Part shown: positions 1 to 64,000 of the stretch, one piece after another
Position numbering within the stretch: position 1 is the first letter of the stretch
How the letters are laid out: every line of letters begins with the position of its first letter
NCBI GenBank assembly: GCA_016293845.1
Contig: JAEDDH010000001.1
Coordinates: 29,211 to 93,210 of the forward strand
Direction: 5' to 3'
DNA from: Bacteroidales bacterium
Lineage (GTDB): Bacteria > Bacteroidota > Bacteroidia > Bacteroidales > UBA3824
DNA: 64,000 bases
Translations under genes and position numbers: made by a program
The notes under the pieces: model-generated
The model's input: the letters and a program-made list of their open reading frames with translations, nothing else
What the model was told of the DNA's origin: nothing
Database searches by the model: none

Positions 1-680
1 TTGGTGTCTCTTCCATATCTTTCTTCTTTTCTCCTTAGTGTCGCCTTTGCATAAAAGGTTACACCTTTATATATTATTTCTTCTCTACAAATTTACTTTT
101 CTGATGCATTAATGTCAAATTATTATGTATCAGATGTTTATACAAAATGTATTAAAATTATGGACAATATGTCCAATAATTTTGGACGTTTGCCTTTTGC
201 AGTCCCGAAAGGTGTTGTTGTTATACAAAGAAAGCGCAGACTGCATATACCTTTCTTTCGGCAAGTTATATCTGTTAACGACGGTCGTGAGAATTACCTA
301 AATGCAAGGATATAACAATAGCAATCTACGCCTATACGATAGGCGAAGACGCTATGCTGTCTCTTGCATTAATTTGAAAATTTCTCACGTTTTCGTTAAC
401 AAGAAAAGCATAACGCTTCCTAAAATTTCTTATGTCGGATTCCGGGTGTGTAGAGCCAGAGATCCAAAAGCAAATTTACAATAAGCGATTATAAAAGTCA
501 AGTTTTTGAATATGTTTTTTCTAATTATTTTTTCTTTTCCTCTCCAATATTACTACTTGCAAACTTTACATTTTTTGCAAATTTACTTTTGAAAAACAAA
601 TTTGCATAAAAAAAGTGTTAAAATGTTTTGTAGATTTACTTTTTGAAAGTAAATTTGCAGAAATTTTAATCGATATTGGT

Positions 681-1838
681 ATGGTAAATCGTTTTTTAAC
701 CGACAAGATTAAGTCGTTGTTGACTAAATATCCTGTTGTAACTATCACAGGTCCCAGGCAATCGGGAAAAACAACCCTCCTGAAAAACACTTTTACTGAC
801 TATAAATATGTCTCGCTCGAAGACCCTGATATGAGGAATTTCGCATCCAACGATCCCCGCGGATTTCTTGCTACTTATCCCGACAAGACTATTATCGACG
901 AGGCTCAAAAAGTGCCGCAGTTGTTTTCTTATATTCAAACAGTTACCGACAATGCCAACAAAACAGGTATGTATATTTTGGCTGGGTCGCAAAACTTTTT
1001 GCTGTTAGAGGCTGTAAGTCAGTCGCTTGCGGGAAGAACTGCCGTGTTGAAACTTCTTCCGTTTTCGTTGGCTGAGATGAAAAATGGAGGATTTGCGATT
1101 AAAGATGTTGATTCTCAGATATATAATGGTTCTTATCCTCGCCTTTACGACAAGGATATTCCGCCGCAGGATTATTATCCGTATTACATTCAAACATACG
1201 TGGAGCGTGATGTTAGGCAGGTCAAGAACATAGGCGACCTCAATAAGTTTGAGAAGTTTGTGAAACTTTGCGCCGGTCGTATTGGTCAGGTGCTGAATGT
1301 GTCGTCGCTTGCCAACGATTGCGGCATATCCGTTTCGGCGGCTAATTCGTGGCTTTCGGTGTTGGAGACAAGTTATATTTGCTATCTGTTGAAACCTGAT
1401 TACAATAATTTTTCTAAACGTCTGATTAAGAGCCCAAAACTATATTTTTACGACACGGGTCTTGCTTGTTCGCTGCTCGACATAAAATCGGCAGAACAGG
1501 TTTCGATGCATTTTCTCAAAGGTGGTCTTTTTGAAAATCTTGTGCTGACGGAGTTTCTCAAACACTATTATAATCAGGGACTTGTACCCGACCTTACTTT
1601 TTTCCGCGATAGTAGTGGTAATGAGATTGATATCATCGACAATGTTGACGGCAAACAGTTGGCTTACGAGGTTAAAGCCGGTTCTACCTATTCGCCCGAC
1701 TATTTTAAAGGGATTATCAAATGGCAGGGCTTTTCGGGTTATCCGTCCGATAACTGCACAGTAGTTTATACCGGTGATATGGAAATGAAAACTTCCAACG
1801 GCCGTGTTGTAAATTTTGCTAACTTATGGAATATTTAA
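681..1838 (+). CDS. AAA+ ATPase, DUF4143-type ATP-binding protein
   Basis: Walker A motif GPRQSGKTT; overall architecture typical of the Bacteroidetes AAA/DUF4143 family; the internal Met at 681 is a more plausible start than 615. Confidence 0.7.
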   Translation: MVNRFLTDKIKSLLTKYPVVTITGPRQSGKTTLLKNTFTDYKYVSLEDPDMRNFASNDPRGFLATYPDKTIIDEAQKVPQLFSYIQTVTDNANKTGMYILAGSQNFLLLEAVSQSLAGRTAVLKLLPFSLAEMKNGGFAIKDVDSQIYNGSYPRLYDKDIPPQDYYPYYIQTYVERDVRQVKNIGDLNKFEKFVKLCAGRIGQVLNVSSLANDCGISVSAANSWLSVLETSYICYLLKPDYNNFSKRLIKSPKLYFYDTGLACSLLDIKSAEQVSMHFLKGGLFENLVLTEFLKHYYNQGLVPDLTFFRDSSGNEIDIIDNVDGKQLAYEVKAGSTYSPDYFKGIIKWQGFSGYPSDNCTVVYTGDMEMKTSNGRVVNFANLWNI

Positions 1839-1848
1839 TCAATCTATT

Positions 1849-2772
1849 ATGGACACCTCTCTTCGTGAAAAAAAGATTTATCGTGTAACCCTCAAAGGCA
1901 GTGCTGTTAACTGTGTGCTGCTGGTGGCTAAGTTTGTGGCGGGTATTTTGGGCGGATCGGCGGCGATGATTGCAGACGCTGTGCATTCGCTGTCGGATTT
2001 TCTTACTGATTTTGTGGTGATGGCTTTTGTAAAACTGAGTTCAAAACCGCAGGACGAGGATCACGATTATGGTCACGGAAAATACGAAACTCTCGCCACC
2101 GCCTCAATTGGTATTTTGCTGTTTTTTGTGGGTGTGATGATTCTCTACAATGGCGCTGTGAGCATTTACAACGCGTTTGTGGGCGAGGTGCTGCCAGTGC
2201 CCGGAGCGGTGGCTTTGGTGGTGGCTTTGCTGAGTATCGCTCTCAAAGAGTGGGCTTACAGATTTACCGTTAAGGTGGGTAGAGAGGTTGAATCTCAGGC
2301 AGTTGTGGCTAATGCTTGGCATCATCGTACCGACGCTTTTTCGTCGATTGCCACTGCTGTGGGCGTGGGTGCCGCGTTTGGTTTGGGCGAAAAATGGGCA
2401 GTGCTCGACCCTGTGGCAGCCGTTTTTGTAAGTTTCTTTATCATCAAAACCGCTTTCGACTTGATTTCGCAAGCCACGGGCGAACTTTTGGAAAAAAGCC
2501 TTCCCCCTGATGTGGAAAACCGTATTGTGGAGATTGCCGAATCTGAACCCGAAGTTAGTGATATTCACGGACTTAGAACTCGCAAAATTGGTAGCCGTAT
2601 TGCCATTGAGATGCATTTTAGAATGCCGGCTAATATTTCGCTTTATCACGCGCATTGCCACGCATCAAACATTGAGCAAGAACTAAAAAAAGAATTTGGC
2701 GAAACAACTCATATTTCTATTCATTTTGAGCCTGAAAAAATCGACGGAAAATATTGTAATCCCGATAGTTAA
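1849..2772 (+). CDS. cation diffusion facilitator (CDF) family divalent-cation efflux transporter
   Basis: Six predicted TM helices, HxxxD-like metal-site motifs (HSLSD, HHRTDAFSS) and a C-terminal cytoplasmic domain; start moved to MDTSLREKK. Confidence 0.8.
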   Translation: MDTSLREKKIYRVTLKGSAVNCVLLVAKFVAGILGGSAAMIADAVHSLSDFLTDFVVMAFVKLSSKPQDEDHDYGHGKYETLATASIGILLFFVGVMILYNGAVSIYNAFVGEVLPVPGAVALVVALLSIALKEWAYRFTVKVGREVESQAVVANAWHHRTDAFSSIATAVGVGAAFGLGEKWAVLDPVAAVFVSFFIIKTAFDLISQATGELLEKSLPPDVENRIVEIAESEPEVSDIHGLRTRKIGSRIAIEMHFRMPANISLYHAHCHASNIEQELKKEFGETTHISIHFEPEKIDGKYCNPDS

Positions 2773-2887
2773 TGGCTATTGAAAAATTTTTGCTACATAA
2801 AATTGTCATTTTAATCTTGTTTTCAAAAAAATGTTTATAAATTTGCCGCTGAAAGGATAAATTTTACTTAAAAATCTTAACGTTACA

Positions 2888-4783
2888 ATGGAAGATCTTT
2901 TGCAACAAACGCAGGAATACACTGATGATAAGATTGTTCACTTAGAGTGGAACGAACATATACGCCGCCGTCCGGGTATGTATATCGGTAAACTTGGCGA
3001 CGGTCAATCTGCCGACGACGGTATCTACGTGCTTCTCAAAGAGACCATCGACAACTCTATCGACGAGTTTATGATGGGTTTCGGCAAAAAAATTGAGGTT
3101 ACAATTCAAGATTCGCATGTTACCGTGCGCGATTATGGACGTGGTATTCCGCTTGGCAAGGTGGTTGACGTGGCTTCGCAAATGAACACCGGCGCTAAAT
3201 ACGACAGCAGCGTGTTTAAAAAATCTGTGGGTCTCAACGGCGTGGGTATCAAGGCTGTTAACGCATTGTCTACCAATTTTATGATTCGTTCTTTCCGCGA
3301 CGGTCAGTGCAAGCGGGTGGTTTTCTCTAAGGGCGTTTGTCAAGAGGACGACCCCATTTGCGCATCTAACGAAAAAAACGGTACAGAAACTTCGTTTATC
3401 CCTGATAAAGAGTTGTTTGTAAACTACAACTTCCTCGACGACTATATTGTGCCGATGCTCAAAAATTACACCTACCTCAACCGGGGGTTAACTATTGTTT
3501 ACAATGGCGAACAGTATCAGAGCAAGAATGGTCTGCTCGACCTTTTGAACGAAAATATGAGCACCGAGGGCATTTATCCTATCATACACCTTGTAGGTCA
3601 GGATGTTGAGATTGCAATGACCCACAACAACAAGTATAGCGAGGAGTATTATTCGTTTGTAAACGGTCAGCACACAACCCAAGGCGGCACGCACCTGATG
3701 GCATTCCGCGAGGCCTTGATTAAAACTGTGCGCGACTTTTATAAAAAGGAATTTGACGTTAACGATATTAAGGCGTCGATTGCGGCGGCAGTGAGCATCA
3801 AGGTAGAGGAGCCTGTGTTTGAAAGTCAGACCAAAACCAAATTGGGCAGCAAAAATATGAGTCCCAACGGCGAGAGCATCCGCAACTTTATGATGAATTT
3901 TGTTACCCGCGAACTCGACAACTATTTGCACAAAAATCCCGAAACGGCGCAAATTCTCTTGAAAAAAATTCAGGACAACGAACGCGACCGCAAGGCTATT
4001 TCGGGTATTCAAAAAATTGCCCGCGAACGTGCCAAAAAGGTGAACCTTCACAACCGAAAACTCCGCGACTGCAATGTGCATTTCAATAGTAGCGACAAAC
4101 GCAAATCAGAATCTACCATATTTATCACCGAGGGTGATTCGGCAAGCGGAAGCATCACCAAGAGCCGCGACGTTAACACTCAGGCTGTTTTCTCGCTTCG
4201 TGGTAAACCGCTCAACTGTTTTGGACTCACCAAAAAAGTGGTTTACGAAAACGAGGAATTCAACCTTTTGCAGGCTGCTCTCAACATAGAGGAGGGTATC
4301 GAAAACATCCGTTACAACCGTGTGGTAATTGCCACCGATGCCGATGTGGACGGTATGCACATTCGTTTGCTGATGATTACGTTTTTCTTGAATTTCTTCC
4401 CCGAAGTTATTAAAAACAAGCACCTTTATATATTGCAGACCCCGCTTTTCCGTGTAAGAAACAAGCAGAAAACTTTCTATTGTTACAGCGACGAGGAGAA
4501 ACTTGCTGCCATTGCGGCGTGTGGTAAAAATCCCGAAATGACCCGATTCAAAGGTCTTGGAGAGATTTCGCCCGACGAGTTTAAACATTTTATTGGTCCT
4601 GAAATGCGTATCGAACCTGTTTTGATTAAAAAGGAAGACCAGATTCAAGAATTAATGAATTTCTATATGGGCAAGAATACTCCTGAGCGTCAGAACTTTA
4701 TCATCGACAACCTTGTTATCGAAGAAGACCGCATAGAGGAGGAAGAACTACCCGAAACACGCATTGCCGACAACGAAGAATAG
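2888..4783 (+). CDS. parE: DNA topoisomerase IV subunit B (type IIA topoisomerase B subunit)
   Basis: GHKL ATPase N-terminus plus a Toprim region; at 631 aa it lacks the GyrB-specific insertion, which points to ParE rather than GyrB. Confidence 0.75.
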
Positions 4784-4988
4784 TGATTTTTGACCTCAAA
4801 AACGGTTGGTTTGTTAAGTTAGTGTAATTATTCTACCTTTCACATTATAAGAATGTTAACTTAACAAATTTTAAGATTTTAGCCAAAACATCTGCACACG
4901 GTCACCGTTTATAATTGTACATTCTCCGCAGTGATTGCGCAGATTTTTGGTTAAACATTTTATTGATTTAAGTTTTTGAAGTAAAAAA

Positions 4989-5018
4989 CGGAATTGACGG
5001 AACAATTCCGTTTTTTTT
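4989..5018 (+). terminator. rho-independent terminator after parE
   Basis: 8-bp stem cggaattg/caattccg with a 6-nt loop, followed by T8. Confidence 0.6.
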
Positions 5019-5071
5019 GTGTATAATTATAAAAATAGTATATTTGCAGTAGAAACTTAAAGATTATTTAT

Positions 5072-5386
5072 ATGGACAACATAGCATTCAACGGGTTAGT
5101 AACCTTTCTTTGCGGTACGCTTTCTACCGATGATTTGAAACGCTTAGGCGATTATCTCTTGCAAGTGGTTGAAATGCGTGACATTGATTCTGTGCCTTGC
5201 CCTTACACCAAAGAGGAGTTAAACGCAATGATTGATAGAGCCGAAGCCGAAATAGCGGCGGGGCTTGGAACTCCAAGCGAAGAAGTATTTCGCGAACTCT
5301 ATGAGGAAATTGAACGAGACGAAAAAAAAGCCGCTAACCAGAAGCGTAAGAAAATAAAAAAAGAACCTTTATGTGAGATGGTATGA
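5072..5386 (+). CDS. putative antitoxin partner of the downstream RelE/ParE toxin
   Basis: Small acidic/basic protein immediately upstream of a RelE/ParE-like ORF, with a 4-bp ATGA overlap. Confidence 0.35.
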   Translation: MDNIAFNGLVTFLCGTLSTDDLKRLGDYLLQVVEMRDIDSVPCPYTKEELNAMIDRAEAEIAAGLGTPSEEVFRELYEEIERDEKKAANQKRKKIKKEPLCEMV

Positions 5387-5694
5387 AGGTAATTTGGCAA
5401 GATGATGCAAAAAAATCTTTGAGACAAATTTCGAGATATATTGGTTCTAAATTCGGAAACACAGCCAAACTTGAATTTGTTAAAACGGTAGAGGAGTATA
5501 ATACAATGCTGAGTCAGATGCCTTATCTGTTTGCTATTGAACCCTTGTTTGATGACCGTCCCGAAACTTACCGTAGTGTGTTGATAGCCAACCGCAGCCG
5601 ATTGGTGTACCGTGTTGATGGCGACGTTGTCAATGTTGTTGCCTTTTGGGATTGCCTTAGAAATACTAAAAACAAGGCTAAAAAGATTAAATGA
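5383..5694 (+). CDS. type II toxin-antitoxin system RelE/ParE family toxin
   Basis: 103 aa with a RelE/ParE-like fold pattern (KVIWQDDAKKSL..., C-terminal YRV..DVVNVVAF..R); translationally coupled to the upstream ORF. Confidence 0.55.
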   Translation: MKVIWQDDAKKSLRQISRYIGSKFGNTAKLEFVKTVEEYNTMLSQMPYLFAIEPLFDDRPETYRSVLIANRSRLVYRVDGDVVNVVAFWDCLRNTKNKAKKIK

Positions 5695-5762
5695 TTAATT
5701 CATTTCGCATTCTGCATTATGAATTCTGCATTATGAATTATGAATTATGCATTAATTATGCA

Positions 5763-6272
5763 TTACTCAATCCCCAAATAATACACTATCACCGAATGTG
5801 GGGGAATTTTGTTTAAATCACCTACAAGACCTTTGGCGGCGTGAGGAGGAAGTATGAGCACTGCCTCGTCGCCGTGACGAAGAAATTTAAATGCCTTTAT
5901 CAATCCCACAATCATTTCGCTGCTGCCTGCCACAAGATTTTTCTTGCCGTCGGTTTGGCTGTCGTAGCATAAAGTGCCGTCGAGAAGTTCTATTCGGTAG
6001 GAGAGGATTACATTTGGATCTTGCTCTACGCTAAGGCCTTCGCCGTGCTTGGTAATCATATAGCGGATGCCTCCATCGGCAGTGTCCATTTGCCAATTGC
6101 GGCGTTTGATGTAGTTTTCTATTTGCTCCATATCCTGTTTAACGAGGTATTTGTTGGCTGTGATTAGATTCTCGTTAAACATACTGTACTCCTGAGGCTT
6201 TTTGCTATTGTCGGGAGTCTGCGAGCAAGCCGCCAAAAAAAGTGCTACTAATATATAAGGTGTGTGTTTCAT
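5763..6272 (-). CDS. FKBP-type peptidyl-prolyl cis-trans isomerase lipoprotein
   Basis: Lipoprotein signal peptide (LAACSQ) and a C-terminal FKBP domain. Confidence 0.7.
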   Translation of the reverse strand: MKHTPYILVALFLAACSQTPDNSKKPQEYSMFNENLITANKYLVKQDMEQIENYIKRRNWQMDTADGGIRYMITKHGEGLSVEQDPNVILSYRIELLDGTLCYDSQTDGKKNLVAGSSEMIVGLIKAFKFLRHGDEAVLILPPHAAKGLVGDLNKIPPHSVIVYYLGIE

Positions 6273-7282
6273 TTGTCTTGAATTTCTTTTGTGATTTTTG
6301 GGAGCAGCGATACAAAACGTTTTACCACCTCTTCCAATGGTTTAAACGATTTTCCGCCCGCAGCGTTGTCGTGTCCGCCGCCGTTGAAATAACGTTCTGC
6401 AATGGTGTTGACCTTGAAACCGCCTTTTGAGCGGAACGAACAGCGTATAATGCCGTCTCTCTCCATAAAGAATGCCGAAAACTTTACGTGCTCGATGCTA
6501 AGTGGCAGATTTACAAAGCCTTCGGTGTCGCCCACACGGTAGTCGAATTTGTCGGCTTCTGCCTTTGTGAGCATAATGTAGGCGGTATGATATTTTTCAA
6601 ACACCACCATTTTTTTGCTGAGGACGTATCCTTGCAGGCGCATACGACCTTCGGAATACGAATCGTAGATGTGGTGGATGATTTCGGCGCGGTCGATGGG
6701 CATTGCGGCAAGTTTCGATGCCACTTCAAATGTGCGCTGACCTGTGCAGTTAAACTGAAAACATCCAGTATCGGTGGTAAGTCCTGTAAATAAGCAAATT
6801 GCAGAATCGTTCGACACTTCAAAACCGCACGCTTCAAAAAAAAGGTAAAGCAATTCGCAAGTGGCGGCGGCTTCGGGGTCGGAAAAAATGTATTTAAAAA
6901 TATCGCGTTGAGGGTTTGGATGGTGGTCGATCATCACTTTTACGGCGGGGCTCTCTTCCAGCACCTTCTGCATCTTGTCCACACGCGACGACGAGCTGTA
7001 GTCGAGAGCAAAAATCATATCGGCTTCCGAAACCTTGGCGGCGTTTTCGTCGTGGTTGTAGATGAGTATTTCGTTGCATCCGGGCATCCATTTAAAGGTG
7101 TCGGGGATGTTGTTTGGCAGTATTACGCAACAATCTTTCTTGTCTTTGAGGTAGTTGTAAAGTGCGAGCGATGATCCGAGAGCGTCGCCATCGGGGTTGA
7201 GGTGCGCCGTTATAACCACTTTTTTTGCCTTGTTGAGCAAATCTTTTATCTCTTCAACAGATTTTTTTTCAAATAATTCCAT
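6269..7282 (-). CDS. nrnA: DHH-family phosphoesterase (NrnA-like bifunctional oligoribonuclease/pAp phosphatase)
   Basis: DHH motifs (HLNPDGDALGS, MIDHHPN) and a DHHA1 C-terminus; 4-bp overlap with the FKBP gene. Confidence 0.7.
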   Translation of the reverse strand: MELFEKKSVEEIKDLLNKAKKVVITAHLNPDGDALGSSLALYNYLKDKKDCCVILPNNIPDTFKWMPGCNEILIYNHDENAAKVSEADMIFALDYSSSSRVDKMQKVLEESPAVKVMIDHHPNPQRDIFKYIFSDPEAAATCELLYLFFEACGFEVSNDSAICLFTGLTTDTGCFQFNCTGQRTFEVASKLAAMPIDRAEIIHHIYDSYSEGRMRLQGYVLSKKMVVFEKYHTAYIMLTKAEADKFDYRVGDTEGFVNLPLSIEHVKFSAFFMERDGIIRCSFRSKGGFKVNTIAERYFNGGGHDNAAGGKSFKPLEEVVKRFVSLLPKITKEIQDK

Positions 7283-7360
7283 TTTTGTTTTATAAAATTA
7301 ATCAAATTGCTACATTTGCAGAAATTTTTGCAAATATATAAATTTAAAAACAAATCAAAA

Positions 7361-7828
7361 ATGAGTGGAAGACATACATTAATGTTGATTAAACCCAATG
7401 CGGTTAAAAACGAGTTCGCAGAGCAGATTTTTTTAGAAGTTCATCAGCACGGATTCAAAATCCTCGCTTGTAAGAAATTGCAACTCAGCAAGAACGAGGC
7501 AGAAGCCTTCTATTTCGTACACAAAGGAAAATCATTTTTCGACGATTTGGTAGAATTTATGACCTCTGGTCCTATCTACGCAGCCGTTCTTGAAAAAGAC
7601 AACGCAGTAGCCGATTGGCGCAAACTTATGGGCGCTACCGATCCTGCCCAGGCTGAAATCGGTACGATCCGCCGCAAATACGCAGAATCAGTTCAGCACA
7701 ATGCTGTTCACGGTTCTGACAGCGATGCCAACGCTTTGAACGAAATTTTCTTCTATTTCTCTGCCCGCGAGATTGTTAACGCAGGTGGCGGAATCATTCA
7801 GTTGCACGATATCAACAAAGCCGAATAG
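7361..7828 (+). CDS. ndk: nucleoside-diphosphate kinase
   Basis: Full-length NDK with the active-site His region (NAVHGSDS). Confidence 0.9.
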   Translation: MSGRHTLMLIKPNAVKNEFAEQIFLEVHQHGFKILACKKLQLSKNEAEAFYFVHKGKSFFDDLVEFMTSGPIYAAVLEKDNAVADWRKLMGATDPAQAEIGTIRRKYAESVQHNAVHGSDSDANALNEIFFYFSAREIVNAGGGIIQLHDINKAE

Positions 7829-7859
7829 GTTTTGGGCAACAATAATGACATTTTTTTTG

Positions 7860-7890
7860 CAGCCGTCTTCGTTTGACGGCTGTTTTTTTT
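7860..7890 (+). terminator. rho-independent terminator after ndk
   Basis: Stem cagccgtc/gacggctg followed by T8. Confidence 0.6.
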
Positions 7891-7929
7891 GCTAACAATA
7901 TATGATGCAAAAAAAATTTTTGTATCTTA

Positions 7930-9750
7930 GTGCGAAAATTATTCACCCTAGAAATGAAAAGGACAACCTTAAAAAATGCAGCGTTTTTTGCGCTTAAAAC
8001 ATTGATTTTTACAGTAGTTCTATCTATATCGCTGTTATATTTCTTTCCTGTAACATACGCGCGAAACTTTGCCTATTCGCCACACGGCGACAGCGCGGTG
8101 CACAATCGTTGGGTAGATTCGGTTTTTGCCACTATGACTCCCGACGAGCGTGTGGGTCAGTTGTTTATGGTAGAAGTGAGCAGCAAATGGGGTGCAGCCG
8201 ACAAACTTTACAAAAGCGTGGAGCAATATGTAACCGACTATCACATAGGCGGTGTTCTGTTTTTTTATGGCGGACCAAACCGTCAGGCTGCCATTACCAA
8301 CAAGTTGCAGAGTATTTCAAAAGTGCCGCTGATGGTAGCCCAAGATGCCGAATGGGGCTTGGGAATGAGGTTAGACAGCACAATTTCGTATCCCCGACAA
8401 CTTAATCTCGGCGCTATCGAAAACGAAGATCTTGTATACAAAACTGGACTTGAAATTGCCCGTCAGTGCCGACGCCTTGGGGTCAACATCGATTTTGCAC
8501 CCTGTGTGGATATTTACGACAATCCCGGCAACTCGGTAATTGTAAACCGTTCGTTTGGTAGTGATAAACAGGAAGTTGCACGCAAATCGCTCGCCATAAT
8601 GTCGGGTATGCAAGATGGCGGAATACTCACCACAGCCAAACATTTTCCGGGTCACGGCAATACCGTTGCCGATTCGCACTACGACCTTCCTATTATCAAA
8701 GGCGACAAGCAGCGTATCGACACGTTTGAACTTTATCCGTTTAAATATCTGATTAACAATGGAGTAAAAGGCGTTATGGTAGGACATCTCTTTGTGGAGG
8801 CTTACGATGATTCTATTACCCAAACTCCGTCGAGCATTTCTGAAAACATTATTTCTAAACTGCTCAAAAAAAATCTTGGTTTTCAGGGACTTGTATTCAC
8901 CGACGCACTTGCAATGCAGGGCGTTAGCCGCAATTATCCTTCGGGCGAACTCGAAGTAAGGGCTTTTAAAGCAGGTGTCGATGTGTTTTTGCAGCCGAAA
9001 GATTTTGTGGCGGCTTACAATGGCATTATTGCCGCACGCGATTCGGGTTATATTTCGCAAAAGGAGATTGATATCCGCTGCAAAAAAATACTTCTCGCCA
9101 AAAAACAACTCGGTTTGGATAATTTTCAGCCAGTAAGCACCGAAAACCTCTATCAAGACCTCAACAACGATTATGCACAAAACCTTCAATCTCAGATAGT
9201 TGAAAATTCCATTACCCTTATCAAAAACCGCGACAATCTTTTGCCGCTCAAAAATTTATCCTCTAAACGCATAGCCGCCGTGTCGATTGGCAAAATTGCC
9301 GAAGAAACCGAATTTGAAATTTCGCTCCGTAGGTTTACCAATTTGGATGTTTATACGATTGAAAAAGAGGCTGAGCCAGCGTCGTTTACCACTCTCTCCG
9401 ACACCTTAAAGACCTACGACCTTGTGATTATTGGCTTTCACAATTGCAACGCCTATCCTCCGAGGTTTGGATTTACTGCCAATTCGATAAACTTTGCCGA
9501 AACATTGGCTAAAACTACCCCTGTGGTTCTTAGTATTTTTACTAACCCTATGGGTTTCACCAAGTTTAATCCTAAAAATGATAATTTTGCTGCCATCTTA
9601 GTGGCTTACGACGACACTCCGCTTGCCCGCCGCATTTCAGGTGAGATGGTTTTTGGCGAATTGCCCTTCAAAGGCCGCCTCCCCGTCTGCATCAATGCCA
9701 AATATCCTCACGGCACAGGGTTCAAAACTGAGGGGTTTAAGGTGTATTGA
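7930..9750 (+). CDS. glycoside hydrolase family 3 (NagZ/BglX-like beta-hexosaminidase/glycosidase)
   Basis: GH3 N-terminal catalytic domain motifs (KHFPGHG, D-containing region); N-terminal signal/TM segment. Confidence 0.8.
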   Translation: MRKLFTLEMKRTTLKNAAFFALKTLIFTVVLSISLLYFFPVTYARNFAYSPHGDSAVHNRWVDSVFATMTPDERVGQLFMVEVSSKWGAADKLYKSVEQYVTDYHIGGVLFFYGGPNRQAAITNKLQSISKVPLMVAQDAEWGLGMRLDSTISYPRQLNLGAIENEDLVYKTGLEIARQCRRLGVNIDFAPCVDIYDNPGNSVIVNRSFGSDKQEVARKSLAIMSGMQDGGILTTAKHFPGHGNTVADSHYDLPIIKGDKQRIDTFELYPFKYLINNGVKGVMVGHLFVEAYDDSITQTPSSISENIISKLLKKNLGFQGLVFTDALAMQGVSRNYPSGELEVRAFKAGVDVFLQPKDFVAAYNGIIAARDSGYISQKEIDIRCKKILLAKKQLGLDNFQPVSTENLYQDLNNDYAQNLQSQIVENSITLIKNRDNLLPLKNLSSKRIAAVSIGKIAEETEFEISLRRFTNLDVYTIEKEAEPASFTTLSDTLKTYDLVIIGFHNCNAYPPRFGFTANSINFAETLAKTTPVVLSIFTNPMGFTKFNPKNDNFAAILVAYDDTPLARRISGEMVFGELPFKGRLPVCINAKYPHGTGFKTEGFKVY

Positions 9751-9835
9751 GGTAATAATAAGGTGTAGTTATTTTTTGCAGAAACAAAAAATAACTACAT
9801 TTGCACCAGAAAATAGTGCCATAGCAGAGGGTAAT

Positions 9836-11188
9836 ATGAAAATTAAAAACGTAGAGGATTTTAGTTGGTTGTACGCGCTGTTGAAGCCGTTTGCAAGTTT
9901 TATGCACAACCACGTCTTTTATAAAAAGGTTTACACGTCAGGCTTGGAGAATATTCCAGAAGAGGGTGCGGTGATTTTTGCGCCAAACCATCAAAACGCC
10001 CTTATGGACGCTCTTATCATCCTCAGCGTAAAAAATTGGCAACCTGTTTTTATGGCTCGTGCAGATATTTTTGCGGGACAGTTTGTTCGTCGTCTGCTAT
10101 TTTTTATGAAAATTCTGCCCATTTTTCGTATTCGCGACGGTAGGGAAAGTCTTAAACAAAACGACGAAATTTTTGAAAAATCTGTTCAGGTGCTGCGAAA
10201 AAAGCGTTACCTTGTGATATATCCTGAGGCAAGCCACGTGGGTCGCCGCCGTTTGCGTCCGCTCAAAAAGGGCATTACCCGAATTGCTTTTATGGCAGAG
10301 GAGGCTTCAAACTATACTCTCGGTGTTAAAATCGTGCCTGTTGGCATCAATTATCAAGATTATTTTTCGTTTCGTACCAATGCTTTTATCAATTTTGGCA
10401 AGCCCATCAATGTGGAGGATTACCGCGAACTTTATCTCGAAAATCCCCAAAAGGCTAATCACAAATTGATAACCGATATTTCTGCTGAACTTAAATCGTT
10501 GATTATCAATATAGAAAACAACGAAGAGTACGACAATTTTGAAACAGCCCGACTTGTTTATGCTCCCTATCTTGTGAGAAAAGAGCGCAAACTTGTCAAC
10601 AATTTTAAAAATCGCATTTATGCCGGTCAGCAGGTTGTAAAATTGTTGGACACTCTGAAAAACAACGATTTAGAAACGTTTCACAAACTCAATGGTTGTC
10701 TTAGTGATTACCGCAAACTATTGCAACAAGAAAACCTTCGCGATTGGATTATCCACCGCCGCTTTACAATTCCCGGCGTGCTTTTGCGAACGGTGATACT
10801 AATAGCAATGTCGCCGGTGGCATTGTTTGGTGCTGTTAACAATTTTCTACCTTACCATACGCCCGACCTTTTTACCCGAAAAATCAAGGACAAGAATTTT
10901 CACACCTCGATACGTTTTGCGGTGTATATGTTTGTGTTTCCGCTGATATTTTATCCGCTGATATTCTTTTTGTTGTGCCACTTTACCGATTCGTGGCTTA
11001 TCAGGTTGATTTATATGCTGTTGCTACCGCCAACGGGTATTTTTGCCTTTCATTATTTTGAGGAGGTAAAACGCGTTTTGGCTATGTGGCGTTACACATT
11101 TAACCGTAACAAAAAGTCGTTTGAGTGCCTCAGATGGCTTCGTGAGCAGATTCTCGATATTTTTAAAAGTATCGAAAATAATGCTTAA
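9836..11188 (+). CDS. lysophospholipid (1-acyl-sn-glycerol-3-phosphate) acyltransferase family protein with C-terminal membrane domain
   Basis: HxxxxD acyltransferase motif (NHQNALMD) and C-terminal TM helices; start placed at MKIKNVEDF to avoid overlap with the upstream GH3 gene. Confidence 0.7.
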   Translation: MKIKNVEDFSWLYALLKPFASFMHNHVFYKKVYTSGLENIPEEGAVIFAPNHQNALMDALIILSVKNWQPVFMARADIFAGQFVRRLLFFMKILPIFRIRDGRESLKQNDEIFEKSVQVLRKKRYLVIYPEASHVGRRRLRPLKKGITRIAFMAEEASNYTLGVKIVPVGINYQDYFSFRTNAFINFGKPINVEDYRELYLENPQKANHKLITDISAELKSLIINIENNEEYDNFETARLVYAPYLVRKERKLVNNFKNRIYAGQQVVKLLDTLKNNDLETFHKLNGCLSDYRKLLQQENLRDWIIHRRFTIPGVLLRTVILIAMSPVALFGAVNNFLPYHTPDLFTRKIKDKNFHTSIRFAVYMFVFPLIFYPLIFFLLCHFTDSWLIRLIYMLLLPPTGIFAFHYFEEVKRVLAMWRYTFNRNKKSFECLRWLREQILDIFKSIENNA

Positions 11189-11307
11189 CGGCTATCGTAA
11201 ATGCCGATTGTGGCTATCGTTTAAATCTATTGCCAAGGTTAATAACATAATATTGAATTAATGTTATTTTCCGCACGATTGTATAATTTTGCGCAAAATT
11301 TAAAGAT

Positions 11308-12981
11308 ATGAATTGGATTAACGAATTAATATCAGGTACAAGTGTGGGACACTCCATACTTTTGCTGGCCGTGATAGTTTCGGCGGGCATTCTTCTCGGT
11401 AAAATCAAAATCAAAGGTATTTCGCTCGGAGCCACATTTATTTTGTTTGTGGGCATTATCTGCGGTCATCTTGGATTAAAAATTGACCCAAAACTCCTTG
11501 ACTTTCTGCGTGATTTCGGTCTTATTCTTTTTGTCTATGCAATTGGTATGCAGGTAGGTCCGAGTTTTTTCTCATCGTTTAAGAAAGGAGGAATGACGCT
11601 CAACCTTCTTGCTGTGGGCGTTGTATTTTTGGGCGCAATTACCGCCCTGATAATTGGTTTTGCAACTGGTATTGATATTCCTACAATGGTGGGCATTATG
11701 TCGGGAGCAGTTACCAACACTCCGGGTCTTGGTGCTGCTCAACAGGCTTTTAAAGAGATGACCGGCGATGTAAATTCCACTATGGCAATGGGTTACGCTG
11801 TGGCTTATCCGCTCGGCGTTATTGGTATAATACTTACTATGATAGTAGTAAAAGTGCTTTTCAAAGTGGATTTTAAAAAGGAGAACGAGCAGATTGAGAC
11901 CCTCGCCAAAGACGCTCAAAAGTCTGCCACAGGTATCTCAATGCAGGTTCTTAATCCTTCGGTTTTTGGAAAAACAATCAAAGAACTTGTGAAAATTTTC
12001 CCCGACCGTAAGTTTAACGTTTCGCGCCATTGGGACAACGAAACCAACCAAATAAGTCTTGCCACTGCGGAAACCGTGCTTAAAGAAAACGACAAGATAT
12101 TTGTAATTGCAAATCCATCTGACATTGACACAATTACTGCTTTTATTGGCAAAGCCATTGATTTACAGCGTAAACAATGGGTTTTGGCAAACAGTACTTT
12201 TATCAGCAGCCGTATTTTGGTTACCAAAGAGGAGGTTAACGGTAAACGTCTCGGCTCGTTGCAATTGCGCAAACTTTACGGATGCAATATTACTCGTGTT
12301 AGCCGTTCGGGTGTAGACCTTGTGGCATCTGAGGAACTTGTATTGCAAATAGGTGATACAGTGAACGTTGTGGGTACTGATATCAACATCGCAAGTGTTG
12401 AAAAAGTGCTTGGCAACTCGGTAAAACGCCTCAATCAGCCAAACCTTATCACTATTTTTATCGGTATTGCCATCGGTGTAATTCTCGGCAGCATTCCAGT
12501 TGCTATTCCGGGCATTCCTCAGCCGTTTAAACTTGGTTTGGCAGGTGGTCCGCTGATTATTTCGATACTTATTGCCAAGTTTGGATATAAATGGAAATTA
12601 ATCACTTACACTACTCAAAGTGCCAACTTGATGCTTAGCGAAATAGGTATTTCGCTCTTCCTTGCCTGTGTGGGATTAAACGCCGGAAACGGATTTTGGG
12701 ACACTATCGTCAACGGAGGTTACTCTTGGGTAGGATACGGATTTATAATCACATTCTTGCCGCTTTTGATAATGGGCATAGTTGGTTATAAGTTCTGCAA
12801 AGTCAATTACTTTACCTTAACGGGTGTAATTGCCGGTAGTCACACCGACCCGCCTGCGCTCGCCTACGCCAACGGACTCACATCCAAAGATGCACCTGCG
12901 GTAGGTTACGCCACAGTTTATCCGCTCACTATGTTTTTCCGAGTGCTGATAGCTGAATTGATGGTGTTGTTTTTTGTGTAG
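11308..12981 (+). CDS. AspT/YidE/YbjL-family transporter (duplicated permease with two TrkA-C domains)
   Basis: Two homologous membrane halves separated by soluble TrkA-C-like domains. Confidence 0.7.
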   Translation: MNWINELISGTSVGHSILLLAVIVSAGILLGKIKIKGISLGATFILFVGIICGHLGLKIDPKLLDFLRDFGLILFVYAIGMQVGPSFFSSFKKGGMTLNLLAVGVVFLGAITALIIGFATGIDIPTMVGIMSGAVTNTPGLGAAQQAFKEMTGDVNSTMAMGYAVAYPLGVIGIILTMIVVKVLFKVDFKKENEQIETLAKDAQKSATGISMQVLNPSVFGKTIKELVKIFPDRKFNVSRHWDNETNQISLATAETVLKENDKIFVIANPSDIDTITAFIGKAIDLQRKQWVLANSTFISSRILVTKEEVNGKRLGSLQLRKLYGCNITRVSRSGVDLVASEELVLQIGDTVNVVGTDINIASVEKVLGNSVKRLNQPNLITIFIGIAIGVILGSIPVAIPGIPQPFKLGLAGGPLIISILIAKFGYKWKLITYTTQSANLMLSEIGISLFLACVGLNAGNGFWDTIVNGGYSWVGYGFIITFLPLLIMGIVGYKFCKVNYFTLTGVIAGSHTDPPALAYANGLTSKDAPAVGYATVYPLTMFFRVLIAELMVLFFV

Positions 12982-13008
12982 ATTTTTTAACTATTTCTAT
13001 AAAAAAAA

Positions 13009-13040
13009 TCCGTCGGCTGCAATGGCTGACGGATTTTTTT
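13009..13040 (+). terminator. putative terminator after transporter gene
   Basis: 7-bp stem atccgtc/gacggat followed by T7; an A-run lies upstream. Confidence 0.45.
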
Positions 13041-13257
13041 GTTGTATATTTGTAGGGCAAAACTCTTTAACTATGAATATAATACGTTTCATAAATATGT
13101 TCATAGTGGACTTTGGCAAAAAATTCGGTATGTCAGCATTTTTATCACACAAGTATCTTAAAGAATATCAAGGACTTGCCTTTTTGGATAAATGTTACGA
13201 AGCCGAACATCAACTTTCGCTCGATGATGCCATAGATGATTTATAAAATTACTGCAA

Positions 13258-13497
13258 ATGTCACGGAGGAACGTTAGAATGAAACTTACTAAAAACCAAT
13301 TGCAATTTGTTATCAATTGTGATGTAGAAACAATAGTATCGTATCTTCAACACGATTTAAAACTATCTGTGTTAGAGGTATTTGATAAAATTTACTCCTC
13401 CAATATCTATCAAAAATCGGTAAATTCCAAAACTGGGCTTTATCTTCAAAGTCCCGATTATATCTACGATTATCTTCGTAATGAAATAAAAAAGTAG
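13258..13497 (+). CDS. hypothetical small protein
   Basis: 79-aa ORF lying between two terminator-like hairpins; no recognisable family. Confidence 0.3.
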   Translation: MSRRNVRMKLTKNQLQFVINCDVETIVSYLQHDLKLSVLEVFDKIYSSNIYQKSVNSKTGLYLQSPDYIYDYLRNEIKK

Positions 13498-13523
13498 AGG
13501 TTAAATTATTTAACCTCTACTTT
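13489..13523. terminator. bidirectional terminator palindrome
   Basis: 13-bp perfect inverted repeat gtagaggttaaat/atttaacctctac between convergent genes, flanked by an A-run on one side and a T-run on the other. Confidence 0.5.
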
Positions 13524-13544
13524 AATCAGTTAATATTCAATCCT

Positions 13545-15884
13545 TTAATTCTTCATCACATTCAAATCCTCTTTTGGATTCATTACGTTGTTAACCTTGT
13601 TTTCGTAAGGTGTAAGCAATTGTGATTTTATCTCAGTAACAATATCTTCGGCAGATTTGCCAATGTAGAATGTGTATTCTCCGGCAGGTGCTGTCCATTG
13701 ATTTTGTGCTGCGTCGAAATATGCTAAATCAGCGGAGTTTACAGTGAGAACCACAGGTTGTGATTCGCCTGGCATAAGCGAGTTGGTTTTAGCAAAGGCT
13801 TTGAGTTCGTATTTGGGCGATGATTGACCTGATTCAGGATATTTTGCGTAAAGTTCTACAACTGTTTTGCCTTCGCAACTGCCTGTATTTTTAACGTTTA
13901 ACGAAATTTGGAAGTCGCCACCGGCTGTTTGAATCTTTACATCCGAGAACTCAAAATCACTGTACGACAAACCATAACCAAATGGGAATGAGGTCTTTTT
14001 GTCAAATGTGTTGTAATAGCGGTAACCAACAAAAATATCTTCTAAATAGTTGGTGTAGTCGAAGTTTTCGGTGTTTTGGTTGTCGTCGTGAGTGCCGAAC
14101 ATTGAGCGTCCGTTTGCCTCAAAGTCGTATGGGAAATTCTTGGCACCGGGTACGTCGAAATAATCAATTGGGAACGATATCGGCAATCTTCCTGAGGGGT
14201 TAACTGCGCCAGTGATAACGTCTGCAACTGCGTTTCCGCCTTCTTGACCACCCATCCAAGGCAAAAGAATTGCGTCGGGAATATCTTTCCACGAAGCGGT
14301 TTCGATAACACCGCCAACGTTGAGAATTACGATAGTTTTTTTGCCAGCGGCTTTAAATGCCTTTGAAACGCTGTTGAGAAGAGCCTTTTCGTTGTCAGAA
14401 AGGTTGAAGTTAGAGATGCGGCGGTCGCGGAATTCACCCGAAATGCGTCCCAAGGTGATGAAAGCCACATCGTTGGTTTTAGCATATTCCTTGATTTTGG
14501 CATCGTCGATAGTAAAATCTTCGGGAACAAATGCGTGTACCAAACTATCCTTAGTGGCAGGATTAGCACGGAAAGCAGTCTTTTGTTTTTGAATTTCAGG
14601 AATATAGATATTTTTGAGATTTTCGTCGATAGTAAAGCCTTGATTTTCGAGACCCTCGCAGAGCGATACTGTGTAAGCCTCGTTTACGTCGCCGCTACCT
14701 GTGCCGCCCGAGTAAAAAGAGTAAGAAGAAACGCCAAAAAGAGCAGCCTTGCCGCCTTTTATCGGAAGTGCGTTGTTTTTGTTGGTAAGCAACACAATGC
14801 CTTCTCTTGCAGCCTGACGAGTGATTTTTGCGTGTTCTTCGAGGTTTGGCTTGTTAGAATACTGATATTTTTTGAATGTGGGTGTTTTTAAAACCAACTC
14901 TAAAATGCGTTTGATGTTTGCATCCACATATTCGGTTTTTAAAGTTCCGTTTTTCATACCCTCAACAATCTTTTCGTATTGATTGTTGACACCGGGCATA
15001 AGAAGGTCGTTGCCCGAAATTACCTGATTAACAGGGTCTTTGCCAGCAAACCAATCGGTCATTACAAGTCCTTCGTATTTCCATTCGTCGCGAAGTATAT
15101 TTTGAACCAGTTCGCGGTTTTCGGAAGAATATCTGCCGTTGATATAGTTGTACGAAGTCATTACAGTCCAAGGATTTGACTCGCGGATTGCAATTTGAAA
15201 CTGACGCAAATAAATTTCGCGCAAAGCCCTTTGAGTAAGTCTTGCATCGTTGTTCATACGGTTGGTTTCCTGATTGTTAACGGCAAAGTGCTTGATAGAT
15301 GTGCCCACGCCGTTGCTTTGGATACCGTTGATAAGTGCGGCTGCGGTTTTTCCGGCTAAAACAGGGTCTTCGGAATAATACTCAAAGTTTCTACCGCACA
15401 ATGGGTTACGGTGAATATTTGCACCCGGCGAAAGGATAACGTCAACGCCGTATTCGAGCACTTCGTTGCCGATTGATTCGCCAATTTTTTGCACCAATTC
15501 TGTGTTCCAAGTAGACGATAGGGTAGTGCCTATCGGGAAAGCCGTACAGTAGTAGGTGTTTTCGTCGCCTTCGCGGACAGGCTTGATTCTCAAACCCGCA
15601 GGACCGTCGGCGAGAACGATAGACGGGATGCCTAATCGTGGAATAGCGCGGGTAATACCTGCTGCTCCTGGTACCTTTTGTTCAGTGCTTCCTACAAACG
15701 ATGTGTTTTCTTGGCTTGGATCCATACCAGCGCCAATGAGCATGAGAGCCTTCTCTTCGATGGTCATAGCCGCAATCACCTCGTTGATAGAGGCAGTTCC
15801 GAGTTGCGGTGGTGTTTGGTTGCAACTGCTTGATGCAGTGAGTATTGCCGCTGTAATTGTTGACATAATAATTCTATTGTCCAT
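13545..15884 (-). CDS. bglX: glycoside hydrolase family 3 beta-glucosidase (BglX-like), secreted
   Basis: Signal peptide, GH3 N- and C-terminal domains (GFVMTDW catalytic Asp region) and a fibronectin-III-like C-terminus. Confidence 0.85.
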   Translation of the reverse strand: MDNRIIMSTITAAILTASSSCNQTPPQLGTASINEVIAAMTIEEKALMLIGAGMDPSQENTSFVGSTEQKVPGAAGITRAIPRLGIPSIVLADGPAGLRIKPVREGDENTYYCTAFPIGTTLSSTWNTELVQKIGESIGNEVLEYGVDVILSPGANIHRNPLCGRNFEYYSEDPVLAGKTAAALINGIQSNGVGTSIKHFAVNNQETNRMNNDARLTQRALREIYLRQFQIAIRESNPWTVMTSYNYINGRYSSENRELVQNILRDEWKYEGLVMTDWFAGKDPVNQVISGNDLLMPGVNNQYEKIVEGMKNGTLKTEYVDANIKRILELVLKTPTFKKYQYSNKPNLEEHAKITRQAAREGIVLLTNKNNALPIKGGKAALFGVSSYSFYSGGTGSGDVNEAYTVSLCEGLENQGFTIDENLKNIYIPEIQKQKTAFRANPATKDSLVHAFVPEDFTIDDAKIKEYAKTNDVAFITLGRISGEFRDRRISNFNLSDNEKALLNSVSKAFKAAGKKTIVILNVGGVIETASWKDIPDAILLPWMGGQEGGNAVADVITGAVNPSGRLPISFPIDYFDVPGAKNFPYDFEANGRSMFGTHDDNQNTENFDYTNYLEDIFVGYRYYNTFDKKTSFPFGYGLSYSDFEFSDVKIQTAGGDFQISLNVKNTGSCEGKTVVELYAKYPESGQSSPKYELKAFAKTNSLMPGESQPVVLTVNSADLAYFDAAQNQWTAPAGEYTFYIGKSAEDIVTEIKSQLLTPYENKVNNVMNPKEDLNVMKN

Positions 15885-15915
15885 ATTTTTATGTTTATGT
15901 TAAATGATAGGTAGT

Positions 15916-18900
15916 TCACTTTAAAATGGCAAAATCAAACCTTATTTTTTTGTTTCCGCTGATAAATACGCCTTTGTAAATTCCCTTAGGCATTATTATC
16001 TTGCTTATTTCCTGAGGTTTATCAAAAGTCTTAATAGATTTGCCTAATATGTCAAAAATAATAATTTTTGAGTTTGCAAAATATTCTGTATCAACGTTTT
16101 CGAGCGAAATTGTAATTATTTCACCCTCTTTTGCCACCGAGGGGTAAACTTTTATTTTGTTTATAGCCTTCGGACTGTTTTTCTTTATTATGTCGGGTTC
16201 TGATTCATCTTGGCTATCTTCTTGTGTTTCAGGTTCTTCTACTATAATTTCCTGATAGTCAACATATATATCCACATCATTGTCGAACATTGCAAAGATG
16301 TAGTTGATTCTGTCGGGCGAGAATATCCTGCGGGAATTTACGTAAACAAATGGTTCGTAACCGTCGTTGGCGGGATTGATTTTAAACTGAATTTGTTCGT
16401 CTTTCTGTGCAGTGGTGTGAGATATTTCTGTGATATTATTGTCGGTTTTGATAGAATGATATTTGGAGTAAACCGCCTCGATGGAAATGTCAGAGATATA
16501 GTCAGACATAAAAATGGTATCGTTAAATGTCTTAATATCAACTTGTTTACCGTTTACCAATATATATTCAAATATTCTACCGTCTTCGGACAAATCGTCG
16601 ACACTAAAAAATACGGTGTCGTTGACAGTTGCGGCGTTTTTATCGGTGAATACATATCTGCCAGCTTTTACTTTGTAACTTATTGGCTTGTATTGAGTTG
16701 TAATCTCCACATCTGATTTGTATTCCGACATTAGAAAATTGCAGAAGTTTTTGTAAAATGTTAAGGATTTTCCATTTACCAATATTTTTTCAAGTTCGTA
16801 ACCATCTGATGTCAAATCTTTTGCATTGACTTTTATTAAATCGTTGATAGATGCAAATTGATGATCGGATGTGATATTTTGGTCGGTGGTGATTTTGTAG
16901 TCAAGTTGCTTATATTCAACCGATATATAAACATCGCACTTGAAATCTGCCATATCAATTCCCGGTTTCTCTTTTTTGTAGCTGATTGGTTTTGAATTGA
17001 TTAGGACATTTTCTACTGCAAGTCCGCTATTTGAGTAATCTTTTATAGTAAAATATACCGAATCGTTTACAGTAGCAGTGGTTTTGCGGCATGATATGTT
17101 CTCATCTTTTGTAATTTGATATTTTATAGCCGAATAAGTGGCTGTGATGGTAACATCTTTTGCAAAATCTGACATTAAGAATGAACCAGCATAATTTTCA
17201 ATAGGGATTGATTTTGTTCCGATTTTTACATTGCTAATTTCGTAACCTTCTGATGTTAGGTCGGTTACTGTAAATGTAATTGCATCGCTTTCAACGGTAG
17301 CTGTTTTTGTGTTACAAGTAACATATTCTCCAGTATTAATATTAAATGTAATGAGCTCGTATTCAGCGGTAATGGTAACATCAGAAATAAAATCAGCCAT
17401 TATTAGTGATGCTTTATAATCTTCAAATTCAATCTCTTTGTTATTAACCAGAACTTTGGAGATTTGTAGTCCTTGTGATTTGAGATTTTTAATTGAAAAG
17501 GGTATAACATCTTCAACTGTTGCAGTTTTGCGGCTGCAAGTTATGTTTTCGCCTTTATTTATATTGTAAGAAATTGGCTTGTATTCTACAGTAACATAGA
17601 CATCAGAAATGTATTTCGACATATCCAATGTTGCTTCTAAATTATTAACTTTTACTGATTTTTCGTTGATATAAACTTTGTCGACAGCATATCCTATATT
17701 ACTTTTGTCGGTTATTTTGATTGTTAACTTGTCCTTTACTGTGGCTTTATCAGTTTCAATATAACAATTTTCATCGGTGTGGATTAAGTACTCAATTAGT
17801 TCATATTTAGCTCTTAATGTTATATTTGCAGCGTAATCAACCATTGAAAAAACATAGTTGTAACCATTTAGATTTATCGGAGTATTGTTGATAGTTACCT
17901 CTGAAAGCCGATAACCTTTGGCGGTTGAATCCCTTACTGAGAATGGTATTTCTGTGTTGTAAATATACGCTTTTTCAAAATCGCACTTGATATATTTCGG
18001 TTTTGAGATAGAATACTCTATGAGAGTGTAAGTTACTGATAACTCTACATCTTCTTTCGGCATTTTGAAACTATTTTTGTTAATCTCTATGTTATTGTGC
18101 GAGGATAATCCTGTGGCTGTAACTTCGTAAGTGTAGCCAACTTTTGTTTTTATCTCAAGTTTTATTGTTTCATCATATTCATAACCAATTGAGGAATTTG
18201 TAATAGATATGTCGTCAATACTATTGTCGTTTATTATAATGTTGTATGGATTAGTTTTCCATTTAGTTGGTTTATAATGTTGTCCGTTTTTTTCCTCTAA
18301 GTTTGATGGACAGAAAAATTTACCAATCTCTGCTACTCCTTTTATCCAATAACTTGTAAAAGTTTTATCATCAGTTGTTTTCCAAGAATTGAACGAAACA
18401 TTTATAGATTCTAAAGCTTCGCAATTTAAAAACATCGAATTATAACAACCTTCTGCTAAGATAGTTGCTGTTAGGTCGGGTGCTGATATTAATGTTTTAC
18501 AATCCGCAAATAGTTTGTAAAAGCAGTGTTTTGTTGAGATCGTGATTGCTTTCCCTGTTTCGTCGAGTAAGGTCATTAAATTGCCTGAACCTTTCACTTT
18601 GCCGCTAAATGTGAAGGTTGCGTAATTTTTTGTGCTTTCTGAAATTGTTGTATTATTTCCTTTAAGTAGTACGAAATCATTTTCGTTGGTAAGTTGTATA
18701 ATTTCATCATTTTCCCACAAAGTCCAATCTCCATTGTTGATAGAATACATAATATTCGGATTAATCTTATTCTTTGTCAATCCAATCTGAATATTATCTT
18801 CTAATGCAGTGAATCTTAGGTAATTAACTTCTTGTGCGTTGGCACTGCTAATTATCCATAAAAGCAGTATTATTGTTTTGATAAGTCTTTTTATAATCAT
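15916..18900 (-). CDS. secreted repeat protein with T9SS C-terminal sorting domain; N-terminal Cys-containing LRR-like module followed by about ten tandem Ig/B-repeat-like units
   Basis: Signal peptide; N-terminal motifs CFYKLFADC...CYNSMFLNC (BspA/DUF285-like, tentative); about ten repeats of roughly 77 aa; C-terminal KVYPSVA...ILK beta-sandwich typical of a Por/T9SS CTD. Confidence 0.65.
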   Translation of the reverse strand: MIIKRLIKTIILLLWIISSANAQEVNYLRFTALEDNIQIGLTKNKINPNIMYSINNGDWTLWENDEIIQLTNENDFVLLKGNNTTISESTKNYATFTFSGKVKGSGNLMTLLDETGKAITISTKHCFYKLFADCKTLISAPDLTATILAEGCYNSMFLNCEALESINVSFNSWKTTDDKTFTSYWIKGVAEIGKFFCPSNLEEKNGQHYKPTKWKTNPYNIIINDNSIDDISITNSSIGYEYDETIKLEIKTKVGYTYEVTATGLSSHNNIEINKNSFKMPKEDVELSVTYTLIEYSISKPKYIKCDFEKAYIYNTEIPFSVRDSTAKGYRLSEVTINNTPINLNGYNYVFSMVDYAANITLRAKYELIEYLIHTDENCYIETDKATVKDKLTIKITDKSNIGYAVDKVYINEKSVKVNNLEATLDMSKYISDVYVTVEYKPISYNINKGENITCSRKTATVEDVIPFSIKNLKSQGLQISKVLVNNKEIEFEDYKASLIMADFISDVTITAEYELITFNINTGEYVTCNTKTATVESDAITFTVTDLTSEGYEISNVKIGTKSIPIENYAGSFLMSDFAKDVTITATYSAIKYQITKDENISCRKTTATVNDSVYFTIKDYSNSGLAVENVLINSKPISYKKEKPGIDMADFKCDVYISVEYKQLDYKITTDQNITSDHQFASINDLIKVNAKDLTSDGYELEKILVNGKSLTFYKNFCNFLMSEYKSDVEITTQYKPISYKVKAGRYVFTDKNAATVNDTVFFSVDDLSEDGRIFEYILVNGKQVDIKTFNDTIFMSDYISDISIEAVYSKYHSIKTDNNITEISHTTAQKDEQIQFKINPANDGYEPFVYVNSRRIFSPDRINYIFAMFDNDVDIYVDYQEIIVEEPETQEDSQDESEPDIIKKNSPKAINKIKVYPSVAKEGEIITISLENVDTEYFANSKIIIFDILGKSIKTFDKPQEISKIIMPKGIYKGVFISGNKKIRFDFAILK
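16230..18215 (-). repeat. tandem array of about ten ~231-bp (77-aa) intragenic repeats
   Basis: Recurring Y.I..D.N...T.V.D.I.F......GY....V.+N.K.+.........FLM.D...DV.I...Y pattern in the translation. Confidence 0.6.
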
Positions 18901-18923
18901 ACTGCTCTGCTTTAAGTGGTTAG

Positions 18924-20735
18924 TTATTTAAAAAAATCTACTAATGTTTGCAAGTTTTCGGCTTGTTGTTCAAGTTCTTCGGCGCTTGAAGCAAGTTGTT
19001 CACTTGATGATTGGTTTTCGCTGATAACGGTGTTGAGTTTTATTATTGAATTGTTTATCTGCGAGGCTCCTGCATTTTGTTCGTGACTTGCTGTTGTGAT
19101 TTCGTTTACAAGTGTGGTAGTTTTTTCGATGCTTGGCAAGGCTTTGTGCATCGATTGATTTGCGTTTTCTGATACTCTTAAACCTTGTTGGGCAAGGTCA
19201 ACAATTTCGTCTGCCGCTTTTTTGCTGTGTTCGGCAAGTTTGCGTACTTCACTTGCTACTACTGCAAAACCTTTTCCCGATTCGCCTGCGCGGGCAGCTT
19301 CCACTGCCGCATTCAATGCAAGAATATTTGTTTGGAATGCAATGTCGTTTACAATTTCTATTTTTTCGGCTATTTCTCGGTTGGTGCTGTATACATCGTC
19401 GAGGTTTTTTACAACGTCGGTGAATAATCCGAGAGCTTTTTTGGACATTTTGTTGGTTTCGGCTGCATTTTGCGAGTTTTGGTCAATGTTGCTCGACATT
19501 TCTTGCATTGTTGACGAAAGGTCTTCGATGCTCGATGATTGCTCTGCCGATCCACGCGAAAGATGTTGAGATAATGCGTTAACCTGTTTGCTGTGGGCTG
19601 CAAGAGCCTCAGAACCTTCTTTTATCGAAAGCATTATGTTTGATATTTTGTCGTTCATTATCTGCAAGTTGTCGCAGATAAGACCTATTTCGTCATCTGA
19701 TTGGATATTGAATTTTTGATTCAAATTGCCTTCAGAAATATTTTTGATAGTGGATGTGAGCCAAGCTATTGGTTTTGAGATGATTTTGTGGATGCCAACC
19801 AATATTCCTATCACTATTATAGCTATAGTGAAAACGAGGAATAAAATCATGCTCCTGAGGGTTATTCTTGCTGGTTCGATAATTTCACTTTTTGACACTG
19901 AGCCTACCAACGACCAATTTGGGGTTTCTTTTATGGGGTAGCAAATCAGATAGTCGGTGCTGCCGTCTGCTGTAATGGCGTATCTTGCAGCAGTGTTTCC
20001 GCTTTTGATAGCGTTAGTAACTTCAAGCATACCTTCTGATTTGTCGGCATAATCGCTTAGGCTTGCGTTCATAAGCATCGACTCGTCTTTATGGCCTATT
20101 ATAGTGGTGTTGCCATCTACAATAAAACTTGTACCGTGGTTACCTATGCTCATATCTTTAACGATGTTTGACAATGTTGACAAGCTGATATTGCTTGCAA
20201 GTATACCCACTACTTTGCCTTCTGAGATGATTGGTACTGCCAAAGTGTATTTTTTTTCGCCGGTAGATTTGCTCAAGTCGGGGTTGGTCATGGCAAAATT
20301 GGCACCTTGGGTCATTATCTTTTTGAAATATTCACGGTCGTCTAATTTTCGTTGAGCTTTGCCTTTGCCTGCTATATAATAACTTCCATCTGGATGAATC
20401 ACAAACAAGAGGCTAAATTTGTCATTATTTATGGTTGCTTGTTCCAGAAGGTAGTCGCTCATCGTTTCCCATTTCATGGTTTGAACTTGATAGCTTGCAG
20501 CTATGCCTTGAAGTCGCGATTTGATGCTGGCAAGATTGTTTGTTACCTCAATGGAGCCGCGTCTAACAATTTCTGTTACAAAATTTTCGGTTGATTCCAA
20601 TTGTTTGTTTGCCGACATATTGTAGTTAACAATCATCATTACGGTCATTAATATGGCAGTTGCAGGCAAAACAAGTAGTAAAATTTTGTTCTTTAACGAA
20701 AATTTAACATCGTAATCATTTTTAACTTGGGTCAT
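18924..20735 (-). CDS. methyl-accepting chemotaxis protein (Cache-like sensor, HAMP, MCP signalling domain)
   Basis: N-terminal TM, periplasmic Cache-like domain, second TM, HAMP and the highly conserved MCP signalling core ([37 protein letters not shown]). Confidence 0.85.
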
Positions 20736-20848
20736 AATAGCTTATTAATTAGTCGTTTAATGCTTTTTATTGTGTTAATATTTATTTTACAAATATAATT
20801 CAATTTTTGTGCTAAAAAAAATTTTGGTGATATTTTTTGAGTAGATAA

Positions 20849-20878
20849 CAAAAAAAAACGGAAACCATTCGGTTTCCG
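20849..20878 (-). terminator. rho-independent terminator downstream of the tRNA-Arg pair
   Basis: Stem cggaaacc/ggtttccg with loop gaat, followed by T9 on the minus strand. Confidence 0.6.
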
Positions 20879-20882
20879 TTTG

Positions 20883-20956
20883 TGACCCCTGCAGGATTCA
20901 AACCTGCAACCTTTTGATCCGTAGTCAAATACTCTATTCAGTTGAGCTAAGGGGCC
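20883..20956 (-). tRNA. tRNA-Arg (anticodon ACG)
   Basis: Folded by eye into a cloverleaf: acceptor GGCCCCT/AGGGGTC, anticodon stem TTTGA/TCAAA, loop CTACGGA, T-arm GCAGG-TTTGAATC-CTGCA; CCA not encoded. Confidence 0.8.
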
Positions 20957-20968
20957 GTTGAAATTTTG

Positions 20969-21042
20969 TGACCTCGGCGGGATTCAAACCCACAACCTTT
21001 TGATCCGTAGTCAAATGCTCTATTCAGTTGAGCTACGAGGCC
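20969..21042 (-). tRNA. tRNA-Arg (anticodon ACG), divergent second copy
   Basis: Same anticodon arm as the first copy; acceptor and T-stems differ (GGCCTCG..., GTGGG-TTTGAATC-CCGCC). Confidence 0.8.
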
Positions 21043-21120
21043 TTTCTGATTTCGGGTGCAAAGTAAATGCTTTTTTACTTACTGTGCAAATTTTTTCGTA
21101 TTTTTTTAATGATTTTTTTG

Positions 21121-22272
21121 TTACAATGCGTTGTCGTCTAAATCACAGTCTTTTTCGAGACGGATTGTGATAGAATACAAACTTGTAGATGAGTCAACAG
21201 GGGTGAAACTATACTCCAACGGATGGTGGCTCTTGTTTATTAGGGTTGCAAATCCGTGTCCGGGTTCACCAGTGCGTATCAATTGCAGACGTAAATCTTT
21301 GTCAGATTTGTTGACTGTATCGAGAAGATTCTTAAGAGTTGCTATTTTATTATTATCCACATAGTTGGCAGCCGAAAGCAATAGATGTTCTTTTTCTTGA
21401 CTAATGAAAAACATTCCGTAGTTGCCATTGTCTTGACTTCTGTCTTTGTTGACGGCGTGCTGAAGTATGTTTTGCAGTATCTCTATCATTGTGCTGTAGA
21501 CGCGTGTCTTTAGCACTTTTGATGTGGTAATCTGACGGCTTAGTATGCTCATCAGGTTTTTGAGGTTGTCTTGCTTGAGTATACCGTTGAAATTTAGCAA
21601 TATATTATCGTCGGTGAGTATCTTATGAAATTTGATTATATCTTTTACCGACCATTGCTCATATTCTTGGCGTTCTTCTTCGGAGTCTTCTGCCTGACTT
21701 TGAATTTTGTTGTATGGTATGCTGAGATGCAAGTAGAAAAACGAATATTCACTGTCTAACTTTACAAACTCATAGCGGAATTTGCGTCCCGATTTGCGAG
21801 CCATCTCTATAAGACCTAATCCTGCACCGCCTTTCGACGAGAATGTACCATTGTCCAACACCTGACGTGAATATTCCTTAAGGCTTTCTGCGTCTAAATT
21901 GTTGATTTTCTCTATTTTGTCTTTAAGGCTGTCGATGGTGTCGTTTTTGATAAGGTTTCCGGAGGTGATATAGTACGCAAATTTCTTTTTGCGCATTATA
22001 AATAGTCCTTCGTTGTCGTTTTTGCGGTCGGTGATTTTTTCTTGATGGCGGGTGATGTTTTGCAAGCACTCCACCATTATAAAATATATTCGTTTTCGGA
22101 TTAGAATCTTTTCGCGACTTTGGCCAATGTTGTTTTCGGCGAGGCACAGTATGTTTTCGGCTATTGCCGAGTTTACATTACCTCTATATATGTATTCAAG
22201 GCTGTCGTTGGATACATACTTGGTTAGTTGGTATGCTATTTCGTTTTTTACCGCTGTGTCTTGCTCTGACAT
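21121..22272 (-). CDS. hypothetical regulatory protein with two tandem GHKL-like (SiaB/anti-sigma-factor-kinase-like) domains
   Basis: Two homologous ~190-aa halves, each ending in a G-x-G-x-G-(L/F) ATP-lid-like motif (GGAGLGLIEMARKSG; GEPGHGFATLINKS). Confidence 0.35.
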   Translation of the reverse strand: MSEQDTAVKNEIAYQLTKYVSNDSLEYIYRGNVNSAIAENILCLAENNIGQSREKILIRKRIYFIMVECLQNITRHQEKITDRKNDNEGLFIMRKKKFAYYITSGNLIKNDTIDSLKDKIEKINNLDAESLKEYSRQVLDNGTFSSKGGAGLGLIEMARKSGRKFRYEFVKLDSEYSFFYLHLSIPYNKIQSQAEDSEEERQEYEQWSVKDIIKFHKILTDDNILLNFNGILKQDNLKNLMSILSRQITTSKVLKTRVYSTMIEILQNILQHAVNKDRSQDNGNYGMFFISQEKEHLLLSAANYVDNNKIATLKNLLDTVNKSDKDLRLQLIRTGEPGHGFATLINKSHHPLEYSFTPVDSSTSLYSITIRLEKDCDLDDNAL

Positions 22273-22377
22273 TTTGCCTGATTTTTAGAGGTGGTTTAAT
22301 TTCGTTGTTTAAAGGTTCCGTGTTTTTAAACGGATTGATGAGTTTTAATGTTACTCAAATTTACTTTAATTTTAGTT

Positions 22378-23676
22378 TTACAAATATTTTTCCGTCAAAA
22401 TTTGAGCCAAATCCTCATACTTATTGTCAATTTTTATTGACTTTTTAGATTTTTTCATACACTCTTTGAGTGTTTCGGGCAAGTCGGGTGTTACGCCTGT
22501 AGACTCTTTTACCACGTCTAAGAATTTGGCGGGGTGGGCAGTTTCTAAGAATATGCCTTTGATGCCGTGATTTGATGCAAGGTATTTTTCGATTCCAAGA
22601 AAACCTACTGCGCCATGCGGGTCGAGTGTGTATCCGTAAATGTCTCTTACCTGCTGCATCTTTTTGCGTGTTTGGTCGTCGGTAAAACTATATCCCTCAA
22701 TGGTTTGATGCATCTTTTTAGAATCGTGGTCAAATATGATTTCCAAACGTTCAAAGTTGCTCGGGTCGCCTACGTCCATTGCGTTGGATATTGTCTGTTT
22801 AGATGGTTTTGGTGTGTATATGCCTGATTCCAAATAATTTGGAACTGTATCGTTGATATTTGTGGCTGCCACAAATTTATTAACTTGCAATCCCGATTTC
22901 CAAGCGAGGATACCGCCTGTGAGGTTTCCAAAATTACCACTCGGTACGCAAATGGCTGTGTCGTAGTCTTTTGCCTGAGCCACTGCGTAATAGTAGTAGA
23001 AACTTTGAGGTATCAATCGTGCAATGTTGATAGAATTGGCAGAGGTGAGGTGGAAGCGGTTTTTGGTGTCGAAATTTGCAAACGCCGTTTTTACAAGACG
23101 TTGACAGTCGTCGAACACTCCGTTTACTTCTAATGCTGTGATGTTGCCTCCGTTGGTGGTGAGTTGCTTTTCTTGAATTTCGCTCACCTTGCCACTCGGG
23201 TAAAGAATTATAACGTCCACGCCAGGTACGTTGAGAAAACCTCTTGCCACTGCGCTTCCTGTATCGCCTGATGTGGCTACAAGTATTACGGTTTTTTCGT
23301 TATTTTTTTGCGAAAAATATCCGAGGCAACGTGCCATAAACCTTGCTCCAACGTCTTTAAACGCACATGTGGGTCCGTGGAAAAGCTCCAACGAAAATAC
23401 GTTGTCTTTTACCTGCACAAGCGGAATATCGAAAGTGAGCACCTCGTTGCAGAGGTTTTTAAAATCGCTGTCGGGAATTTCGTCGCCGACGTATTTTTTA
23501 CCTACTTGATAGCCAATTTCGGGAAGGCTCATGTCAAATAGGTTTGCCCAAAAATCGTTACCCATCGAGATATACTCTTGAGGCATATAAAGACCTTTGT
23601 TGGGTGCGAGACCGCGTTTTACTGCGTCTTCAAACGATACAATATGGTTTTTGTCGCGTGAACTTATATATTTCAT
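22378..23676 (-). CDS. thrC: threonine synthase
   Basis: Full-length ThrC with the PLP-lysine region FHGPTCAFKDVGARF. Confidence 0.9.
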   Translation of the reverse strand: MKYISSRDKNHIVSFEDAVKRGLAPNKGLYMPQEYISMGNDFWANLFDMSLPEIGYQVGKKYVGDEIPDSDFKNLCNEVLTFDIPLVQVKDNVFSLELFHGPTCAFKDVGARFMARCLGYFSQKNNEKTVILVATSGDTGSAVARGFLNVPGVDVIILYPSGKVSEIQEKQLTTNGGNITALEVNGVFDDCQRLVKTAFANFDTKNRFHLTSANSINIARLIPQSFYYYYAVAQAKDYDTAICVPSGNFGNLTGGILAWKSGLQVNKFVAATNINDTVPNYLESGIYTPKPSKQTISNAMDVGDPSNFERLEIIFDHDSKKMHQTIEGYSFTDDQTRKKMQQVRDIYGYTLDPHGAVGFLGIEKYLASNHGIKGIFLETAHPAKFLDVVKESTGVTPDLPETLKECMKKSKKSIKIDNKYEDLAQILTEKYL

Positions 23677-23689
23677 CTCTAAATCTCTG

Positions 23690-25060
23690 TTATTCTTTGA
23701 AAAACTCGTTGTGAAGTGCTTCGAGAGCGTTTTGTGCGTCGCTGCTCTTGATTACTATCGACACGTTGATTTCGCTGCTGCCTTGTGCAATAAGGTGAAT
23801 GTTTACATTGTGTTTGCCCAATGTGGTGAATGCTCTACCGGTAACTCCGGCAGCGTTTTTCATTCCTTCGCCCACCATTGCGAGTATTGAGTAGCCTGTT
23901 TCGGCTTTGATGGGCAGGATTGATTTCTTGCCTTTGATTTCAAAGTCGAACTCTTTGTTGATGGCTTCTACTGCCTTGTCGGCATCGCGTTCGTTGATTA
24001 CTATGTTGATAGCCATTTCGGAGCAAGCCTGCGAAATGATTATTACGTTTACGTCTTTGAGTGCGTTGAACAATCTTCCTGCAATACCGCTGTTGCCCAC
24101 AAGACCTGTGCCTGTGAATGATAGCATTGCAATGTTGTCCATTGTTGAGAACGACTTTACAGGGTTTTTGATGTCGGTAGTGTTGGTTACCAATGTGCCT
24201 TTTTCGTCGGGATAGAATGTGTTGAGTATCACCATAGGAATGTTGGCGTCCAAAACTGGCTTAACTGTTGGAGCGTAGATAACTTTTGCGCCGAGGTTAG
24301 AAAGTTCGAGCACTTCGCGGTACGACATTTTTTCCAACGGACGTGCGTTTTTGATTTTGCGAGGGTCGGCGGTGTAAATTCCGCTTACGTCGGTCCAAAT
24401 TTCAAGTTTCATAGCGTTGAGGGCTGCGGCGTACAGTGCTGCAGTAAAATCGCTTCCACCACGTCCAAGAGTTGTGGCGTATCCTTTTTCGTTGCGAGAG
24501 ATAAAGCCTGGAGCAACGGTGATTTTGTTTTCGGGATTGTAAGCGGCTGCAATATTTTTGTAGGTTTGCGAACGGTTGACATCTTCTTTGCCGTTTTCAA
24601 ACTTGGTGATTATCACTTCTGACGAATCCAAGTATCCTACGCTACCGTTGTGGATAGTAAGATATTGGAATATAATTGCGTTCGACATTTTTTCGCCGAA
24701 ACTTACCACAATATAGTATGCCCTCTGCGAAAGTTCGTTGAGCATATACACAGCTTCCAATACTTTTTCGAGTTGATCTATGTGGTGGTCAATTATAGCT
24801 TTTAAATTGCCCTGTTCGTCAACTGCAAAAAGTTGGTCGATAAAGTCGTGATGGCGTTTTTTTATCTCTGTGCAAACTTTTTTATATGTTGTGTCTTTTT
24901 GGGATGCTTTGTTGGCGGCTTCTTCGAGCATGTTGGTTACTTTACTCAGTGCCGAGCATACAATTATCTGATTGTCGTCTGTCTTTTTTAATATCTCACT
25001 GATATTCTTTACTGTAGCAACGGAGGAAACCGAAGTGCCTCCAAATTTTAATACTTTCAT
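23690..25060 (-). CDS. lysC: aspartate kinase (monofunctional, with two ACT domains)
   Basis: N-terminal KFGGTS motif, amino-acid kinase fold and two C-terminal ACT domains; 456 aa, so not the bifunctional ThrA. Confidence 0.8.
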   Translation of the reverse strand: MKVLKFGGTSVSSVATVKNISEILKKTDDNQIIVCSALSKVTNMLEEAANKASQKDTTYKKVCTEIKKRHHDFIDQLFAVDEQGNLKAIIDHHIDQLEKVLEAVYMLNELSQRAYYIVVSFGEKMSNAIIFQYLTIHNGSVGYLDSSEVIITKFENGKEDVNRSQTYKNIAAAYNPENKITVAPGFISRNEKGYATTLGRGGSDFTAALYAAALNAMKLEIWTDVSGIYTADPRKIKNARPLEKMSYREVLELSNLGAKVIYAPTVKPVLDANIPMVILNTFYPDEKGTLVTNTTDIKNPVKSFSTMDNIAMLSFTGTGLVGNSGIAGRLFNALKDVNVIIISQACSEMAINIVINERDADKAVEAINKEFDFEIKGKKSILPIKAETGYSILAMVGEGMKNAAGVTGRAFTTLGKHNVNIHLIAQGSSEINVSIVIKSSDAQNALEALHNEFFKE

Positions 25061-25096
25061 CCTTGGATTTTGAATTGTAATTATCCTTTTTATAAA

Positions 25097-25141
25097 TAAT
25101 GTGCAAATATAATTTCTTTTGTTTTATAATGCACAAATTTA
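25097..25141 (-). promoter_or_regulatory. candidate Bacteroidetes-type promoter (TTTG -33, TAnnTTTG -7) for the aspartate kinase-thrC operon
   Basis: Minus-strand TATATTTG (25104-25111) and TAAATTTG (25134-25141), both matching the TAnnTTTG -7 consensus; TTTG lies about 22 nt upstream of the proximal box. Confidence 0.3.
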
Positions 25142-25186
25142 CAAAAAAAATTTTTCATAGAATGTATAATCACATATTTTTTTGTA

Positions 25187-25221
25187 CAAAAAAAGCCCCT
25201 GCGTTAATGCAGGGGCTTTTA
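25187..25221. terminator. bidirectional terminator hairpin downstream of pckA
   Basis: 9-bp perfect stem agcccctgc/gcaggggct flanked by an A-run and a T-run. Confidence 0.65.
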
Positions 25222-25244
25222 TATTGCTAATTGTTGTTTAAAAA

Positions 25245-26858
25245 CTACAATTTAGGACCTGCTGCAACGAGTGCTTTACCAGCTTCGTTGGTGGTGTATT
25301 TCTCGAAGTTCTTGATGAAACGGCCAGCGAGGTCTTTTGCCTTTGTTTCCCATTCGGAAGCGTTGGCGTAAGTGTCGCGGGGGTCAAGAATTGCGGGATT
25401 AACTTTGGGAAGTGCGGTGGGAACTTCGAAGTCGAAGAAAGGAATCTTCTTGGTTTCAGCCTTGAGGATTGATCCGTCGAGGATAGCGTCGATGATACCA
25501 CGTGTATCAGGAATAGAGATACGTTTGCCAGTACCGTTCCAACCAGTGTTAACTAAGTAAGCCTTAGCACCCGATTTTTCCATCTTCTTAACGAGCTCCT
25601 CAGCATATTTGGTGGGGTGGAGTTCGAGGAATGCCTGACCGAAGCAAGCCGAGAAGGTCGGGGTGGGTTCGGTGATTCCGCGCTCTGTACCAGCCAATTT
25701 AGCGGTGAAGCCAGAGAGGAAGTAGTACTGAGTTTGTTCGGGAGTAAGGATAGATACGGGAGGAAGAACACCGAATGCGTCTGCTGAAAGGAAGATAACG
25801 TTCTTAGCAGCAGGACCAGCGCTCTTGCCGGCAACTTTCTTAACGATGTTTTTGATGTGGTCGATCGGGTAAGAAACGCGGGTGTTTTCTGTTACGCTCT
25901 TGTTAGCGAAGTCGATTTTGCCGTTGTTGTCAACAGTAACGTTCTCCAAGAGGGCGTTGCGTTTGATAGCGCCGTAGATGTCGGGCTCGTTTTCTTTAGA
26001 AAGGTTGATAACTTTAGCGTAGCATCCGCCTTCGAGGTTGAATACGCCTTCGTCGTCCCAGCCGTGCTCGTCGTCACCGATAAGGAGACGTTTCGGGTCG
26101 GTAGAAAGAGTGGTTTTGCCTGTGCCTGAAAGACCGAAGAAGATAGCTGTGTTTTTGCCTTCCATGTCGGTGTTGGCAGAGCAGTGCATAGAAGCGATGC
26201 CTTGGAGGGGGAGGTAGTAGTTCTGCATAGAGAACATACCTTTTTTCATTTCACCACCGTACCAAGTGTTGATGATAACTTGTTCGCGGCTCTTGGTGTT
26301 GAATGCAACACAAGTCTCAGAGTTGAGGCCGAGTTCTTTATAGTTTTCAACTTTTGCTTTAGAAGCGTTGTAGATAACGAAGTTGGGTTCGAAGTTTTCG
26401 AGTTCTTCTTTGGTAGGCTGGATGAACATGTTTTCAACGAAGTGAGCCTGCCAAGCAACTTCTACGATGAATCTTACAGCAAGACGAGTAGCTTCGTTAG
26501 CACCGCAGAATGCGTCAACAACGTAGAGCTGTTTGTTTGAGAGTTCTTTTTTAGCAATTTCTTTAACTTTAGCCCAAACGTCTTCGCTCATGGGGTGGTT
26601 GTCGTTTTTGTAAGCGTCAGATGTCCACCATACGTTGTTGTGGCTTTCGTCGTTGTCAACAATGTATTTGTCTTGGGGCGAACGGCCAGTGAAGATACCG
26701 GTCATAACGTTAACTGCGTCGAGTTCAGTTTTCCGACCTTTTTCGAAACCCTCGAGAGCGGGGTTAATTTCTGCTTTGTAGAGCTCTTCGTAAGAAGGAT
26801 TGTGTGCGATTACAGTAGAACCTGTAATTCCGTACTTTGTTAAATCTAATTTACTCAT
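25245..26858 (-). CDS. pckA: phosphoenolpyruvate carboxykinase (ATP)
   Basis: Full-length ATP-dependent PEPCK with kinase-1a GLSGTGKTT. Confidence 0.95.
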
Positions 26859-26958
26859 TTTTAAGTATTTAATTAAAAATTGTTTTCGTTCGTCAACTAT
26901 GCAAATTTATATATTTTTTTTCTGTTTTTGGCTTTGTGTTTTTAAATCTTTGTTAAAT

Positions 26959-28248
26959 TTAGAAAGTGTAAATGTTACCTTTGCGCCAAGTGTCTACCGC
27001 GTTGTCCCAATATGGTTTCAATTCTGTACTGCGGAAAAGGCGATATTCGGGCGTGGTGAGTGTGGTTTGTCGTTTTCGGAATACAAACTTGATTTTGCGG
27101 TCTTCTTTGCGGTCGCGATAGGTCCAAATTTCGGCTTTGTTTGTTATTGCCATCATCTGAGGCGGACCCATTACTATGTATACCATTCCGCGGTCGGTTA
27201 ACATTCCTTGTCGATGGTCGGTGAAAAATATGTTGGCAAACACTGCGCGTGTATAGTATACTTTGATAAGTTCTTTTGCCTTTTTGATATCTTTGGTGCA
27301 CGAGTACCAAAAATCGTCTACGGCGAGTTTTTGTGATTCTTTTGCGGCTATTTGGGCATATTCTTCGTCGGTGCAGAGGTATTTTATGGTTTTGAGCATA
27401 TCTTCAGGTGTGGTTACGCTTGGATGGTCGTTGCCAAAACATGGAATCGAAAATCCTCGTTGGTTTACCGAATCGGCTGTGGTGAAATATATTCCGGGCT
27501 TGTCGATATTGAAAGTAAATTGCAATGGTTTTGCCTCTGTATCAACGTGTAGGAGGCTATCGTTGAAAAACGCGAGTGTGGCGTAAGGCGATTGAGGTAT
27601 GGTGTTGTCTACCGGAAGTACTGCATTATATATAAGGTGTAGTCCGGGAGTGTTGTTGTAACGCACTGTTAGTTGTGTGCCAATGTCGGCATAGTTTTTT
27701 TGCAAAGGTAGTCCGTCGGTGGTGTAAAACACATTGAAGTTGTCGATTCCTGTTGAGTCCATCTTGTCTACTTCGTTGAAACTGATGTTCATCTTGCCTC
27801 TCAAAAGGTCGGTAACTGTAGTTTGAACCACAAATTTAGGCAAGTCTACGTGTTTGAGCTTTATTTTGATTGCCAATGTTTTGGGTGATGCCGATTTGCT
27901 AATAGTAACGAATTTCATACTTGTGTCGATCATCTGCGCATTTTCGAACGACTCCATAATTTTGTAAAACACTTTTACCTTTGCCATTTGTTGGTTTTGA
28001 GCGTTGGCTTTCGAAAAAAGGAGTTCAGAATCGTTGATGATAACAAAAAGGTCGATGTTGGTGGTATCGTTCTTTTTTATAAATACTTTTGGGTGGATGG
28101 TGGTGCTTGTGGGATTGTAAATTTGAGCCAATTGTGTGGTTCCAGCCGCTATTGCCGAAACGTGTTTTTCGGTTTCCTTGGTAGAGCGACAGCCTATATA
28201 AAGCAATGATAAACAGAATATTATCAATAAGATATTTAGTTTTTTCAT
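26959..28248 (-). CDS. GWxTD domain-containing lipoprotein
   Basis: Lipobox LYIGC; C-terminal motif GMLTDRGMVYIVMGPP matching the GWxTDRG..Y...G.P signature. Confidence 0.55.
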   Translation of the reverse strand: MKKLNILLIIFCLSLLYIGCRSTKETEKHVSAIAAGTTQLAQIYNPTSTTIHPKVFIKKNDTTNIDLFVIINDSELLFSKANAQNQQMAKVKVFYKIMESFENAQMIDTSMKFVTISKSASPKTLAIKIKLKHVDLPKFVVQTTVTDLLRGKMNISFNEVDKMDSTGIDNFNVFYTTDGLPLQKNYADIGTQLTVRYNNTPGLHLIYNAVLPVDNTIPQSPYATLAFFNDSLLHVDTEAKPLQFTFNIDKPGIYFTTADSVNQRGFSIPCFGNDHPSVTTPEDMLKTIKYLCTDEEYAQIAAKESQKLAVDDFWYSCTKDIKKAKELIKVYYTRAVFANIFFTDHRQGMLTDRGMVYIVMGPPQMMAITNKAEIWTYRDRKEDRKIKFVFRKRQTTLTTPEYRLFRSTELKPYWDNAVDTWRKGNIYTF

Positions 28249-28290
28249 ATAATTGTCGATAGTTTATGTTTTATTCAGCGGCAAATATAT

Positions 28291-28333
28291 AAAAAAAAAG
28301 TGTCGCCCCAGCTAAAAATCTGCATGCGACACT
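28291..28333 (-). terminator. putative terminator after beta-helix protein gene
   Basis: 8-bp stem agtgtcgc/gcgacact with a long loop and a T-run on the minus strand. Confidence 0.35.
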
Positions 28334-28400
28334 AAATTAACCAACCTAACTAATCTTGTTTTAAAAATTTCAACAATTGTGCCAATCAATTTTTGTCTTT

Positions 28401-29750
28401 TTACTTTATGTATTCGGCAAAACCTGCATCTGGACCATCGTCTTCGGTGCGTTGATTGCCATAATAGTCGGTTTCCAAAAAATCGTAAAGCATTAACATT
28501 CCGTAGTTTGCCATATCTACGGCAGGGGAGGAGTCTTTGATTTTGTAGTTGGCAGAATCGGGGTTGGCAAATTCGGGGTCGAGGTTGAATTTGCAGTTCG
28601 TAAACTTTTCGTTCTCTGTTAAGTCGCTCTTTATAAGACAGTTGACAATGCTAATATTATCTGTTTCGCGGATGTCGGTTTCGTTGGTTTTGTTGCCATA
28701 GATTATAGAATTGGCAACTAATGTGCTGAAATTCTGTTCACTTCCTTTGCAGTCAATGGCAGATTTTTCGCGGATATTGTAGTTCCAATAATCTGCTAAT
28801 GTGCAGTGTAGAATATGATAATTACCTGTGCCACTGATACTTATGCACGAATAACCGCAGTTGTGTATTAATGTGTTGTATATCTGTGAGTTGGTGTTTT
28901 CTAAATATAATCCGTGGTAGAAAGAGTTTTCTATTTTTGAGTTGCTTATAGTAATGTGTGCGTTGCTAAATGCGGATACTGCTGTTTGAGCGTTTTTTAT
29001 TGTGGCACAGTTGATTACGCTTGTTTTTGATTCTTCTTTAAAATTAATTCCTCGCCATTGAGCAGGTATTTCGGCGTATTCTTTTTCGGTGCGGATTCCT
29101 TGAAATTTTACGGGATTATCTATGGTGCCTTCGATATTGAGTGCGCCTTCTATCTCTATGCCTGATTCTTTGCTAAAATATATGCTAACACCCTCTTTTA
29201 TTGTTAGTTTTGCATTTTTGGCAACTTTTATTCCTGAATGAGATATATAATATTTGTTTTCTGGCAGTGTGGTGTCGGAATTGATTGTTACGTCGAGTTT
29301 TTCTACATTGATAGCGTAGGCAGTGATTATTACGCGTTGGTTTTCGCCGCCGGTATTCACTATTAATGAGTTGGTTAGCGTATAATTTTCGGTTTGGTTT
29401 TTAAGTTCGGCTTGGGCAAATACAAAAATGCTGTCGTTTTTTCTTAATTCTATGTTTTCGGCAGATGTGGTTTCGATTCCGTTGATATTTAGATGTATCT
29501 GATTGTCGTTGTTTTCAAGATGTATAGTGTTGATATTTATGTTTTTATAGGTATTGTTGAATATTTTTAGATAACGTATGCTACTTTTTTCGCCAGTGAA
29601 AACGGTGTCGAATTTTAAGGTGTCGCTCGAAAAATTGAGCTTAGCCCCCGTGTTGTATTCAAAATCTTCGCTGCAAAAGCAAAACGCTGATATTATGATA
29701 GTTGCTAATATTTTAAGAATGTTTTTCCTCATGGTTGTATTTTTTGCCAA
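28401..29750 (-). CDS. right-handed parallel beta-helix repeat protein, secreted
   Basis: Signal peptide and repeated N..I.N......G..I beta-helix rungs. Confidence 0.5.
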   Translation of the reverse strand: MAKNTTMRKNILKILATIIISAFCFCSEDFEYNTGAKLNFSSDTLKFDTVFTGEKSSIRYLKIFNNTYKNININTIHLENNDNQIHLNINGIETTSAENIELRKNDSIFVFAQAELKNQTENYTLTNSLIVNTGGENQRVIITAYAINVEKLDVTINSDTTLPENKYYISHSGIKVAKNAKLTIKEGVSIYFSKESGIEIEGALNIEGTIDNPVKFQGIRTEKEYAEIPAQWRGINFKEESKTSVINCATIKNAQTAVSAFSNAHITISNSKIENSFYHGLYLENTNSQIYNTLIHNCGYSCISISGTGNYHILHCTLADYWNYNIREKSAIDCKGSEQNFSTLVANSIIYGNKTNETDIRETDNISIVNCLIKSDLTENEKFTNCKFNLDPEFANPDSANYKIKDSSPAVDMANYGMLMLYDFLETDYYGNQRTEDDGPDAGFAEYIK

Positions 29751-29782
29751 AATTAGGTATTTTTGCCGAAAAACCTACAAAG

Positions 29783-30343
29783 ATGAAACTACTCTTGCAC
29801 GCATGCTGCGCTCCGTGTTCCGCTCCTATTTTAGAATGGCTGATTAACAACAATATACAGCCTTCGATTTTTTATTATAATCCTAATATCTATCCTCAAA
29901 AAGAATACGAGATACGCCGAAACGAAATTGAACGTTATTGCAAAAAGCTGAATATCAATTTTATAGAAGGAGATTACCATCACGAGGAGTGGCTCAGTCA
30001 TGTGCACGGACTTGAAAACGAACCAGAACGCGGAAGTCGTTGTCTTGAATGTTTTAAACTTCGCCTTGCCGCCTGCGCCAAGGTAGCCAAAGAGAATGGG
30101 TTCGATACGATTGCCTCGTCGCTTTCGTCCTCGCGTTGGAAAAGTCTCGAACAAATCGACACAGCCGGAAACTTTGCCGTACAAAATATCGAAGGCGTGG
30201 AGTATCTTGCGCGAAATTGGCGAAAAGGCGGATTGCAACAACTTAGAAATGAGTTGCTTAAAGAAAACGGTTTTTACAACCAACTATATTGCGGGTGCGA
30301 ATTTAGTCTGCGTTCCTGCGCAAAAGTTCAAGAGCAAAATTAA
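29783..30343 (+). CDS. queH: epoxyqueuosine reductase QueH
   Basis: N-terminal LLLHACCAPCS cysteine cluster and length diagnostic of DUF208/QueH. Confidence 0.8.
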   Translation: MKLLLHACCAPCSAPILEWLINNNIQPSIFYYNPNIYPQKEYEIRRNEIERYCKKLNINFIEGDYHHEEWLSHVHGLENEPERGSRCLECFKLRLAACAKVAKENGFDTIASSLSSSRWKSLEQIDTAGNFAVQNIEGVEYLARNWRKGGLQQLRNELLKENGFYNQLYCGCEFSLRSCAKVQEQN

Positions 30344-31220
30344 TTTTGCTCTCCATATCTAACTGACCGTCAATCCAATAGATATACATTCCAAGACGTT
30401 CCATACGGCGAAACCACGTCATCTGTCGTTTGGCAAATTGGCAGATGGCAATATATAGTTGGTCGAACATCTCTTCGTATTTTAATTGACCTGTAACATA
30501 GAGAGTTACGTATTTGTATTCGAGACCATAATAGATTAAATCATCTGCACTGATACCTGACTCCATAAGTTTTTTAATCTCGTCTATCATACCTTCGTCT
30601 AAACGTTGTTGAAGGCGGATGCGGATTTTTGCGCGCTCCACGGCACGGGGGTTTTTTATGCCGAAAATCAGTGAGTTAATTTTTGGGTAGGAGGGAACTA
30701 CCTTGGGATTTTCCTTGATAAAAGTTTCGATTTCGATGGCACGGATTGCGCGTTTTTTTGTGTCCGTGTCGGTATTGTTGTGCAGAGTACGCATCGCGGC
30801 GAGCATGTTTTTTAGTTCTTCGAGAGAATATTGCTCCAAACTTTTGCGCAGCGATGGATTGGCGGGAACGTCAATTAGTTGGTAGTTTCGTATTGCTGAT
30901 TCGATATAAAGTCCTGTGCCACCGCACAATATCGGGGTTTTGCCTTTGGCAGAAATTTCTTCAAACGCCTTAAAAAATTCGCGTTGATATTCAAAAACAT
31001 TATATTTGGTCCCGGCGGGAAGAATGTCTATCAAATGGTATGGAACGGGCTGTCCATCAACGGTATAATCGGCAATGTCTTTGCCTGTTCCAAGGTCCAT
31101 TCCACAATAAATTTGCCGCGAATCGGCACTGATAATTTCAGTGTTGAGTTTGTGTGCGAGGTTCGCGGCAAAAGATGTTTTTCCGCCCGCCGTGGGGCCT
31201 AATATAGTTATGAGGTTCAT
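30303..31220 (-). CDS. miaA: tRNA dimethylallyltransferase
   Basis: P-loop GPTAGGKT and overall MiaA architecture. Confidence 0.9.
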   Translation of the reverse strand: MNLITILGPTAGGKTSFAANLAHKLNTEIISADSRQIYCGMDLGTGKDIADYTVDGQPVPYHLIDILPAGTKYNVFEYQREFFKAFEEISAKGKTPILCGGTGLYIESAIRNYQLIDVPANPSLRKSLEQYSLEELKNMLAAMRTLHNNTDTDTKKRAIRAIEIETFIKENPKVVPSYPKINSLIFGIKNPRAVERAKIRIRLQQRLDEGMIDEIKKLMESGISADDLIYYGLEYKYVTLYVTGQLKYEEMFDQLYIAICQFAKRQMTWFRRMERLGMYIYWIDGQLDMESKINFALELLRRNAD

Positions 31221-32782
31221 TATCCTTTTACTTCTTCGGTATCTTCAGGTTCTGAAGCGGTTTCGTTGGCAGATTCGGCAGCTTTTTCTGCCTTTTCTGC
31301 AATATCTTTGCCTTTGAGATAGTTGGGAAGTTCCAAACCTGCCGATTTGAAAATGTCGTTGATGGGAGGCAATGCGCCCAACATGCCCGACATAAAGTTG
31401 GCTGTGCTTGATTTGCCGTTTGAAAGGCTGTCCCAAACTGTAACCTTGTCGATTTTGATATTCTTTACAGCCTCTGTCTGGAGTTTTACAATCTCCACGA
31501 GTTTGTCGGCTATCATCATCTTTACAGCGTCGTCGGGGTTGTCGCCGGCGGCTTTTACCATTGCGTTGAAACCTTCGGCTTGTTTTGCGAGTACTTCCAT
31601 CATACCTTTTGCCTTTGCCTCCATCTCGTAGTAGATAGAGTCGGCGTTACCTTTTGCCACGCGGCGGATACGTTCTGCCTCTGCTTCTGCCTCAATTTCA
31701 ATGCGTTGACGTTCAATTTCAGCAGGGATAATGATGTCGGCAGTTTTGGTGGCTTTTTCACGGTCGGCACGTGCCATTTCGGCGAGTTTTTGTGCCTCGT
31801 ATGCCGATTTTTGAGTTTCTGCCTCGTTGATTCTTTCTGCCGAAACGGCAATCTTGTTGGCCTCTGCCTCTGCTTTGCGTCGTTCTGCCTCTGAATTTGC
31901 AACTCGGATTTTTGCCTCGTTCTCGCCCGAAACCGCTGTTGCGTTGGCTGCTGCTATGCTGATACGTTGGTTTTTCTGTGCTTCTGCCTCGCCCACTTGC
32001 GCCTCTGAATTGGCTGCTGCCACTTTTATACGCTGAGTTTTTTGCGATTCCGACACACCGATTTGTGCCTCGGCGGTTTGCGCTGCCACTTCGATGCTCT
32101 GCTCTTTGCGGAATTTTGCCTCACCGATAGCACCGTTTTTCTGTTCTTCGGCAACTTCGATTTTGGCTTTGTTGATAGCGCGTTCTGCCTCTTTGCGTCC
32201 GAGTGCGTCGATATAGCCGCTCTCGTCGGTGATGTCTTTTACGTTTACGTTGATGAGTTTCAAACCGAGTTTTTTGAGTTCTTGCTCCACGCTGTCGGAT
32301 ACGTTGCGGAGGAACATTTCGCGGTTTGAGTTGATTTCCTCGATGGTCATTGTGGCGATTACTACACGCAACTGACCAATGATAATATCCTCGGCGAGGA
32401 TACGGATGTCGTCTAATTTGATGCCGAGCAAACGTTCTGCAGCATTGTTCATTACTCCGTCTTCGGTGCTGATACCTACCATAAAGTTGCAGGGTACGTT
32501 AACACGAATCTGCTGCTTGCTGAGGGCTTTTTTAAGGTCAACCGAAATTGTCAACGGCGAAAGGTCGAGAAATTCGTAATCTTGGATTACGGGCCAAATA
32601 AATGCTGCGCCGCCGTGGATACATTTTGCTGTGCGGGTTCCTGCCGCACCTTTGCCCACTTTTCCGTAAACTACAAGTATGCGGTCGGAGGGGCATCGTT
32701 TGTAACGTTTTACAAACCAAACTATTAATATTAAACTGACTACAAACGCTATAAATATTAGCGTAAAAACTGCGTCTCCCAT
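31220..32782 (-). CDS. flotillin / SPFH (band 7) domain protein
   Basis: N-terminal TM, SPFH domain, long Ala/Glu-rich coiled coil and flotillin C-terminus; its stop overlaps the miaA start (TAATG). Confidence 0.8.
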   Translation of the reverse strand: MGDAVFTLIFIAFVVSLILIVWFVKRYKRCPSDRILVVYGKVGKGAAGTRTAKCIHGGAAFIWPVIQDYEFLDLSPLTISVDLKKALSKQQIRVNVPCNFMVGISTEDGVMNNAAERLLGIKLDDIRILAEDIIIGQLRVVIATMTIEEINSNREMFLRNVSDSVEQELKKLGLKLINVNVKDITDESGYIDALGRKEAERAINKAKIEVAEEQKNGAIGEAKFRKEQSIEVAAQTAEAQIGVSESQKTQRIKVAAANSEAQVGEAEAQKNQRISIAAANATAVSGENEAKIRVANSEAERRKAEAEANKIAVSAERINEAETQKSAYEAQKLAEMARADREKATKTADIIIPAEIERQRIEIEAEAEAERIRRVAKGNADSIYYEMEAKAKGMMEVLAKQAEGFNAMVKAAGDNPDDAVKMMIADKLVEIVKLQTEAVKNIKIDKVTVWDSLSNGKSSTANFMSGMLGALPPINDIFKSAGLELPNYLKGKDIAEKAEKAAESANETASEPEDTEEVKG

Positions 32783-32818
32783 AATTTGTTGATGTGTTAA
32801 GGTTTATGAATTTTTTAG

Positions 32819-33397
32819 TTATGAAATTTTCTTTACTACAAGAGTGCCGTCGTCGTTAACCGAAGTTACCTCAATGGGGTCGTGCTGACGAAGTTCTTCT
32901 TCGTCAATTGTAATGGCGTCGAATGTGCGTACTGCGCTTTGAACATTGATTTGCACTTTTCCTTTGCCCGAATTTGAAGGCGGTATCGAAAGGTAAACTT
33001 CGCCTTTTGCGCCAATTGTGTCGGATGTGGCAAGTGTGCCGCTGTATTGCATACGGGCAAAAAAAGTCATAAGTGTTACTATCACAGCCGTCATTATAAC
33101 GCCAGCTATCACAGACGAAAGCAGTGTCATCCATATCGGCAAACCGTTGCTTATGGTGATAATGCCCACCCACGATGCCGAAACCAAAAATCCTATTATC
33201 GATTTGAGACTGAGGATATAAGATCCTGTATCGGTATCGTTGTCGATGTCTCCGTCGCCATCGGCATCTGAATCTCCGCCCGAACCCAACAGACTGAGTC
33301 CGAATATTACAATGAATGCTAATGTGCTCATTACTGCCACCGCCCAATAGATTTTGGGTAGCATTGGCATTTGGCTCCATGTTTCAAATATACCCAT
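32819..33397 (-). CDS. NfeD-family membrane protein (flotillin-associated, C-terminal OB fold)
   Basis: Membrane helices plus a C-terminal OB-like beta domain; conserved pairing upstream of flotillin (YqiJ/YqiK arrangement). Confidence 0.6.
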   Translation of the reverse strand: MGIFETWSQMPMLPKIYWAVAVMSTLAFIVIFGLSLLGSGGDSDADGDGDIDNDTDTGSYILSLKSIIGFLVSASWVGIITISNGLPIWMTLLSSVIAGVIMTAVIVTLMTFFARMQYSGTLATSDTIGAKGEVYLSIPPSNSGKGKVQINVQSAVRTFDAITIDEEELRQHDPIEVTSVNDDGTLVVKKIS

Positions 33398-33482
33398 ATT
33401 GTTTCTTTTTTTGTTTTTACAAATTTATGAAAAGTTTTAGTTATTATCAATTATTTTATCAAAAAAAAATACATTTTTTTTT

Positions 33483-33512
33483 AAAAAAAAGCCCCCGCAA
33501 AAGGGCGGAGGC
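33483..33512 (-). terminator. rho-independent terminator (minus strand)
   Basis: Stem gcctccgc/gcgggggc, which includes a U-G wobble pair in the minus orientation, followed by T8. Confidence 0.5.
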
Positions 33513-33538
33513 TTAATACTATTATAGGGTAAGAATTT

Positions 33539-33964
33539 TTATTCAAGTCTAATTTTAAACGATTTAGCGTTTACTTTGCCAGCGCTTGGTCCGCTTGTTG
33601 CTTTGGTTTTTACAACAATTACTTCGTTTTCAACGTCGCCTGCTACTTCGGGGTAGAGCGAAACGGTAAGAGAAGTGGTAGAGTTGGCTTTGATAGTTTT
33701 AGATTTAGGCATTACAGTAACGCCTGCTGGAGTTTCAAATCCAACGATTTCTAATTCAGAAGCAAGAGTGTTGGTGATAGAGATTTCTTGTGCGGTTACT
33801 TTGGTTGCGGATTTTGAGAATTTTACCACCTCGTTGTTAGCCGAAAGAGCGCGGGTGTTTCCAAAAATCTGAAGGTCTTCTTCCTCAATCCATCCTTGTG
33901 CGTTTGATACGTTTGCAATGAATGTCATTACGAGTGCTGCTAAAATAAGTTTAAGTGCTTTCAT
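33539..33964 (-). CDS. hypothetical secreted protein (Ig-like beta-sandwich)
   Basis: Signal peptide and a beta-rich 120-aa mature region. Confidence 0.4.
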   Translation of the reverse strand: MKALKLILAALVMTFIANVSNAQGWIEEEDLQIFGNTRALSANNEVVKFSKSATKVTAQEISITNTLASELEIVGFETPAGVTVMPKSKTIKANSTTSLTVSLYPEVAGDVENEVIVVKTKATSGPSAGKVNAKSFKIRLE

Positions 33965-34076
33965 AATAAATTTATTTTAATAATTTAATTTCGATAGTTT
34001 TACGTTTGTTTCTCTTGTTTAGTTGCCTAATATTTCGTGTTTTGAAAAAAAATGAACACTTTTTTCAAAAAAATAA

Positions 34077-34532
34077 TTATTGTCGGTTGAGTTCGATGAT
34101 GGCGTTAACCGATTTATATTTTGGCTTGTAGATTAACTTGTCGAAATTGTCGCCTGCCTTGGTGATTACGCCTGCCTCTTTAAAGTCTTTCCCTTCTTCT
34201 TTAAGGTAGATAATGCTATCGTTTTCGATTTTGTAATCGAGCGATACGGGGAGAGAGTATTTGCCAGAGGTTGCGGTTTTGATCATCATTGCAGCCACTG
34301 TGCCAGCATCGATTTTGGCTTTTTGATCTTTAAATTCAACGGTGAGATCAGCTGCCGCAAGCACCGACGAAATCATTCCTGCGGGTATCTGAAATTCTTT
34401 TTCAAATATAGTTCCGGCTTCAGAAACGTCTATTGAGTAAGTGCCTTGTAGAGTATCGTCTACACTGTTTTTGTTGCCGCCACACGAACATAGCATTGCG
34501 GCAAATGTTAGGATAATGCAGAGTTTTTTCAT
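34077..34532 (-). CDS. hypothetical lipoprotein
   Basis: Lipobox LCSCGG. Confidence 0.45.
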   Translation of the reverse strand: MKKLCIILTFAAMLCSCGGNKNSVDDTLQGTYSIDVSEAGTIFEKEFQIPAGMISSVLAAADLTVEFKDQKAKIDAGTVAAMMIKTATSGKYSLPVSLDYKIENDSIIYLKEEGKDFKEAGVITKAGDNFDKLIYKPKYKSVNAIIELNRQ

Positions 34533-34694
34533 TTTGGTTGGTGTTTTTTTAGTTTATAACGGAGGCAAATTTACTACATTATATCTTTTAAAGCAATTAT
34601 TTATTTAAAAAAAATAAGAATTTCTAAACATTTATGTCAATGTTGTAATACTTTTTTTTAGTTACTTTGCAACTTTATAATATATAATAAGTGT

Positions 34695-37600
34695 ATGGCA
34701 GGAAAAAGCAAAATACGTAAGGTGTTTACCGCGCTGTGTGTAACTGTGGCGGTGGTTCCTATTTTGCTTGTGGGTGCTGTAACTGCTTTTTTGGCAAGCG
34801 AAAAAGTGCAAACCTTTGTGGCGCAAAAGGTATCTGAAACCCTTTCGGAAAAAACAGGCACCGAAATTTCTGTGTCGAAGGTGTTTATCAATCTGCTTCG
34901 TTTGAGTGTAGATTTTAAAGATGTTTATGTGGCTGATAACCATCACGATACTTTGCTGTATGCCGGTAGTATCGAGGCTCGGCTAAAATCGTTTGGCATT
35001 ACTCAAAACTATTACAACATTGGTCTGGCGCAAATACGAAATGTGTGGGTGAATATGTTGGCTGATAGTGCGGGCGTTTACAACTATGATTTTCTACTTT
35101 CGAGTGATACCACTGAGGTAGACACAGCCAAATCTGACACTAAGTTTCATATAGCCGTGGGCAAATTGATGCTCTCTAATATCAATTTTCGCCGTGTGGC
35201 TAAACCTCAGAGTAGCCGTTCGCCGATAATGGATTTCGACGATTTGCAACTATCGGGAATTAACCTACTTGGCAAAAATTTTTCTATTAACGAAAAAACA
35301 GAAATTCATCTTCAGATTGATTCGCTCTCTGCCAAAGAACATTGCGGATTTGAACTTAGAAAATTGGCAGCTGATGCGTCGGTAAGTTCAAAGGGAATTT
35401 TACTGCGCGATCTTTTGCTGCGTACTCCCAACACCGATTTGCGTGCCGACAGTCTTAATTTCCATATCAACGATTTTGGCGATTTTTCGGACTTTTGCAA
35501 TAAGGTGGTGCTTGGCGCAAAAATTAATGAAGGGTCGTGGCTTGGAGTTGACGATATCGGGCGTTTTGCCGAACCGCTCTACGGATATGGTATTTCGCCA
35601 AAAATCAGCACAGAGGTTTCAGGACCTGTTTGTGGATTGAAAATCAGAAAATTGAAACTCGCCTATCTCAATGACACTCACCTCAGTGCCGATGCAGATA
35701 TTCAGGGGTTGCCAAATATCGATAAGACCTTTTTTAACCTCAATATTAAGCAGTTGTCTACCACGCAAGACAATATTAACACTCTTCATCAGCCACTTAG
35801 CGACGAACCTATTGTGGAATTGCCAGATGCACTTCGCGAACTTGGTATCGTTAACTTTACGGCATTGGTAGAGGGCACTACTCGCGAACTTATGCTCAAT
35901 GGCAACCTTACTTCAAATCTTGGAAGCATAATAACAGATGTGGCTCTTTCTACACAGGACGAAGTGTCTAATATTCAAGGTATTATTACGGCACGAAAAC
36001 TTAATCTCGGCGCAGTAACCGGCGACCGCGAAAACTTTGGCTACCTATCCACTGCCGATACTGTAAACATCAATATCGCCAACGACGGAAGTGTAAACGG
36101 CACTGTAAAAGGCGAGGTGGATTCTATTGGATTGCTTGGCTACACATATTCGGGCATCAATATTAATGGCAAGTTTTCGGAACAGGATTTCGACGGATTG
36201 TTTTCGATTAAAGACCCAAATCTTGACCTTGATTTTGCAGGACTTGTAAACTTTGGTGGCGATTTGCTTAAGGCAAAATGTTCGCTTTTGGTGTCGCACG
36301 CTGATTTAAAAACTACACACATTCTCAACGATTCGATAGATAAGCTTAATTTTTCGCTTGCTGCCGACCTCGAAGGTTCGGATATCGACAATATTAACGG
36401 TAATTTGATTCTTACCGAGCCGCTAACTTTCCTTCGCGACAACAAAGTTTTTACTATAAACGAGTTTCGTGTAAAGGCGTTTATCGATCAGTATATCTGT
36501 GGATTACCACTCCGCTCGGTAGAACTTCGCAGCGATTATGTTGACGCCGTTGTTAATGGTCTTGTGCGTTTCGACCAATTGGCAAGAATTATGAGCAATT
36601 TTGCATACATGGTTTTGCCGTCGCTCAACTACGAAGATACGGAAGCTGTGGCACGTGCTAAACAAAGACTTGCGCAAAACTCAACTCGCCGTCGTCAACG
36701 TTCTACTTTTAATGATCCTGATTTTCAACGAAATCTTGGCAACAATTTCGATTTTTCTATCCTCTTTAAAAATCCTTCGCCAGTTACTGATTTCTTTATT
36801 CCCGAACTTTCGATAAGCGACAATACCACTCTTAAAGGCGGTTTTAGCACGTTGCGAAGCCATATTTACACAGATTTGCTTACCGATAGCCTCAAATACA
36901 ACGACTATTGTGCCGACAATCTTTCTGTTAGCGTTAATGCTCTTGGCAGAGATTTTATTCTTGAAATCAATGCCGATTCTCTTGATGTTTCAAAAGATTT
37001 GCGCATTAAAAATCCCATTGTCAACATTACAGCTCGCAACGACACAGCATCTTATATGTTTTCGTGGTTTAATACCGACAGCATCAAAAACGAGGGAACA
37101 ATCGATGGTAGCGTAATTTTTCAACAGCATTATTTGCCATCCCATTTTCCGATTATAAAGGTAAATTTTAATCCCGGCAGTTTCTATGTGTTTAATTCTA
37201 AATGGGATATACACCAAAGTACAGTTGAAATCGACTCCACAAATATTGATATCAATAAGTTTGGGCTTTTTGCCGAAAACCAGCAAATTTTGCTCAATGG
37301 CATTGTAAGTCCCGACCCTAACAAAAATCTTTCTGCCGATATTTTAAACTTTGATCTCGGATTTCTCAATAAATTTGTGGACGGCGTTAATATAAAAGGT
37401 GTGCTGTCGGGCAATACTGATGTTAAAAATCTTTATGGTGATATTCCGCTTTTCCGCACTCACAACACTATCGAAAACCTTGTGTTCAGTGATGTTAGCC
37501 TTGGCAACGTAACTGCAAAATGCGATTTTCAACCTGTGGATTCTATCATCAATTTAGAGATTTTTACCAAACGCCGCCTTTTGGATTCTACCCTTATGGC

Positions 37601-39260
37601 TCGCGACACTATTAAACCAATTCACGGTTATGGTACTTGCAACATTCAGACAAAAGAAATTGACTTTTCGCTGAATATACTTAGTCTGCCGTTTAATACT
37701 TTCCGTCCGTTTTACGAAAACTACATTAAATCATCTAATTACACCAATCTTTCAGGATATGCGCGGGTAAAAGGCAAAATCGAAGACCCAAAGGTGATGG
37801 CGCAGTTGAGCGTTCACGGAGGTAATTTTGGAATAATGAGTCTCGGCACGCAATACGATATTAATGATTCGCTTGGCATTACGCTTGATAATAACTTTAT
37901 AAAAATCCATAAAACAACACTTTACAGCGATCGCAAGTCGGGAAGCGCCATTCTTCAAGGTACAATATCGCATCATAATTTTGAAGATATTGATATGAAT
38001 TTGAGTCTTGCTGTTAAAAACTTTATGTTTTTAAATGCCAAACAAACAGATACTTCGCTATTTTATGGAAAGGCTTACGCTTCGGGAGATATTTTTCTAC
38101 GTGGCAATCCAATGCGTATGATTGATATCGATGGCCGTCTAATAACCGAGAAAAACACCCTTGTTTATCTGCCAATGTATGGAGCCAGCGATGTGGATGC
38201 CAACAATGAGTTTATGACTTTTGTAACTCACGATACGCTGCATATTCAAAACCAACGACATGGTGCAGACCTTTCGGGCTTGAAAATGAATTTTAACCTT
38301 GAAGTTACGCCAGATGCCGAGGTGCAGGTGATATTAGACGAAACCACAGGAAATATTCTGAAAGCATCTGCCAATGGCGACCTTAGGCTTGTGATTTCGA
38401 GCGCGGGAGATTTCTCTATGTTTGGAACTTTGGCGGTGGAAAAAGGTGATTATCTGTTTACCATGCAGAATGTTATCAGTAAAAAATTTGAAGTGGTAAA
38501 AGGCGGCACTCTGCGTTGGAACGGCGACCCGATGGATGCTGTGGTAGATATTTCTGCCGTTTACAAACTTCGCCGTGTCAACCTCTTTAACCTAATGGTC
38601 GACGAGGAATACCGCAACAAAAAAGTGCCTGTTCAATGCCTTTTGAATATGAAAGGCGACCTCAACCAACCCATTGTGTCGTTTGGTGTAAAACTCGATG
38701 GCAACTACGATGATATTCAAACGCAACTTTCGAATCTCGACGAAGGAAACATTAACAAACAAATGATTTCGTTGCTGTTGTTCAGTCAGTTTCAGCCTTT
38801 GCCCGGCTTGCAAAATCAAGAAAACTCACTCTTTTCGGATTTCAATGCAGGTGAACTTGTTACCAATCAAATCAACCATTGGCTCAGCGACATAAGCGAC
38901 AAAGTGGATGTGGGTGTCAACTATTCGCTTGGCGACCAATCCACAAGCAGCGAACTCGAAGTTGCTCTATCTACCCAATTTTTCGACAACCGTGTTACAG
39001 TTTCAACCAACGTGGGTGTGGGCGGCGAATCTAAAACCACTACATCAAACCGTACCAACAACGTTGTGGGTGAGGTAGAGGTGGATGTTAACCTCAACAA
39101 AAGCGGTACAGTAATACTTAAAGTATACAACAAGGCTAACGACGATGAACTTGATCAAGCACCTTATACTCAGGGCGTTGGTGTTTCGTTTAAAAAAGAG
39201 TTCAACAATCGTCACGACCTTTTTGCCCGTAAAAAGAAACAAAAGATTAAAACTCCGTAA
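34695..39260 (+). CDS. tamB: translocation and assembly module TamB-like protein (AsmA-like/DUF490)
   Basis: 1521 aa with a single N-terminal TM anchor, a very long beta-rich periplasmic region and a conserved DUF490-like C-terminus. Confidence 0.7.
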   Translation: MAGKSKIRKVFTALCVTVAVVPILLVGAVTAFLASEKVQTFVAQKVSETLSEKTGTEISVSKVFINLLRLSVDFKDVYVADNHHDTLLYAGSIEARLKSFGITQNYYNIGLAQIRNVWVNMLADSAGVYNYDFLLSSDTTEVDTAKSDTKFHIAVGKLMLSNINFRRVAKPQSSRSPIMDFDDLQLSGINLLGKNFSINEKTEIHLQIDSLSAKEHCGFELRKLAADASVSSKGILLRDLLLRTPNTDLRADSLNFHINDFGDFSDFCNKVVLGAKINEGSWLGVDDIGRFAEPLYGYGISPKISTEVSGPVCGLKIRKLKLAYLNDTHLSADADIQGLPNIDKTFFNLNIKQLSTTQDNINTLHQPLSDEPIVELPDALRELGIVNFTALVEGTTRELMLNGNLTSNLGSIITDVALSTQDEVSNIQGIITARKLNLGAVTGDRENFGYLSTADTVNINIANDGSVNGTVKGEVDSIGLLGYTYSGININGKFSEQDFDGLFSIKDPNLDLDFAGLVNFGGDLLKAKCSLLVSHADLKTTHILNDSIDKLNFSLAADLEGSDIDNINGNLILTEPLTFLRDNKVFTINEFRVKAFIDQYICGLPLRSVELRSDYVDAVVNGLVRFDQLARIMSNFAYMVLPSLNYEDTEAVARAKQRLAQNSTRRRQRSTFNDPDFQRNLGNNFDFSILFKNPSPVTDFFIPELSISDNTTLKGGFSTLRSHIYTDLLTDSLKYNDYCADNLSVSVNALGRDFILEINADSLDVSKDLRIKNPIVNITARNDTASYMFSWFNTDSIKNEGTIDGSVIFQQHYLPSHFPIIKVNFNPGSFYVFNSKWDIHQSTVEIDSTNIDINKFGLFAENQQILLNGIVSPDPNKNLSADILNFDLGFLNKFVDGVNIKGVLSGNTDVKNLYGDIPLFRTHNTIENLVFSDVSLGNVTAKCDFQPVDSIINLEIFTKRRLLDSTLMARDTIKPIHGYGTCNIQTKEIDFSLNILSLPFNTFRPFYENYIKSSNYTNLSGYARVKGKIEDPKVMAQLSVHGGNFGIMSLGTQYDINDSLGITLDNNFIKIHKTTLYSDRKSGSAILQGTISHHNFEDIDMNLSLAVKNFMFLNAKQTDTSLFYGKAYASGDIFLRGNPMRMIDIDGRLITEKNTLVYLPMYGASDVDANNEFMTFVTHDTLHIQNQRHGADLSGLKMNFNLEVTPDAEVQVILDETTGNILKASANGDLRLVISSAGDFSMFGTLAVEKGDYLFTMQNVISKKFEVVKGGTLRWNGDPMDAVVDISAVYKLRRVNLFNLMVDEEYRNKKVPVQCLLNMKGDLNQPIVSFGVKLDGNYDDIQTQLSNLDEGNINKQMISLLLFSQFQPLPGLQNQENSLFSDFNAGELVTNQINHWLSDISDKVDVGVNYSLGDQSTSSELEVALSTQFFDNRVTVSTNVGVGGESKTTTSNRTNNVVGEVEVDVNLNKSGTVILKVYNKANDDELDQAPYTQGVGVSFKKEFNNRHDLFARKKKQKIKTP

Positions 39261-39287
39261 TATATTAATTTAAAACAATTTACCAAT

Positions 39288-40034
39288 ATGAAAAGAACAT
39301 TATTTATAGTGGCAGCCATTTTTGCCTCATCGTTGGCAAACGCACAGATTGCCGCACGCGTACCCCAAAACGCTCAAAAACTTATCGACGCATATCCCGA
39401 TATGCAGCTGACTTACAGCGACAACGCTATTGTTTTTCCCGATGGCACAAAAATCCCTTACGATGATGGCAAGGAGAAGGATTTTGTTACTATGCTCGAT
39501 AACAGCGACATTGAGGATATGTTTTCGATGAAATACGATACCACAGCCACCGAACCTGCATATTTAAACGATTGCGGTAGAAGTCGTTGCGAGGCGTTAT
39601 TCAAAAAAATGTATGGCAACAGCGCTGTTGAAGTTCAAAAACACCTTGTAAAAATTGAATGGTTTGGTCAGCAAATTCCAATTACCACTGTAAACGGTGT
39701 TGATAAACATTTGCGTGCTGTATACGAGGAACTTAAAGCCAAACCCGAACTCAAAAAATATCTTTTACAAGCCTCATCGTTTTATTGGCGGCAGGTGAGG
39801 GGTGCAAATCGTCAAAGTGCTCACAGTTACGGCATTGCATTTGATATCAACGTTGCCAACAGCAACTATTGGCTTTGGAGCAACAAGGGCAAGGGCGAAA
39901 CCGACACCATAAAATATGTAAACCGCATTCCCAAAGAAATAGTGAAAATCTTTGAAAAACACGGCTTTATCTGGGGTGGCAGATGGTATCATTACGATAC
40001 TATGCACTTTGAATATCGCCCGGAGTTTTTGTAG
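39288..40034 (+). CDS. M15-family metallopeptidase (D-Ala-D-Ala carboxypeptidase/VanY-like), secreted
   Basis: Signal peptide; metal ligands in SAHSYGIAFD and a C-terminal HFEY. Confidence 0.65.
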   Translation: MKRTLFIVAAIFASSLANAQIAARVPQNAQKLIDAYPDMQLTYSDNAIVFPDGTKIPYDDGKEKDFVTMLDNSDIEDMFSMKYDTTATEPAYLNDCGRSRCEALFKKMYGNSAVEVQKHLVKIEWFGQQIPITTVNGVDKHLRAVYEELKAKPELKKYLLQASSFYWRQVRGANRQSAHSYGIAFDINVANSNYWLWSNKGKGETDTIKYVNRIPKEIVKIFEKHGFIWGGRWYHYDTMHFEYRPEFL

Positions 40035-40484
40035 AAGTATCTGATTTACTGTAAGTTTTCAAGCACAGAGAAAAATATTGTTGATTGGATTGCTGAGGAG
40101 GAGTGATGGCTTTTTGGGGTAAACAAGATATTCTTTTTTTCTCCAAAAAAAATCTTTAAAATCCCTTGTTCTTTTCCCTTCCTTTCATTATCTTTACACC
40201 AAATTAAAAACATTAATACAAAACAGATAGATTTTTAAACTAACATATTAAAATATTGGGCTTTACGCTCTTATTCTCTTAACGGAAAATCTGCAAAATT
40301 TTTACAACGGGAGAGTAAGCTGCGAGTAAGGTTCACGTCGTATAGGCGTGAGCCGTTTTCGTGCTTTTTACCGTTGTTCAAGGCATTGCAGAGCCTTCCG
40401 TTAATAATAAGCACATTTAAGAAAACGTCTCCACGCTTTTTTCTTTTGCTTATTTTGAGCCAAGGTCCGCAAAACAAATAAGCA

Positions 40485-42185
40485 ATGCCGACACTCAACT
40501 GGATAGGTAAAGAACAGATAATAAACCATCACAACGACGTGCCGTTCCGTGTGTTGGAACGCAAATACACGTTTGGGGAAATTAGAAATGAGAAAGTAGA
40601 AATTGGAAATGAGAAAGTAGAAATTAGAAATGAAGGCAATGCCGACAACCAAATTTCTAATTCCACATTTCAAATTTCTAATTCAAAAATAATCCACGGC
40701 GACAATCTTGAAGCCCTCAAAGCCCTTCTGCCCGAATACGAAGGTCGCATCAAATGTATCTACATCGACCCTCCGTACAACACTGGCAATTCTCCCGATA
40801 AAGGAGGATGGGTTTATTATGACAATGTGGACAGTCCTAAACTACGAAAATGGTTTGGTCAGGTTGTCGGTAAAGAATTAGACGACCTTTCTCGCCACGA
40901 CAAATGGCTTTGTATGATGTATCCGCGTTTAATGTTGCTTCAAAAATTACTTAGCGATGACGGTGCAATGTTCATTTCTATTGACGATAATGAGCAAGGT
41001 AATTTGCTCAACATCTGTCAATCTATTTTTGGTGTAAGTAATGTGGAGCAATACATTTGGTGTTTGCAAGATAAATCAGAAAGTTCTTTTGTAAAAACGG
41101 CAGGATTGACCGTTAGAAAAGAACACGAATATATAATTGCGTGCTTTAAAGGAAACGTAAAGTTTAAGAAATATGAGGGCAAAAGAGATTTTGCTGATAA
41201 TATCAAAGACAATCCCGACAATGATCCTCGTGGTCCTTGGTTTTCGGGTAATATTTCAAGGAATGGTATAAAAACAACAACGGGGTCAAAGTATTATACA
41301 ATAACCAATCCCGCAGGAGAAAGTTTTTCTCGAAACTGGACTTTGACGAAAGAAGAATATGAAGAGGCACTTAAAGACAACCGTATTTATTTTGCAAAAA
41401 ATGGTGCAGGTGTTCCTCGCCTGAAAATTTTTCCTCAATCCAATTCTGAGTTAATTCAAAGTAGTCTATTCACTGATGTTCATACTTCTATTACGGGAAA
41501 GAATGAATTGAAGGAAATATTTGGAGAGTCTCCGTTCCCATTTCCTAAACCGACAACGTTAATTGTGCGGCTTATGCAATTAATAACAGACCCCGACTCC
41601 ATCATCCTCGATTCCTTTGCCGGTTCGGGTACAACTGCCCACGCCGTTCTCAATCTTAACAAAGCGGATGGCGGCAACCGAAAATTTATCCTTGTGGAAA
41701 TGGAGGATTATGCCGAAAGTATTACCGCTGAGCGTGTTAAAAGGGTGATTGATGGTTACGGCGATACCGAAGGCACGGGCGGAAGTTTTGATTTTTACGA
41801 ACTTGGCGAACCCGTTTTTGATGCCGACGGCAATCTCAACGAAAACATTGGAACCGAAAAAATCCGTGAATATATTTGGTACAGTGAAATTAGAAATGAG
41901 AAATTAGGAATTAGAAATGTGGACGACTGCGACAGCCAAATTTCTAATTCCTCATTTCAAATCCCTAATTCCAAATATTTTCTTGGAAAATATTTGGGCA
42001 CGGCGTATTATTTTTATTACGAAAAAGACCAAATCACAACGCTCGACAAGGCGTTTCTCAACACCATCACGCAAAGGGCGGAGCAATACGTTATCTATGC
42101 CGACAATTGTTTGCTGTCGGCAGAGTTTATGCAGGCTAACCACATTATTTTCAAAAAGATACCACGCGACGTGAAAAAATTGTAA
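40485..42185 (+). CDS. mod: Type III restriction-modification system Mod subunit (beta-class N6-adenine DNA methyltransferase)
   Basis: N-terminal LNWIGKE; motif IV DPPYNT precedes motif I DSFAGSGTT (beta permutation); sits upstream of a res helicase-nuclease. Confidence 0.85.
   Translation: MPTLNWIGKEQIINHHNDVPFRVLERKYTFGEIRNEKVEIGNEKVEIRNEGNADNQISNSTFQISNSKIIHGDNLEALKALLPEYEGRIKCIYIDPPYNTGNSPDKGGWVYYDNVDSPKLRKWFGQVVGKELDDLSRHDKWLCMMYPRLMLLQKLLSDDGAMFISIDDNEQGNLLNICQSIFGVSNVEQYIWCLQDKSESSFVKTAGLTVRKEHEYIIACFKGNVKFKKYEGKRDFADNIKDNPDNDPRGPWFSGNISRNGIKTTTGSKYYTITNPAGESFSRNWTLTKEEYEEALKDNRIYFAKNGAGVPRLKIFPQSNSELIQSSLFTDVHTSITGKNELKEIFGESPFPFPKPTTLIVRLMQLITDPDSIILDSFAGSGTTAHAVLNLNKADGGNRKFILVEMEDYAESITAERVKRVIDGYGDTEGTGGSFDFYELGEPVFDADGNLNENIGTEKIREYIWYSEIRNEKLGIRNVDDCDSQISNSSFQIPNSKYFLGKYLGTAYYFYYEKDQITTLDKAFLNTITQRAEQYVIYADNCLLSAEFMQANHIIFKKIPRDVKKL
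40579..40691 (+). repeat. in-frame inverted-repeat element copy A inside mod (21-bp sub-units GAAATTAGAAATGAGAAAGTA x3, 16-bp spacer, inverted arm CAAATTTCTAATTCC x2)
   Basis: Direct reading: the left arm and the reverse complement of the right arm share the core AATTAGAAAT; translates as EIRNEKVEIGNEKVEIRNEGN...QISNSTFQISNSK. Confidence 0.6.
41886..41975 (+). repeat. in-frame inverted-repeat element copy B inside mod
   Basis: GAAATTAGAAATGAGAAATTAGGAATTAGAAAT, spacer, CAAATTTCTAATTCCTCATTTCAAATCCCTAATTCC; the spacer GGACGACTGCGACAGCC resembles the copy A spacer GGCAATGCCGACAACC. Confidence 0.6.
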
Positions 42186-42215
42186 ATTGTAAATTAGAAA
42201 TTGTAAATTTGCAAA
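42186..42215 (+). repeat. partial copy D of the same element immediately after the mod stop
   Basis: attgtaaattagaaattgtaaatttgcaaa contains the ATTAGAAAT core. Confidence 0.35.
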
Positions 42216-42246
42216 GTGAAAAACAATTAAAGTGGATAATTAAGAT

Positions 42247-42612
42247 ATGAAAGAAAACGAAACCAACAACGTGATTTTGGTGAAGAGCAAGGCTTTTGCA
42301 TTGCTTATAATCCGTATGTATAAATATTTGACTGACGAAAAGAAGGAGTTTGTTTTGTCAAAACAAGTTCTTCGAAGTGGAACAAGTATTGGAGCAAACG
42401 TAAAAGAGACTGTATATGCACAGAGCAAAGCCGATTTCTATGCAAAATTATACATTGCTACAAAGGAGGCAGGCGAAACAGAATACTGGCTTGAATTGTT
42501 GCACGAAAGCGGTTATCTTGATGATAATGTTTTTGATAAACTAAATGTGCAGTGTACAGAACTAATCAAGTTGTTAGTTTCCATTACTAAAACTCAAAAA
42601 GAACAGAAATAA
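42247..42612 (+). CDS. four-helix-bundle protein (23S rRNA intervening-sequence protein family, TIGR02436-like)
   Basis: 121 aa; pattern ...KSKAFALLIIRMYK...SKQVLRSGTSIGANVKE...YIATKEAGETEYWLELL... typical of this Bacteroidetes-abundant family. Confidence 0.65.
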   Translation: MKENETNNVILVKSKAFALLIIRMYKYLTDEKKEFVLSKQVLRSGTSIGANVKETVYAQSKADFYAKLYIATKEAGETEYWLELLHESGYLDDNVFDKLNVQCTELIKLLVSITKTQKEQK

Positions 42613-42624
42613 ACGATGTCAAAT

Positions 42625-42686
42625 CAATTAGAAATGAGAAGTAGAAGGTTGAAAATTTCTAATTTCTAATTCCAAATTTCAAATTA
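42625..42686 (+). repeat. non-coding copy C of the inverted-repeat element, abutting the res start
   Basis: CAATTAGAAATGAGAAGTAGAAG, 4-nt spacer, AAAATTTCTAATTTCTAATTCCAAATTTCAAATT. Confidence 0.55.
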
Positions 42687-42691
42687 AAAAA

Positions 42692-45334
42692 GTGGAACTG
42701 AAACCCTATCAACAACAGATATTAGACGATTTGCAGCGTTTTATGCAATATGTGCAGGAGACCAAAAACATTCAGGATGCGTTCCATAAGTTTTGGTTTG
42801 AGCATCCGCGCACTGGTCTTACTCCGTTTCCGGACGAGGCGGTGGAGCCGTACAAAGACAACGTGAAAAACGCTCCTCACGTGTGTATCAAAGTGCCTAC
42901 GGGCGGCGGCAAAACTTTTATTGCGTCGGCGGCGTTGGGTACGATTTTCAATAATTTTGACGACAACCATTTTAAAACAGTGGTTTGGCTTGTGCCGTCG
43001 ATTACCATTTTGGAACAGACGTTGAAAAACCTTCGCAACAAAAATCATCCTTACAGAAACCGCATCGACGTAGATTTTCAAAACCGTGTTGAAGTGCTCG
43101 ACAAATCGCAAGCCTTGCAGGGCGCGGGATTTTCGTTGCAGGTTGTAAAAGCAAACCTTTGTATCATAGTGATGAGTTTCGACAGCCTCCGCGCCCGCAA
43201 AAAGGAAGACCGCAAGGTTTATCAAGAAAACGGCAATTTGCTTTCGTTCCAGTCAATTGTTGGCACTGACGAAAACGGCGACCCCGATTTGCAGTTGATG
43301 CGCGTTTTGCAGGCGTTGAATCCCGTTGTAATTGTTGACGAAAGCCACAACGCCGAAACCGAACTCAGCGTAGAGATGTTGCAAAACTTGAATCCGAGTT
43401 TTATCCTCGACCTCACAGCCACGCCGCGCAAAAATAGCAACATCATTAGTTTTACCGACGCCTACGAACTCAAAAAGGAGTGTATGGTAAAATTGCCGGT
43501 TATTGTTCATAATCATCAGACCAAAAACGATGTAATAAATTCGGCGTTGGAATTGCAGAGCAATTTGGAGCGCGACGCCAAAAAATCGCAAAAAGAAGGC
43601 GGCAAATATATCCGCCCGATTGTGTTGTTTCAGGCGCAGCCACGCACCGGCGAGGAGAATATCACCTACGAAAAAATCAAACAGACGCTCCTCGACCTCA
43701 AAATCCCCGAAGAGCAAATCCGCATCAAAACCGCCGACCGCAACGAAATCAAAGACGAAGATTTGCTGTCGCCATCTTGCCCTGTGCGTTATATCATCAC
43801 TGTCAACGCCTTGAAAGAGGGTTGGGATTGTCCGTTTGCCTACATACTTGCCTCGCTTGCCGACCGCTCGTCGTCGGTGGATGTAGAACAGATTCTTGGG
43901 CGCGTGCTGCGTATGCCGTGGGTTAGCAAAAACCAAAATCCAATGCTCAATATGAGTTATGTGCTCACATCGTCGGCAAAATTTTTGGATACGCTCGACA
44001 ATATCGTCAAGGGTTTGAATCGTGCGGGTTTCAGCGAAAATGATTACAAAATTGCCGAACCCGAAAAACCGAAAGCCCCTGTGGTTGCAGAATCCGCCAT
44101 CCAAAATGTTGGAATGAAAGATATGTTTGAAACAAAGGTCGATTCTACGACAGAGGTTGCTGACGATGGCAATGGGGACGAACTTGATGCCGCCAAAATT
44201 GAGTTTGATCCGCAAGAGGAATCAACCCCAAAAAGCGATGTCGCACAGATAGTGCAGCAAGCGCAAGCCGAGGCTGAAAAAGAAGTTGAAATTGCAACCA
44301 AGCATAAAATCAACAACATACCAAACGAATTGTCAAAGCAAGTGAAGTGTTATAAGATGAAAGAAGTGTTTCGCGATTCGGCACAATCGTTGAAACTTCC
44401 GCAGTTTATGAGTGCCGACAAGTCGCAGGAACTCACCACGGATTTGTTTGTGGAGGTGTATGAAAAGGCTATGTTTGAGGGCGAAATGCTTTTGAAGGAT
44501 TTTAAACTCGGCAACGAGAAATCCGACATTGATTTTGATGCTGTGGAATCCACAATGTACCGTGTAGATTTGGACGAAACTTCGCATAGTCATACTCCAA
44601 CATACCTAAAAGTGGACGGCATTGCGCACGAAACAATTGCCGCTTACATTCTTGATCCCTCGAAGAAAAATATCAGGGTCAAGAATTGCACATTCCGCCT
44701 TAAAAACATTATTGGCAAAATGTATCCGATTCCCGACAAGGAGATTGAACTCTACATCAAACACGTTTTGGAACGTTTTTCCGACGAGCAATTTGCCGAC
44801 TTGATAACCCACGAATATACCTACGCCGAAAAAATCAAGGCTAAAATTCGTCAGTTGGCTACCGACTACAAAGAAAGGCAGTTTTTTAATTTGGTTGACA
44901 AAGATTTGATTTTCACGGAGGGGGCGTTCCCATTGCCCGACGAGATTATTCCCAGCAAGACTATTTCTGGCTTGCCAAAATCGCTCTACGAAAAAGAGGG
45001 CGACATAGACGGTTTTGAGCGCGAGGTAATCAACGACGTTGCCAACCTATCGAATGTGGAATGGTGGACGCGCAATCTTGAACGCGGCAAAGGTTTCTGT
45101 ATCAATGGTTTCATCAATCATTATCCCGATTTTATAATCAAGACCAAGAAGGGCAAAATAGTCCTTCTCGAAACCAAGGGCGACCATCTCGACGCTGAAA
45201 AAAAGATAAAACTCGGCAACCTTTGGGCAAGCAAAGCGGGCAACAATTACCGTTATTGCTTAGTTTACAAAAACCGCGAAGTCGATGGTGCATACACCAA
45301 ACAAGGATTTTTGGAGGTGTTGAAGGAGTTATAA
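42692..45334 (+). CDS. res: Type III restriction enzyme Res subunit (SF2 helicase plus nuclease)
   Basis: Walker A VPTGGGKT and DExH box VIVDESHNA, with a C-terminal endonuclease region; apparent GTG start at 42692. Confidence 0.85.
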   Translation: MELKPYQQQILDDLQRFMQYVQETKNIQDAFHKFWFEHPRTGLTPFPDEAVEPYKDNVKNAPHVCIKVPTGGGKTFIASAALGTIFNNFDDNHFKTVVWLVPSITILEQTLKNLRNKNHPYRNRIDVDFQNRVEVLDKSQALQGAGFSLQVVKANLCIIVMSFDSLRARKKEDRKVYQENGNLLSFQSIVGTDENGDPDLQLMRVLQALNPVVIVDESHNAETELSVEMLQNLNPSFILDLTATPRKNSNIISFTDAYELKKECMVKLPVIVHNHQTKNDVINSALELQSNLERDAKKSQKEGGKYIRPIVLFQAQPRTGEENITYEKIKQTLLDLKIPEEQIRIKTADRNEIKDEDLLSPSCPVRYIITVNALKEGWDCPFAYILASLADRSSSVDVEQILGRVLRMPWVSKNQNPMLNMSYVLTSSAKFLDTLDNIVKGLNRAGFSENDYKIAEPEKPKAPVVAESAIQNVGMKDMFETKVDSTTEVADDGNGDELDAAKIEFDPQEESTPKSDVAQIVQQAQAEAEKEVEIATKHKINNIPNELSKQVKCYKMKEVFRDSAQSLKLPQFMSADKSQELTTDLFVEVYEKAMFEGEMLLKDFKLGNEKSDIDFDAVESTMYRVDLDETSHSHTPTYLKVDGIAHETIAAYILDPSKKNIRVKNCTFRLKNIIGKMYPIPDKEIELYIKHVLERFSDEQFADLITHEYTYAEKIKAKIRQLATDYKERQFFNLVDKDLIFTEGAFPLPDEIIPSKTISGLPKSLYEKEGDIDGFEREVINDVANLSNVEWWTRNLERGKGFCINGFINHYPDFIIKTKKGKIVLLETKGDHLDAEKKIKLGNLWASKAGNNYRYCLVYKNREVDGAYTKQGFLEVLKEL

Positions 45335-45440
45335 TCACGCCTCGCAGGGATTGTTTTCCATAATATTTTGTTTTAAAATTAATAATGCGTGAATATAAAA
45401 ATTTTTTACATTTGCCGTGAATTAAAACTCAAAAATTATC

Positions 45441-46268
45441 ATGAAAAAAGTATTTTTACCATTAACAGCGTTATTATTAGCCTTTTACAGTTGCAATAAT
45501 GCGCCCCAGCAAAATTCGGACAATGCTTCCGACACAAGCAAAATCTCCATTCCCGAACCCAAGGACGACGCTCCCGCTGCCGATGCTTCGGTTGATTGGG
45601 ACAAACCGCTTTTCACCATCGACACCGAAACTGGCGATACCATTACCAAATGGCTCTACACTGACACCTCGATTGTTGAAACATCTATTTACACCGAGGC
45701 TTCGTATGGCTATGAGGGTGAAGAAACCACTGTTTACGATTTAAAAGGTCGCATAATTTCGCAATGCGGTACTATTAATTCGGGCAACATTCACAACGAT
45801 GAAATGCGTTATACCTACGATGGCAAAATCCGCACAGGCAAGGGCAGCAACGTTACTGAGGGTTATCCATCGTTTACAGAGGTTAAGGAGGTAACATATT
45901 TTGCCGACAGCGAATTTAAGCAAGATACTTTGGGACAGAACTATTCTGCCGAAGTTTCGTGGGATGATATGGACGAATCGTCGGAAACTCCGCTCGAACT
46001 TGAAAGTTACTATGTTAACAAGTTTGCGAATGGCAAATTGGTTCAAACAACCTATTACGGCAAGGATTCCGAAACAGGCAAGATGACATTCCGCTCGCGT
46101 ACAGTTTACGATTACAACACATCGGGCAATCTTGTAAAATCCACCCTCTTAAACGAGCAGGGCACACCTTTGGGCGAATATGCCGAAACCCGATACACTT
46201 ACAAAGGCAACGCCCGCACCTCATCAAACGACGGCTCCGAGTCGGTAACGTATTATGCTAAGAAATAA
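45441..46268 (+). CDS. hypothetical lipoprotein
   Basis: Lipobox FYSCNN; Thr/Tyr-rich beta-rich mature region. Confidence 0.45.
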   Translation: MKKVFLPLTALLLAFYSCNNAPQQNSDNASDTSKISIPEPKDDAPAADASVDWDKPLFTIDTETGDTITKWLYTDTSIVETSIYTEASYGYEGEETTVYDLKGRIISQCGTINSGNIHNDEMRYTYDGKIRTGKGSNVTEGYPSFTEVKEVTYFADSEFKQDTLGQNYSAEVSWDDMDESSETPLELESYYVNKFANGKLVQTTYYGKDSETGKMTFRSRTVYDYNTSGNLVKSTLLNEQGTPLGEYAETRYTYKGNARTSSNDGSESVTYYAKK

Positions 46269-46272
46269 GGCG

Positions 46273-46455
46273 TTAGAATTCGGGCACAGGCTCGTTATAT
46301 AGTTTAACAAACACCTCACGGGCGGGGACATATATGATGTTTCCGTCCGTGTCGGTTTGTACTACCATTTGATTAAGCATCGCCTTGCGTTTTAATGTTT
46401 CGTATTCGGCAATTTGTAGGGCGTGTTTTATAAGTTCCTTATCTTGATTGCTCAT
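46273..46455 (-). CDS. hypothetical small protein (possibly the C-terminal part of a frameshifted ~95-aa gene)
   Basis: 60-aa ORF; a 35-aa ORF in another frame directly upstream (46456-46547) overlaps its start. Confidence 0.25.
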   Translation of the reverse strand: MSNQDKELIKHALQIAEYETLKRKAMLNQMVVQTDTDGNIIYVPAREVFVKLYNEPVPEF

Positions 46456-46559
46456 AGTGTCTAATGTTGTTAATTACACCCGAAACAAGTGCTTGAATTT
46501 GAGGAACAATCTCCTCGTATTTTGATATTTTTTCTGATTGTGTCATAATGGGGTATATT

Positions 46560-47786
46560 TTATCTCCATCCTCCAATCCACCTATTCATATCGGTGTCTT
46601 TAAATTCGTCGGCTTTGCGGATGTTGGTGTCGGAGGGTTTGTTGAAGAGGAATTTTTCTACAAAGCGTTGAACGGCGTCGTTTTCGGAGTCGCACGCCAT
46701 ACAGTGGGGATGTCCGCCTTCAAATACGTAGCCAAAGCGGTCGGAGATTCCAAATTTGTCCCAAACTTTGGAGGCTGCTGCTGTGGAAACGTAGCCCGAA
46801 TAGTCGCAGAGCCACGGATAGTCTGAGTTGCCTAATACCAAAACGGCGCGGGGTGCAATCATCGAAATTATTTGGTGATGGTCGTAGGGCAGACGGTTGA
46901 GTTTTCCATTGAAATTATCCTTAAACGAGGGGGCAAACCAAGAGTAGTTGGTGTTTTCTACACGTTCTACATTAACGTTGGTAGTGGCTGTGTGATAGTC
47001 GCTTGCACGCCATGAGTTGATGCCGCCGCCGCCCGATTCTTGAATAATGGTGAGGGCGATGCGCTCGTCGAACGCTCCGGCAAACATAGCCATTTTGCCT
47101 GCGTAAGAGCAACCCGTTACGGCTATGTGGTTTACATCGGCGTGGATTTGGTCTTTTACTTGGTGGAGCGCGTCGATTAGGCGGCTGATTCCCCAAGTCC
47201 ATCCCGAATAGTTTCCGCTGGTGTTCTTATAGTTGGGAAATAGTTTGTAAAACGCTGCGGCACTGTCTCTTACAGCCTGATGACTGCTTTTGATTATTTG
47301 GTCGTGCTTAAAAGGTACAAGTATACAGCCTTTTACAAATTCGGGACGTATGCTGCCCGATGGCATATTCATTCCTATAATCACGGGGAAAGGTCCGTTG
47401 CCTTCGGGGATTATTATTTTTGAAGAAAACTCCAAACTTCCGCCTTTGGTTTCCACTTTTATATTAATGGTGGTTTCAGCGGCGTTGTATGTGGCGATGA
47501 CTTTTTTGAAAGAGGGGATAGGTCCAATTTCGTAATCCTGCACCATTCGGGCGGTTTCGTTGCGGTGACGTTCCCAACCTTTATAGTCGGCTTTGTATGT
47601 GCCGTCTTGATAGATAAACGGGTCGGGGAGAGCCTCATTGTTGTACGATAGTTGCGCCGGAGCGGTCGACGAGCCTTCTTTGAGACTCTTGCCGGTGTTT
47701 TCCTTTGCAAAAACCAAGGGCAGGGTTTGCGCCGATGCTCCAAAAGTGCAGAGCAAAGCGGCTGTTATTAAAACACTCTTTTTCAT
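46560..47786 (-). CDS. secreted alpha/beta-hydrolase, glucuronoyl-esterase-like (CE15-like)
   Basis: Signal peptide; nucleophile motif GCSYAGK within an alpha/beta-hydrolase context. Confidence 0.45.
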   Translation of the reverse strand: MKKSVLITAALLCTFGASAQTLPLVFAKENTGKSLKEGSSTAPAQLSYNNEALPDPFIYQDGTYKADYKGWERHRNETARMVQDYEIGPIPSFKKVIATYNAAETTINIKVETKGGSLEFSSKIIIPEGNGPFPVIIGMNMPSGSIRPEFVKGCILVPFKHDQIIKSSHQAVRDSAAAFYKLFPNYKNTSGNYSGWTWGISRLIDALHQVKDQIHADVNHIAVTGCSYAGKMAMFAGAFDERIALTIIQESGGGGINSWRASDYHTATTNVNVERVENTNYSWFAPSFKDNFNGKLNRLPYDHHQIISMIAPRAVLVLGNSDYPWLCDYSGYVSTAAASKVWDKFGISDRFGYVFEGGHPHCMACDSENDAVQRFVEKFLFNKPSDTNIRKADEFKDTDMNRWIGGWR

Positions 47787-47819
47787 TATATTAGTTTTTG
47801 TTAAAAATTTAGTAGAAAA

Positions 47820-49001
47820 TTATATCTCAATTCTGAGTTTTGAATACATTTCTTGAACCTTGCGGCGGGCGTCGTCGATGTCGTTGCCACGAGCAAGAAG
47901 AACTGCCATACGACGGTGGTCGTGAACTTCGGGTTTGCCAAAAATTCTAATCTGCGTGTCGGGAAGGCTGAGGGCTTCTTCAAGATTTTCGAATGTTACG
48001 TGGTCGCTGTCGCCGCTCACAACAACGGCTTTTGATGCCGATGGACCGTGGAATGCAATGTTGGGAATAGGCAATCCGAGAATAGCCCTAACGTGGAGTG
48101 CAAATTCAGAAAGGTCTTGCGAAATCATTGTTACCATACCCGTATCGTGCGGACGTGGCGATACTTCGCTGAAAATCACATCGTTGCCACTTACAAACAT
48201 CTCAACGCCAAAAATACCGTATCCGCCGAGGGCTGTGGTGATTTTTTCGGCAATTTGATGAGCCTTTTGAAGCACTTCGGGTGTGGTTGGTTGCGGTTGC
48301 CACGATTCTTGATAGTCGCCGTCTTTTTGCCAATGTCCAATGGGTTCGAGAAAACTTGTTCCGCCCTTGTGACGTACTGTGAGCAAGGTGATTTCGTAGT
48401 CGAACTTTACAAACGCCTCTACGATAACCTTTCCGGCACCTGCGCGACCGCCTTCTTGGGCAATTTTCCAAGCATTTTCGATGTCGGTCTCTGATTTGAT
48501 AACGCTCTGACCGTGTCCCGAACTGCTCATAATGGGTTTTACCACGCAGGGTATTCCAACTGATTTTACAGCGTCGACAAAACTGTCGTGAGTGGCTGCA
48601 AATTTATAAGCCGAAGTTTTGATGCCAAGTTCTTCGGCAGCAAGTCGGCGGATTTCTTCGCGGTTCATTGTGAGGAAAGTGGCTCGGGCTGTGGGGATTA
48701 CGTTGTAACCCTCTTTTTCGAGTTCCACAAGGGTGTTGGTGGCAATGGCTTCCACCTCGGGGATTATATAGTCAGGTTTTTCGGCAGAGATAATTTCGCG
48801 GAGTTTTTCGCCGTCGAGCATCGACACCACATACGATTTGTGCGCCACCTGCATAGCGGGAGCGTTTTCGTATTTGTCGAGTGCAATTACCTCAATGCCA
48901 AGACGTTGAAGTTCAATAGCGACCTCCTTGCCGAGTTCGCCGCTACCACATAGAAGGGCTTTTTTGCCGCCTTGCTTAAATATAGTACCAAATTTTGTCA
49001 T
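47820..49001 (-). CDS. purT: formate-dependent phosphoribosylglycinamide formyltransferase
   Basis: Full-length ATP-grasp PurT (N-terminal [14 protein letters not shown]). Confidence 0.9.
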
Positions 49002-49142
49002 ATTTCAATAATTAGGAGTCAGAATTAGGGTTGAATGAACAGGGCAAAGATAAAAAAATTTACATTTTCTTTTTATAACCAAGAGTTTTTTACCTATCTT
49101 TGCGGCGTTTTTAAAAAAAGAAAATCTAAAAATGTATTAGTT

Positions 49143-50519
49143 ATGTTTGTTTTAATGATTGTAGTGTTTGTGATTGGGTATGCGTGCATTGCCCTCGAAC
49201 ACAAACTAAAAATCGACAAGGCCGCCACAGCCCTTATGCTCGGTGCATTAATGTGGATCCTATTTGTAATCGGTAAAGAATCTATCCTCTACGACCCAGA
49301 TATCACCAACAAGTCGTGGGACGAATATGTGGCTGAAAACCCCGACAAGCCGCACGACGATTCGTTTTTTACCACCTTTATTATTCAAGAGGAGAGCCTT
49401 CATCACTTGGGCGAAACGTCCGAAACCCTGTTTTTCCTTCTTGGAGCAATGACAATCGTGGCTATTATCGACAAACACAACGGTTTTTCTATCATTACCA
49501 ATAAGATAACTACCCGAAGCAAGAAAAAACTTATTTGGATGCTTAGCATTCTCACGTTCTTTATGTCGGCTGTGCTTGATAATCTTACCACCACAATTGT
49601 GATGGTAACGTTGCTAAATAAGTTGGTGGCCGACAGACATTTGCGTTGGACTTACGCCGGTATGATTGTGCTTGCAGCCAATGCTGGTGGAGCGTGGAGT
49701 CCTATAGGAGATGTTACTACCATTATGCTGTGGATTGGCGGATATATCACTGCTGGTAAAGTGATTACGATGCTGCTGCTGCCCTCAATTGTGTCGATGG
49801 TGATTCCGCTGATTGTGTTGGGCTTTACCCTCAAAGGCGACCTTGAAATGCCCTGTGAGGATAAGGTTCTTGTTAGCAAGAGCGAAAACCGCCTTCAATC
49901 GTTCTGCCTATATTGGGGTATCGTTTCACTTCTGATGGTTCCCGTACTCAAAACTTTCCTCCATCTGCCGCCTTATATGGGTATGATTTTGGTTCTCGGA
50001 TTGTTTTGGCTTATTACAGATATTATTCACCACAAAATAGGCGACCATAAAGAAAATTCTGTTATTCAGGTGCTTACAAGCGTTGATACTCCTACAATCC
50101 TCTTTTTCCTCGGTATTCTTACCGCTGTGGCAGCATTGCAGACTTCGGGACATTTGGCAGCAATGTCGAATGTTTTGGATTCGGCTTTCAACCAAAACAC
50201 TTACGGCATTGGCTTAACAATTGGTGTTCTTTCGTCGATTGTTGACAATGTGCCTTTGGTAGCCGGAGCCATGGGCATGTACGATATGGGCGCCACAGCC
50301 GAATTGGTACAAGACGGAACATTCTGGCAGTTGCTTGCCTACTGTGCTGGAACGGGCGGAAGTATCCTCATTATTGGTAGTGCCGCCGGTGTTGCCGCTA
50401 TGGGCTTAGAAAAAATCGAATTTATCTGGTATCTCAAACATATCAGTTGGTTGGCATTGATAGGATATTTTGCCGGCGCATTGTGCTTTTGGCTTCTTCA
50501 CAGCGTGATGTTTGCTTAG
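49143..50519 (+). CDS. NhaD/ArsB-type ion transporter (Na+/H+ antiporter NhaD-like)
   Basis: About 12 TM helices with an inverted-repeat topology; start moved to MFVLMIVVF. Confidence 0.65.
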   Translation: MFVLMIVVFVIGYACIALEHKLKIDKAATALMLGALMWILFVIGKESILYDPDITNKSWDEYVAENPDKPHDDSFFTTFIIQEESLHHLGETSETLFFLLGAMTIVAIIDKHNGFSIITNKITTRSKKKLIWMLSILTFFMSAVLDNLTTTIVMVTLLNKLVADRHLRWTYAGMIVLAANAGGAWSPIGDVTTIMLWIGGYITAGKVITMLLLPSIVSMVIPLIVLGFTLKGDLEMPCEDKVLVSKSENRLQSFCLYWGIVSLLMVPVLKTFLHLPPYMGMILVLGLFWLITDIIHHKIGDHKENSVIQVLTSVDTPTILFFLGILTAVAALQTSGHLAAMSNVLDSAFNQNTYGIGLTIGVLSSIVDNVPLVAGAMGMYDMGATAELVQDGTFWQLLAYCAGTGGSILIIGSAAGVAAMGLEKIEFIWYLKHISWLALIGYFAGALCFWLLHSVMFA

Positions 50520-50719
50520 GCTAATTGCACCAACTAAAACTAATAATAAGAACAACGCCCTGATGGACGTTGTTTTTTTATAACATTTTTGCTGAGGTTA
50601 CGTATAAAAAATGAATTATTATGCTCAATTATGGAAAATATAAATGTCGTTTTTTAAAAAGGCTAACGAATAATGGCTCGATTTTGTAATCTCTAATCGT
50701 CGTAATATAAAATAGACAA

Positions 50720-51382
50720 ATGACATTATCCGATTTAGATATTGACCTAATACTGAGGCTGTTTGTGGGCTCTATGCTTGGCGGAATTATCGGCTTGGAG
50801 AGAGAATACAGGTCGAAATTCGCTGGGTTTCGCACGCATTTTCTTGTGGCATTGGGCAGTTCGCTTTTTATGGTGATGTCGATACACGGATTCGACGATT
50901 TGGCTGTGCGTTACGATGCGTCGCGTATTGCTGCTCAGATAGTTTCGGGCATCGGCTTTATCGGTGCGGGTGCAATTATGTTTCAAAAACACGCCGTCAG
51001 AGGACTCACCACTGCTGCGGGACTTTGGGTAACGGCGGCTATTGGTGTTTGCGCTGGTTCGGGAAAATTCCTTCTTGCTATTGCCGCCACGGTGATGGTG
51101 CTGCTGTGCCTCGAAACTCTTAATTTTGTGCTCAGCAAACTTGGCAAAAAGATTATTTCGCTAAGTATTTCGGCTCATTCAAAGGCTGAAATCACCACCA
51201 TTTTGCAAAACCTCAAAAACGCTGGTTTTAAAGTTGATACATATAATATGGAGTTGAAAAAACGCTCCGACGGCGATGTTTACGAACTAACAATGGAGGT
51301 AAAGGTAAACCGTAAGGAATACGACCAAAAAGTTAGCGAATTATTTGCCTACTTTGATGATGTTAGTATTGATACTATTTGA
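50720..51382 (+). CDS. MgtC/SapB family membrane protein
   Basis: N-terminal MgtC domain (LGGIIGLEREYRSKFAGFRTH) plus a C-terminal ACT-like domain. Confidence 0.8.
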   Translation: MTLSDLDIDLILRLFVGSMLGGIIGLEREYRSKFAGFRTHFLVALGSSLFMVMSIHGFDDLAVRYDASRIAAQIVSGIGFIGAGAIMFQKHAVRGLTTAAGLWVTAAIGVCAGSGKFLLAIAATVMVLLCLETLNFVLSKLGKKIISLSISAHSKAEITTILQNLKNAGFKVDTYNMELKKRSDGDVYELTMEVKVNRKEYDQKVSELFAYFDDVSIDTI

Positions 51383-51432
51383 TAATCATAATTTACAATT
51401 GATAATTGACAATTCAAAATTAATTAAGACTG

Positions 51433-52164
51433 ATGACCAAAAATATTGAGATAGTGCTGTCGCCTGCGCTTTATCCGTATTACCACAAATGCGGAACGGT
51501 GGTGCTCATTGATGTGCTGAGGTGCACTTCTACCATTACCACAGCCCTCGCCCACGGTGCTTTGAGTGCCGAGACTTTTGGAACACCTCAATCGGTTTTT
51601 GAGGCAAAAAAAAGCGATAATGATTATATTTTTGTGGGCGAGCAAAACGGCATAATTATCCCCGGTTTTGATTACAACAATTCGCCTGTGGCAATGACTC
51701 CGCAGAATATCTCAAACCGAAAACTCGTTTTTGTTACCACCAACGGCACTTATATGCGGTCGCTAATTACCGATGCCGAGCGTGTTTACGCAGGATGTTT
51801 TCTTAATTGTAAGGCTTTGGCTGATAGATTGATAAACGAATTTGAAGATGTGCAGTTGATTTGTTCTGGCGGAAGAAACAAACCCAATATTGAGGATTCA
51901 CTGTTTGCTGGAATGTTGGCAGATAGGTTAGTAAGTTCGGGCAAATTCTCATTCAATAGCGTTAGTGTGATGATGTCTATGTTGCTGTATAATAATGCAA
52001 AAGATGATTTAAAACAATATGCACTGTCGCACTCTAAGTATTTGTTCGACCTTTATAACTTAAATATGGATTATCGCGCCGATTTGGATTTTTCATTTAA
52101 TATTGATAAGTTTGGCATTGTTCCCGAAGAGGAAAATCCTTATATCTTTGTGCTGAAAAAATAA
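51433..52164 (+). CDS. 2-phosphosulfolactate phosphatase family protein (ComB-like)
   Basis: ComB signature VLIDVLRCTSTITTA. Confidence 0.7.
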   Translation: MTKNIEIVLSPALYPYYHKCGTVVLIDVLRCTSTITTALAHGALSAETFGTPQSVFEAKKSDNDYIFVGEQNGIIIPGFDYNNSPVAMTPQNISNRKLVFVTTNGTYMRSLITDAERVYAGCFLNCKALADRLINEFEDVQLICSGGRNKPNIEDSLFAGMLADRLVSSGKFSFNSVSVMMSMLLYNNAKDDLKQYALSHSKYLFDLYNLNMDYRADLDFSFNIDKFGIVPEEENPYIFVLKK

Positions 52165-52194
52165 GTATAATTTGAACTATAAAGGTAATAAAAA

Positions 52195-53382
52195 ATGATA
52201 AACTTTACATATTACACGCCCACCGAGGTGGTTTTTGGAAAAGGTGCTGAACTGCAAACGGCATCGCTCATAAAAAAAAACAACGGCACTAATGTGCTTA
52301 TCCATTACGGCGGCAAAAGTGCCGAACGTCTTGGATTAATTTCGCTCGTTACACAAATGCTTGACAAAGAGGGTATTAAATATACACTTTTGGGCGGAGT
52401 AGTGCCAAATCCGCGACTTTCGATGGTGCGTAAAGGTATAGAAATTTGTCGTGCTAATGGCATAAATTTTATACTTGCAATAGGAGGGGGCAGCGTTATA
52501 GATTCGTCTAAGGCAATTGCTTACGGCGTTGAATACGATGGCGATGTGTGGGATTTCTTTGATAATAAGGCTGTTCCGCAAAAATCTATGCCTGTGGGAG
52601 CCATTGTTACTATTCCAGCGGCTGGTAGCGAAATGAGCGATAGTTGCGTTATTACCAATGAAGATGGCGATTGGAAACGCGGCTCTAACAACAACCTCTG
52701 TCGCTGCAAGTTTGCCGTTATGAATCCCGAATTTACCTACTCGCTTCCGGCTTATCAAACTGCCTGCGGTGCGGTTGACATTATGATGCACACTATGGAA
52801 CGCTATTTTAGTCCCGACACTGATATGACCCTTACCGACGCTATTGCTGAGGCACTTATGCGCACTGTTAAGGATACGGCATACGACCTTTTGAAAAATC
52901 CCAATGATTATCACGCACGTGCTCAAATGATGTGGGCTTCGAGTCTGTCGCACAACGATTTAACTGGATGCGGCACTAAGCGCGATTTTGCCACTCACCG
53001 TTTGGAACACGAACTCAGCGGAATGTTTGATGTGGCTCATGCGGCGGGACTTTCGGCGTTGTGGGGAAGTTGGGCAAGATATGTGATGAATGTGAATGTC
53101 AGCCGTTTTGTGCGTTTTGCTGTGAATGTAATGGGCGTAGAAAACGATTACAATAATCCCGAAAAAACTGCTCTAAAAGGCATTGAGGCGATGGAACGTT
53201 TTTATCACGATATTAATATGCCGGCAAATATTAGCGAACTTTTGGGCAAAAAACTTACCGATGCTCAAATCGACGAACTTGCTCAAAAATGCAGCCGTGG
53301 CGACACCATAACGCAAGGTTCGTTTAAAGTGCTGAAAATGGCTGATGTACGTGAAATATTTGCCTTGGCTAATAATGCTTAA
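52195..53382 (+). CDS. iron-containing (group III) alcohol dehydrogenase
   Basis: GGGSxxD NAD-binding motif (IGGGSVIDSSKA) and His-rich metal site. Confidence 0.85.
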   Translation: MINFTYYTPTEVVFGKGAELQTASLIKKNNGTNVLIHYGGKSAERLGLISLVTQMLDKEGIKYTLLGGVVPNPRLSMVRKGIEICRANGINFILAIGGGSVIDSSKAIAYGVEYDGDVWDFFDNKAVPQKSMPVGAIVTIPAAGSEMSDSCVITNEDGDWKRGSNNNLCRCKFAVMNPEFTYSLPAYQTACGAVDIMMHTMERYFSPDTDMTLTDAIAEALMRTVKDTAYDLLKNPNDYHARAQMMWASSLSHNDLTGCGTKRDFATHRLEHELSGMFDVAHAAGLSALWGSWARYVMNVNVSRFVRFAVNVMGVENDYNNPEKTALKGIEAMERFYHDINMPANISELLGKKLTDAQIDELAQKCSRGDTITQGSFKVLKMADVREIFALANNA

Positions 53383-54173
53383 CGATTTTTGTTGAGCACA
53401 AGAAACTGACGACGTATTTCGGGTGTCCAATATTTAAGTATATCATTGAAAACGAATACTTTCATTGGCATCACTGTGAAATTTTCGGTGGGAGTCCACC
53501 CTTTGGCGTAACGCATTAAACAAGTTAGTGCGTTTACGTCGTCGTGAAGTTTTATATAGTTGCGAGCAGCCCAAATATGATGGTCGTCGAGGGTGATAAG
53601 GTCAGCGTATTCCTCATAAATTTTTAGCACTTTTTCGGTTTCGATATTGTTCCACATATACATCAGCATCGACGAAATCATACGTGCCGATTCTTCGCGA
53701 GTGCAGCCGTTGTTTTCAAAAATAATGGTAGATTGGCACTCGGCAGGAGTGATGATTTTCACCTTTTTGGGTGCGTCGGTGCTTTTCTGACCATTGAGAC
53801 GGCGCATTGCATTGCGGTAGATATTTTCAATCGGTTTGGCTGCCGCATAACCGTATTCCTTTCGTTTTTGAGCAATGTAGTAATCGAGAAACTCGATAGC
53901 GCGGCTTATGCTGCCAGTTTTTTTGGCGGCGTAAACGTATGCGCGAAGGTGATAGTTAACGATAAGAGGATCGTACCACTGATGATCGGCAGGGAGCGAA
54001 TGTTCATCAAAATACATTGCGTTTTTGAGGTCGTCGCGGTAGTAAGCGATTTCCGCCTTGGCAATGTTTTTAATGGTTTTGGGAGCTGTGGCTTTTTCTA
54101 AAAGTTCCAAACCACGGTCGGTTTCTCCACTGCGGATAAGGTTAACTGCTGTTTGAAAATCGTTTTTTGACAT
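53379..54173 (-). CDS. hypothetical protein
   Basis: 264-aa helical ORF with no recognised family; its 3' end converges on the ADH gene with a 4-nt overlap. Confidence 0.4.
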   Translation of the reverse strand: MSKNDFQTAVNLIRSGETDRGLELLEKATAPKTIKNIAKAEIAYYRDDLKNAMYFDEHSLPADHQWYDPLIVNYHLRAYVYAAKKTGSISRAIEFLDYYIAQKRKEYGYAAAKPIENIYRNAMRRLNGQKSTDAPKKVKIITPAECQSTIIFENNGCTREESARMISSMLMYMWNNIETEKVLKIYEEYADLITLDDHHIWAARNYIKLHDDVNALTCLMRYAKGWTPTENFTVMPMKVFVFNDILKYWTPEIRRQFLVLNKNR

Positions 54174-54463
54174 AGTAAGATTCTTTCGTTCAGATAATGC
54201 AAATATACATATTTTTCATTAATTCCCAATTTTTTTTGGCGGTGATGGTATGTGATTAACGTTTGTTTGTATCTTTGCAGAAATTGAATCACCATTTCTC
54301 ATTAACAAAGGCAGGGATGATGTATTCTCCCTTGTTTTTTGTTTTGTGCGTTTGGTATGTTAGTTGATACCACCAACATACTTATTAATAACAAGTTTTT
54401 TTCATAGTTTAATATGTTTTAAATGTTTAATTCTATTTCTTTCCGAAATAACGCAAATCAACA

Positions 54464-54838
54464 TTAGTAAAACGATATCCCAAATATCAAAAACAAAAGC
54501 CGCTTTACACAAAAGACTATCAAGATAATCATCGACACGTTTAGCACCGTTTCTGGGTTGTCGGATAAAAGCATAAAGAGCATAAACGTTATTGCAAAAA
54601 TAACGGATTTTGCTATATCGAATAGGGCGGCAAATCCCGCTGCCATTGCGTTTCCGGCAGGGTCGCTGTTATTTGGGTAGATCTGTGTTACTAAGCAATA
54701 TATATAATATCCAAATCCAAGAACAATGGAACCTACTACGCAATTCCATTTTGACGAAAAATAGATTGCTGCTAATACCAATGAACCTACAACAATCGCT
54801 ATAATGCAATCGATGAGTTTGTCCACCTTCTTGCTCAT
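54464..54838 (-). CDS. hypothetical small membrane protein
   Basis: Four predicted TM helices; start moved to MSKKVDK to remove the overlap with the upstream gene. Confidence 0.4.
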   Translation of the reverse strand: MSKKVDKLIDCIIAIVVGSLVLAAIYFSSKWNCVVGSIVLGFGYYIYCLVTQIYPNNSDPAGNAMAAGFAALFDIAKSVIFAITFMLFMLLSDNPETVLNVSMIILIVFCVKRLLFLIFGISFY

Positions 54839-54848
54839 ATTTGTGGTG

Positions 54849-55631
54849 TTATTTGTTAAACTCGCCAAGAGTATCTTTAAACTCTTGCGGAATTATCGAG
54901 AGAATTTTGTCGGTGATTTCTTGCGGAATTGTTTTGTAAAATGCCTCTGCTATGCCGCCTGTGATGCAGCAGAGTGTGTCGGTGTCGCCGCCGAGCGAAA
55001 CCCCAAGACGTATGGCAGATTCAAAATCCTTGCTGTCGAAAAACGCCGTCATTGCCTCGGGCACAGTGCCTTGACACGAACCATCGAAAGTATATTTTGG
55101 GCGGATGTCGTTGCAAGTGCGGGTTAAATCGTAGCCGAATGTGGCGGTAATGTAATCCTTGATTTCCTGTTTTGATTTGCCTGTGCGTGCAAGGAAGATA
55201 GCCGCAGCCGTTGCCTGTGCGCCCTTGATGCCTTCGGGGTGATTGTGTGTGATTTCGGCAGAGCGTTTGGCTATTTCAAGGGTTTCTTCCAAAGTGTTGA
55301 ACGCCCAACCCACGGCAGAAACTCTCATTGCCGAGCCGTTGCCCCACGAGTTGTAGGGTTTGCGATTTTTTGCACGCGACCAAGCCCAATACCCTGTGCC
55401 GTACGAACCCATCGGGTCGGGATAGCGCCTTGTAAAATCTACAAGACATTCGTCTAATTTTTCCAAAGTGTGTTTCTTATCTGTAACGAGCCATTTGGCC
55501 ACTGCCACGGTAAGTATTGAATCGTCGGTGAAGTCACATTCCGGGTCGAACAGCGGAAAATCCACCGACTTGTGGTTGTCAAATTCGTAGACCGAGCCTA
55601 CTGTGTCGCCTATTATAGAGCCTAATATCAT
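54849..55631 (-). CDS. ADP-ribosylglycohydrolase family protein
   Basis: ARH fold motifs (GDTVGSVYEF; GGDTDTLCCITGGIAEAFY). Confidence 0.8.
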   Translation of the reverse strand: MILGSIIGDTVGSVYEFDNHKSVDFPLFDPECDFTDDSILTVAVAKWLVTDKKHTLEKLDECLVDFTRRYPDPMGSYGTGYWAWSRAKNRKPYNSWGNGSAMRVSAVGWAFNTLEETLEIAKRSAEITHNHPEGIKGAQATAAAIFLARTGKSKQEIKDYITATFGYDLTRTCNDIRPKYTFDGSCQGTVPEAMTAFFDSKDFESAIRLGVSLGGDTDTLCCITGGIAEAFYKTIPQEITDKILSIIPQEFKDTLGEFNK

Positions 55632-55651
55632 AGTGTATTGAGATTTGTTGT

Positions 55652-56350
55652 TTATGCTATTTCATTCTTAAGAGCATCATTAATGCTCTGCTTTACTGTT
55701 TTGTCGTTGAAACACTCGAAAAACTCTGCTTTTACTAACCACGCAAAACTAAACGCCCAAAGCATTATTGCCTCATTGATGAGGGTCCAATAACCTGGAA
55801 ATCCGAATACTGATGCTATTACTTGGTTGAGCATAAATACACCTATTATGCCGGCGCAGGTGTAATAAATCTTGTTGCGGAGTTGTTTTTCGGGGGTCAT
55901 ATTGTCGCCACCTTTGGTTTGGGTAAAATTGTATCCCACCATTATGGCAAAACTTATAAACATCAGGCTTGCAAAGGTGCAATGGATTATGAAACTTGTG
56001 CCACATTCCAATCCCAAAAGTCCTGTGATTTCGATTCCTCCGTGTCCGCACGGAAACACTATTATGCCCAAGGCGCTTATGCCGGAAATTATGGTTAAAA
56101 TCTTGTCGGATGCATTGTAGCCGATATACGACAAAAACAGCACTGCCATTGAAAACAATACTCCAATCATACAAATCTGCGAGTTGGCATAGTAGGTCAT
56201 ACTTATCGAATACCACCATTTTGGGTCTACAATTTGAGAGTTATCGCCCAAAAGTCCGAAGCCAATAGCACACGGAGCCAAAAAGAATCCCAACAATCCT
56301 AAGATTCTTTTTTGAAAAATCATCAGTTCTTTTTTTCCAGTTCCTACCAT
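55652..56350 (-). CDS. hypothetical polytopic membrane protein (DUF998-like)
   Basis: Six to seven TM helices; first gene of a three-gene minus-strand unit with the ARH gene. Confidence 0.45.
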   Translation of the reverse strand: MVGTGKKELMIFQKRILGLLGFFLAPCAIGFGLLGDNSQIVDPKWWYSISMTYYANSQICMIGVLFSMAVLFLSYIGYNASDKILTIISGISALGIIVFPCGHGGIEITGLLGLECGTSFIIHCTFASLMFISFAIMVGYNFTQTKGGDNMTPEKQLRNKIYYTCAGIIGVFMLNQVIASVFGFPGYWTLINEAIMLWAFSFAWLVKAEFFECFNDKTVKQSINDALKNEIA

Positions 56351-56449
56351 TGTTTAATTATTTATTTTTGTTAAATATTGCTTTATTCTTTGGCACAAAT
56401 ATAAGGCTATTTTTTTATGAAATTCAAAAAACTTAATAATTTTTTACCA

Positions 56450-57601
56450 TTATTCTTTGCCTACCCAATCCACTGATAAGAATCTGATGAGTTTGCCGTT
56501 GTGGTCTAAGATTCCCCATTTTTTGTTTAGAGAGGCAAATATAACGCCTTGGTTTACAAATACATCGTCGTAGATAGGCTGAACAATTATCTTGCCCGTG
56601 GAGTCAATCAGTCCGCATTTTCGGTTTACCTCTATCACCGCAAAGCCGTAATTATCGAATGGATAGGCAAATGAGAATTTTGGCTCTACTACATAATTGC
56701 CTGAGGTGTTGATATATCCCCATCCTGTTTTGTCGCAAACCATAGCCAATCCGTTGCCGCTAAATAAATGTGCCTCGGTCAATTTTGGTTCAATAACCCA
56801 ACCGCCTGTGGTGTCGATGTATCCGTATTTGCCTTTGTATAGTACTGGTGCCCAGCCGTTTGCCCCAAATGCAGGATTATCGTTGTCTTCAAACTTTTGC
56901 TCTATTGCCCATTCGCCCGAGTTGTTGATAAAGCCAACATAACCGTTGAGACGTACCGTTGCCAAACCAAATTGATTGAAGGGAAATGCAAAGTCAAATT
57001 TTGGTTCAATAACCCATTTGCCTGTGGTGTCGATATATCCGTATTTGTTGTGATATTTTGCCACTCCCAAACCGTTGTTGCCAAACTTTGTAACATCTTG
57101 AAACTGCGGTTCTATCACCATTTTGCCTAAGGTGTCGATAAAACCCCATTTCTCGTTGATGCATACGGGGCAGATGTTAAATCGGTTGAACTTACGTGCG
57201 TATTGAAACTGAGGCTCAATGATGATTTTGCCTGAATTGTCCAAAAATCCGCATTTAGATAGCTCACCATCTTTGTAAACTGTTGTAAAACTAGCCAATC
57301 CGTTGTCGGCAAAATCGCCCAAAAATCTGTACACCGGCTCCACCACAAGGTCTCCTTTTTTGTTGACATATCCATATGTTTCGTGAAAAATATCACCAAC
57401 CGAAACCTTAGCCAAACCATTGTTGCCAAAGCCGTTGCAATTATAAAACTGCGGCTTAATTATCCAATTTCCATTAATGTCGATAAAACCGCATTTTCCG
57501 TTGATACAAGCGAGAAAAAGAGTAATATCGCTGTCGGTTTGAGCCACGGTAATATTTGATGAGGCGGTGATGAGGCCTGCTATAATAAGTTCTTTGCTCA
57601 T
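56450..57601 (-). CDS. WG-repeat (KWG) containing secreted protein
   Basis: Signal peptide and about ten K(W/Y)G(F/Y)ID..G..VIEP.F repeats. Confidence 0.75.
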   Translation of the reverse strand: MSKELIIAGLITASSNITVAQTDSDITLFLACINGKCGFIDINGNWIIKPQFYNCNGFGNNGLAKVSVGDIFHETYGYVNKKGDLVVEPVYRFLGDFADNGLASFTTVYKDGELSKCGFLDNSGKIIIEPQFQYARKFNRFNICPVCINEKWGFIDTLGKMVIEPQFQDVTKFGNNGLGVAKYHNKYGYIDTTGKWVIEPKFDFAFPFNQFGLATVRLNGYVGFINNSGEWAIEQKFEDNDNPAFGANGWAPVLYKGKYGYIDTTGGWVIEPKLTEAHLFSGNGLAMVCDKTGWGYINTSGNYVVEPKFSFAYPFDNYGFAVIEVNRKCGLIDSTGKIIVQPIYDDVFVNQGVIFASLNKKWGILDHNGKLIRFLSVDWVGKE

Positions 57602-57703
57602 AAGTGGTAGATTTAGTGAGGCAAAGATAAGATTTTTTGGTAAAACAGTTTGGTTTTAATGTCAAAATCTGATTTTTAACTAAAATAGTGCCTTAAAAAT
57701 TTT

Positions 57704-57804
57704 TATATCTCGCCAAAACCGCATATTTTTGCCATGTTTTGGCGAGATATAAAAATTATATTCAGCCAAAACAATATAATTTTACCCTGTTTTGGCGAGA
57801 TATA
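57704..57804 (+). promoter_or_regulatory. inverted and direct 16-bp repeats (TATATCTCGCCAAAAC / GTTTTGGCGAGATATA x2) in the promoter region of the DUF234 ATPase gene
   Basis: Exact 16-bp inverted repeat at 57704-57719 versus 57736-57751, and a direct second copy at 57789-57804, 14 nt before the ATG. Confidence 0.45.
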
Positions 57805-57817
57805 AAATTATTATATT

Positions 57818-59230
57818 ATGAATCAATTAGTTGGAAGAGTCGAAGAGAAGCGGATGCTTTTTAACTGTCTCAATTCGAGCAAAAGCGAATTTGTGGTAGT
57901 TTATGGTCGAAGACGAATCGGTAAGACGTTTTTGATTCGCAGTTTTTTTGAAGATAAATACGATTTTTGCTATGTTGGAAAACACAATTATGCTTATCAC
58001 GACCAATTGAAAGCATTTGCCGCCGCCCTCAAACAATATTCGGGTAGTAAATTTGATATTGTTCTAAATAATTGGGACGATGCGTTTAAAAACCTTGCCA
58101 CATTGTTGGACTCAATTTCCCACGATGGCAAAAAGATAATTTTTATTGACGAAATGCCGTGGATTGATGGTCGACGGTCTGATTTTGTACCTGCGTTGGA
58201 GAATTTTTGGAACTCGTATGCTGCTTTTAGAGATGATTTGATGCTCGTGGCTTGCGGTTCGTCTACTTCGTGGATAGTTGACAAAGTTCTCAAAAATCAA
58301 GGCGGGCTTTTCAACCGGGTAACAATGCAGATTTATTTACGACCTTTCAATCTTGGTGAAACACGGGAATATCTTCGACTAATCAATTGTAATTGGGATA
58401 ATTACCAAATAGCGCAGTGTTATATGGTGTTAGGTGGCGTGCCGTTTTATTATAGTCTGTTGAATAGCGGTATGAGCCTTGTACAAAATATTGATTTTCT
58501 GTTTTTTTCGTCGAAAAACGCTGTTCTTAAAACAGAGTTTTCTCAATTATTTGAATCCCTTTTCAATAATTATGAAAAATACATCGAAATAATTAAAATT
58601 CTTCTCCAACGCTTTGAAGGTTTTACTCGCACCGAAATTGCTGAAATGGCTGGCTTTGGCGGTTCGCACCTTTCTAAGATTCTTACAGATCTCGAACGCT
58701 GTGATTTTATTATTTCGAGCAATAGGACAGGCGGAGGAGTTAAAAATCAAATTTTCAGAATTTGCGATTTCTATACATTGTTTTATTTCAAGTTTTTGGA
58801 AAACAATCCATCTGCAAGCCCTAATTATTGGCAAAAAATGTCAACGACTTCAAAAATAGCGGCTTGGCAGGGATTTAGTTTTGAATTATTGTGCCTTTTA
58901 CACCGTTATCAAATGGAAAAGGCATTGGGTATCAATGGAATATTAACCACGATAAGCACTTGGCGTAGCAAAGACAACACTGCGCAAATTGATTTGGTGA
59001 TCGAACGTTCCGACCGTGTTGTTAATCTTTGCGAGATGAAGTTTTCTACTAAGCAATACACAATTACAAATGATTACGACTTGAAACTCCGTCAAAGGAT
59101 GTCGGTATTTGCCGAAGAAACCAAGACAAAGTATGCTCTCAACTATGTGTTTGTCACCACATTTGGAGTCAGCAATCCTCAAAACCATTCGATTGTTAGC
59201 AACAACATTACATTAGATGATTTGTTCTAA
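57818..59230 (+). CDS. AAA+ ATPase, DUF234-type ATP-binding protein
   Basis: Walker A GRRRIGKT, Walker B IIFIDEM and the DUF234-like C-terminal half. Confidence 0.7.
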   Translation: MNQLVGRVEEKRMLFNCLNSSKSEFVVVYGRRRIGKTFLIRSFFEDKYDFCYVGKHNYAYHDQLKAFAAALKQYSGSKFDIVLNNWDDAFKNLATLLDSISHDGKKIIFIDEMPWIDGRRSDFVPALENFWNSYAAFRDDLMLVACGSSTSWIVDKVLKNQGGLFNRVTMQIYLRPFNLGETREYLRLINCNWDNYQIAQCYMVLGGVPFYYSLLNSGMSLVQNIDFLFFSSKNAVLKTEFSQLFESLFNNYEKYIEIIKILLQRFEGFTRTEIAEMAGFGGSHLSKILTDLERCDFIISSNRTGGGVKNQIFRICDFYTLFYFKFLENNPSASPNYWQKMSTTSKIAAWQGFSFELLCLLHRYQMEKALGINGILTTISTWRSKDNTAQIDLVIERSDRVVNLCEMKFSTKQYTITNDYDLKLRQRMSVFAEETKTKYALNYVFVTTFGVSNPQNHSIVSNNITLDDLF

Positions 59231-59329
59231 TCTTGGCTATTACTCGATTTTTTTCGGGGTTATAACCAAAATTTTGAATCAAAGACACTGTGCTAAGTGC
59301 CAAAAATGTGTAAAAACACACAAAAATAG

Positions 59330-59365
59330 GTGCCAAAAATGTGTAAATTTACACATTTTTGGCAC
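59330..59365. terminator. perfect 36-bp palindrome (18-bp arms, no spacer) between convergent genes; half-site repeated upstream at 59298-59316
   Basis: GTGCCAAAAATGTGTAAA|TTTACACATTTTTGGCAC read directly from the sequence. Confidence 0.5.
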
Positions 59366-59385
59366 TTTGGCTCAAAATCTTGTTC

Positions 59386-59751
59386 TCACTGTATTTTATC
59401 CTCTGCAAATTCCAAAGCGTTCAACCCCTTATACTTATCGTAAATATTGTAGATTTGCATAAATTCATCTATTGTAATAGCGTGGTCGCCAATGGGTTGG
59501 ATGATTTCCACGCCTGGCATTCCGTATGCATACAACTTATTAGTAATATTGATAAAAACCCAAGGACAACTATCATAATGCCCCTTGTACCAAGCGTGTT
59601 TAAAATGGTGTTTATCTAACCACTTATAAAATGGAGCATCCATATCCGATAGCGAAGGGTCTTTAACCAAAAACGCTTCGGGCTTGATACGGCTGATGAT
59701 GGGCTTGCCGGTGTCTATGTCGTAATAATATGGATGTTTGGATTTGGGCAT
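59386..59751 (-). CDS. hypothetical small protein (paralogue of the adjacent interrupted ORF)
   Basis: 121-aa ORF; shares ...D.GKPIISRIKPE... versus ...DHRWFHSIISRPE... with the upstream ORF. Confidence 0.4.
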   Translation of the reverse strand: MPKSKHPYYYDIDTGKPIISRIKPEAFLVKDPSLSDMDAPFYKWLDKHHFKHAWYKGHYDSCPWVFINITNKLYAYGMPGVEIIQPIGDHAITIDEFMQIYNIYDKYKGLNALEFAEDKIQ

Positions 59752-59766
59752 TGTATTGAAATTTGG

Positions 59767-60147
59767 TTATTTGTTTGCTGCTGTTAGATATACAATTTCG
59801 GAACCAGATGGGTCGCCGGGCAAACCGGCATAACGCCAAGTGACGCCGTAGTTGTCGTATTGTTCCTTGGTGATTTCGTTAACCTCGGGACGGCTGATTA
59901 TCGAATGAAACCATCTGTGGTCTTTTATGGTATTGCCACGTTTATAGTCCGTGTACTTGTTGTCTGGGGATTACACAAAGACGTTTCCTTCATCATCGAT
60001 GCGCACTAATTCGTCTTCCATATACCAACCGAAACAACGTGCTTTTTCGCACGAATACCCGTATTTTTCTTTCCACTCTTCGTCCGACAAATGGTCGAAA
60101 AATTCAGCCGTTTCGTCTCTCCACTCTTCGTATGACTGATATCCCAT
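59767..60147 (-). pseudogene. small ORF interrupted by an in-frame TAA (codon at 59971-59973); possible pseudogene or recoding site
   Basis: Translation reads MGYQSYEEW...DDEGNVFV*SPDNKYTDYKRGN...LTAANK in a single frame across the stop. Confidence 0.4.
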
Positions 60148-60170
60148 AGTATTGAATGTTTTTTGGTTAA

Positions 60171-61712
60171 TTACTTCGTTTTTACAACGTCTTTGCCGAT
60201 GAGTTGTTTGAGTTTTGCGCCAATTTGTTCGTTAGTGTATATGTTTGTCCAATGTTGCTCAAACACAGGATTGTTTCGGTCGGCTGAGCCATTGGCGTCC
60301 ACGGCAAAAACCACGAGACGTTCCTTGTCACAAATGGCCATAAGTTTAGAGCGAAGCATACGCGCATACGACAGACATTGTGAAAAAGCATTGATGCGTT
60401 CTGCCATCGGAGACATATCTAATTTTGCTTCAATCACCAACGGTGCCGATGCAAAGTGTTTTTCGCCTTGCGGCAAAAATACGAAATCAGGAATCGCTTT
60501 CAATCCGCGCCCTGCTTTTTGCGACAATTGTCGTGTGTAGTCGCTATCGCTGTAACCAAGGCGGTGGAGAATAGGAATGAGTATTTTCTCCTCAACGTCT
60601 TTTTCTATTTTGATATCACCGAAATCCATAGCGGCGGTTTCAAACAACTTTGGAAACATATCCACATTGTCGCCGCGATCCTTTACATAACGGATTATTT
60701 CAGAATAGTCTTTGGGAGAGAGTTCCACACCATTTACACCTTGCAGGTTTTTCCTGACAATTGGAATTTGCGACAAGTAGGCATCTGCGCGAAGTTCTTT
60801 GATTGTTATTGGTGGAATTTTAACACCTTCGCATACTGTTGTGCGGCATTGGTAGTAGTCGAAAGGATTGAAAATGCCGTCTGTATTGGCTCTCCACACT
60901 GAATGTATGTAACTTCTTGGCGCACGGCAATACATAACAATTAAATCACCACGTTTGGTTTTCTCATTACATTGCCATATACGTTCGGGATTGTCGTCTA
61001 TTTCTGCACCGAGTGTGTCGAGAAACTTGAAATCGCCGGGCGCCGCTCCCACAAGCCAAACATTTGTCGGGTTTGGCAGTTCGGTAGGTTTTGGGGAATT
61101 AACAAGCATTGGTGCAAAATCGTAGATACAAGCGCAAAATTCGGCATCGGATAGGTTGTTTTCTTTTTGGAACTCGTTCCAAACTTGACAAATATCCCAG
61201 TAATACATCATATACTGTTTGTAGTCCTTGGTGCGTGGTATAGGCGGCAGTTCAATGCCCAAGACATCGCAGTTTCGCATTAAGTTTGGAAATCGGGTTT
61301 GGTAGAATATTGGCTTGTATAGTGACGGATTTTGGATGTACAATGCCATTGATAATAATTGCATCCACTCATTTTTTTCGCGATAACGGTTATTTGGCAA
61401 AACAATTTGGTCTTCGTGAAATTGAAGTTCGCCTTTTTCGTCAACAGAGAAATTAACTAAGTCGAAATTGGTAACATATTTTTCAAATTCTTCACGAGTT
61501 GCAGGTGTTTCCATACAACTAACGTTAACTTCCCATAAGACGAACCATTCACTATTGAAATCATATGGAAAATCGCCGTGTTTTGTTTCCATACAATTGG
61601 CAATTTTCTGAATTTCCTCATATTTGGGATGTTCGCCCAAATCAAATAGAGCGATTGCCTTTTTGCCATCTTCTGAGGTCTTATAAAGATTCCATATTTG
61701 TGGGTTTAGCAT
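60171..61712 (-). CDS. putative modification-dependent nuclease: unknown N-terminal domain, EVE-like (PUA-fold) domain and C-terminal HsdR-N-type PD-(D/E)xK nuclease motif
   Basis: EVE-like block VWLVGAAPGDF...RGDLIVMYCR...ITIKELRADAYLSQIPIVRKN...LSPKDYSEII; nuclease block LHRLGY...IPDFVFLP...PLVIEAKLD. Confidence 0.5.
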   Translation of the reverse strand: MLNPQIWNLYKTSEDGKKAIALFDLGEHPKYEEIQKIANCMETKHGDFPYDFNSEWFVLWEVNVSCMETPATREEFEKYVTNFDLVNFSVDEKGELQFHEDQIVLPNNRYREKNEWMQLLSMALYIQNPSLYKPIFYQTRFPNLMRNCDVLGIELPPIPRTKDYKQYMMYYWDICQVWNEFQKENNLSDAEFCACIYDFAPMLVNSPKPTELPNPTNVWLVGAAPGDFKFLDTLGAEIDDNPERIWQCNEKTKRGDLIVMYCRAPRSYIHSVWRANTDGIFNPFDYYQCRTTVCEGVKIPPITIKELRADAYLSQIPIVRKNLQGVNGVELSPKDYSEIIRYVKDRGDNVDMFPKLFETAAMDFGDIKIEKDVEEKILIPILHRLGYSDSDYTRQLSQKAGRGLKAIPDFVFLPQGEKHFASAPLVIEAKLDMSPMAERINAFSQCLSYARMLRSKLMAICDKERLVVFAVDANGSADRNNPVFEQHWTNIYTNEQIGAKLKQLIGKDVVKTK

Positions 61713-61894
61713 ATTTGTGTTGTTTTTATATAATTTTTCCGCAAGATGAGATAATCTTGCGGAAAAATGTAAGTTTATTATTAGTTATTCTGCAATCAAA
61801 TTTTCCACGCCATCCAATTCTCCTTTTTTTATGCCGGAGATTAGGATGCCGAGCGTGTCGATGTTTTTGGATTTTCAAAATGAATCAATATCCA

Positions 61895-63568
61895 TCATGC
61901 TGTTTTTTTCAAATATTGCATGTTCAAAATTTTCTCTAAATTAGTATCAGTGAATGTGTTCCAAATCACCAATTGAATAGGCAAATAGTCAGGAAATAGT
62001 TGTTTGACAAATTCGATTTCAAACACCAACCGTAAATCGTTTGGGTCGGCTTCGGGGTGAACTTCGTGTTTGGATCCTACACGTGCAACTTTGATATAGT
62101 ACAAATCCCTTATCCCTTTACCCTTACGGTAAGGCATAAAGTAGTAAAGATGATTGAGATGCACTGTTGAAGGAAACTTTTTACCTGTGTAATAGACGTT
62201 TGTCGTTCCGTCAAGCAACAGTTCGATGGTATCATTCTTCACCAATGATACAAGTAAATTTTTTGAAGAATCCAAACCTTCCGCATTGATAGTGTCGTGG
62301 TTTTCAATAATTTCGGCTGGAAATTCTTTTGCAACAGCTAAAAAATCAATAGGAACGATTTTATTTTGAGTCGAATACTTGCTGAGTGTCGCCTTGTCGC
62401 CGAACATGTATTTGGCGAAAATCTTAACGGTCTCGACATTTACAGCGTTGCCCAATTGTTTATACGCTTGTGCTTCCACGACATCGGGTTGAAATGAGTC
62501 AGGGAAACTTTGAAGTCTTGCACATTCGCGCAGAGTAAGGAAACGCTTGCGGACACCGACAATTGATGTCTGAGTAATTGCTACCAATGCAGGGAAATAT
62601 GTGCCTGGTTTGATTCGGATGCCTGATGGTCGGAATTGCAAAATGTTTTCCCAAATGTTTGGCTTGTCGGTTTGTCCGGCTTGCCATTCCAATTTTGCTT
62701 TCGCGCCGAAAAACAATGGATGTTTGCGTGCACGTGGTAGCCATTCGTCCAAAAAATCTTGGTTTCGTAGGTACAACTGGTTGTTTTTCTGAATGAAATT
62801 GATTTTCCATTTAGGATATTCCGACATATCCTCCGTTGGGTCGATTGGTTTTAGATACTCGCTCCAGACGGGGAATCCAGGCAGTTTTTCTACGTGGATT
62901 TTCTGAATGAACTCGTTCCAAAGGTCAATCAAAGTTATTTTATCCTCTTCCAATTTGTAACATTCCAAATCAGTTATTTCGTTGTCATTTTGAAGGATGT
63001 CACTAATTTTGCAAGTCGGCACTTTGTTTTTGTCGAACACAAATTCGGGCAGGTCGCCGATGTCTTTACGTATGCACATAATGTACACGCGCTCGCGATG
63101 CTGTGGTATTCCTATATAGTGAGGACTGAAAATTACCGGATCTTTCAAAACATTGTAGCCGATGGACACAAGATGTTGATGTATCACACGCCAAGTGTTG
63201 CCTCCGTCGTGAGATGCGAGGTTGCGGACGTTTTCAAGAAGGGCATATTTTGGCTGAGTCTGTTGCATAATACGCTCAACGTCAAAAAACAATGTACCCT
63301 TGGTTTCGTCATTGAATCCAAGTCTTTTGCCGGCCTTTGAGAATGCTTGGCATGGAAATCCCGCGCACAAAACGTCATATTGAGGTATTGTATTTGCATC
63401 AACTTTGGTGATGTCCCTGTCGGGTCGGATGCCGTAATTGTTTTCGTATGTTTTGCGGCAATCATCGTCAATGTCGCAAGCATAAACACATTGTCCTCCC
63501 AATTGTGACATTGCCTGGTGAAATCCCCCTATTCCGCAAAAAAGATCTATGAATTTAAACTTTTTCAT
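61895..63568 (-). CDS. DNA (cytosine-5)-methyltransferase with an additional ~190-aa C-terminal domain of unknown function
   Basis: Motif I FIDLFCGIGGF, IV GFPCQAFS, VI ENVRNL, VIII QHRERVYI and X LGNAV, followed by a non-MTase C-terminal extension; start placed at MKKFKF. Confidence 0.85.
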   Translation of the reverse strand: MKKFKFIDLFCGIGGFHQAMSQLGGQCVYACDIDDDCRKTYENNYGIRPDRDITKVDANTIPQYDVLCAGFPCQAFSKAGKRLGFNDETKGTLFFDVERIMQQTQPKYALLENVRNLASHDGGNTWRVIHQHLVSIGYNVLKDPVIFSPHYIGIPQHRERVYIMCIRKDIGDLPEFVFDKNKVPTCKISDILQNDNEITDLECYKLEEDKITLIDLWNEFIQKIHVEKLPGFPVWSEYLKPIDPTEDMSEYPKWKINFIQKNNQLYLRNQDFLDEWLPRARKHPLFFGAKAKLEWQAGQTDKPNIWENILQFRPSGIRIKPGTYFPALVAITQTSIVGVRKRFLTLRECARLQSFPDSFQPDVVEAQAYKQLGNAVNVETVKIFAKYMFGDKATLSKYSTQNKIVPIDFLAVAKEFPAEIIENHDTINAEGLDSSKNLLVSLVKNDTIELLLDGTTNVYYTGKKFPSTVHLNHLYYFMPYRKGKGIRDLYYIKVARVGSKHEVHPEADPNDLRLVFEIEFVKQLFPDYLPIQLVIWNTFTDTNLEKILNMQYLKKTA

Positions 63569-63983
63569 TTTCCAGTTGATATACGTATCTGAAAACAACG
63601 AAATTGTCGTTGTCCAATATTTTTTTGTTGATGTTGAATTTTGGTTTTCTTGCCGAGCCATCAGGCTGGTGACCTTGATGAAACGGTTTTAATATTTCAT
63701 TGTAGTTTATTCGGTTTAATTCCACAATCGACATTTTTACAAACTTAACGCTGTGTTTCATACGCTCGTGGTATGACATTTCATCTTTCGTATATGATGG
63801 GTCTTGTTGTTTGATATATTTGTTACGGGCAATTGTGGCTTCGTAATTAGTTATTTGACTGTCCTTAATAGTTTCGTGTTCGTAAATAACATACCAAAAC
63901 TTGTCATATCTGTAAATACAGTCAATCAAAGTTTGCTGGTCGTTGCCTGGTGTTTCATTTTTGGATATGTCGCTTGCCTTCAA
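63555..63983 (-). CDS. hypothetical protein, first gene of the methyltransferase unit (N-terminus may lie beyond the window)
   Basis: ORF ending 10 nt before the MTase start; no recognised family. Confidence 0.35.
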   Translation of the reverse strand: MKASDISKNETPGNDQQTLIDCIYRYDKFWYVIYEHETIKDSQITNYEATIARNKYIKQQDPSYTKDEMSYHERMKHSVKFVKMSIVELNRINYNEILKPFHQGHQPDGSARKPKFNINKKILDNDNFVVFRYVYQLENEKV

Positions 63984-64000
63984 ATCCCCAAAGAAATCAT

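What the first reader, a model, noticed from the sequence alone, without database searches (positions are those of the whole stretch)
40485..45334. Type III R-M locus carrying an inverted-repeat element family, with two in-frame copies inside mod
An element built from 21-bp sub-units occurs four times within 2.2 kb. The sub-units are GAAATTAGAAATGAGAAAGTA-like; a short spacer separates them from the inverse CAAATTTCTAATTCC-like sub-units. Copies A (40579-40691) and B (41886-41975) sit inside the mod reading frame. Both translate in the same frame to EIRNEK.../QISNS(S/T)FQI.NSK. They bracket the whole methyltransferase catalytic core: motif IV DPPY is at about aa 96 and motif I FAGSGTT at about aa 380. 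A partial copy D lies just after the mod stop, and copy C (42625-42686) lies just before the GTG start of res. The 21-bp sub-unit is 7 codons long, so copy-number change would keep the frame. Homologous recombination between the direct copies A and B would delete the catalytic core. In-frame MITE-like insertions and repeat-mediated remodelling of a Type III mod gene are a plausible route to phase or specificity variation. The mod peptides encoded by the repeats (Ser/Asn/Gln-rich) look like tolerated linkers.
Basis: seen in the sequence. Interest (0 to 1): 0.7.

Follow-up and report, generated by a model that had tools for sequence, protein, structure and literature searches.

The report
Hairpin repeats read through inside mod
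Two hairpin-forming 7-bp-repeat elements sit in frame in two floppy linkers of a Type III methylase gene, and a small gene cassette with matching repeats lies between mod and res; they look like tolerated selfish DNA of the 23S rRNA intervening-sequence kind, not a programmed switch.

Summary
Hairpins A (40578-40691) and B (41886-41975) lie in the same codon phase inside mod and bracket the catalytic core.

Two corrections:
- The true unit is 7 bp. The 21-bp unit is three alternating heptamers.

A sibling allele about 97% identical (L124) lacks the 506-bp IVP cassette. There the mod stop is 2 nt from the res start, and GC-rich GTAG-type palindromes replace A and B.

Alleles at 90% identity or more show all four combinations of heptamer and GTAG types at the two sites. 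They also show clean 21-bp losses and a B-to-A patch conversion.

The two positions are predicted disordered linkers. In distant orthologues they carry whatever palindrome family is present in that locus.

IVP genes in Bacteroidota, Firmicutes, Spirochaetes and Cyanobacteria are flanked by inverted heptamer arrays, as reported for the Coxiella 23S IVS.

Core-deleted mini-Mod ORFs that join the two linkers exist in relatives. Repeat-linked deletion therefore does happen.

I found no evidence of phase or specificity switching. Target-recognition-domain exchange breakpoints lie elsewhere.

Verdict: a new variant of a known kind, of moderate interest.

The parts
40237..40484 (+). Conserved leader of the mod-res module. 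It contains a terminator-like hairpin at 40330-40354.
   Evidence: Homology to L124, L220, L001 and L207 starts at 40237-40246, while the sequence further upstream differs. The hairpin GGTTCACGTCGTATAGGCGTGAGCC followed by a T-run was found and is conserved in L124.
40485..42185 (+). Type III mod gene, 566 aa.
   Evidence: PF01555 E 1e-32. PADLOC MTase_III E 1.8e-174. PDB homologues 6k0w and 4zcf (EcoP15I Mod) match within residues about 63-443.
40578..40691 (+). Hairpin A, in frame in Mod at about residues 32-69. Left heptamer array 40578-40633, loop about 40634-40649, right array 40650-40687.
   Evidence: The block 40573-40685 is replaced by 55 nt of GC-rich palindromes in L124 and by a GTAG palindrome in L220. 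L222 has exactly one 21-bp unit fewer. Residues 32-64 have pLDDT below 50.
41886..41975 (+). Hairpin B, in frame in Mod at about residues 468-497. It is in direct orientation and the same codon phase as A.
   Evidence: 38-nt arms, 82% complementary, 13-nt loop. MFE -28 kcal/mol, z -5.7. Replaced by a GTAG palindrome in L124 and L222. Residues 475-495 have pLDDT below 50.
42177..42223 (+). Array D, heptamers AAATTGT/AAATTAG. It is the left flank of the IVP cassette. Its first heptamer is made of the last codons of mod.
   Evidence: Tandem Repeats Finder period 7. Complementary to the right arm of C (I3). Absent from L124 beyond the native AAATTGTA.
42186..42691 (+). 506-bp inserted cassette: array D, the IVP gene and hairpin C.
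   Evidence: It is missing as one block from L124, where the mod TAG is followed by TT and then the res ATG. The flanks are otherwise about 93-97% identical.
42247..42612 (+). Four-helix-bundle protein gene of the 23S_rRNA_IVP / S23p family, 121 aa.
   Evidence: PF05635 E 1.3e-27. TIGR02436 E 1.9e-31. It is the only such gene in the window. The nearest homologues (87% identity) sit in the same mod-IVP-res position.
42625..42686 (+). Hairpin C, the right flank of the cassette. It abuts the res start codon.
   Evidence: Its right arm 42649-42685 is complementary both to its own left arm and to D.
42692..45334 (+). Type III res gene, 880 aa, GTG start.
   Evidence: PF04851 E 1.4e-19. PADLOC REase_III E 9.5e-80. 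The start codon is ATG in the cassette-free allele L124.

Best explanation
A and B are non-coding-type palindromic repeats made of two inverted arrays of 7-bp units around a short loop. They have come to lie in the two disordered linkers that join the methyltransferase core of Mod to its N-terminal strand and its C-terminal domain.

They belong to the same repeat family as the arrays flanking the neighbouring four-helix-bundle (IVP/S23p) gene. That gene is a 506-bp cassette inserted between the mod stop and the res start. The cassette has the anatomy of an ORF-bearing 23S rRNA intervening sequence: an S23p ORF, tandem heptamers and inverted ends. A and B have the anatomy of ORF-less ones.

Shown:
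- Insertion or replacement on a near-identical backbone.
- Read-through in frame.
- Expansion and contraction in 21-bp steps.
- Sequence exchange between A and B.
- Occupation of the same two linkers by other palindrome families in other alleles and in distant orthologues.

Inferred:
- The elements are selfish or neutral passengers that survive only where a floppy linker tolerates them and only when length and phase keep the frame.
- Within an ORF, arrays of three alternating heptamers persist because slippage by the 21-bp superunit is frame-neutral.
- The elements make the gene prone to deletion between the two sites. This decays the system rather than switching it reversibly.
For: - Sibling allele L124 is identical to the window except at three blocks: A, B and the cassette.
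- Alleles at 90% identity or more show heptamer/heptamer, GTAG/heptamer, heptamer/GTAG and GTAG/GTAG combinations, plus losses of 7 and 14 aa.
- At DNA level there is a clean 21-bp deletion in L222 and a B-type patch in L125 copy A.
- Basal linkers are short in 70-odd distant orthologues.
- Within one locus both sites share one family: L001 AATTAGC, L003 GATTNNN, L002 GACGACGCG-TCC-CGCGTCGTC, L157 AGACTTCGGAAGTCT.
- Heptamer inserts occur in 4 of 8 IVP-positive mod loci and 0 of 77 IVP-negative ones.
- IVP genes are flanked by inverted heptamer arrays in 17 distinct loci and on Nostoc, Dolichospermum and Treponema plasmids.
- The spacing from IVP to hsdR is 29, 36 or 43 nt between strains, that is steps of one heptamer.
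- The Coxiella IVS has an S23p ORF, inverted ends and strain-variable heptameric repeats (PMC4990558).
- In-frame heptamer hairpins occur in unrelated genes.
- The inserted segments have pLDDT below 50 and no secondary structure.
- PDB homologues align only between the two sites.
Against: - Every independent insertion seen lands in the same two linkers, although other low-confidence loops exist (99-114, 194-212, 229-241, 421-432). A pure selection filter may therefore not be the whole story, and some targeting to existing palindromes or to these sequences is possible.
- Within 64 kb this heptamer family occurs only in the R-M locus. Genome-wide spread in this organism is unproven.
- No target-site duplication or mobilising enzyme was found.
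- IVP genes sit immediately upstream of the restriction subunit in both Type III and Type I systems. That regularity hints at function.
- Part of the 'replacement' between alleles is better explained by homologous recombination with diverged mod alleles than by transposition. The replaced tract at site 2 extends about 25 nt into flanking coding sequence.
Confidence: 0.6

Rival explanations
1. RNA-level regulatory device. The hairpins in mod, and the stem formed by the cassette ends, are RNase III or structure-dependent processing sites. They would set the ratio of Mod to Res, for example by delaying or limiting Res after the module enters a new host, as intervening sequences are excised from 23S rRNA.
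For: - IVS elements with S23p ORFs are cut by RNase III in the stem formed by their inverted ends (PMC4990558).
- Correia elements in mRNAs are cut by RNase III at their terminal inverted repeats (PMC10969869).
- IVP lies directly upstream of res or hsdR in independent Type III and Type I loci.
- In the cassette-free allele the mod stop and res start are 2 nt apart, which suggests coupling that the cassette would disturb.
- A and B fold significantly better than shuffles.
Against: - The minimum-free-energy fold of the whole cassette uses local hairpins, not a D:C long stem. The overall z-score is only -1.8.
- The arms are AT-rich and only 77-84% complementary.
- Alleles with unrelated GC-rich palindromes, or with none, appear equally intact.
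- IVP cassettes also sit in ordinary, non-R-M operons.
- The same hairpins occur in housekeeping genes.
Confidence: 0.15
2. The repeats are a programmed route to variation: either on/off switching by heptamer slippage or A x B deletion, or specificity change by repeat-mediated remodelling.
For: - The unit is 7 bp, so a single-unit slip would shift the frame.
- Heptamer copy number does vary between strains in intergenic arrays.
- A and B are direct and in phase, so an A x B deletion gives an in-frame 130-aa product.
- Natural mini-Mods join the two linkers. 9 of 12 deletion breakpoints in six such ORFs fall at the two linkers. In L224 a palindrome sits at the junction.
- Type III mod genes are classic phase-variable genes (PMC1557822, listed).
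Against: - The arrays in mod are imperfect heptamers (78-84% matches at period 7).
- All 13 close alleles are in frame, and the length changes seen are 21 or 42 bp.
- No deletion product of this allele was found at high identity.
- The mini-Mods look like fixed remnants in other lineages.
- Target-recognition-domain exchange breakpoints are not at the hairpins.
- Deletion is irreversible, so it is not phase variation.
Confidence: 0.1
3. Protein-binding sites. The heptamer arrays are recognition sites for the IVP protein, an oligomeric four-helix bundle related to the Avd protein of diversity-generating retroelements. The copies in mod would belong to the same cis-acting set as the cassette flanks, used for mobility or for regulating the operon.
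For: - Within a locus the arrays in mod and those flanking IVP use the same heptamer family, and the family differs between loci.
- Heptamer inserts in mod were seen only in IVP-positive loci, 4 of 8 against 0 of 77.
- Arrays flank IVP genes across four phyla.
Against: - Co-variation is equally expected from common descent or local conversion.
- L206 has IVP with heptamer flanks but a GTAG palindrome in mod.
- Genomes such as Dialister carry many heptamer arrays of families different from their IVP flanks.
- No binding data exist.
- The Coxiella study suggested that S23p is not translated there.
Confidence: 0.1
4. Adaptive protein linkers. The Ser/Asn/Gln/Glu-rich peptides are selected at the protein level to lengthen two hinges of Mod, for example to tune Mod2Res assembly.
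For: - Both inserts lie at domain boundaries, between E22-30 and E67-72, and between H457-469 and E499-503.
- Many orthologues have lengthened linkers at the same two positions.
Against: - The peptides differ completely between near-identical alleles (EIRNEK... versus DCRDAARHVPT...).
- Their sequence is dictated by DNA palindromes. The same DNA family is found outside genes.
Confidence: 0.05

Closest known systems
23S rRNA intervening sequences carrying an S23p/IVP ORF (Coxiella burnetii, Leptospira; PMC4990558)
   Same: - A small four-helix-bundle ORF of the same Pfam family (PF05635).
- Complementary ends.
- Tandem heptameric repeats next to the ORF, with copy number differing between strains.
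- Regarded as a selfish element.
- ORF-less short versions exist in other bacteria, as A and B are here.
   Different: - Here the element is not in rRNA. One copy lies between two protein genes of an R-M operon.
- The ORF-less copies lie inside a coding sequence and are translated.
- RNase III excision is untested, and the long stem is not the predicted minimum-free-energy fold.
Rickettsia palindromic elements (RPE)
   Same: Palindromic repeats inserted in frame into unrelated protein-coding genes, at positions compatible with the fold, and read through as extra peptide (PMC10969869).
   Different: - A different sequence family and different phyla.
- RPEs are about 150 bp and are not built of 7-bp tandem units.
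- RPEs have no associated small ORF cassette.
Short tandemly repeated repetitive (STRR) heptanucleotide sequences of heterocystous cyanobacteria
   Same: Tandem 7-bp units dispersed in the genome. From my own knowledge, they are also found extending a helix of RNase P RNA. The Nostoc and Dolichospermum IVP genes examined here are flanked by exactly such arrays.
   Different: STRRs have been described mainly as intergenic fingerprinting repeats. As far as the searches here show, a link to IVP genes or to in-frame coding insertions has not been described.
REP / GTAG-tagged palindromes (PMC3733652)
   Same: The alternative alleles of the same two mod sites carry a GTAG...CTAC palindrome, ATTGTAGGGACGCGGCGCGCCACGTCCCTAC. 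The sites therefore behave as general palindrome slots.
   Different: The window's own elements are AT-rich heptamer arrays, not GTAG palindromes. No GTAG palindrome of that type is in the 64-kb window.
Simple-sequence-repeat phase-variable Type III mod genes (Haemophilus, Neisseria, Helicobacter)
   Same: A Type III mod gene with an intragenic tandem repeat, and allelic exchange of target-recognition domains.
   Different: Those use perfect tetra- or pentanucleotide tracts that shift the frame. Here the repeat is an imperfect heptamer array inside a hairpin, and only frame-preserving variants were seen.
Correia elements of Neisseria
   Same: Inverted-repeat elements co-transcribed with genes. 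They are possible RNase III substrates.
   Different: Correia elements have defined terminal inverted repeats, a TA target duplication and a fixed length. None of these was seen here.

Membership tests
Type III restriction-modification system | Mod methyltransferase with motif IV DPPY and motif I FxGxG, next to a Res helicase-nuclease | tested here: met
   PF01555 and PF04851. PADLOC MTase_III E 1.8e-174 and REase_III E 9.5e-80. D95-Y98 and F378-T384.
S23p-ORF-bearing intervening sequence (IVS) | ORF of the 23S_rRNA_IVP / S23p four-helix-bundle family inside the element | tested here: met
   PF05635 E 1.3e-27 and TIGR02436 E 1.9e-31 for 42247-42612.
S23p-ORF-bearing intervening sequence (IVS) | Complementary (inverted) ends able to form a stem around the ORF | tested here: inconclusive
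   Inverted arms 42178-42214 / 42649-42685 are 37 nt and 78% complementary. The minimum-free-energy fold of 42165-42700 prefers local hairpins. Other IVP loci reach 16-18 of 20 complementary.
S23p-ORF-bearing intervening sequence (IVS) | Tandem heptameric repeats beside the ORF, with copy number varying between strains | tested here: met
   Period-7 arrays D and C. The spacing from IVP to hsdR is 29, 36 or 43 nt in the P0168 loci. Compare the Coxiella GACAGAT repeats.
S23p-ORF-bearing intervening sequence (IVS) | Located in a helix (9, 25 or 45) of the 23S rRNA gene | tested here: not met
   There is no rRNA in the window. Rfam gathering matches are two tRNAs only. The element lies between mod and res.
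S23p-ORF-bearing intervening sequence (IVS) | Excised from the transcript by RNase III | not testable with these tools
   This needs RNA end mapping in a carrier strain and an rnc mutant.
MITE | Terminal inverted repeats | tested here: met
   Arms of A, B and C.
MITE | Target-site duplication at the insertion | tested here: not met
   Filled versus alternative or empty sites show no duplicated flank at A, B or the cassette.
MITE | Many dispersed copies in the same genome, and a related autonomous element with a transposase | tested here: inconclusive
   In 64 kb all copies of this family are in the R-M locus. There is no transposase in the locus. The rest of the 387-kb contig and genome could not be read.
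In-frame palindromic elements of the RPE kind | A palindromic repeat inserted in an ORF without stop or frameshift, at a structurally permissive place, in several unrelated genes | tested here: met
   In frame. pLDDT below 50 in the linkers. Also found in PseudoU_synth_2, TonB-dependent receptor, UvrD-like and DnaX genes of other genomes. It works like an RPE. Sequence membership of the Rickettsia families was not tested.
Simple-sequence-repeat phase-variable mod (contingency locus) | A perfect tandem tract in the ORF whose unit is not a multiple of 3, with frameshifted on/off variants in populations | tested here: not met
   The heptamers are imperfect (78-84% matches at period 7). The 13 close alleles are all in frame, with 21- or 42-bp differences only. 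The sample is limited, because frameshifted alleles would be hard to see in a protein database.
GTAG-tagged REP | A GTAG head and a GC-rich palindrome | tested here: not met
   Met by the alternative alleles L124, L220 and L222. Not met by the window: there are no matches to GTAGRGACG...CGTCYCTAC in 64 kb.

The most novel reading that the evidence does not exclude
IVP/S23p genes with inverted heptamer arrays may form one cross-phylum class of small mobile cassette. That class would be the common source of ORF-bearing and ORF-less 23S rRNA intervening sequences, of cyanobacterial STRR-type heptamer arrays, and of in-frame hairpin insertions in protein linkers such as A and B.

On this reading the arrays are the cis-acting sites of the IVP protein. 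The frequent position just upstream of restriction subunits would reflect a real effect on R-M expression or establishment.

This locus, with filled, empty and alternatively filled alleles at about 97% identity, would then be a natural system for working out how these elements move.
Probability: 0.25. Interest if true: 0.75.

Novelty: new variant of a known kind. Interest (0 to 1): 0.55.

Why it matters
Intervening sequences and their S23p ORFs have been called selfish elements for thirty years, yet no mechanism of spread or function is known. This locus offers several handles on that question:
- The same kind of element occurs outside rRNA.
- A cassette-free sibling allele pins its boundaries to the base.
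- Its ORF-less relatives can be read through as protein linkers.
- Two linkers of a Type III Mod are recurrent slots for whatever palindrome family is present in the locus.
- Natural 21-bp length variants, A/B conversion patches and core-deleted remnants show the kinds of change such repeats cause.

For R-M biology the practical message is cautionary. These repeats look like passengers and a route to decay. They do not look like a phase-variation device, and the odd low-complexity segments in annotated Mod proteins are translated palindromes.

Tried and rejected
- Rfam, at gathering threshold over the window and at E-value threshold over 40150-42750. Only two tRNAs and chance microRNA-like hits on hairpin B were found.
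- PADLOC for the IVP protein: no family.
- A search for GTAG-type palindromes in the window: none.
- The idea that the cassette ends form one long stem: not in the predicted fold.
- A search for mod genes split by an IVP gene at site 1 or 2. Partial matches L161 and L168 turned out to be intact, diverged genes.
- A search for the predicted 130-aa A x B deletion product of this allele. None was found at high identity. Only remnants in more distant lineages appeared. L224 did not translate exactly to P0271, but it shows the junction palindrome.
- The hypothesis that the hairpins mark the borders of target-recognition-domain exchange: rejected, because the breakpoints lie in conserved motifs.
- The hypothesis that IVP is specific to R-M systems: rejected, because cassettes also occur between ordinary genes.
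- A plasmid search with the whole module found only a weak helicase match.
- Literature searches found no description of IVP genes with heptamer arrays in R-M operons, or of in-frame copies.
- A genome-wide census in the host could not be done. The single genome-collection scan returned only other species.

Full report
**Observation**

The region holds a Type III R-M operon:
- mod, 40485-42185, 566 aa. PF01555; PADLOC MTase_III E 1.8e-174.
- A 121-aa gene, 42247-42612.
- res, 42692-45334, 880 aa, GTG start. PF04851; PADLOC REase_III E 9.5e-80.

The 18-mer GAAATTAGAAATGAGAAA with up to 3 mismatches occurs 15 times in the window against 0.22 expected. All but one of these lie in 40578-42680.

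Tandem Repeats Finder shows that the elementary unit is 7 bp, with a 21-bp superperiod in copy A (2.7 copies, 94% matches). Lag-7 periodicity is the only strong short periodicity in the 64 kb.

A and B are hairpins with arms 82-84% complementary. Their RNA folds are -23.1 kcal/mol (z -3.1) and -28.0 (z -5.7). Both begin in codon phase 0, at E32 and E468. They are direct repeats of each other and bracket DPPY (95-98) and FAGSGTT (378-384).

That gene belongs to the 23S_rRNA_IVP / four-helix-bundle family: PF05635 E 1.3e-27, TIGR02436 E 1.9e-31. D is inverse-complementary to the right arm of C (37 nt, 78%).

**Sibling alleles**

A metagenomic contig, L124, carries the same mod-res module. Away from three blocks its alignment to the window shows only scattered substitutions; blastn gives 92.8% over mod, a figure that still includes the diverged site-2 block, and 97.4% over res. 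The three blocks are:
1. At 40573-40685, hairpin A is replaced by 55 nt containing two small GC-rich palindromes.
2. At about 41883-41995, hairpin B is replaced by a GTAG...CTAC palindrome.
3. The 506 bp at 42186-42691 (D, the IVP gene and C) are absent. There the mod TAG is followed by TT and then the res ATG.

The cassette is therefore an insertion between a stop codon and a start codon that were 2 nt apart. It also changed the res start from ATG to GTG.

The 90%-identity cluster of the window's Mod contains proteins of 566, 559, 551 and 546 aa. Aligned, they show at site 1:
- Three 7-aa units in the window, P0001, P0242 and P0005.
- Two units in P0241, P0248 and P0044.
- Two units with a B-type loop (VDDCGDQ) in P0245, P0246 and P0054.
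- One unit in P0117.
- A GTAG-palindrome peptide (DCRDAARHVPT) in P0243 and P0244.

At site 2 most alleles have the heptamer hairpin. P0241 and P0002 have the GTAG type. All four combinations therefore exist on one backbone.

At DNA level, L222 copy A is the window's copy A minus exactly 21 bp. L125 copy A differs from the window's by two adjacent substitutions that make it identical to copy B. The same GTAG palindrome, ATTGTAGGGACGCGGCGCGCCACGTCCCTAC, sits at site 1 in L220 and at site 2 in L222 and L124.

At site 2 the replaced tract runs about 25 nt into flanking coding sequence. Part of this mosaic is therefore best explained by homologous recombination among diverged mod alleles rather than by fresh transposition.

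The module from about 40237 to 45334 lies in different genomic neighbourhoods in different contigs. The whole R-M unit is therefore itself mobile or exchanged.

**Orthologues**

In about 80 more distant mod loci the two positions are short linkers, about 10-15 aa and 14-17 aa. Longer inserts are derived.

Where inserts occur, both sites of one gene tend to carry the same family, and the family differs between genes:

| Locus | Family at the mod sites |
|---|---|
| L001 | AATTAGC/GCTAATT arrays |
| L003 | GATTNNN arrays |
| L002 | the 9-bp-stem palindrome GACGACGCG-TCC-CGCGTCGTC |
| L157 (35% identity) | AGACTTCGGAAGTCT |
| L126 | ATGAATT arrays, at site 2 only |

In L001, L003, L126 and the window the arrays in mod are of the same family as those flanking the IVP gene of the same locus. 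Heptamer-type inserts were found in 4 of 8 IVP-positive mod loci and in 0 of 77 IVP-negative ones. L206 is an exception: it has IVP with heptamer flanks but a GTAG palindrome in mod.

**The IVP cassette as a class**

The nearest IVP homologues (87% identity) sit in the same mod-IVP-res position. A 70% homologue sits between hsdS and hsdR of a Type I system. Others lie between ordinary genes: next to a TetR-like gene, upstream of serS, and between an O-methyltransferase and a U32 peptidase.

In 17 distinct loci the 70 nt on either side of the ORF show period-7 arrays. In 12 of the 17 the inverse complementarity is at least 16 of 20, against a background 95th percentile of 14. The heptamer sequences differ widely between loci.

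Plasmid-borne IVP genes show the same pattern:
- Nostoc punctiforme: GTCGGAG/GTCGGAA arrays.
- Dolichospermum: (AATTCGT)n before the ORF and (ACGAATT)n after it.
- Treponema saccharophilum: CTCTCCG arrays.

In ten contigs carrying the identical IVP protein P0168, the distance from the IVP stop to the hsdR start is 29, 36 or 43 nt, that is steps of one heptamer.

This matches what was reported for the Coxiella burnetii 23S rRNA intervening sequence. That is a 428-nt selfish element with an S23p ORF, terminal inverted repeats cut by RNase III, and tandem heptameric repeats upstream of the ORF whose number differs between strains (PMC4990558).

The cassette here has the anatomy of an ORF-bearing IVS but is not in rRNA. 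A and B have the anatomy of ORF-less ones but lie inside a coding sequence.

**Wider distribution of the heptamers**

The exact 18-mer occurs in more than 120 contigs of many phyla. In Dialister it is part of a longer multi-copy repeat. In Prevotella and others it forms hairpins.

In-frame copies lie in a pseudouridine synthase (L036), between the plug and barrel of a TonB-dependent receptor (L072), in a UvrD-like helicase (L079) and in a DnaX linker (L110). In-frame residence in linkers is thus a general property of these repeats, not something particular to mod.

**Protein context**

AlphaFold2 on the orthologue alignment gave mean pLDDT 69. Residues 32-64 and 475-495 have pLDDT below 50 and no secondary structure. 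They lie between well-predicted elements (E22-30 and E67-72; H457-469 and E499-503). The C-terminal domain 499-558 has pLDDT near 90.

Solved Type III Mods (6k0w, and 4zcf EcoP15I) match within residues about 63-443, that is between the two sites. The peptides differ completely between near-identical alleles, so they are dictated by the DNA.

**Deletion between the sites**

I searched with the predicted in-frame A x B recombinant (130 aa). No such product of this allele was found.

The search did return short ORFs from related lineages that join the N-terminal 30 residues directly to the C-terminal domain at the two linkers: P0266 (116 aa), P0271 (119 aa) and P0278 (108 aa, 7 member sequences). 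Three more have one breakpoint at a linker: P0272, P0275 and P0279. In total 9 of 12 breakpoints fall in the two linkers.

In the DNA of a P0271-like contig a single palindrome, CCTCTCCTTTGGAGAGGGCGGGGGGTGAGG, sits at the junction. Repeat-associated loss of the catalytic core does therefore occur, as fixed remnants.

**Mechanism**

Shown:
- Insertion or replacement at three precise places.
- Read-through in frame.
- 21-bp slippage.
- A/B conversion.
- Recurrent use of the same two linkers.
- Association of heptamer arrays with IVP genes.

Inferred, as the best-supported reading (about 0.6): these are selfish or neutral palindromic repeats of the IVS kind. They persist in mod because two disordered linkers tolerate them. 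Inside an ORF, only arrays whose effective slippage unit is 21 bp stay in frame. They make the gene liable to conversion and deletion.

Rivals:
- An RNA-processing role (0.15). The constant position upstream of R subunits and the RNase III precedents favour it. The predicted fold, the weak AT-rich stems, and intact alleles without the elements count against it.
- IVP-binding sites (0.1).
- Adaptive linkers (0.05).

One point remains unexplained by tolerance alone. Every independent insertion lies in these two linkers, although other low-confidence loops exist.

**Novelty**

In-frame palindromic elements (RPE), IVS elements with S23p ORFs and heptameric repeats, REPs and STRRs are each known.

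New here, as far as the literature searches show:
- An IVS-type cassette in an R-M operon with an empty-site allele.
- ORF-less relatives translated inside mod.
- The two linkers as recurrent palindrome slots.
- Inverted heptamer arrays around IVP genes as a general feature across phyla.

I file it as a new variant of a known kind, of moderate interest.

Noticed in passing
window 5707-5765: A heptamer array of a different sequence (GCATTCT/GCATTAT/GAATTAT, about 8 units) lies in the gap between two convergent ORFs, 5383-5694 (+) and 5763-6272 (-). It has one arm only and no IVP gene nearby.
   Followed up: partly
window 51379-51421: A heptamer array (TGATAAT/TGACAAT type) fills the 50-nt gap between two co-directional ORFs, 50720-51382 and 51433-52164. 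This resembles the arrays that abut start codons in the R-M loci.
   Followed up: partly
window 40237-40484: A roughly 250-nt leader upstream of mod is conserved with the module in L124, L220, L001 and L207 at 72-85% identity. It contains a terminator-like hairpin, GGTTCACGTCGTATAGGCGTGAGCC followed by a T-run, at 40330-40354. It has no Rfam match and its function is unknown.
   Followed up: partly
window 42689-42694 versus L124 7620-7626: The cassette insertion coincides with a change of the res start codon from ATG to GTG. It also separates a mod stop and a res start that are 2 nt apart in the cassette-free allele, which is possible translational coupling.
   Followed up: partly
window 57696-57812: A 53-nt unit is repeated 2.1 times. 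It holds nested perfect palindromes (AATTTTTATATCTCGCCAAAAC / GTTTTGGCGAGATATAAAAATT), is intergenic, and is unrelated to the heptamer family.
   Followed up: no
window 20882-21042: Two tandem tRNA-Arg(ACG) genes, 86 nt apart start to start and 89% identical.
   Followed up: no
L018, L019, L023, L030, L046 and many other Dialister and Fusicatenibacter contigs: A multi-copy element has a conserved left part (..ttgattgcggatgaaagc..cgcttgaatga), then GAAATTA/GAAATGA heptamers, then a GC hairpin (tggtggtgcggcgcataaaa..gaagcgccgcgg). Further heptamer arrays (AGTCACT, CTAATCC) often follow. It is dispersed many times per genome.
   Followed up: no
L210-L219 (Type I hsdS-IVP-hsdR loci): Contigs encoding the identical IVP protein differ by whole GCTAATT units between the IVP stop and the hsdR start (29, 36 or 43 nt). 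Many of these contigs begin inside hsdS, as if the assembly breaks at a variable hsdS.
   Followed up: partly
L225 2073-2423; proteins P0266, P0271, P0278: Mini-Mod ORFs of 108-119 aa consist of the N-terminal 30 residues fused to the C-terminal domain of Type III Mod. In L225 the ORF is followed by a Fic gene. One of them has 7 member sequences, so some may be maintained rather than decaying.
   Followed up: partly
L072 4840-5030 (minus strand): In a Prevotella TonB-dependent receptor gene the two heptamer arms are about 95 nt apart. The sequence between them looks like native receptor coding sequence (..RIEGGSFGYLSGAAN..), so the arms flank host sequence rather than a short loop.
   Followed up: no
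window about 40237-45334 compared with L124, L220 and L222: The whole mod-(IVP)-res module is found next to different neighbouring genes in different contigs: HflX-like GTPase, KdtA-like glycosyltransferase, or the window's peptidase and TamB-like genes. This implies horizontal movement of the 5-kb module. No integrase or clear terminal repeats were seen.
   Followed up: partly

What the first reader, a model, noticed from the sequence alone, without database searches (positions are those of the whole stretch)
42186..42700. Four-helix-bundle gene inserted between mod and res, flanked by repeat-element copies and an apparent duplication of the res start region
A 121-aa four-helix-bundle ORF occupies the mod-res intergenic space. 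This family is abundant in Bacteroidota and is often a selfish insertion. Upstream of it reads CAATTAAAGTGGATAATTAAG, and upstream of res reads CAAATTAAAAAAGTGGAACTG. The second string contains the GTG GAA CTG start of res. The shared CAAATTAAA..AGTGGA string looks like a duplicated target or junction. Each duplicate is preceded by a copy of the ATTAGAAAT inverted-repeat element (D and C). This points to a cassette insertion that separated mod from res and may have forced res onto a GTG start without its native upstream context. The gene may be carried by the repeat element or may have hitch-hiked with it.
Basis: partly seen in the sequence, partly recalled or inferred. Interest (0 to 1): 0.55.

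Follow-up and report, generated by a model that had tools for sequence, protein, structure and literature searches.

The report
rRNA-intervening-sequence-type cassette inside a restriction operon
A small, highly conserved four-helix-bundle gene bracketed by inverted runs of 7-base repeats has been inserted between the two genes of a Type III restriction system. The same gene-plus-repeat architecture is known from 23S rRNA intervening sequences, and here it turns out to sit inside ordinary operons of many bacterial phyla and in viral contigs.

Summary
The ORF, its position and the flanking repeats are real. The 121-aa protein is a PF05635/TIGR02436 '23S rRNA intervening-sequence' protein lying between a Type III mod and res.

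A metagenomic relative (L086) has a 97% identical Res and 93-100% identical flanks. There mod and res abut (TAG-TT-ATG), so window 42185-42692 is a 508-nt insert, and res starts with GTG instead of ATG.

About 50 of 70 Mod relatives have the abutting junction.

The 'ATTAGAAAT element' is a run of heptamer units. An upstream array and an inverted downstream array bracket the gene. Three ~90-nt ORF-less hairpin copies exist, two of them in frame inside mod.

The pattern is general:
- Period-7 arrays number 160, against 0-3 for other periods, in 795 kb around 4HB homologues.
- In 29 of 29 loci the downstream unit is the reverse complement of the upstream one, across 23 different units.
- 63 of 72 genes are co-oriented with both neighbours.
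- 10 of 17 viral-contig copies show the arrays.

The Coxiella 23S IVS has the same ORF, stem and heptamers and is cut by RNase III.

Best reading: an IVS-type cassette living in an mRNA operon. RNA processing is inferred, not shown, and is predicted to be weak in this particular copy.

The parts
40485..42185 (+). mod, Type III DNA methyltransferase (566 aa). It carries two in-frame hairpin inserts.
   Evidence: PF01555 1e-32. PADLOC MTase_III 1.8e-174 over the full length. Catalytic motifs are conserved in the alignment with relatives.
40578..40684 (+). Hairpin copy A, in frame in mod (reads EIRNEKVEIGNEKVEIRNE-GNADN-QISNSTFQISNS). Left heptamer arm 40578-40634, loop 40635-40649, right arm 40650-40684.
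   Evidence: Sequence and translation. Fold z -2.7. Absent from Mod of L088, L089, L002 and L121. Homologous to copies B and C. The loop resembles the native linker of empty relatives.
41886..41972 (+). Hairpin copy B, in frame in mod (reads EIRNEKLGIRNVDDCDSQISNSSFQIPNS). Arms 41886-41919 and 41937-41972.
   Evidence: Arms of 38 nt, 82% complementary (I1). Fold -32.3 kcal/mol, z -5.1. Also present in L086 and L087. Most Mod orthologues have a short unstructured linker at this site.
42185..42692 (+). The whole inserted cassette, defined against the empty site of L086. These 508 nt replace GTTA.
   Evidence: Comparison of filled and empty sites.
42177..42211 (+). Upstream heptamer array D: (AAATTGT)2 AAATTAG AAATTGT AAATTTG. 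Its first unit is the native 3' end of mod, including the stop codon.
   Evidence: L087 has exactly one more AAATTGT unit. It is complementary to 42649-42685 (37 nt, 78%, I2).
42247..42612 (+). Four-helix-bundle gene (121 aa), 23S rRNA intervening-sequence protein family.
   Evidence: PF05635 1.3e-27. TIGR02436 1.9e-31. PDB 2RLD 1.7e-35. 85% amino-acid identity to L002 and L005 although 4-fold sites are saturated.
42626..42685 (+). Hairpin copy C. Short left arm 42626-42646. Right arm 42652-42685 is also the inverted partner of array D.
   Evidence: (I18, I2). Local fold -11.8 kcal/mol. The loop is 13 nt longer in L087.
42692..45334 (+). res, Type III restriction helicase-endonuclease (880 aa). 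It starts with GTG, 6 nt after the right arm.
   Evidence: PF04851 1.4e-19. REase_III 9.5e-80. The start codon is ATG at the empty sites L086 and L088 and in 66 of 75 relatives.

Best explanation
The segment 42185-42692 is an intervening-sequence (IVS)-type cassette. It consists of a PF05635 four-helix-bundle gene bracketed by inverted arrays of heptanucleotide repeats. This is the same kind of element that interrupts 23S rRNA in Coxiella and Leptospira, but here it is lodged in the mod-res junction of a Type III restriction-modification operon.

Shown:
- It is an insertion into a junction that is ancestrally abutting and probably translationally coupled.
- It is oriented with the operon, and no terminator-like site lies between mod and res on that strand.
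- Its arms are heptamer arrays that change by whole units between close relatives.
- ORF-less copies of the hairpin sit in frame in two permissive loops of Mod.
- The protein is under strong purifying selection.

Inferred:
- The cassette is transcribed as part of the mod-res mRNA.
- Its complementary arms form double-stranded RNA that RNase III can cut, as shown for the Coxiella IVS. This would release or destabilise the 4HB message and physically uncouple res from mod.
- Together with the ATG-to-GTG change, this should lower Res relative to Mod, which a restriction system tolerates well.

The cassette encodes no recognisable recombinase. It probably spreads passively with its host operon and by homologous exchange between alleles or between arrays. 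How the 7-nt arrays are made, and what the Avd-like protein does, remain unknown.
For: Insertion:
- Empty site in L086, with 97% identical Res and 93-100% identical flanks. Further empty sites in L088 and 48 other relatives.
- Near-identical filled site in L087.

Architecture shared with relatives:
- L002 and L005 have inverted heptamer arms directly after the mod stop and before the res start.
- Their minimum-energy folds close the arms around the ORF. In L005 the centroid structure does so too.

Generality:
- 160 period-7 arrays against 0-3 for periods 5, 6 and 8-12.
- 106 of the 160 lie within 200 nt of a 4HB gene, a zone that makes up about 8% of the sequence.
- In 29 of 29 loci the arms are reverse complements, across 23 distinct units. 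Permuted pairings give a mean of 4 and a maximum of 11.
- Both neighbours are co-oriented in 63 of 72 cases against 59% for control genes, p 1e-7.
- The pattern is replicated in viral contigs, 10 of 17.
- Other guest genes at the same mod-res junction (RhuM, Fic, MazF, Bro-N, YhcG, AAA_21) have no arrays.

Independent 4HB colonisations of Type III junctions: L021, L072/L079, L094 and L097.

Precedent: the Coxiella 23S IVS has an S23p ORF, a 28-bp terminal stem, tandem GACAGAT heptamers of variable number, and is excised by RNase III in vitro (PMC4990558).

The heptamer count in array D differs by one unit between the window and L087.
Against: - In this window the closing stem is not predicted. 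Only about 0.3 base pairs are expected between array D and the right arm. The duplex (-17.6 kcal/mol) is matched by two local hairpins (-6.2 and -12.0), and the arms are AU-rich.
- No transcript or cleavage data exist for this element.
- Sense-strand duplexes are not significantly more stable than antisense ones (45 against 33 loci, p 0.12). Selection at the RNA level rather than the DNA level is therefore not demonstrated.
- Arm complementarity could be maintained by templated quasi-palindrome correction without any RNA function.
- The protein's strong conservation (85% identity at saturated synonymous sites), together with its recurrence in restriction operons here and in CRISPR-cas operons in the literature, could mean it serves its host system rather than being a passenger.
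- None of the 10 loci checked with Rfam lies in rRNA.
Confidence: 0.6

Rival explanations
1. The heptamer arrays are DNA-level palindromic elements, comparable to REP, MITE or quasi-palindromes. They arise by polymerase slippage in 7-nt register and are kept complementary by template switching. The 4HB gene is cargo or a frequent neighbour, and no RNA processing is involved.
For: - There is no strand asymmetry in duplex stability.
- Copies A, B and C behave like a copied ~90-nt element, including the loop.
- Array length changes by whole units.
- The loop of copy A looks like native linker sequence flanked by added arms.
- The literature notes a general over-representation of heptameric repeats, and inverted heptamer pairs in Xanthomonas, without reference to any gene (PMC4692102).
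Against: - It does not explain why the arrays are concentrated roughly 20-fold next to one protein family across phyla.
- It does not explain why the gene is almost always co-oriented with its flanking operon.
- The homologous rRNA IVS is demonstrably processed as RNA.
Confidence: 0.2
2. The four-helix-bundle protein is a working accessory of the restriction system or of defence loci in general. It might be a regulator of Res or a nucleic-acid-binding cofactor like Avd of diversity-generating retroelements. Under this reading it is retained because it benefits the system.
For: - It has been retained with mod and res through saturating divergence in the window, L002 and L005, under strong purifying selection.
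- Type III junctions are the most frequent single context among 77 loci.
- 18 family members have been reported inside cas loci (PMC3936711).
- The family contains Avd (PMC10053308).
Against: - It is absent from about 65 of 70 relatives of this Mod family, including one with 97% identical Res.
- It has no match in PADLOC.
- The same subfamily sits in housekeeping operons such as SmpB, YchF, serC-serA-like genes and tRNA synthetases.
- No reverse transcriptase is among the called neighbours.
Confidence: 0.12
3. The heptamer arrays inside mod act as a phase-variation switch. Gain or loss of one 7-nt unit would shift the frame of mod and switch the methyltransferase off, as in the phase-variable Type III mod genes (phasevarions) of other bacteria.
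For: - The unit length is not a multiple of three.
- Array D differs by one unit between the window and L087.
- Copy A differs by 21 nt between the window and L087/L086.
- That Type III mod genes are classic phase-variable loci is established knowledge, not tested here.
Against: - The units are imperfect, and the only perfect tandem inside mod has a 21-nt period, which keeps the frame.
- All four mod alleles seen with the inserts are in frame.
- The arrays occur as hairpins, which slippage-based switching does not require.
Confidence: 0.05
4. This is the first reader's model: a transposon-like cassette whose insertion duplicated the target, so that CAAATTAAA..AGTGGA marks the junction on both sides.
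For: The two strings exist.
Against: - The alignment is no better than 12.5% of shuffles.
- The upstream string lies inside the cassette and is absent from L002 and L005.
- The empty site shows that GTTA was replaced, not duplicated.
Confidence: 0.03

Closest known systems
S23p-type intervening sequence (IVS) of 23S rRNA (Coxiella burnetii, Leptospira; Warrier et al. 2016, PMC4990558)
   Same: The ORF belongs to the same protein family. Terminal inverted repeats enclose the ORF. Tandem heptameric repeats lie next to the ORF, and their number varies between strains. The element has to be transcribed as part of a host transcript.
   Different: The host is a protein-coding operon (the mod-res junction), not helix 25 or 45 of 23S rRNA. 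The arms are much more AU-rich, and in this copy they are interrupted by a local hairpin. The ORF is under strong purifying selection, whereas the Coxiella ORF is reported to be decaying. RNase III cutting has not been tested here.
Heptanucleotide repeats over-represented in bacteria (GGGAATC in Xanthomonas and GGGGAYT in Nostoc, Rehm et al. 2015, PMC4692102; TAACTGA in Beggiatoaceae, cyanobacteria and Bacteroidetes, MacGregor 2015, PMC4679880)
   Same: The repeats are tandem 7-nt units found mostly between co-oriented genes. They are often in convergent pairs able to form stem-loops, and their length varies between close relatives.
   Different: Those papers do not connect the repeats with any gene. 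Term searches found no mention of S23 in either paper, and none of 'intervening' or 'four helix' in the paper where each term was searched. Here the arrays bracket one specific protein family.
Guest genes nested in restriction-modification operons (RhuM, Fic, toxin-antitoxin and ATPase genes between subunit genes)
   Same: The mod-res junction of this family is occupied by unrelated extra genes in about 20 of 70 relatives. The guest is dispensable for the system.
   Different: Only the four-helix-bundle guests bring inverted heptamer arrays.
Rickettsia palindromic elements (RPE) and REP elements inserted in frame in genes (comparison from established knowledge, not tested here)
   Same: Short palindromic elements are inserted in frame into tolerant loops of a functional protein (copies A and B). 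The second insertion site also holds GTAG...CTAC palindromes in other lineages.
   Different: The arms are built of 7-nt tandem units. No GTAG motif and no target duplication were seen. All copies are confined to one operon in this window.
Avd, accessory protein of diversity-generating retroelements
   Same: It belongs to the same four-helix-bundle superfamily (PMC10053308).
   Different: The called neighbours include no reverse transcriptase. No template or variable repeat pair was looked for.

Membership tests
PF05635 / TIGR02436 four-helix-bundle (23S rRNA IVS protein) family | Profile match above the curated threshold | tested here: met
   PF05635 96.5 bits against a cut-off of 33.8. TIGR02436 108.5 bits against a cut-off of 24.
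PF05635 / TIGR02436 four-helix-bundle (23S rRNA IVS protein) family | Conserved motif GxxRxxxSxxxNxxE (Zhang and Ye 2013) | tested here: inconclusive
   R43, S47, N51 and E54 are present and invariant or nearly so in the subfamily. The leading G is Q40 in this subfamily.
PF05635 / TIGR02436 four-helix-bundle (23S rRNA IVS protein) family | Four-helix-bundle fold, pentameric ring | not tested
   There is only a sequence match to the solved chain 2RLD (1.7e-35). No model was built.
S23p-type IVS element | PF05635 ORF enclosed by terminal inverted repeats that can form a stem | tested here: inconclusive
   The arms are present (37 nt, 78% complementary), and the stem is in the MFE of relatives L002 and L005. 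It is not in the predicted ensemble of the window copy.
S23p-type IVS element | Tandem heptameric repeats adjacent to the ORF, number variable between strains | tested here: met
   (one-unit difference from L087). Precedent in Coxiella.
S23p-type IVS element | Located inside a 23S (or 16S) rRNA gene helix | tested here: not met
   It lies between two protein-coding genes. There is no Rfam rRNA match in the region or in the 10 related loci checked.
S23p-type IVS element | Excision from the host transcript by RNase III | not testable with these tools
   This needs transcript end mapping or an in vitro cleavage assay.
Type III restriction-modification system | Mod of the Type III methyltransferase family and Res with the helicase/endonuclease architecture, on the same strand with mod first | tested here: met
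   MTase_III 1.8e-174 and REase_III 9.5e-80. PF01555 and PF04851.
Type III restriction-modification system | mod and res abutting or overlapping (the state of most relatives) | tested here: not met
   The gap is 506 nt here. It is -11 to +15 nt in 50 relatives.
Transposon or MITE with terminal inverted repeats and target-site duplication | Direct duplication of the target at both ends | tested here: not met
The filled versus empty site shows GTTA replaced by 508 nt with no duplication. No duplication is evident at sites A and B.
Transposon or MITE with terminal inverted repeats and target-site duplication | Several homologous copies of a discrete short element | tested here: met
   Copies A, B and C align over the arms, and A and B also over the loop, in the window, L086, L087 and L096.
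Diversity-generating retroelement (Avd context) | Adjacent reverse transcriptase and template/variable repeat pair | tested here: not met
   The called neighbours in the near-identical locus L001 carry no RT domain. The window neighbours scanned are TamB, an M15 peptidase, Mod and Res.

The most novel reading that the evidence does not exclude
PF05635 genes together with their inverted heptamer arrays form a widespread, so far undescribed class of 'operon intervening sequences'. These elements colonise transcribed units of any kind (rRNA, housekeeping operons, restriction and CRISPR-cas operons, phage genomes). They account for a good part of the unexplained excess of heptanucleotide repeats in bacterial genomes. 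Their arms are made and kept in 7-nt register by a dedicated mechanism that involves the Avd-like protein, possibly with a reverse transcriptase or polymerase supplied in trans.
Probability: 0.3. Interest if true: 0.85.

Novelty: new variant of a known kind. Interest (0 to 1): 0.68.

Why it matters
The S23p-type intervening sequences have been known in 23S rRNA since the 1990s, without a function for the protein or an origin for the element. The excess of 7-nt repeats in bacterial genomes is likewise unexplained.

This locus offers several things:
- a clean filled/empty pair;
- evidence that gene and repeat arms travel together;
- evidence that the same architecture is common inside ordinary operons across phyla and in viral contigs.

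This links three separate literatures: rRNA IVS, heptamer repeats, and 'IVS proteins' reported as CRISPR- or defence-associated. It also suggests simple experiments, namely RNase III mapping, cassette deletion and protein-repeat binding.

There is a caution for annotation. Occurrences of this family inside defence operons may reflect insertion preference rather than function.

For restriction-modification biology, the locus shows how a guest element can break translational coupling of mod and res and change the res start codon.

Tried and rejected
2. Recent horizontal transfer of the cassette between restriction lineages was tested. 4-fold-site identity of the 4HB gene (0.38-0.40) equals that of mod and res (0.36-0.47) for L002 and L005, so all are saturated. 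There is no sign of recent transfer, only strong purifying selection.
3. A test for RNA-level against DNA-level selection compared sense and antisense duplex energies and was not significant.
4. An Rfam search of the region found only sub-threshold miRNA-like hairpin hits. No rRNA was found near 4HB genes in 10 loci with long non-coding flanks.
5. A closing stem in the window itself is not in the MFE, the centroid or the ensemble.
6. A second 4HB gene or remnant in the window was sought. Only weak chance-level hits were found, the best with E 0.004 over 36 aa at 32216-32323.
7. The sigma-70 promoter scan is uninformative for an organism that is probably a member of the Bacteroidota. No + strand terminator-like site lies between mod and res.
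8. PADLOC has no model that matches the 4HB protein.
9. My first shuffle z-scores for the flank duplexes were a poor statistic for low-complexity arrays. I replaced them with the periodicity and unit-matching tests.
Full report
WHAT IS THERE

The region reads, all on the + strand:
- mod, 40485-42185: PF01555, PADLOC MTase_III 1.8e-174.
- A 121-aa ORF, 42247-42612.
- res, 42692-45334: PF04851, REase_III, GTG start.

The small ORF is a clear member of PF05635 (1.3e-27) and TIGR02436 'four helix bundle protein' (1.9e-31). It matches the solved chain 2RLD at 1.7e-35. It has more than 8000 homologues in the protein collection. The string ATTAGAAAT occurs 12 times in 64 kb against 1.5 expected, and 11 of the 12 lie within 40581-42670.

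ANATOMY OF THE REPEATS

The repeat is not a fixed inverted 9-mer. It is a run of imperfect 7-nt units (GAAATTA, GAAATGA, AAATTGT and so on), present in both orientations.

- Array D (42177-42211) starts within the last codons of mod.
- Its inverted partner is the right arm 42652-42685, which ends 6 nt before the res start (37 nt, 78% complementary).
- Three copies of a ~90-nt hairpin built of the same units exist. Copy C (42626-42685) lies just downstream of the 4HB gene. Copies A (40578-40684) and B (41886-41972) lie inside mod.
- A and B are both in frame and both read EIRNEK...QISNS.FQI.NS.
- A, B and C align with each other. In relatives A and B share even the loop, so they are copies of one element.

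Mod keeps all its conserved motifs and aligns end to end with the Type III model.

THE CASSETTE IS AN INSERTION

I scanned metagenomes with the Mod family and obtained 80 loci.

- In 50 of about 70 loci that also show res, mod and res lie within -11 to +15 nt of each other and no 4HB gene is present.
- L086 is an empty site of the same allele family. Res is 97% identical, with 91% identity at 4-fold sites. The flanks are 93-100% identical for 540 nt upstream and 1800 nt downstream.
- The L086 junction reads AAAAAATTGTA-GTTA-TGGAACTG, that is mod stop TAG, two bases, then res ATG.
- In the window the four bases GTTA are replaced by 508 nt (42185-42692), and the res start reads GTG.
- L087 is a filled site whose 4HB gene is 98% identical. 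It differs from the window by exactly one extra AAATTGT unit in array D and by 13 nt in the loop of hairpin C.
- No target duplication is visible.

It is missing from the other cassette-bearing relatives.

A rough Fisher test that I worked out by hand from these counts, not in a tool call, gives about 6e-4. The lineages are not fully independent.

AGE AND SELECTION

L002 and L005 have Mod 62% and 49% identical to the window's. They sit in different genomic neighbourhoods and carry the same mod-4HB-res layout with the same family of arms.

- 4-fold sites of the 4HB gene are saturated between these loci and the window (0.38-0.40 identical), like those of mod and res.
- The protein is nevertheless 85% identical.

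So the arrangement is old in part of this clade, the protein is under strong purifying selection, and I cannot show recent cassette transfer. Presence or absence in nearly identical alleles (the window and L087 against L086) is most simply explained by homologous exchange between alleles. I could not decide between gain and loss.

THE ARCHITECTURE IS GENERAL

I fetched 80 genome loci with homologues 51-70% identical, from Bacteroidales, Clostridia, Treponema, Fibrobacter, Planctomycetota, Myxococcota and others.

- In 795 kb there are 160 tandem arrays of period 7, against 0-3 for periods 5, 6 and 8-12.
- 106 of them lie within 200 nt of a 4HB gene, a zone that makes up about 8% of the sequence.
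- At a strict threshold, 54 of 83 genes have at least one array and 30 have one on each side.
- In 29 of 29 non-redundant loci with two arrays, the downstream unit is the reverse complement of the upstream unit (at most one mismatch), although 23 different units are used. Permuting partners gives a mean of 4 matches and a maximum of 11.
- The gene is co-oriented with both neighbours in 63 of 72 cases, against 59% for control genes of the same loci (p 1e-7), usually with short gaps.
- The neighbours are mostly housekeeping genes. The commonest single context is again a Type III mod upstream (5 of 76) and res downstream (6 of 77).
- The 4HB proteins of L021, L072/L079, L094 and L097 do not cluster with the window clade. 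Type III junctions were therefore colonised at least three or four times.
- An independent sample from viral contigs shows flanking inverted heptamer arrays in 10 of 17 cases.
- As an internal control, about 20 relatives carry other guests at the same mod-res junction (RhuM, Fic, PemK/MazF, Bro-N, YhcG/DUF1016, AAA_21). None of them has heptamer arrays.

LINK TO KNOWN ELEMENTS

The Coxiella burnetii IVS in helix 45 of 23S rRNA has four matching features (PMC4990558):
- It carries an ORF of this family (S23p).
- It has a 28-bp stem of terminal inverted repeats.
- It has two or three tandem GACAGAT heptamers just upstream of the ORF, whose number varies between strains.
- It is excised by RNase III in vitro.

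The window element has the ORF, the inverted arms, the heptamers and the unit-number variation. It differs in its host, which is an mRNA operon.

Separately, heptameric repeats have been reported as over-represented in bacteria. Convergent pairs occur between co-oriented genes in Xanthomonas (PMC4692102), and TAACTGA arrays occur in Beggiatoaceae, cyanobacteria and some Bacteroidetes (PMC4679880). Term searches of those two papers turned up no mention of this protein family. Members of the family have also been listed as cas-locus associated, for example between cmr3 and cmr2 (PMC3936711). In the searchable library I found no paper that links PF05635 genes in general with inverted heptamer arrays. 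The library covers open-access papers only.

HOW IT PROBABLY WORKS

Shown: the points above.

Inferred: the cassette depends on read-through transcription of its host operon, which would explain the orientation bias. No terminator-like site lies between mod and res on the + strand. The arms would form double-stranded RNA that RNase III can cut, as in the rRNA IVS.

- In L002 and L005 the minimum-energy fold closes the arms around the ORF. In L005 the centroid does so too.
- In the window itself this stem is not predicted. Hairpin C and a local fold of array D compete with it, and only about 0.3 base pairs between D and the right arm are expected in the ensemble.
- For this copy, processing, if any, would more likely occur at hairpin C. 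The clearest consequence of the insertion is therefore the loss of the abutting mod-res junction and the weaker GTG start. Both should lower Res relative to Mod.

A test for sense-strand-specific stability was not significant. A purely DNA-level explanation (slippage in 7-nt register plus templated correction of quasi-palindromes) remains a serious rival. Why the register is seven, and what the protein does, are open.

HAIRPINS INSIDE MOD

- Copy A is absent from the Mod of L088, L089, L002 and L121. There the linker reads FG-NDASDN-KIIHG.
- In the window the loop of copy A (GGCAATGCCGACAAC, GNADN) looks like that native linker with two codon deletions. The arms seem to have been added on both sides of pre-existing sequence.
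- In L086 and L087 the loop of copy A resembles that of copy B, which suggests conversion between the copies.
- Site B is a short unstructured linker in most orthologues (median fold z -0.5). It carries other palindromes (GTAG...CTAC type) in L005, L088-L090 and L129, and a heptamer hairpin in L094.
- Both sites therefore behave as permissive loops that collect palindromic elements, as Rickettsia palindromic elements do in Rickettsia genes. That comparison rests on established knowledge.

VERDICT

The element is best filed as a new variant of a known kind: an S23p-type intervening sequence in a protein-coding operon. It fails the rRNA-location criterion of the classical family. RNase III processing is untested.

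The wider pattern is that one protein family is bracketed by inverted heptamer arrays and co-oriented inside operons across phyla. It appears not to have been described, and it is what makes the finding interesting.

Noticed in passing
window 5707-5765: A solo one-sided heptamer array (GCATTAT/GAATTAT units, the reverse complement of the AATTCAT/AATGCAT family that most often flanks 4HB genes in Bacteroidales). It lies just downstream of a ParE-toxin ORF (5383-5694, PF05016 1.8e-08) and before a convergent gene. No 4HB gene or partner arm is nearby.
   Followed up: partly
L005 2043-2129; L088 5036-5161; L089 3530-3637; L090 2128-2232; L129 2193-2276: At the position of hairpin copy B, other Mod orthologues carry in-frame GC-rich palindromes of the form GTAG...CTAC, for example GTAGAGACGCGATTAATCGCGTCTCTAC. 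These resemble REP-type elements. This loop of Mod seems to be a hotspot for palindromic insertions of several families.
   Followed up: partly
L093-L162 (about 20 loci), between mod and res: The mod-res junction of this Type III family often holds other guest genes: RhuM (L094, L111 and others), Fic (L110, L161, L097), PemK/MazF (L115), Bro-N (L119, L130), YhcG/DUF1016 nuclease (L108) and AAA_21 ATPase pairs (L106, L124). None has heptamer arrays.
   Followed up: partly
window 40635-40649: The loop of hairpin copy A (GGCAATGCCGACAAC, GNADN) resembles the native linker of relatives that lack the hairpin (GGCAACGATGCCAGCGACAAC, GNDASDN). It looks as if the two arms were added on either side of existing sequence rather than inserted as one block.
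   Followed up: partly
window 41971-41997: A perfect 12-nt inverted repeat (CCAAATATTTTC / GAAAATATTTGG) lies immediately after hairpin copy B and overlaps the conserved YFLGK motif of Mod. It is also present in L086 and L087.
   Followed up: no
window 42204-42211: Array D contains TAAATTTG, which fits the Bacteroidetes -7 promoter consensus TAnnTTTG (from my own knowledge). An ATTG lies 21 nt upstream. The motif is conserved in L087 but not in L002 or L005, so an internal promoter for the 4HB gene and res is possible but unsupported.
   Followed up: no
window 45441-46268: A 275-aa ORF directly downstream of res has no Pfam, NCBIfam or PADLOC match. It is conserved in the near-identical locus L001.
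   Followed up: no
L067 2146-2612: A 4HB gene lies 43 nt upstream of a tRNA gene on the same strand. This suggests that these cassettes also sit in tRNA transcription units.
   Followed up: no
L007, L024, L058, L061, L064, L081 and L177 (coordinates): Many loci contain further paired inverted heptamer arrays away from the 4HB gene, that is ORF-less hairpins or arrays around short unidentified segments. The units are often the same as those flanking the local 4HB gene.
   Followed up: no
window, L086 and L087, central part of mod: The central target-recognition part of Mod is unrelated between the window, L086 and L087, while both ends of the gene and res are 93-100% identical. This indicates allele shuffling of the recognition domain.
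   Followed up: no
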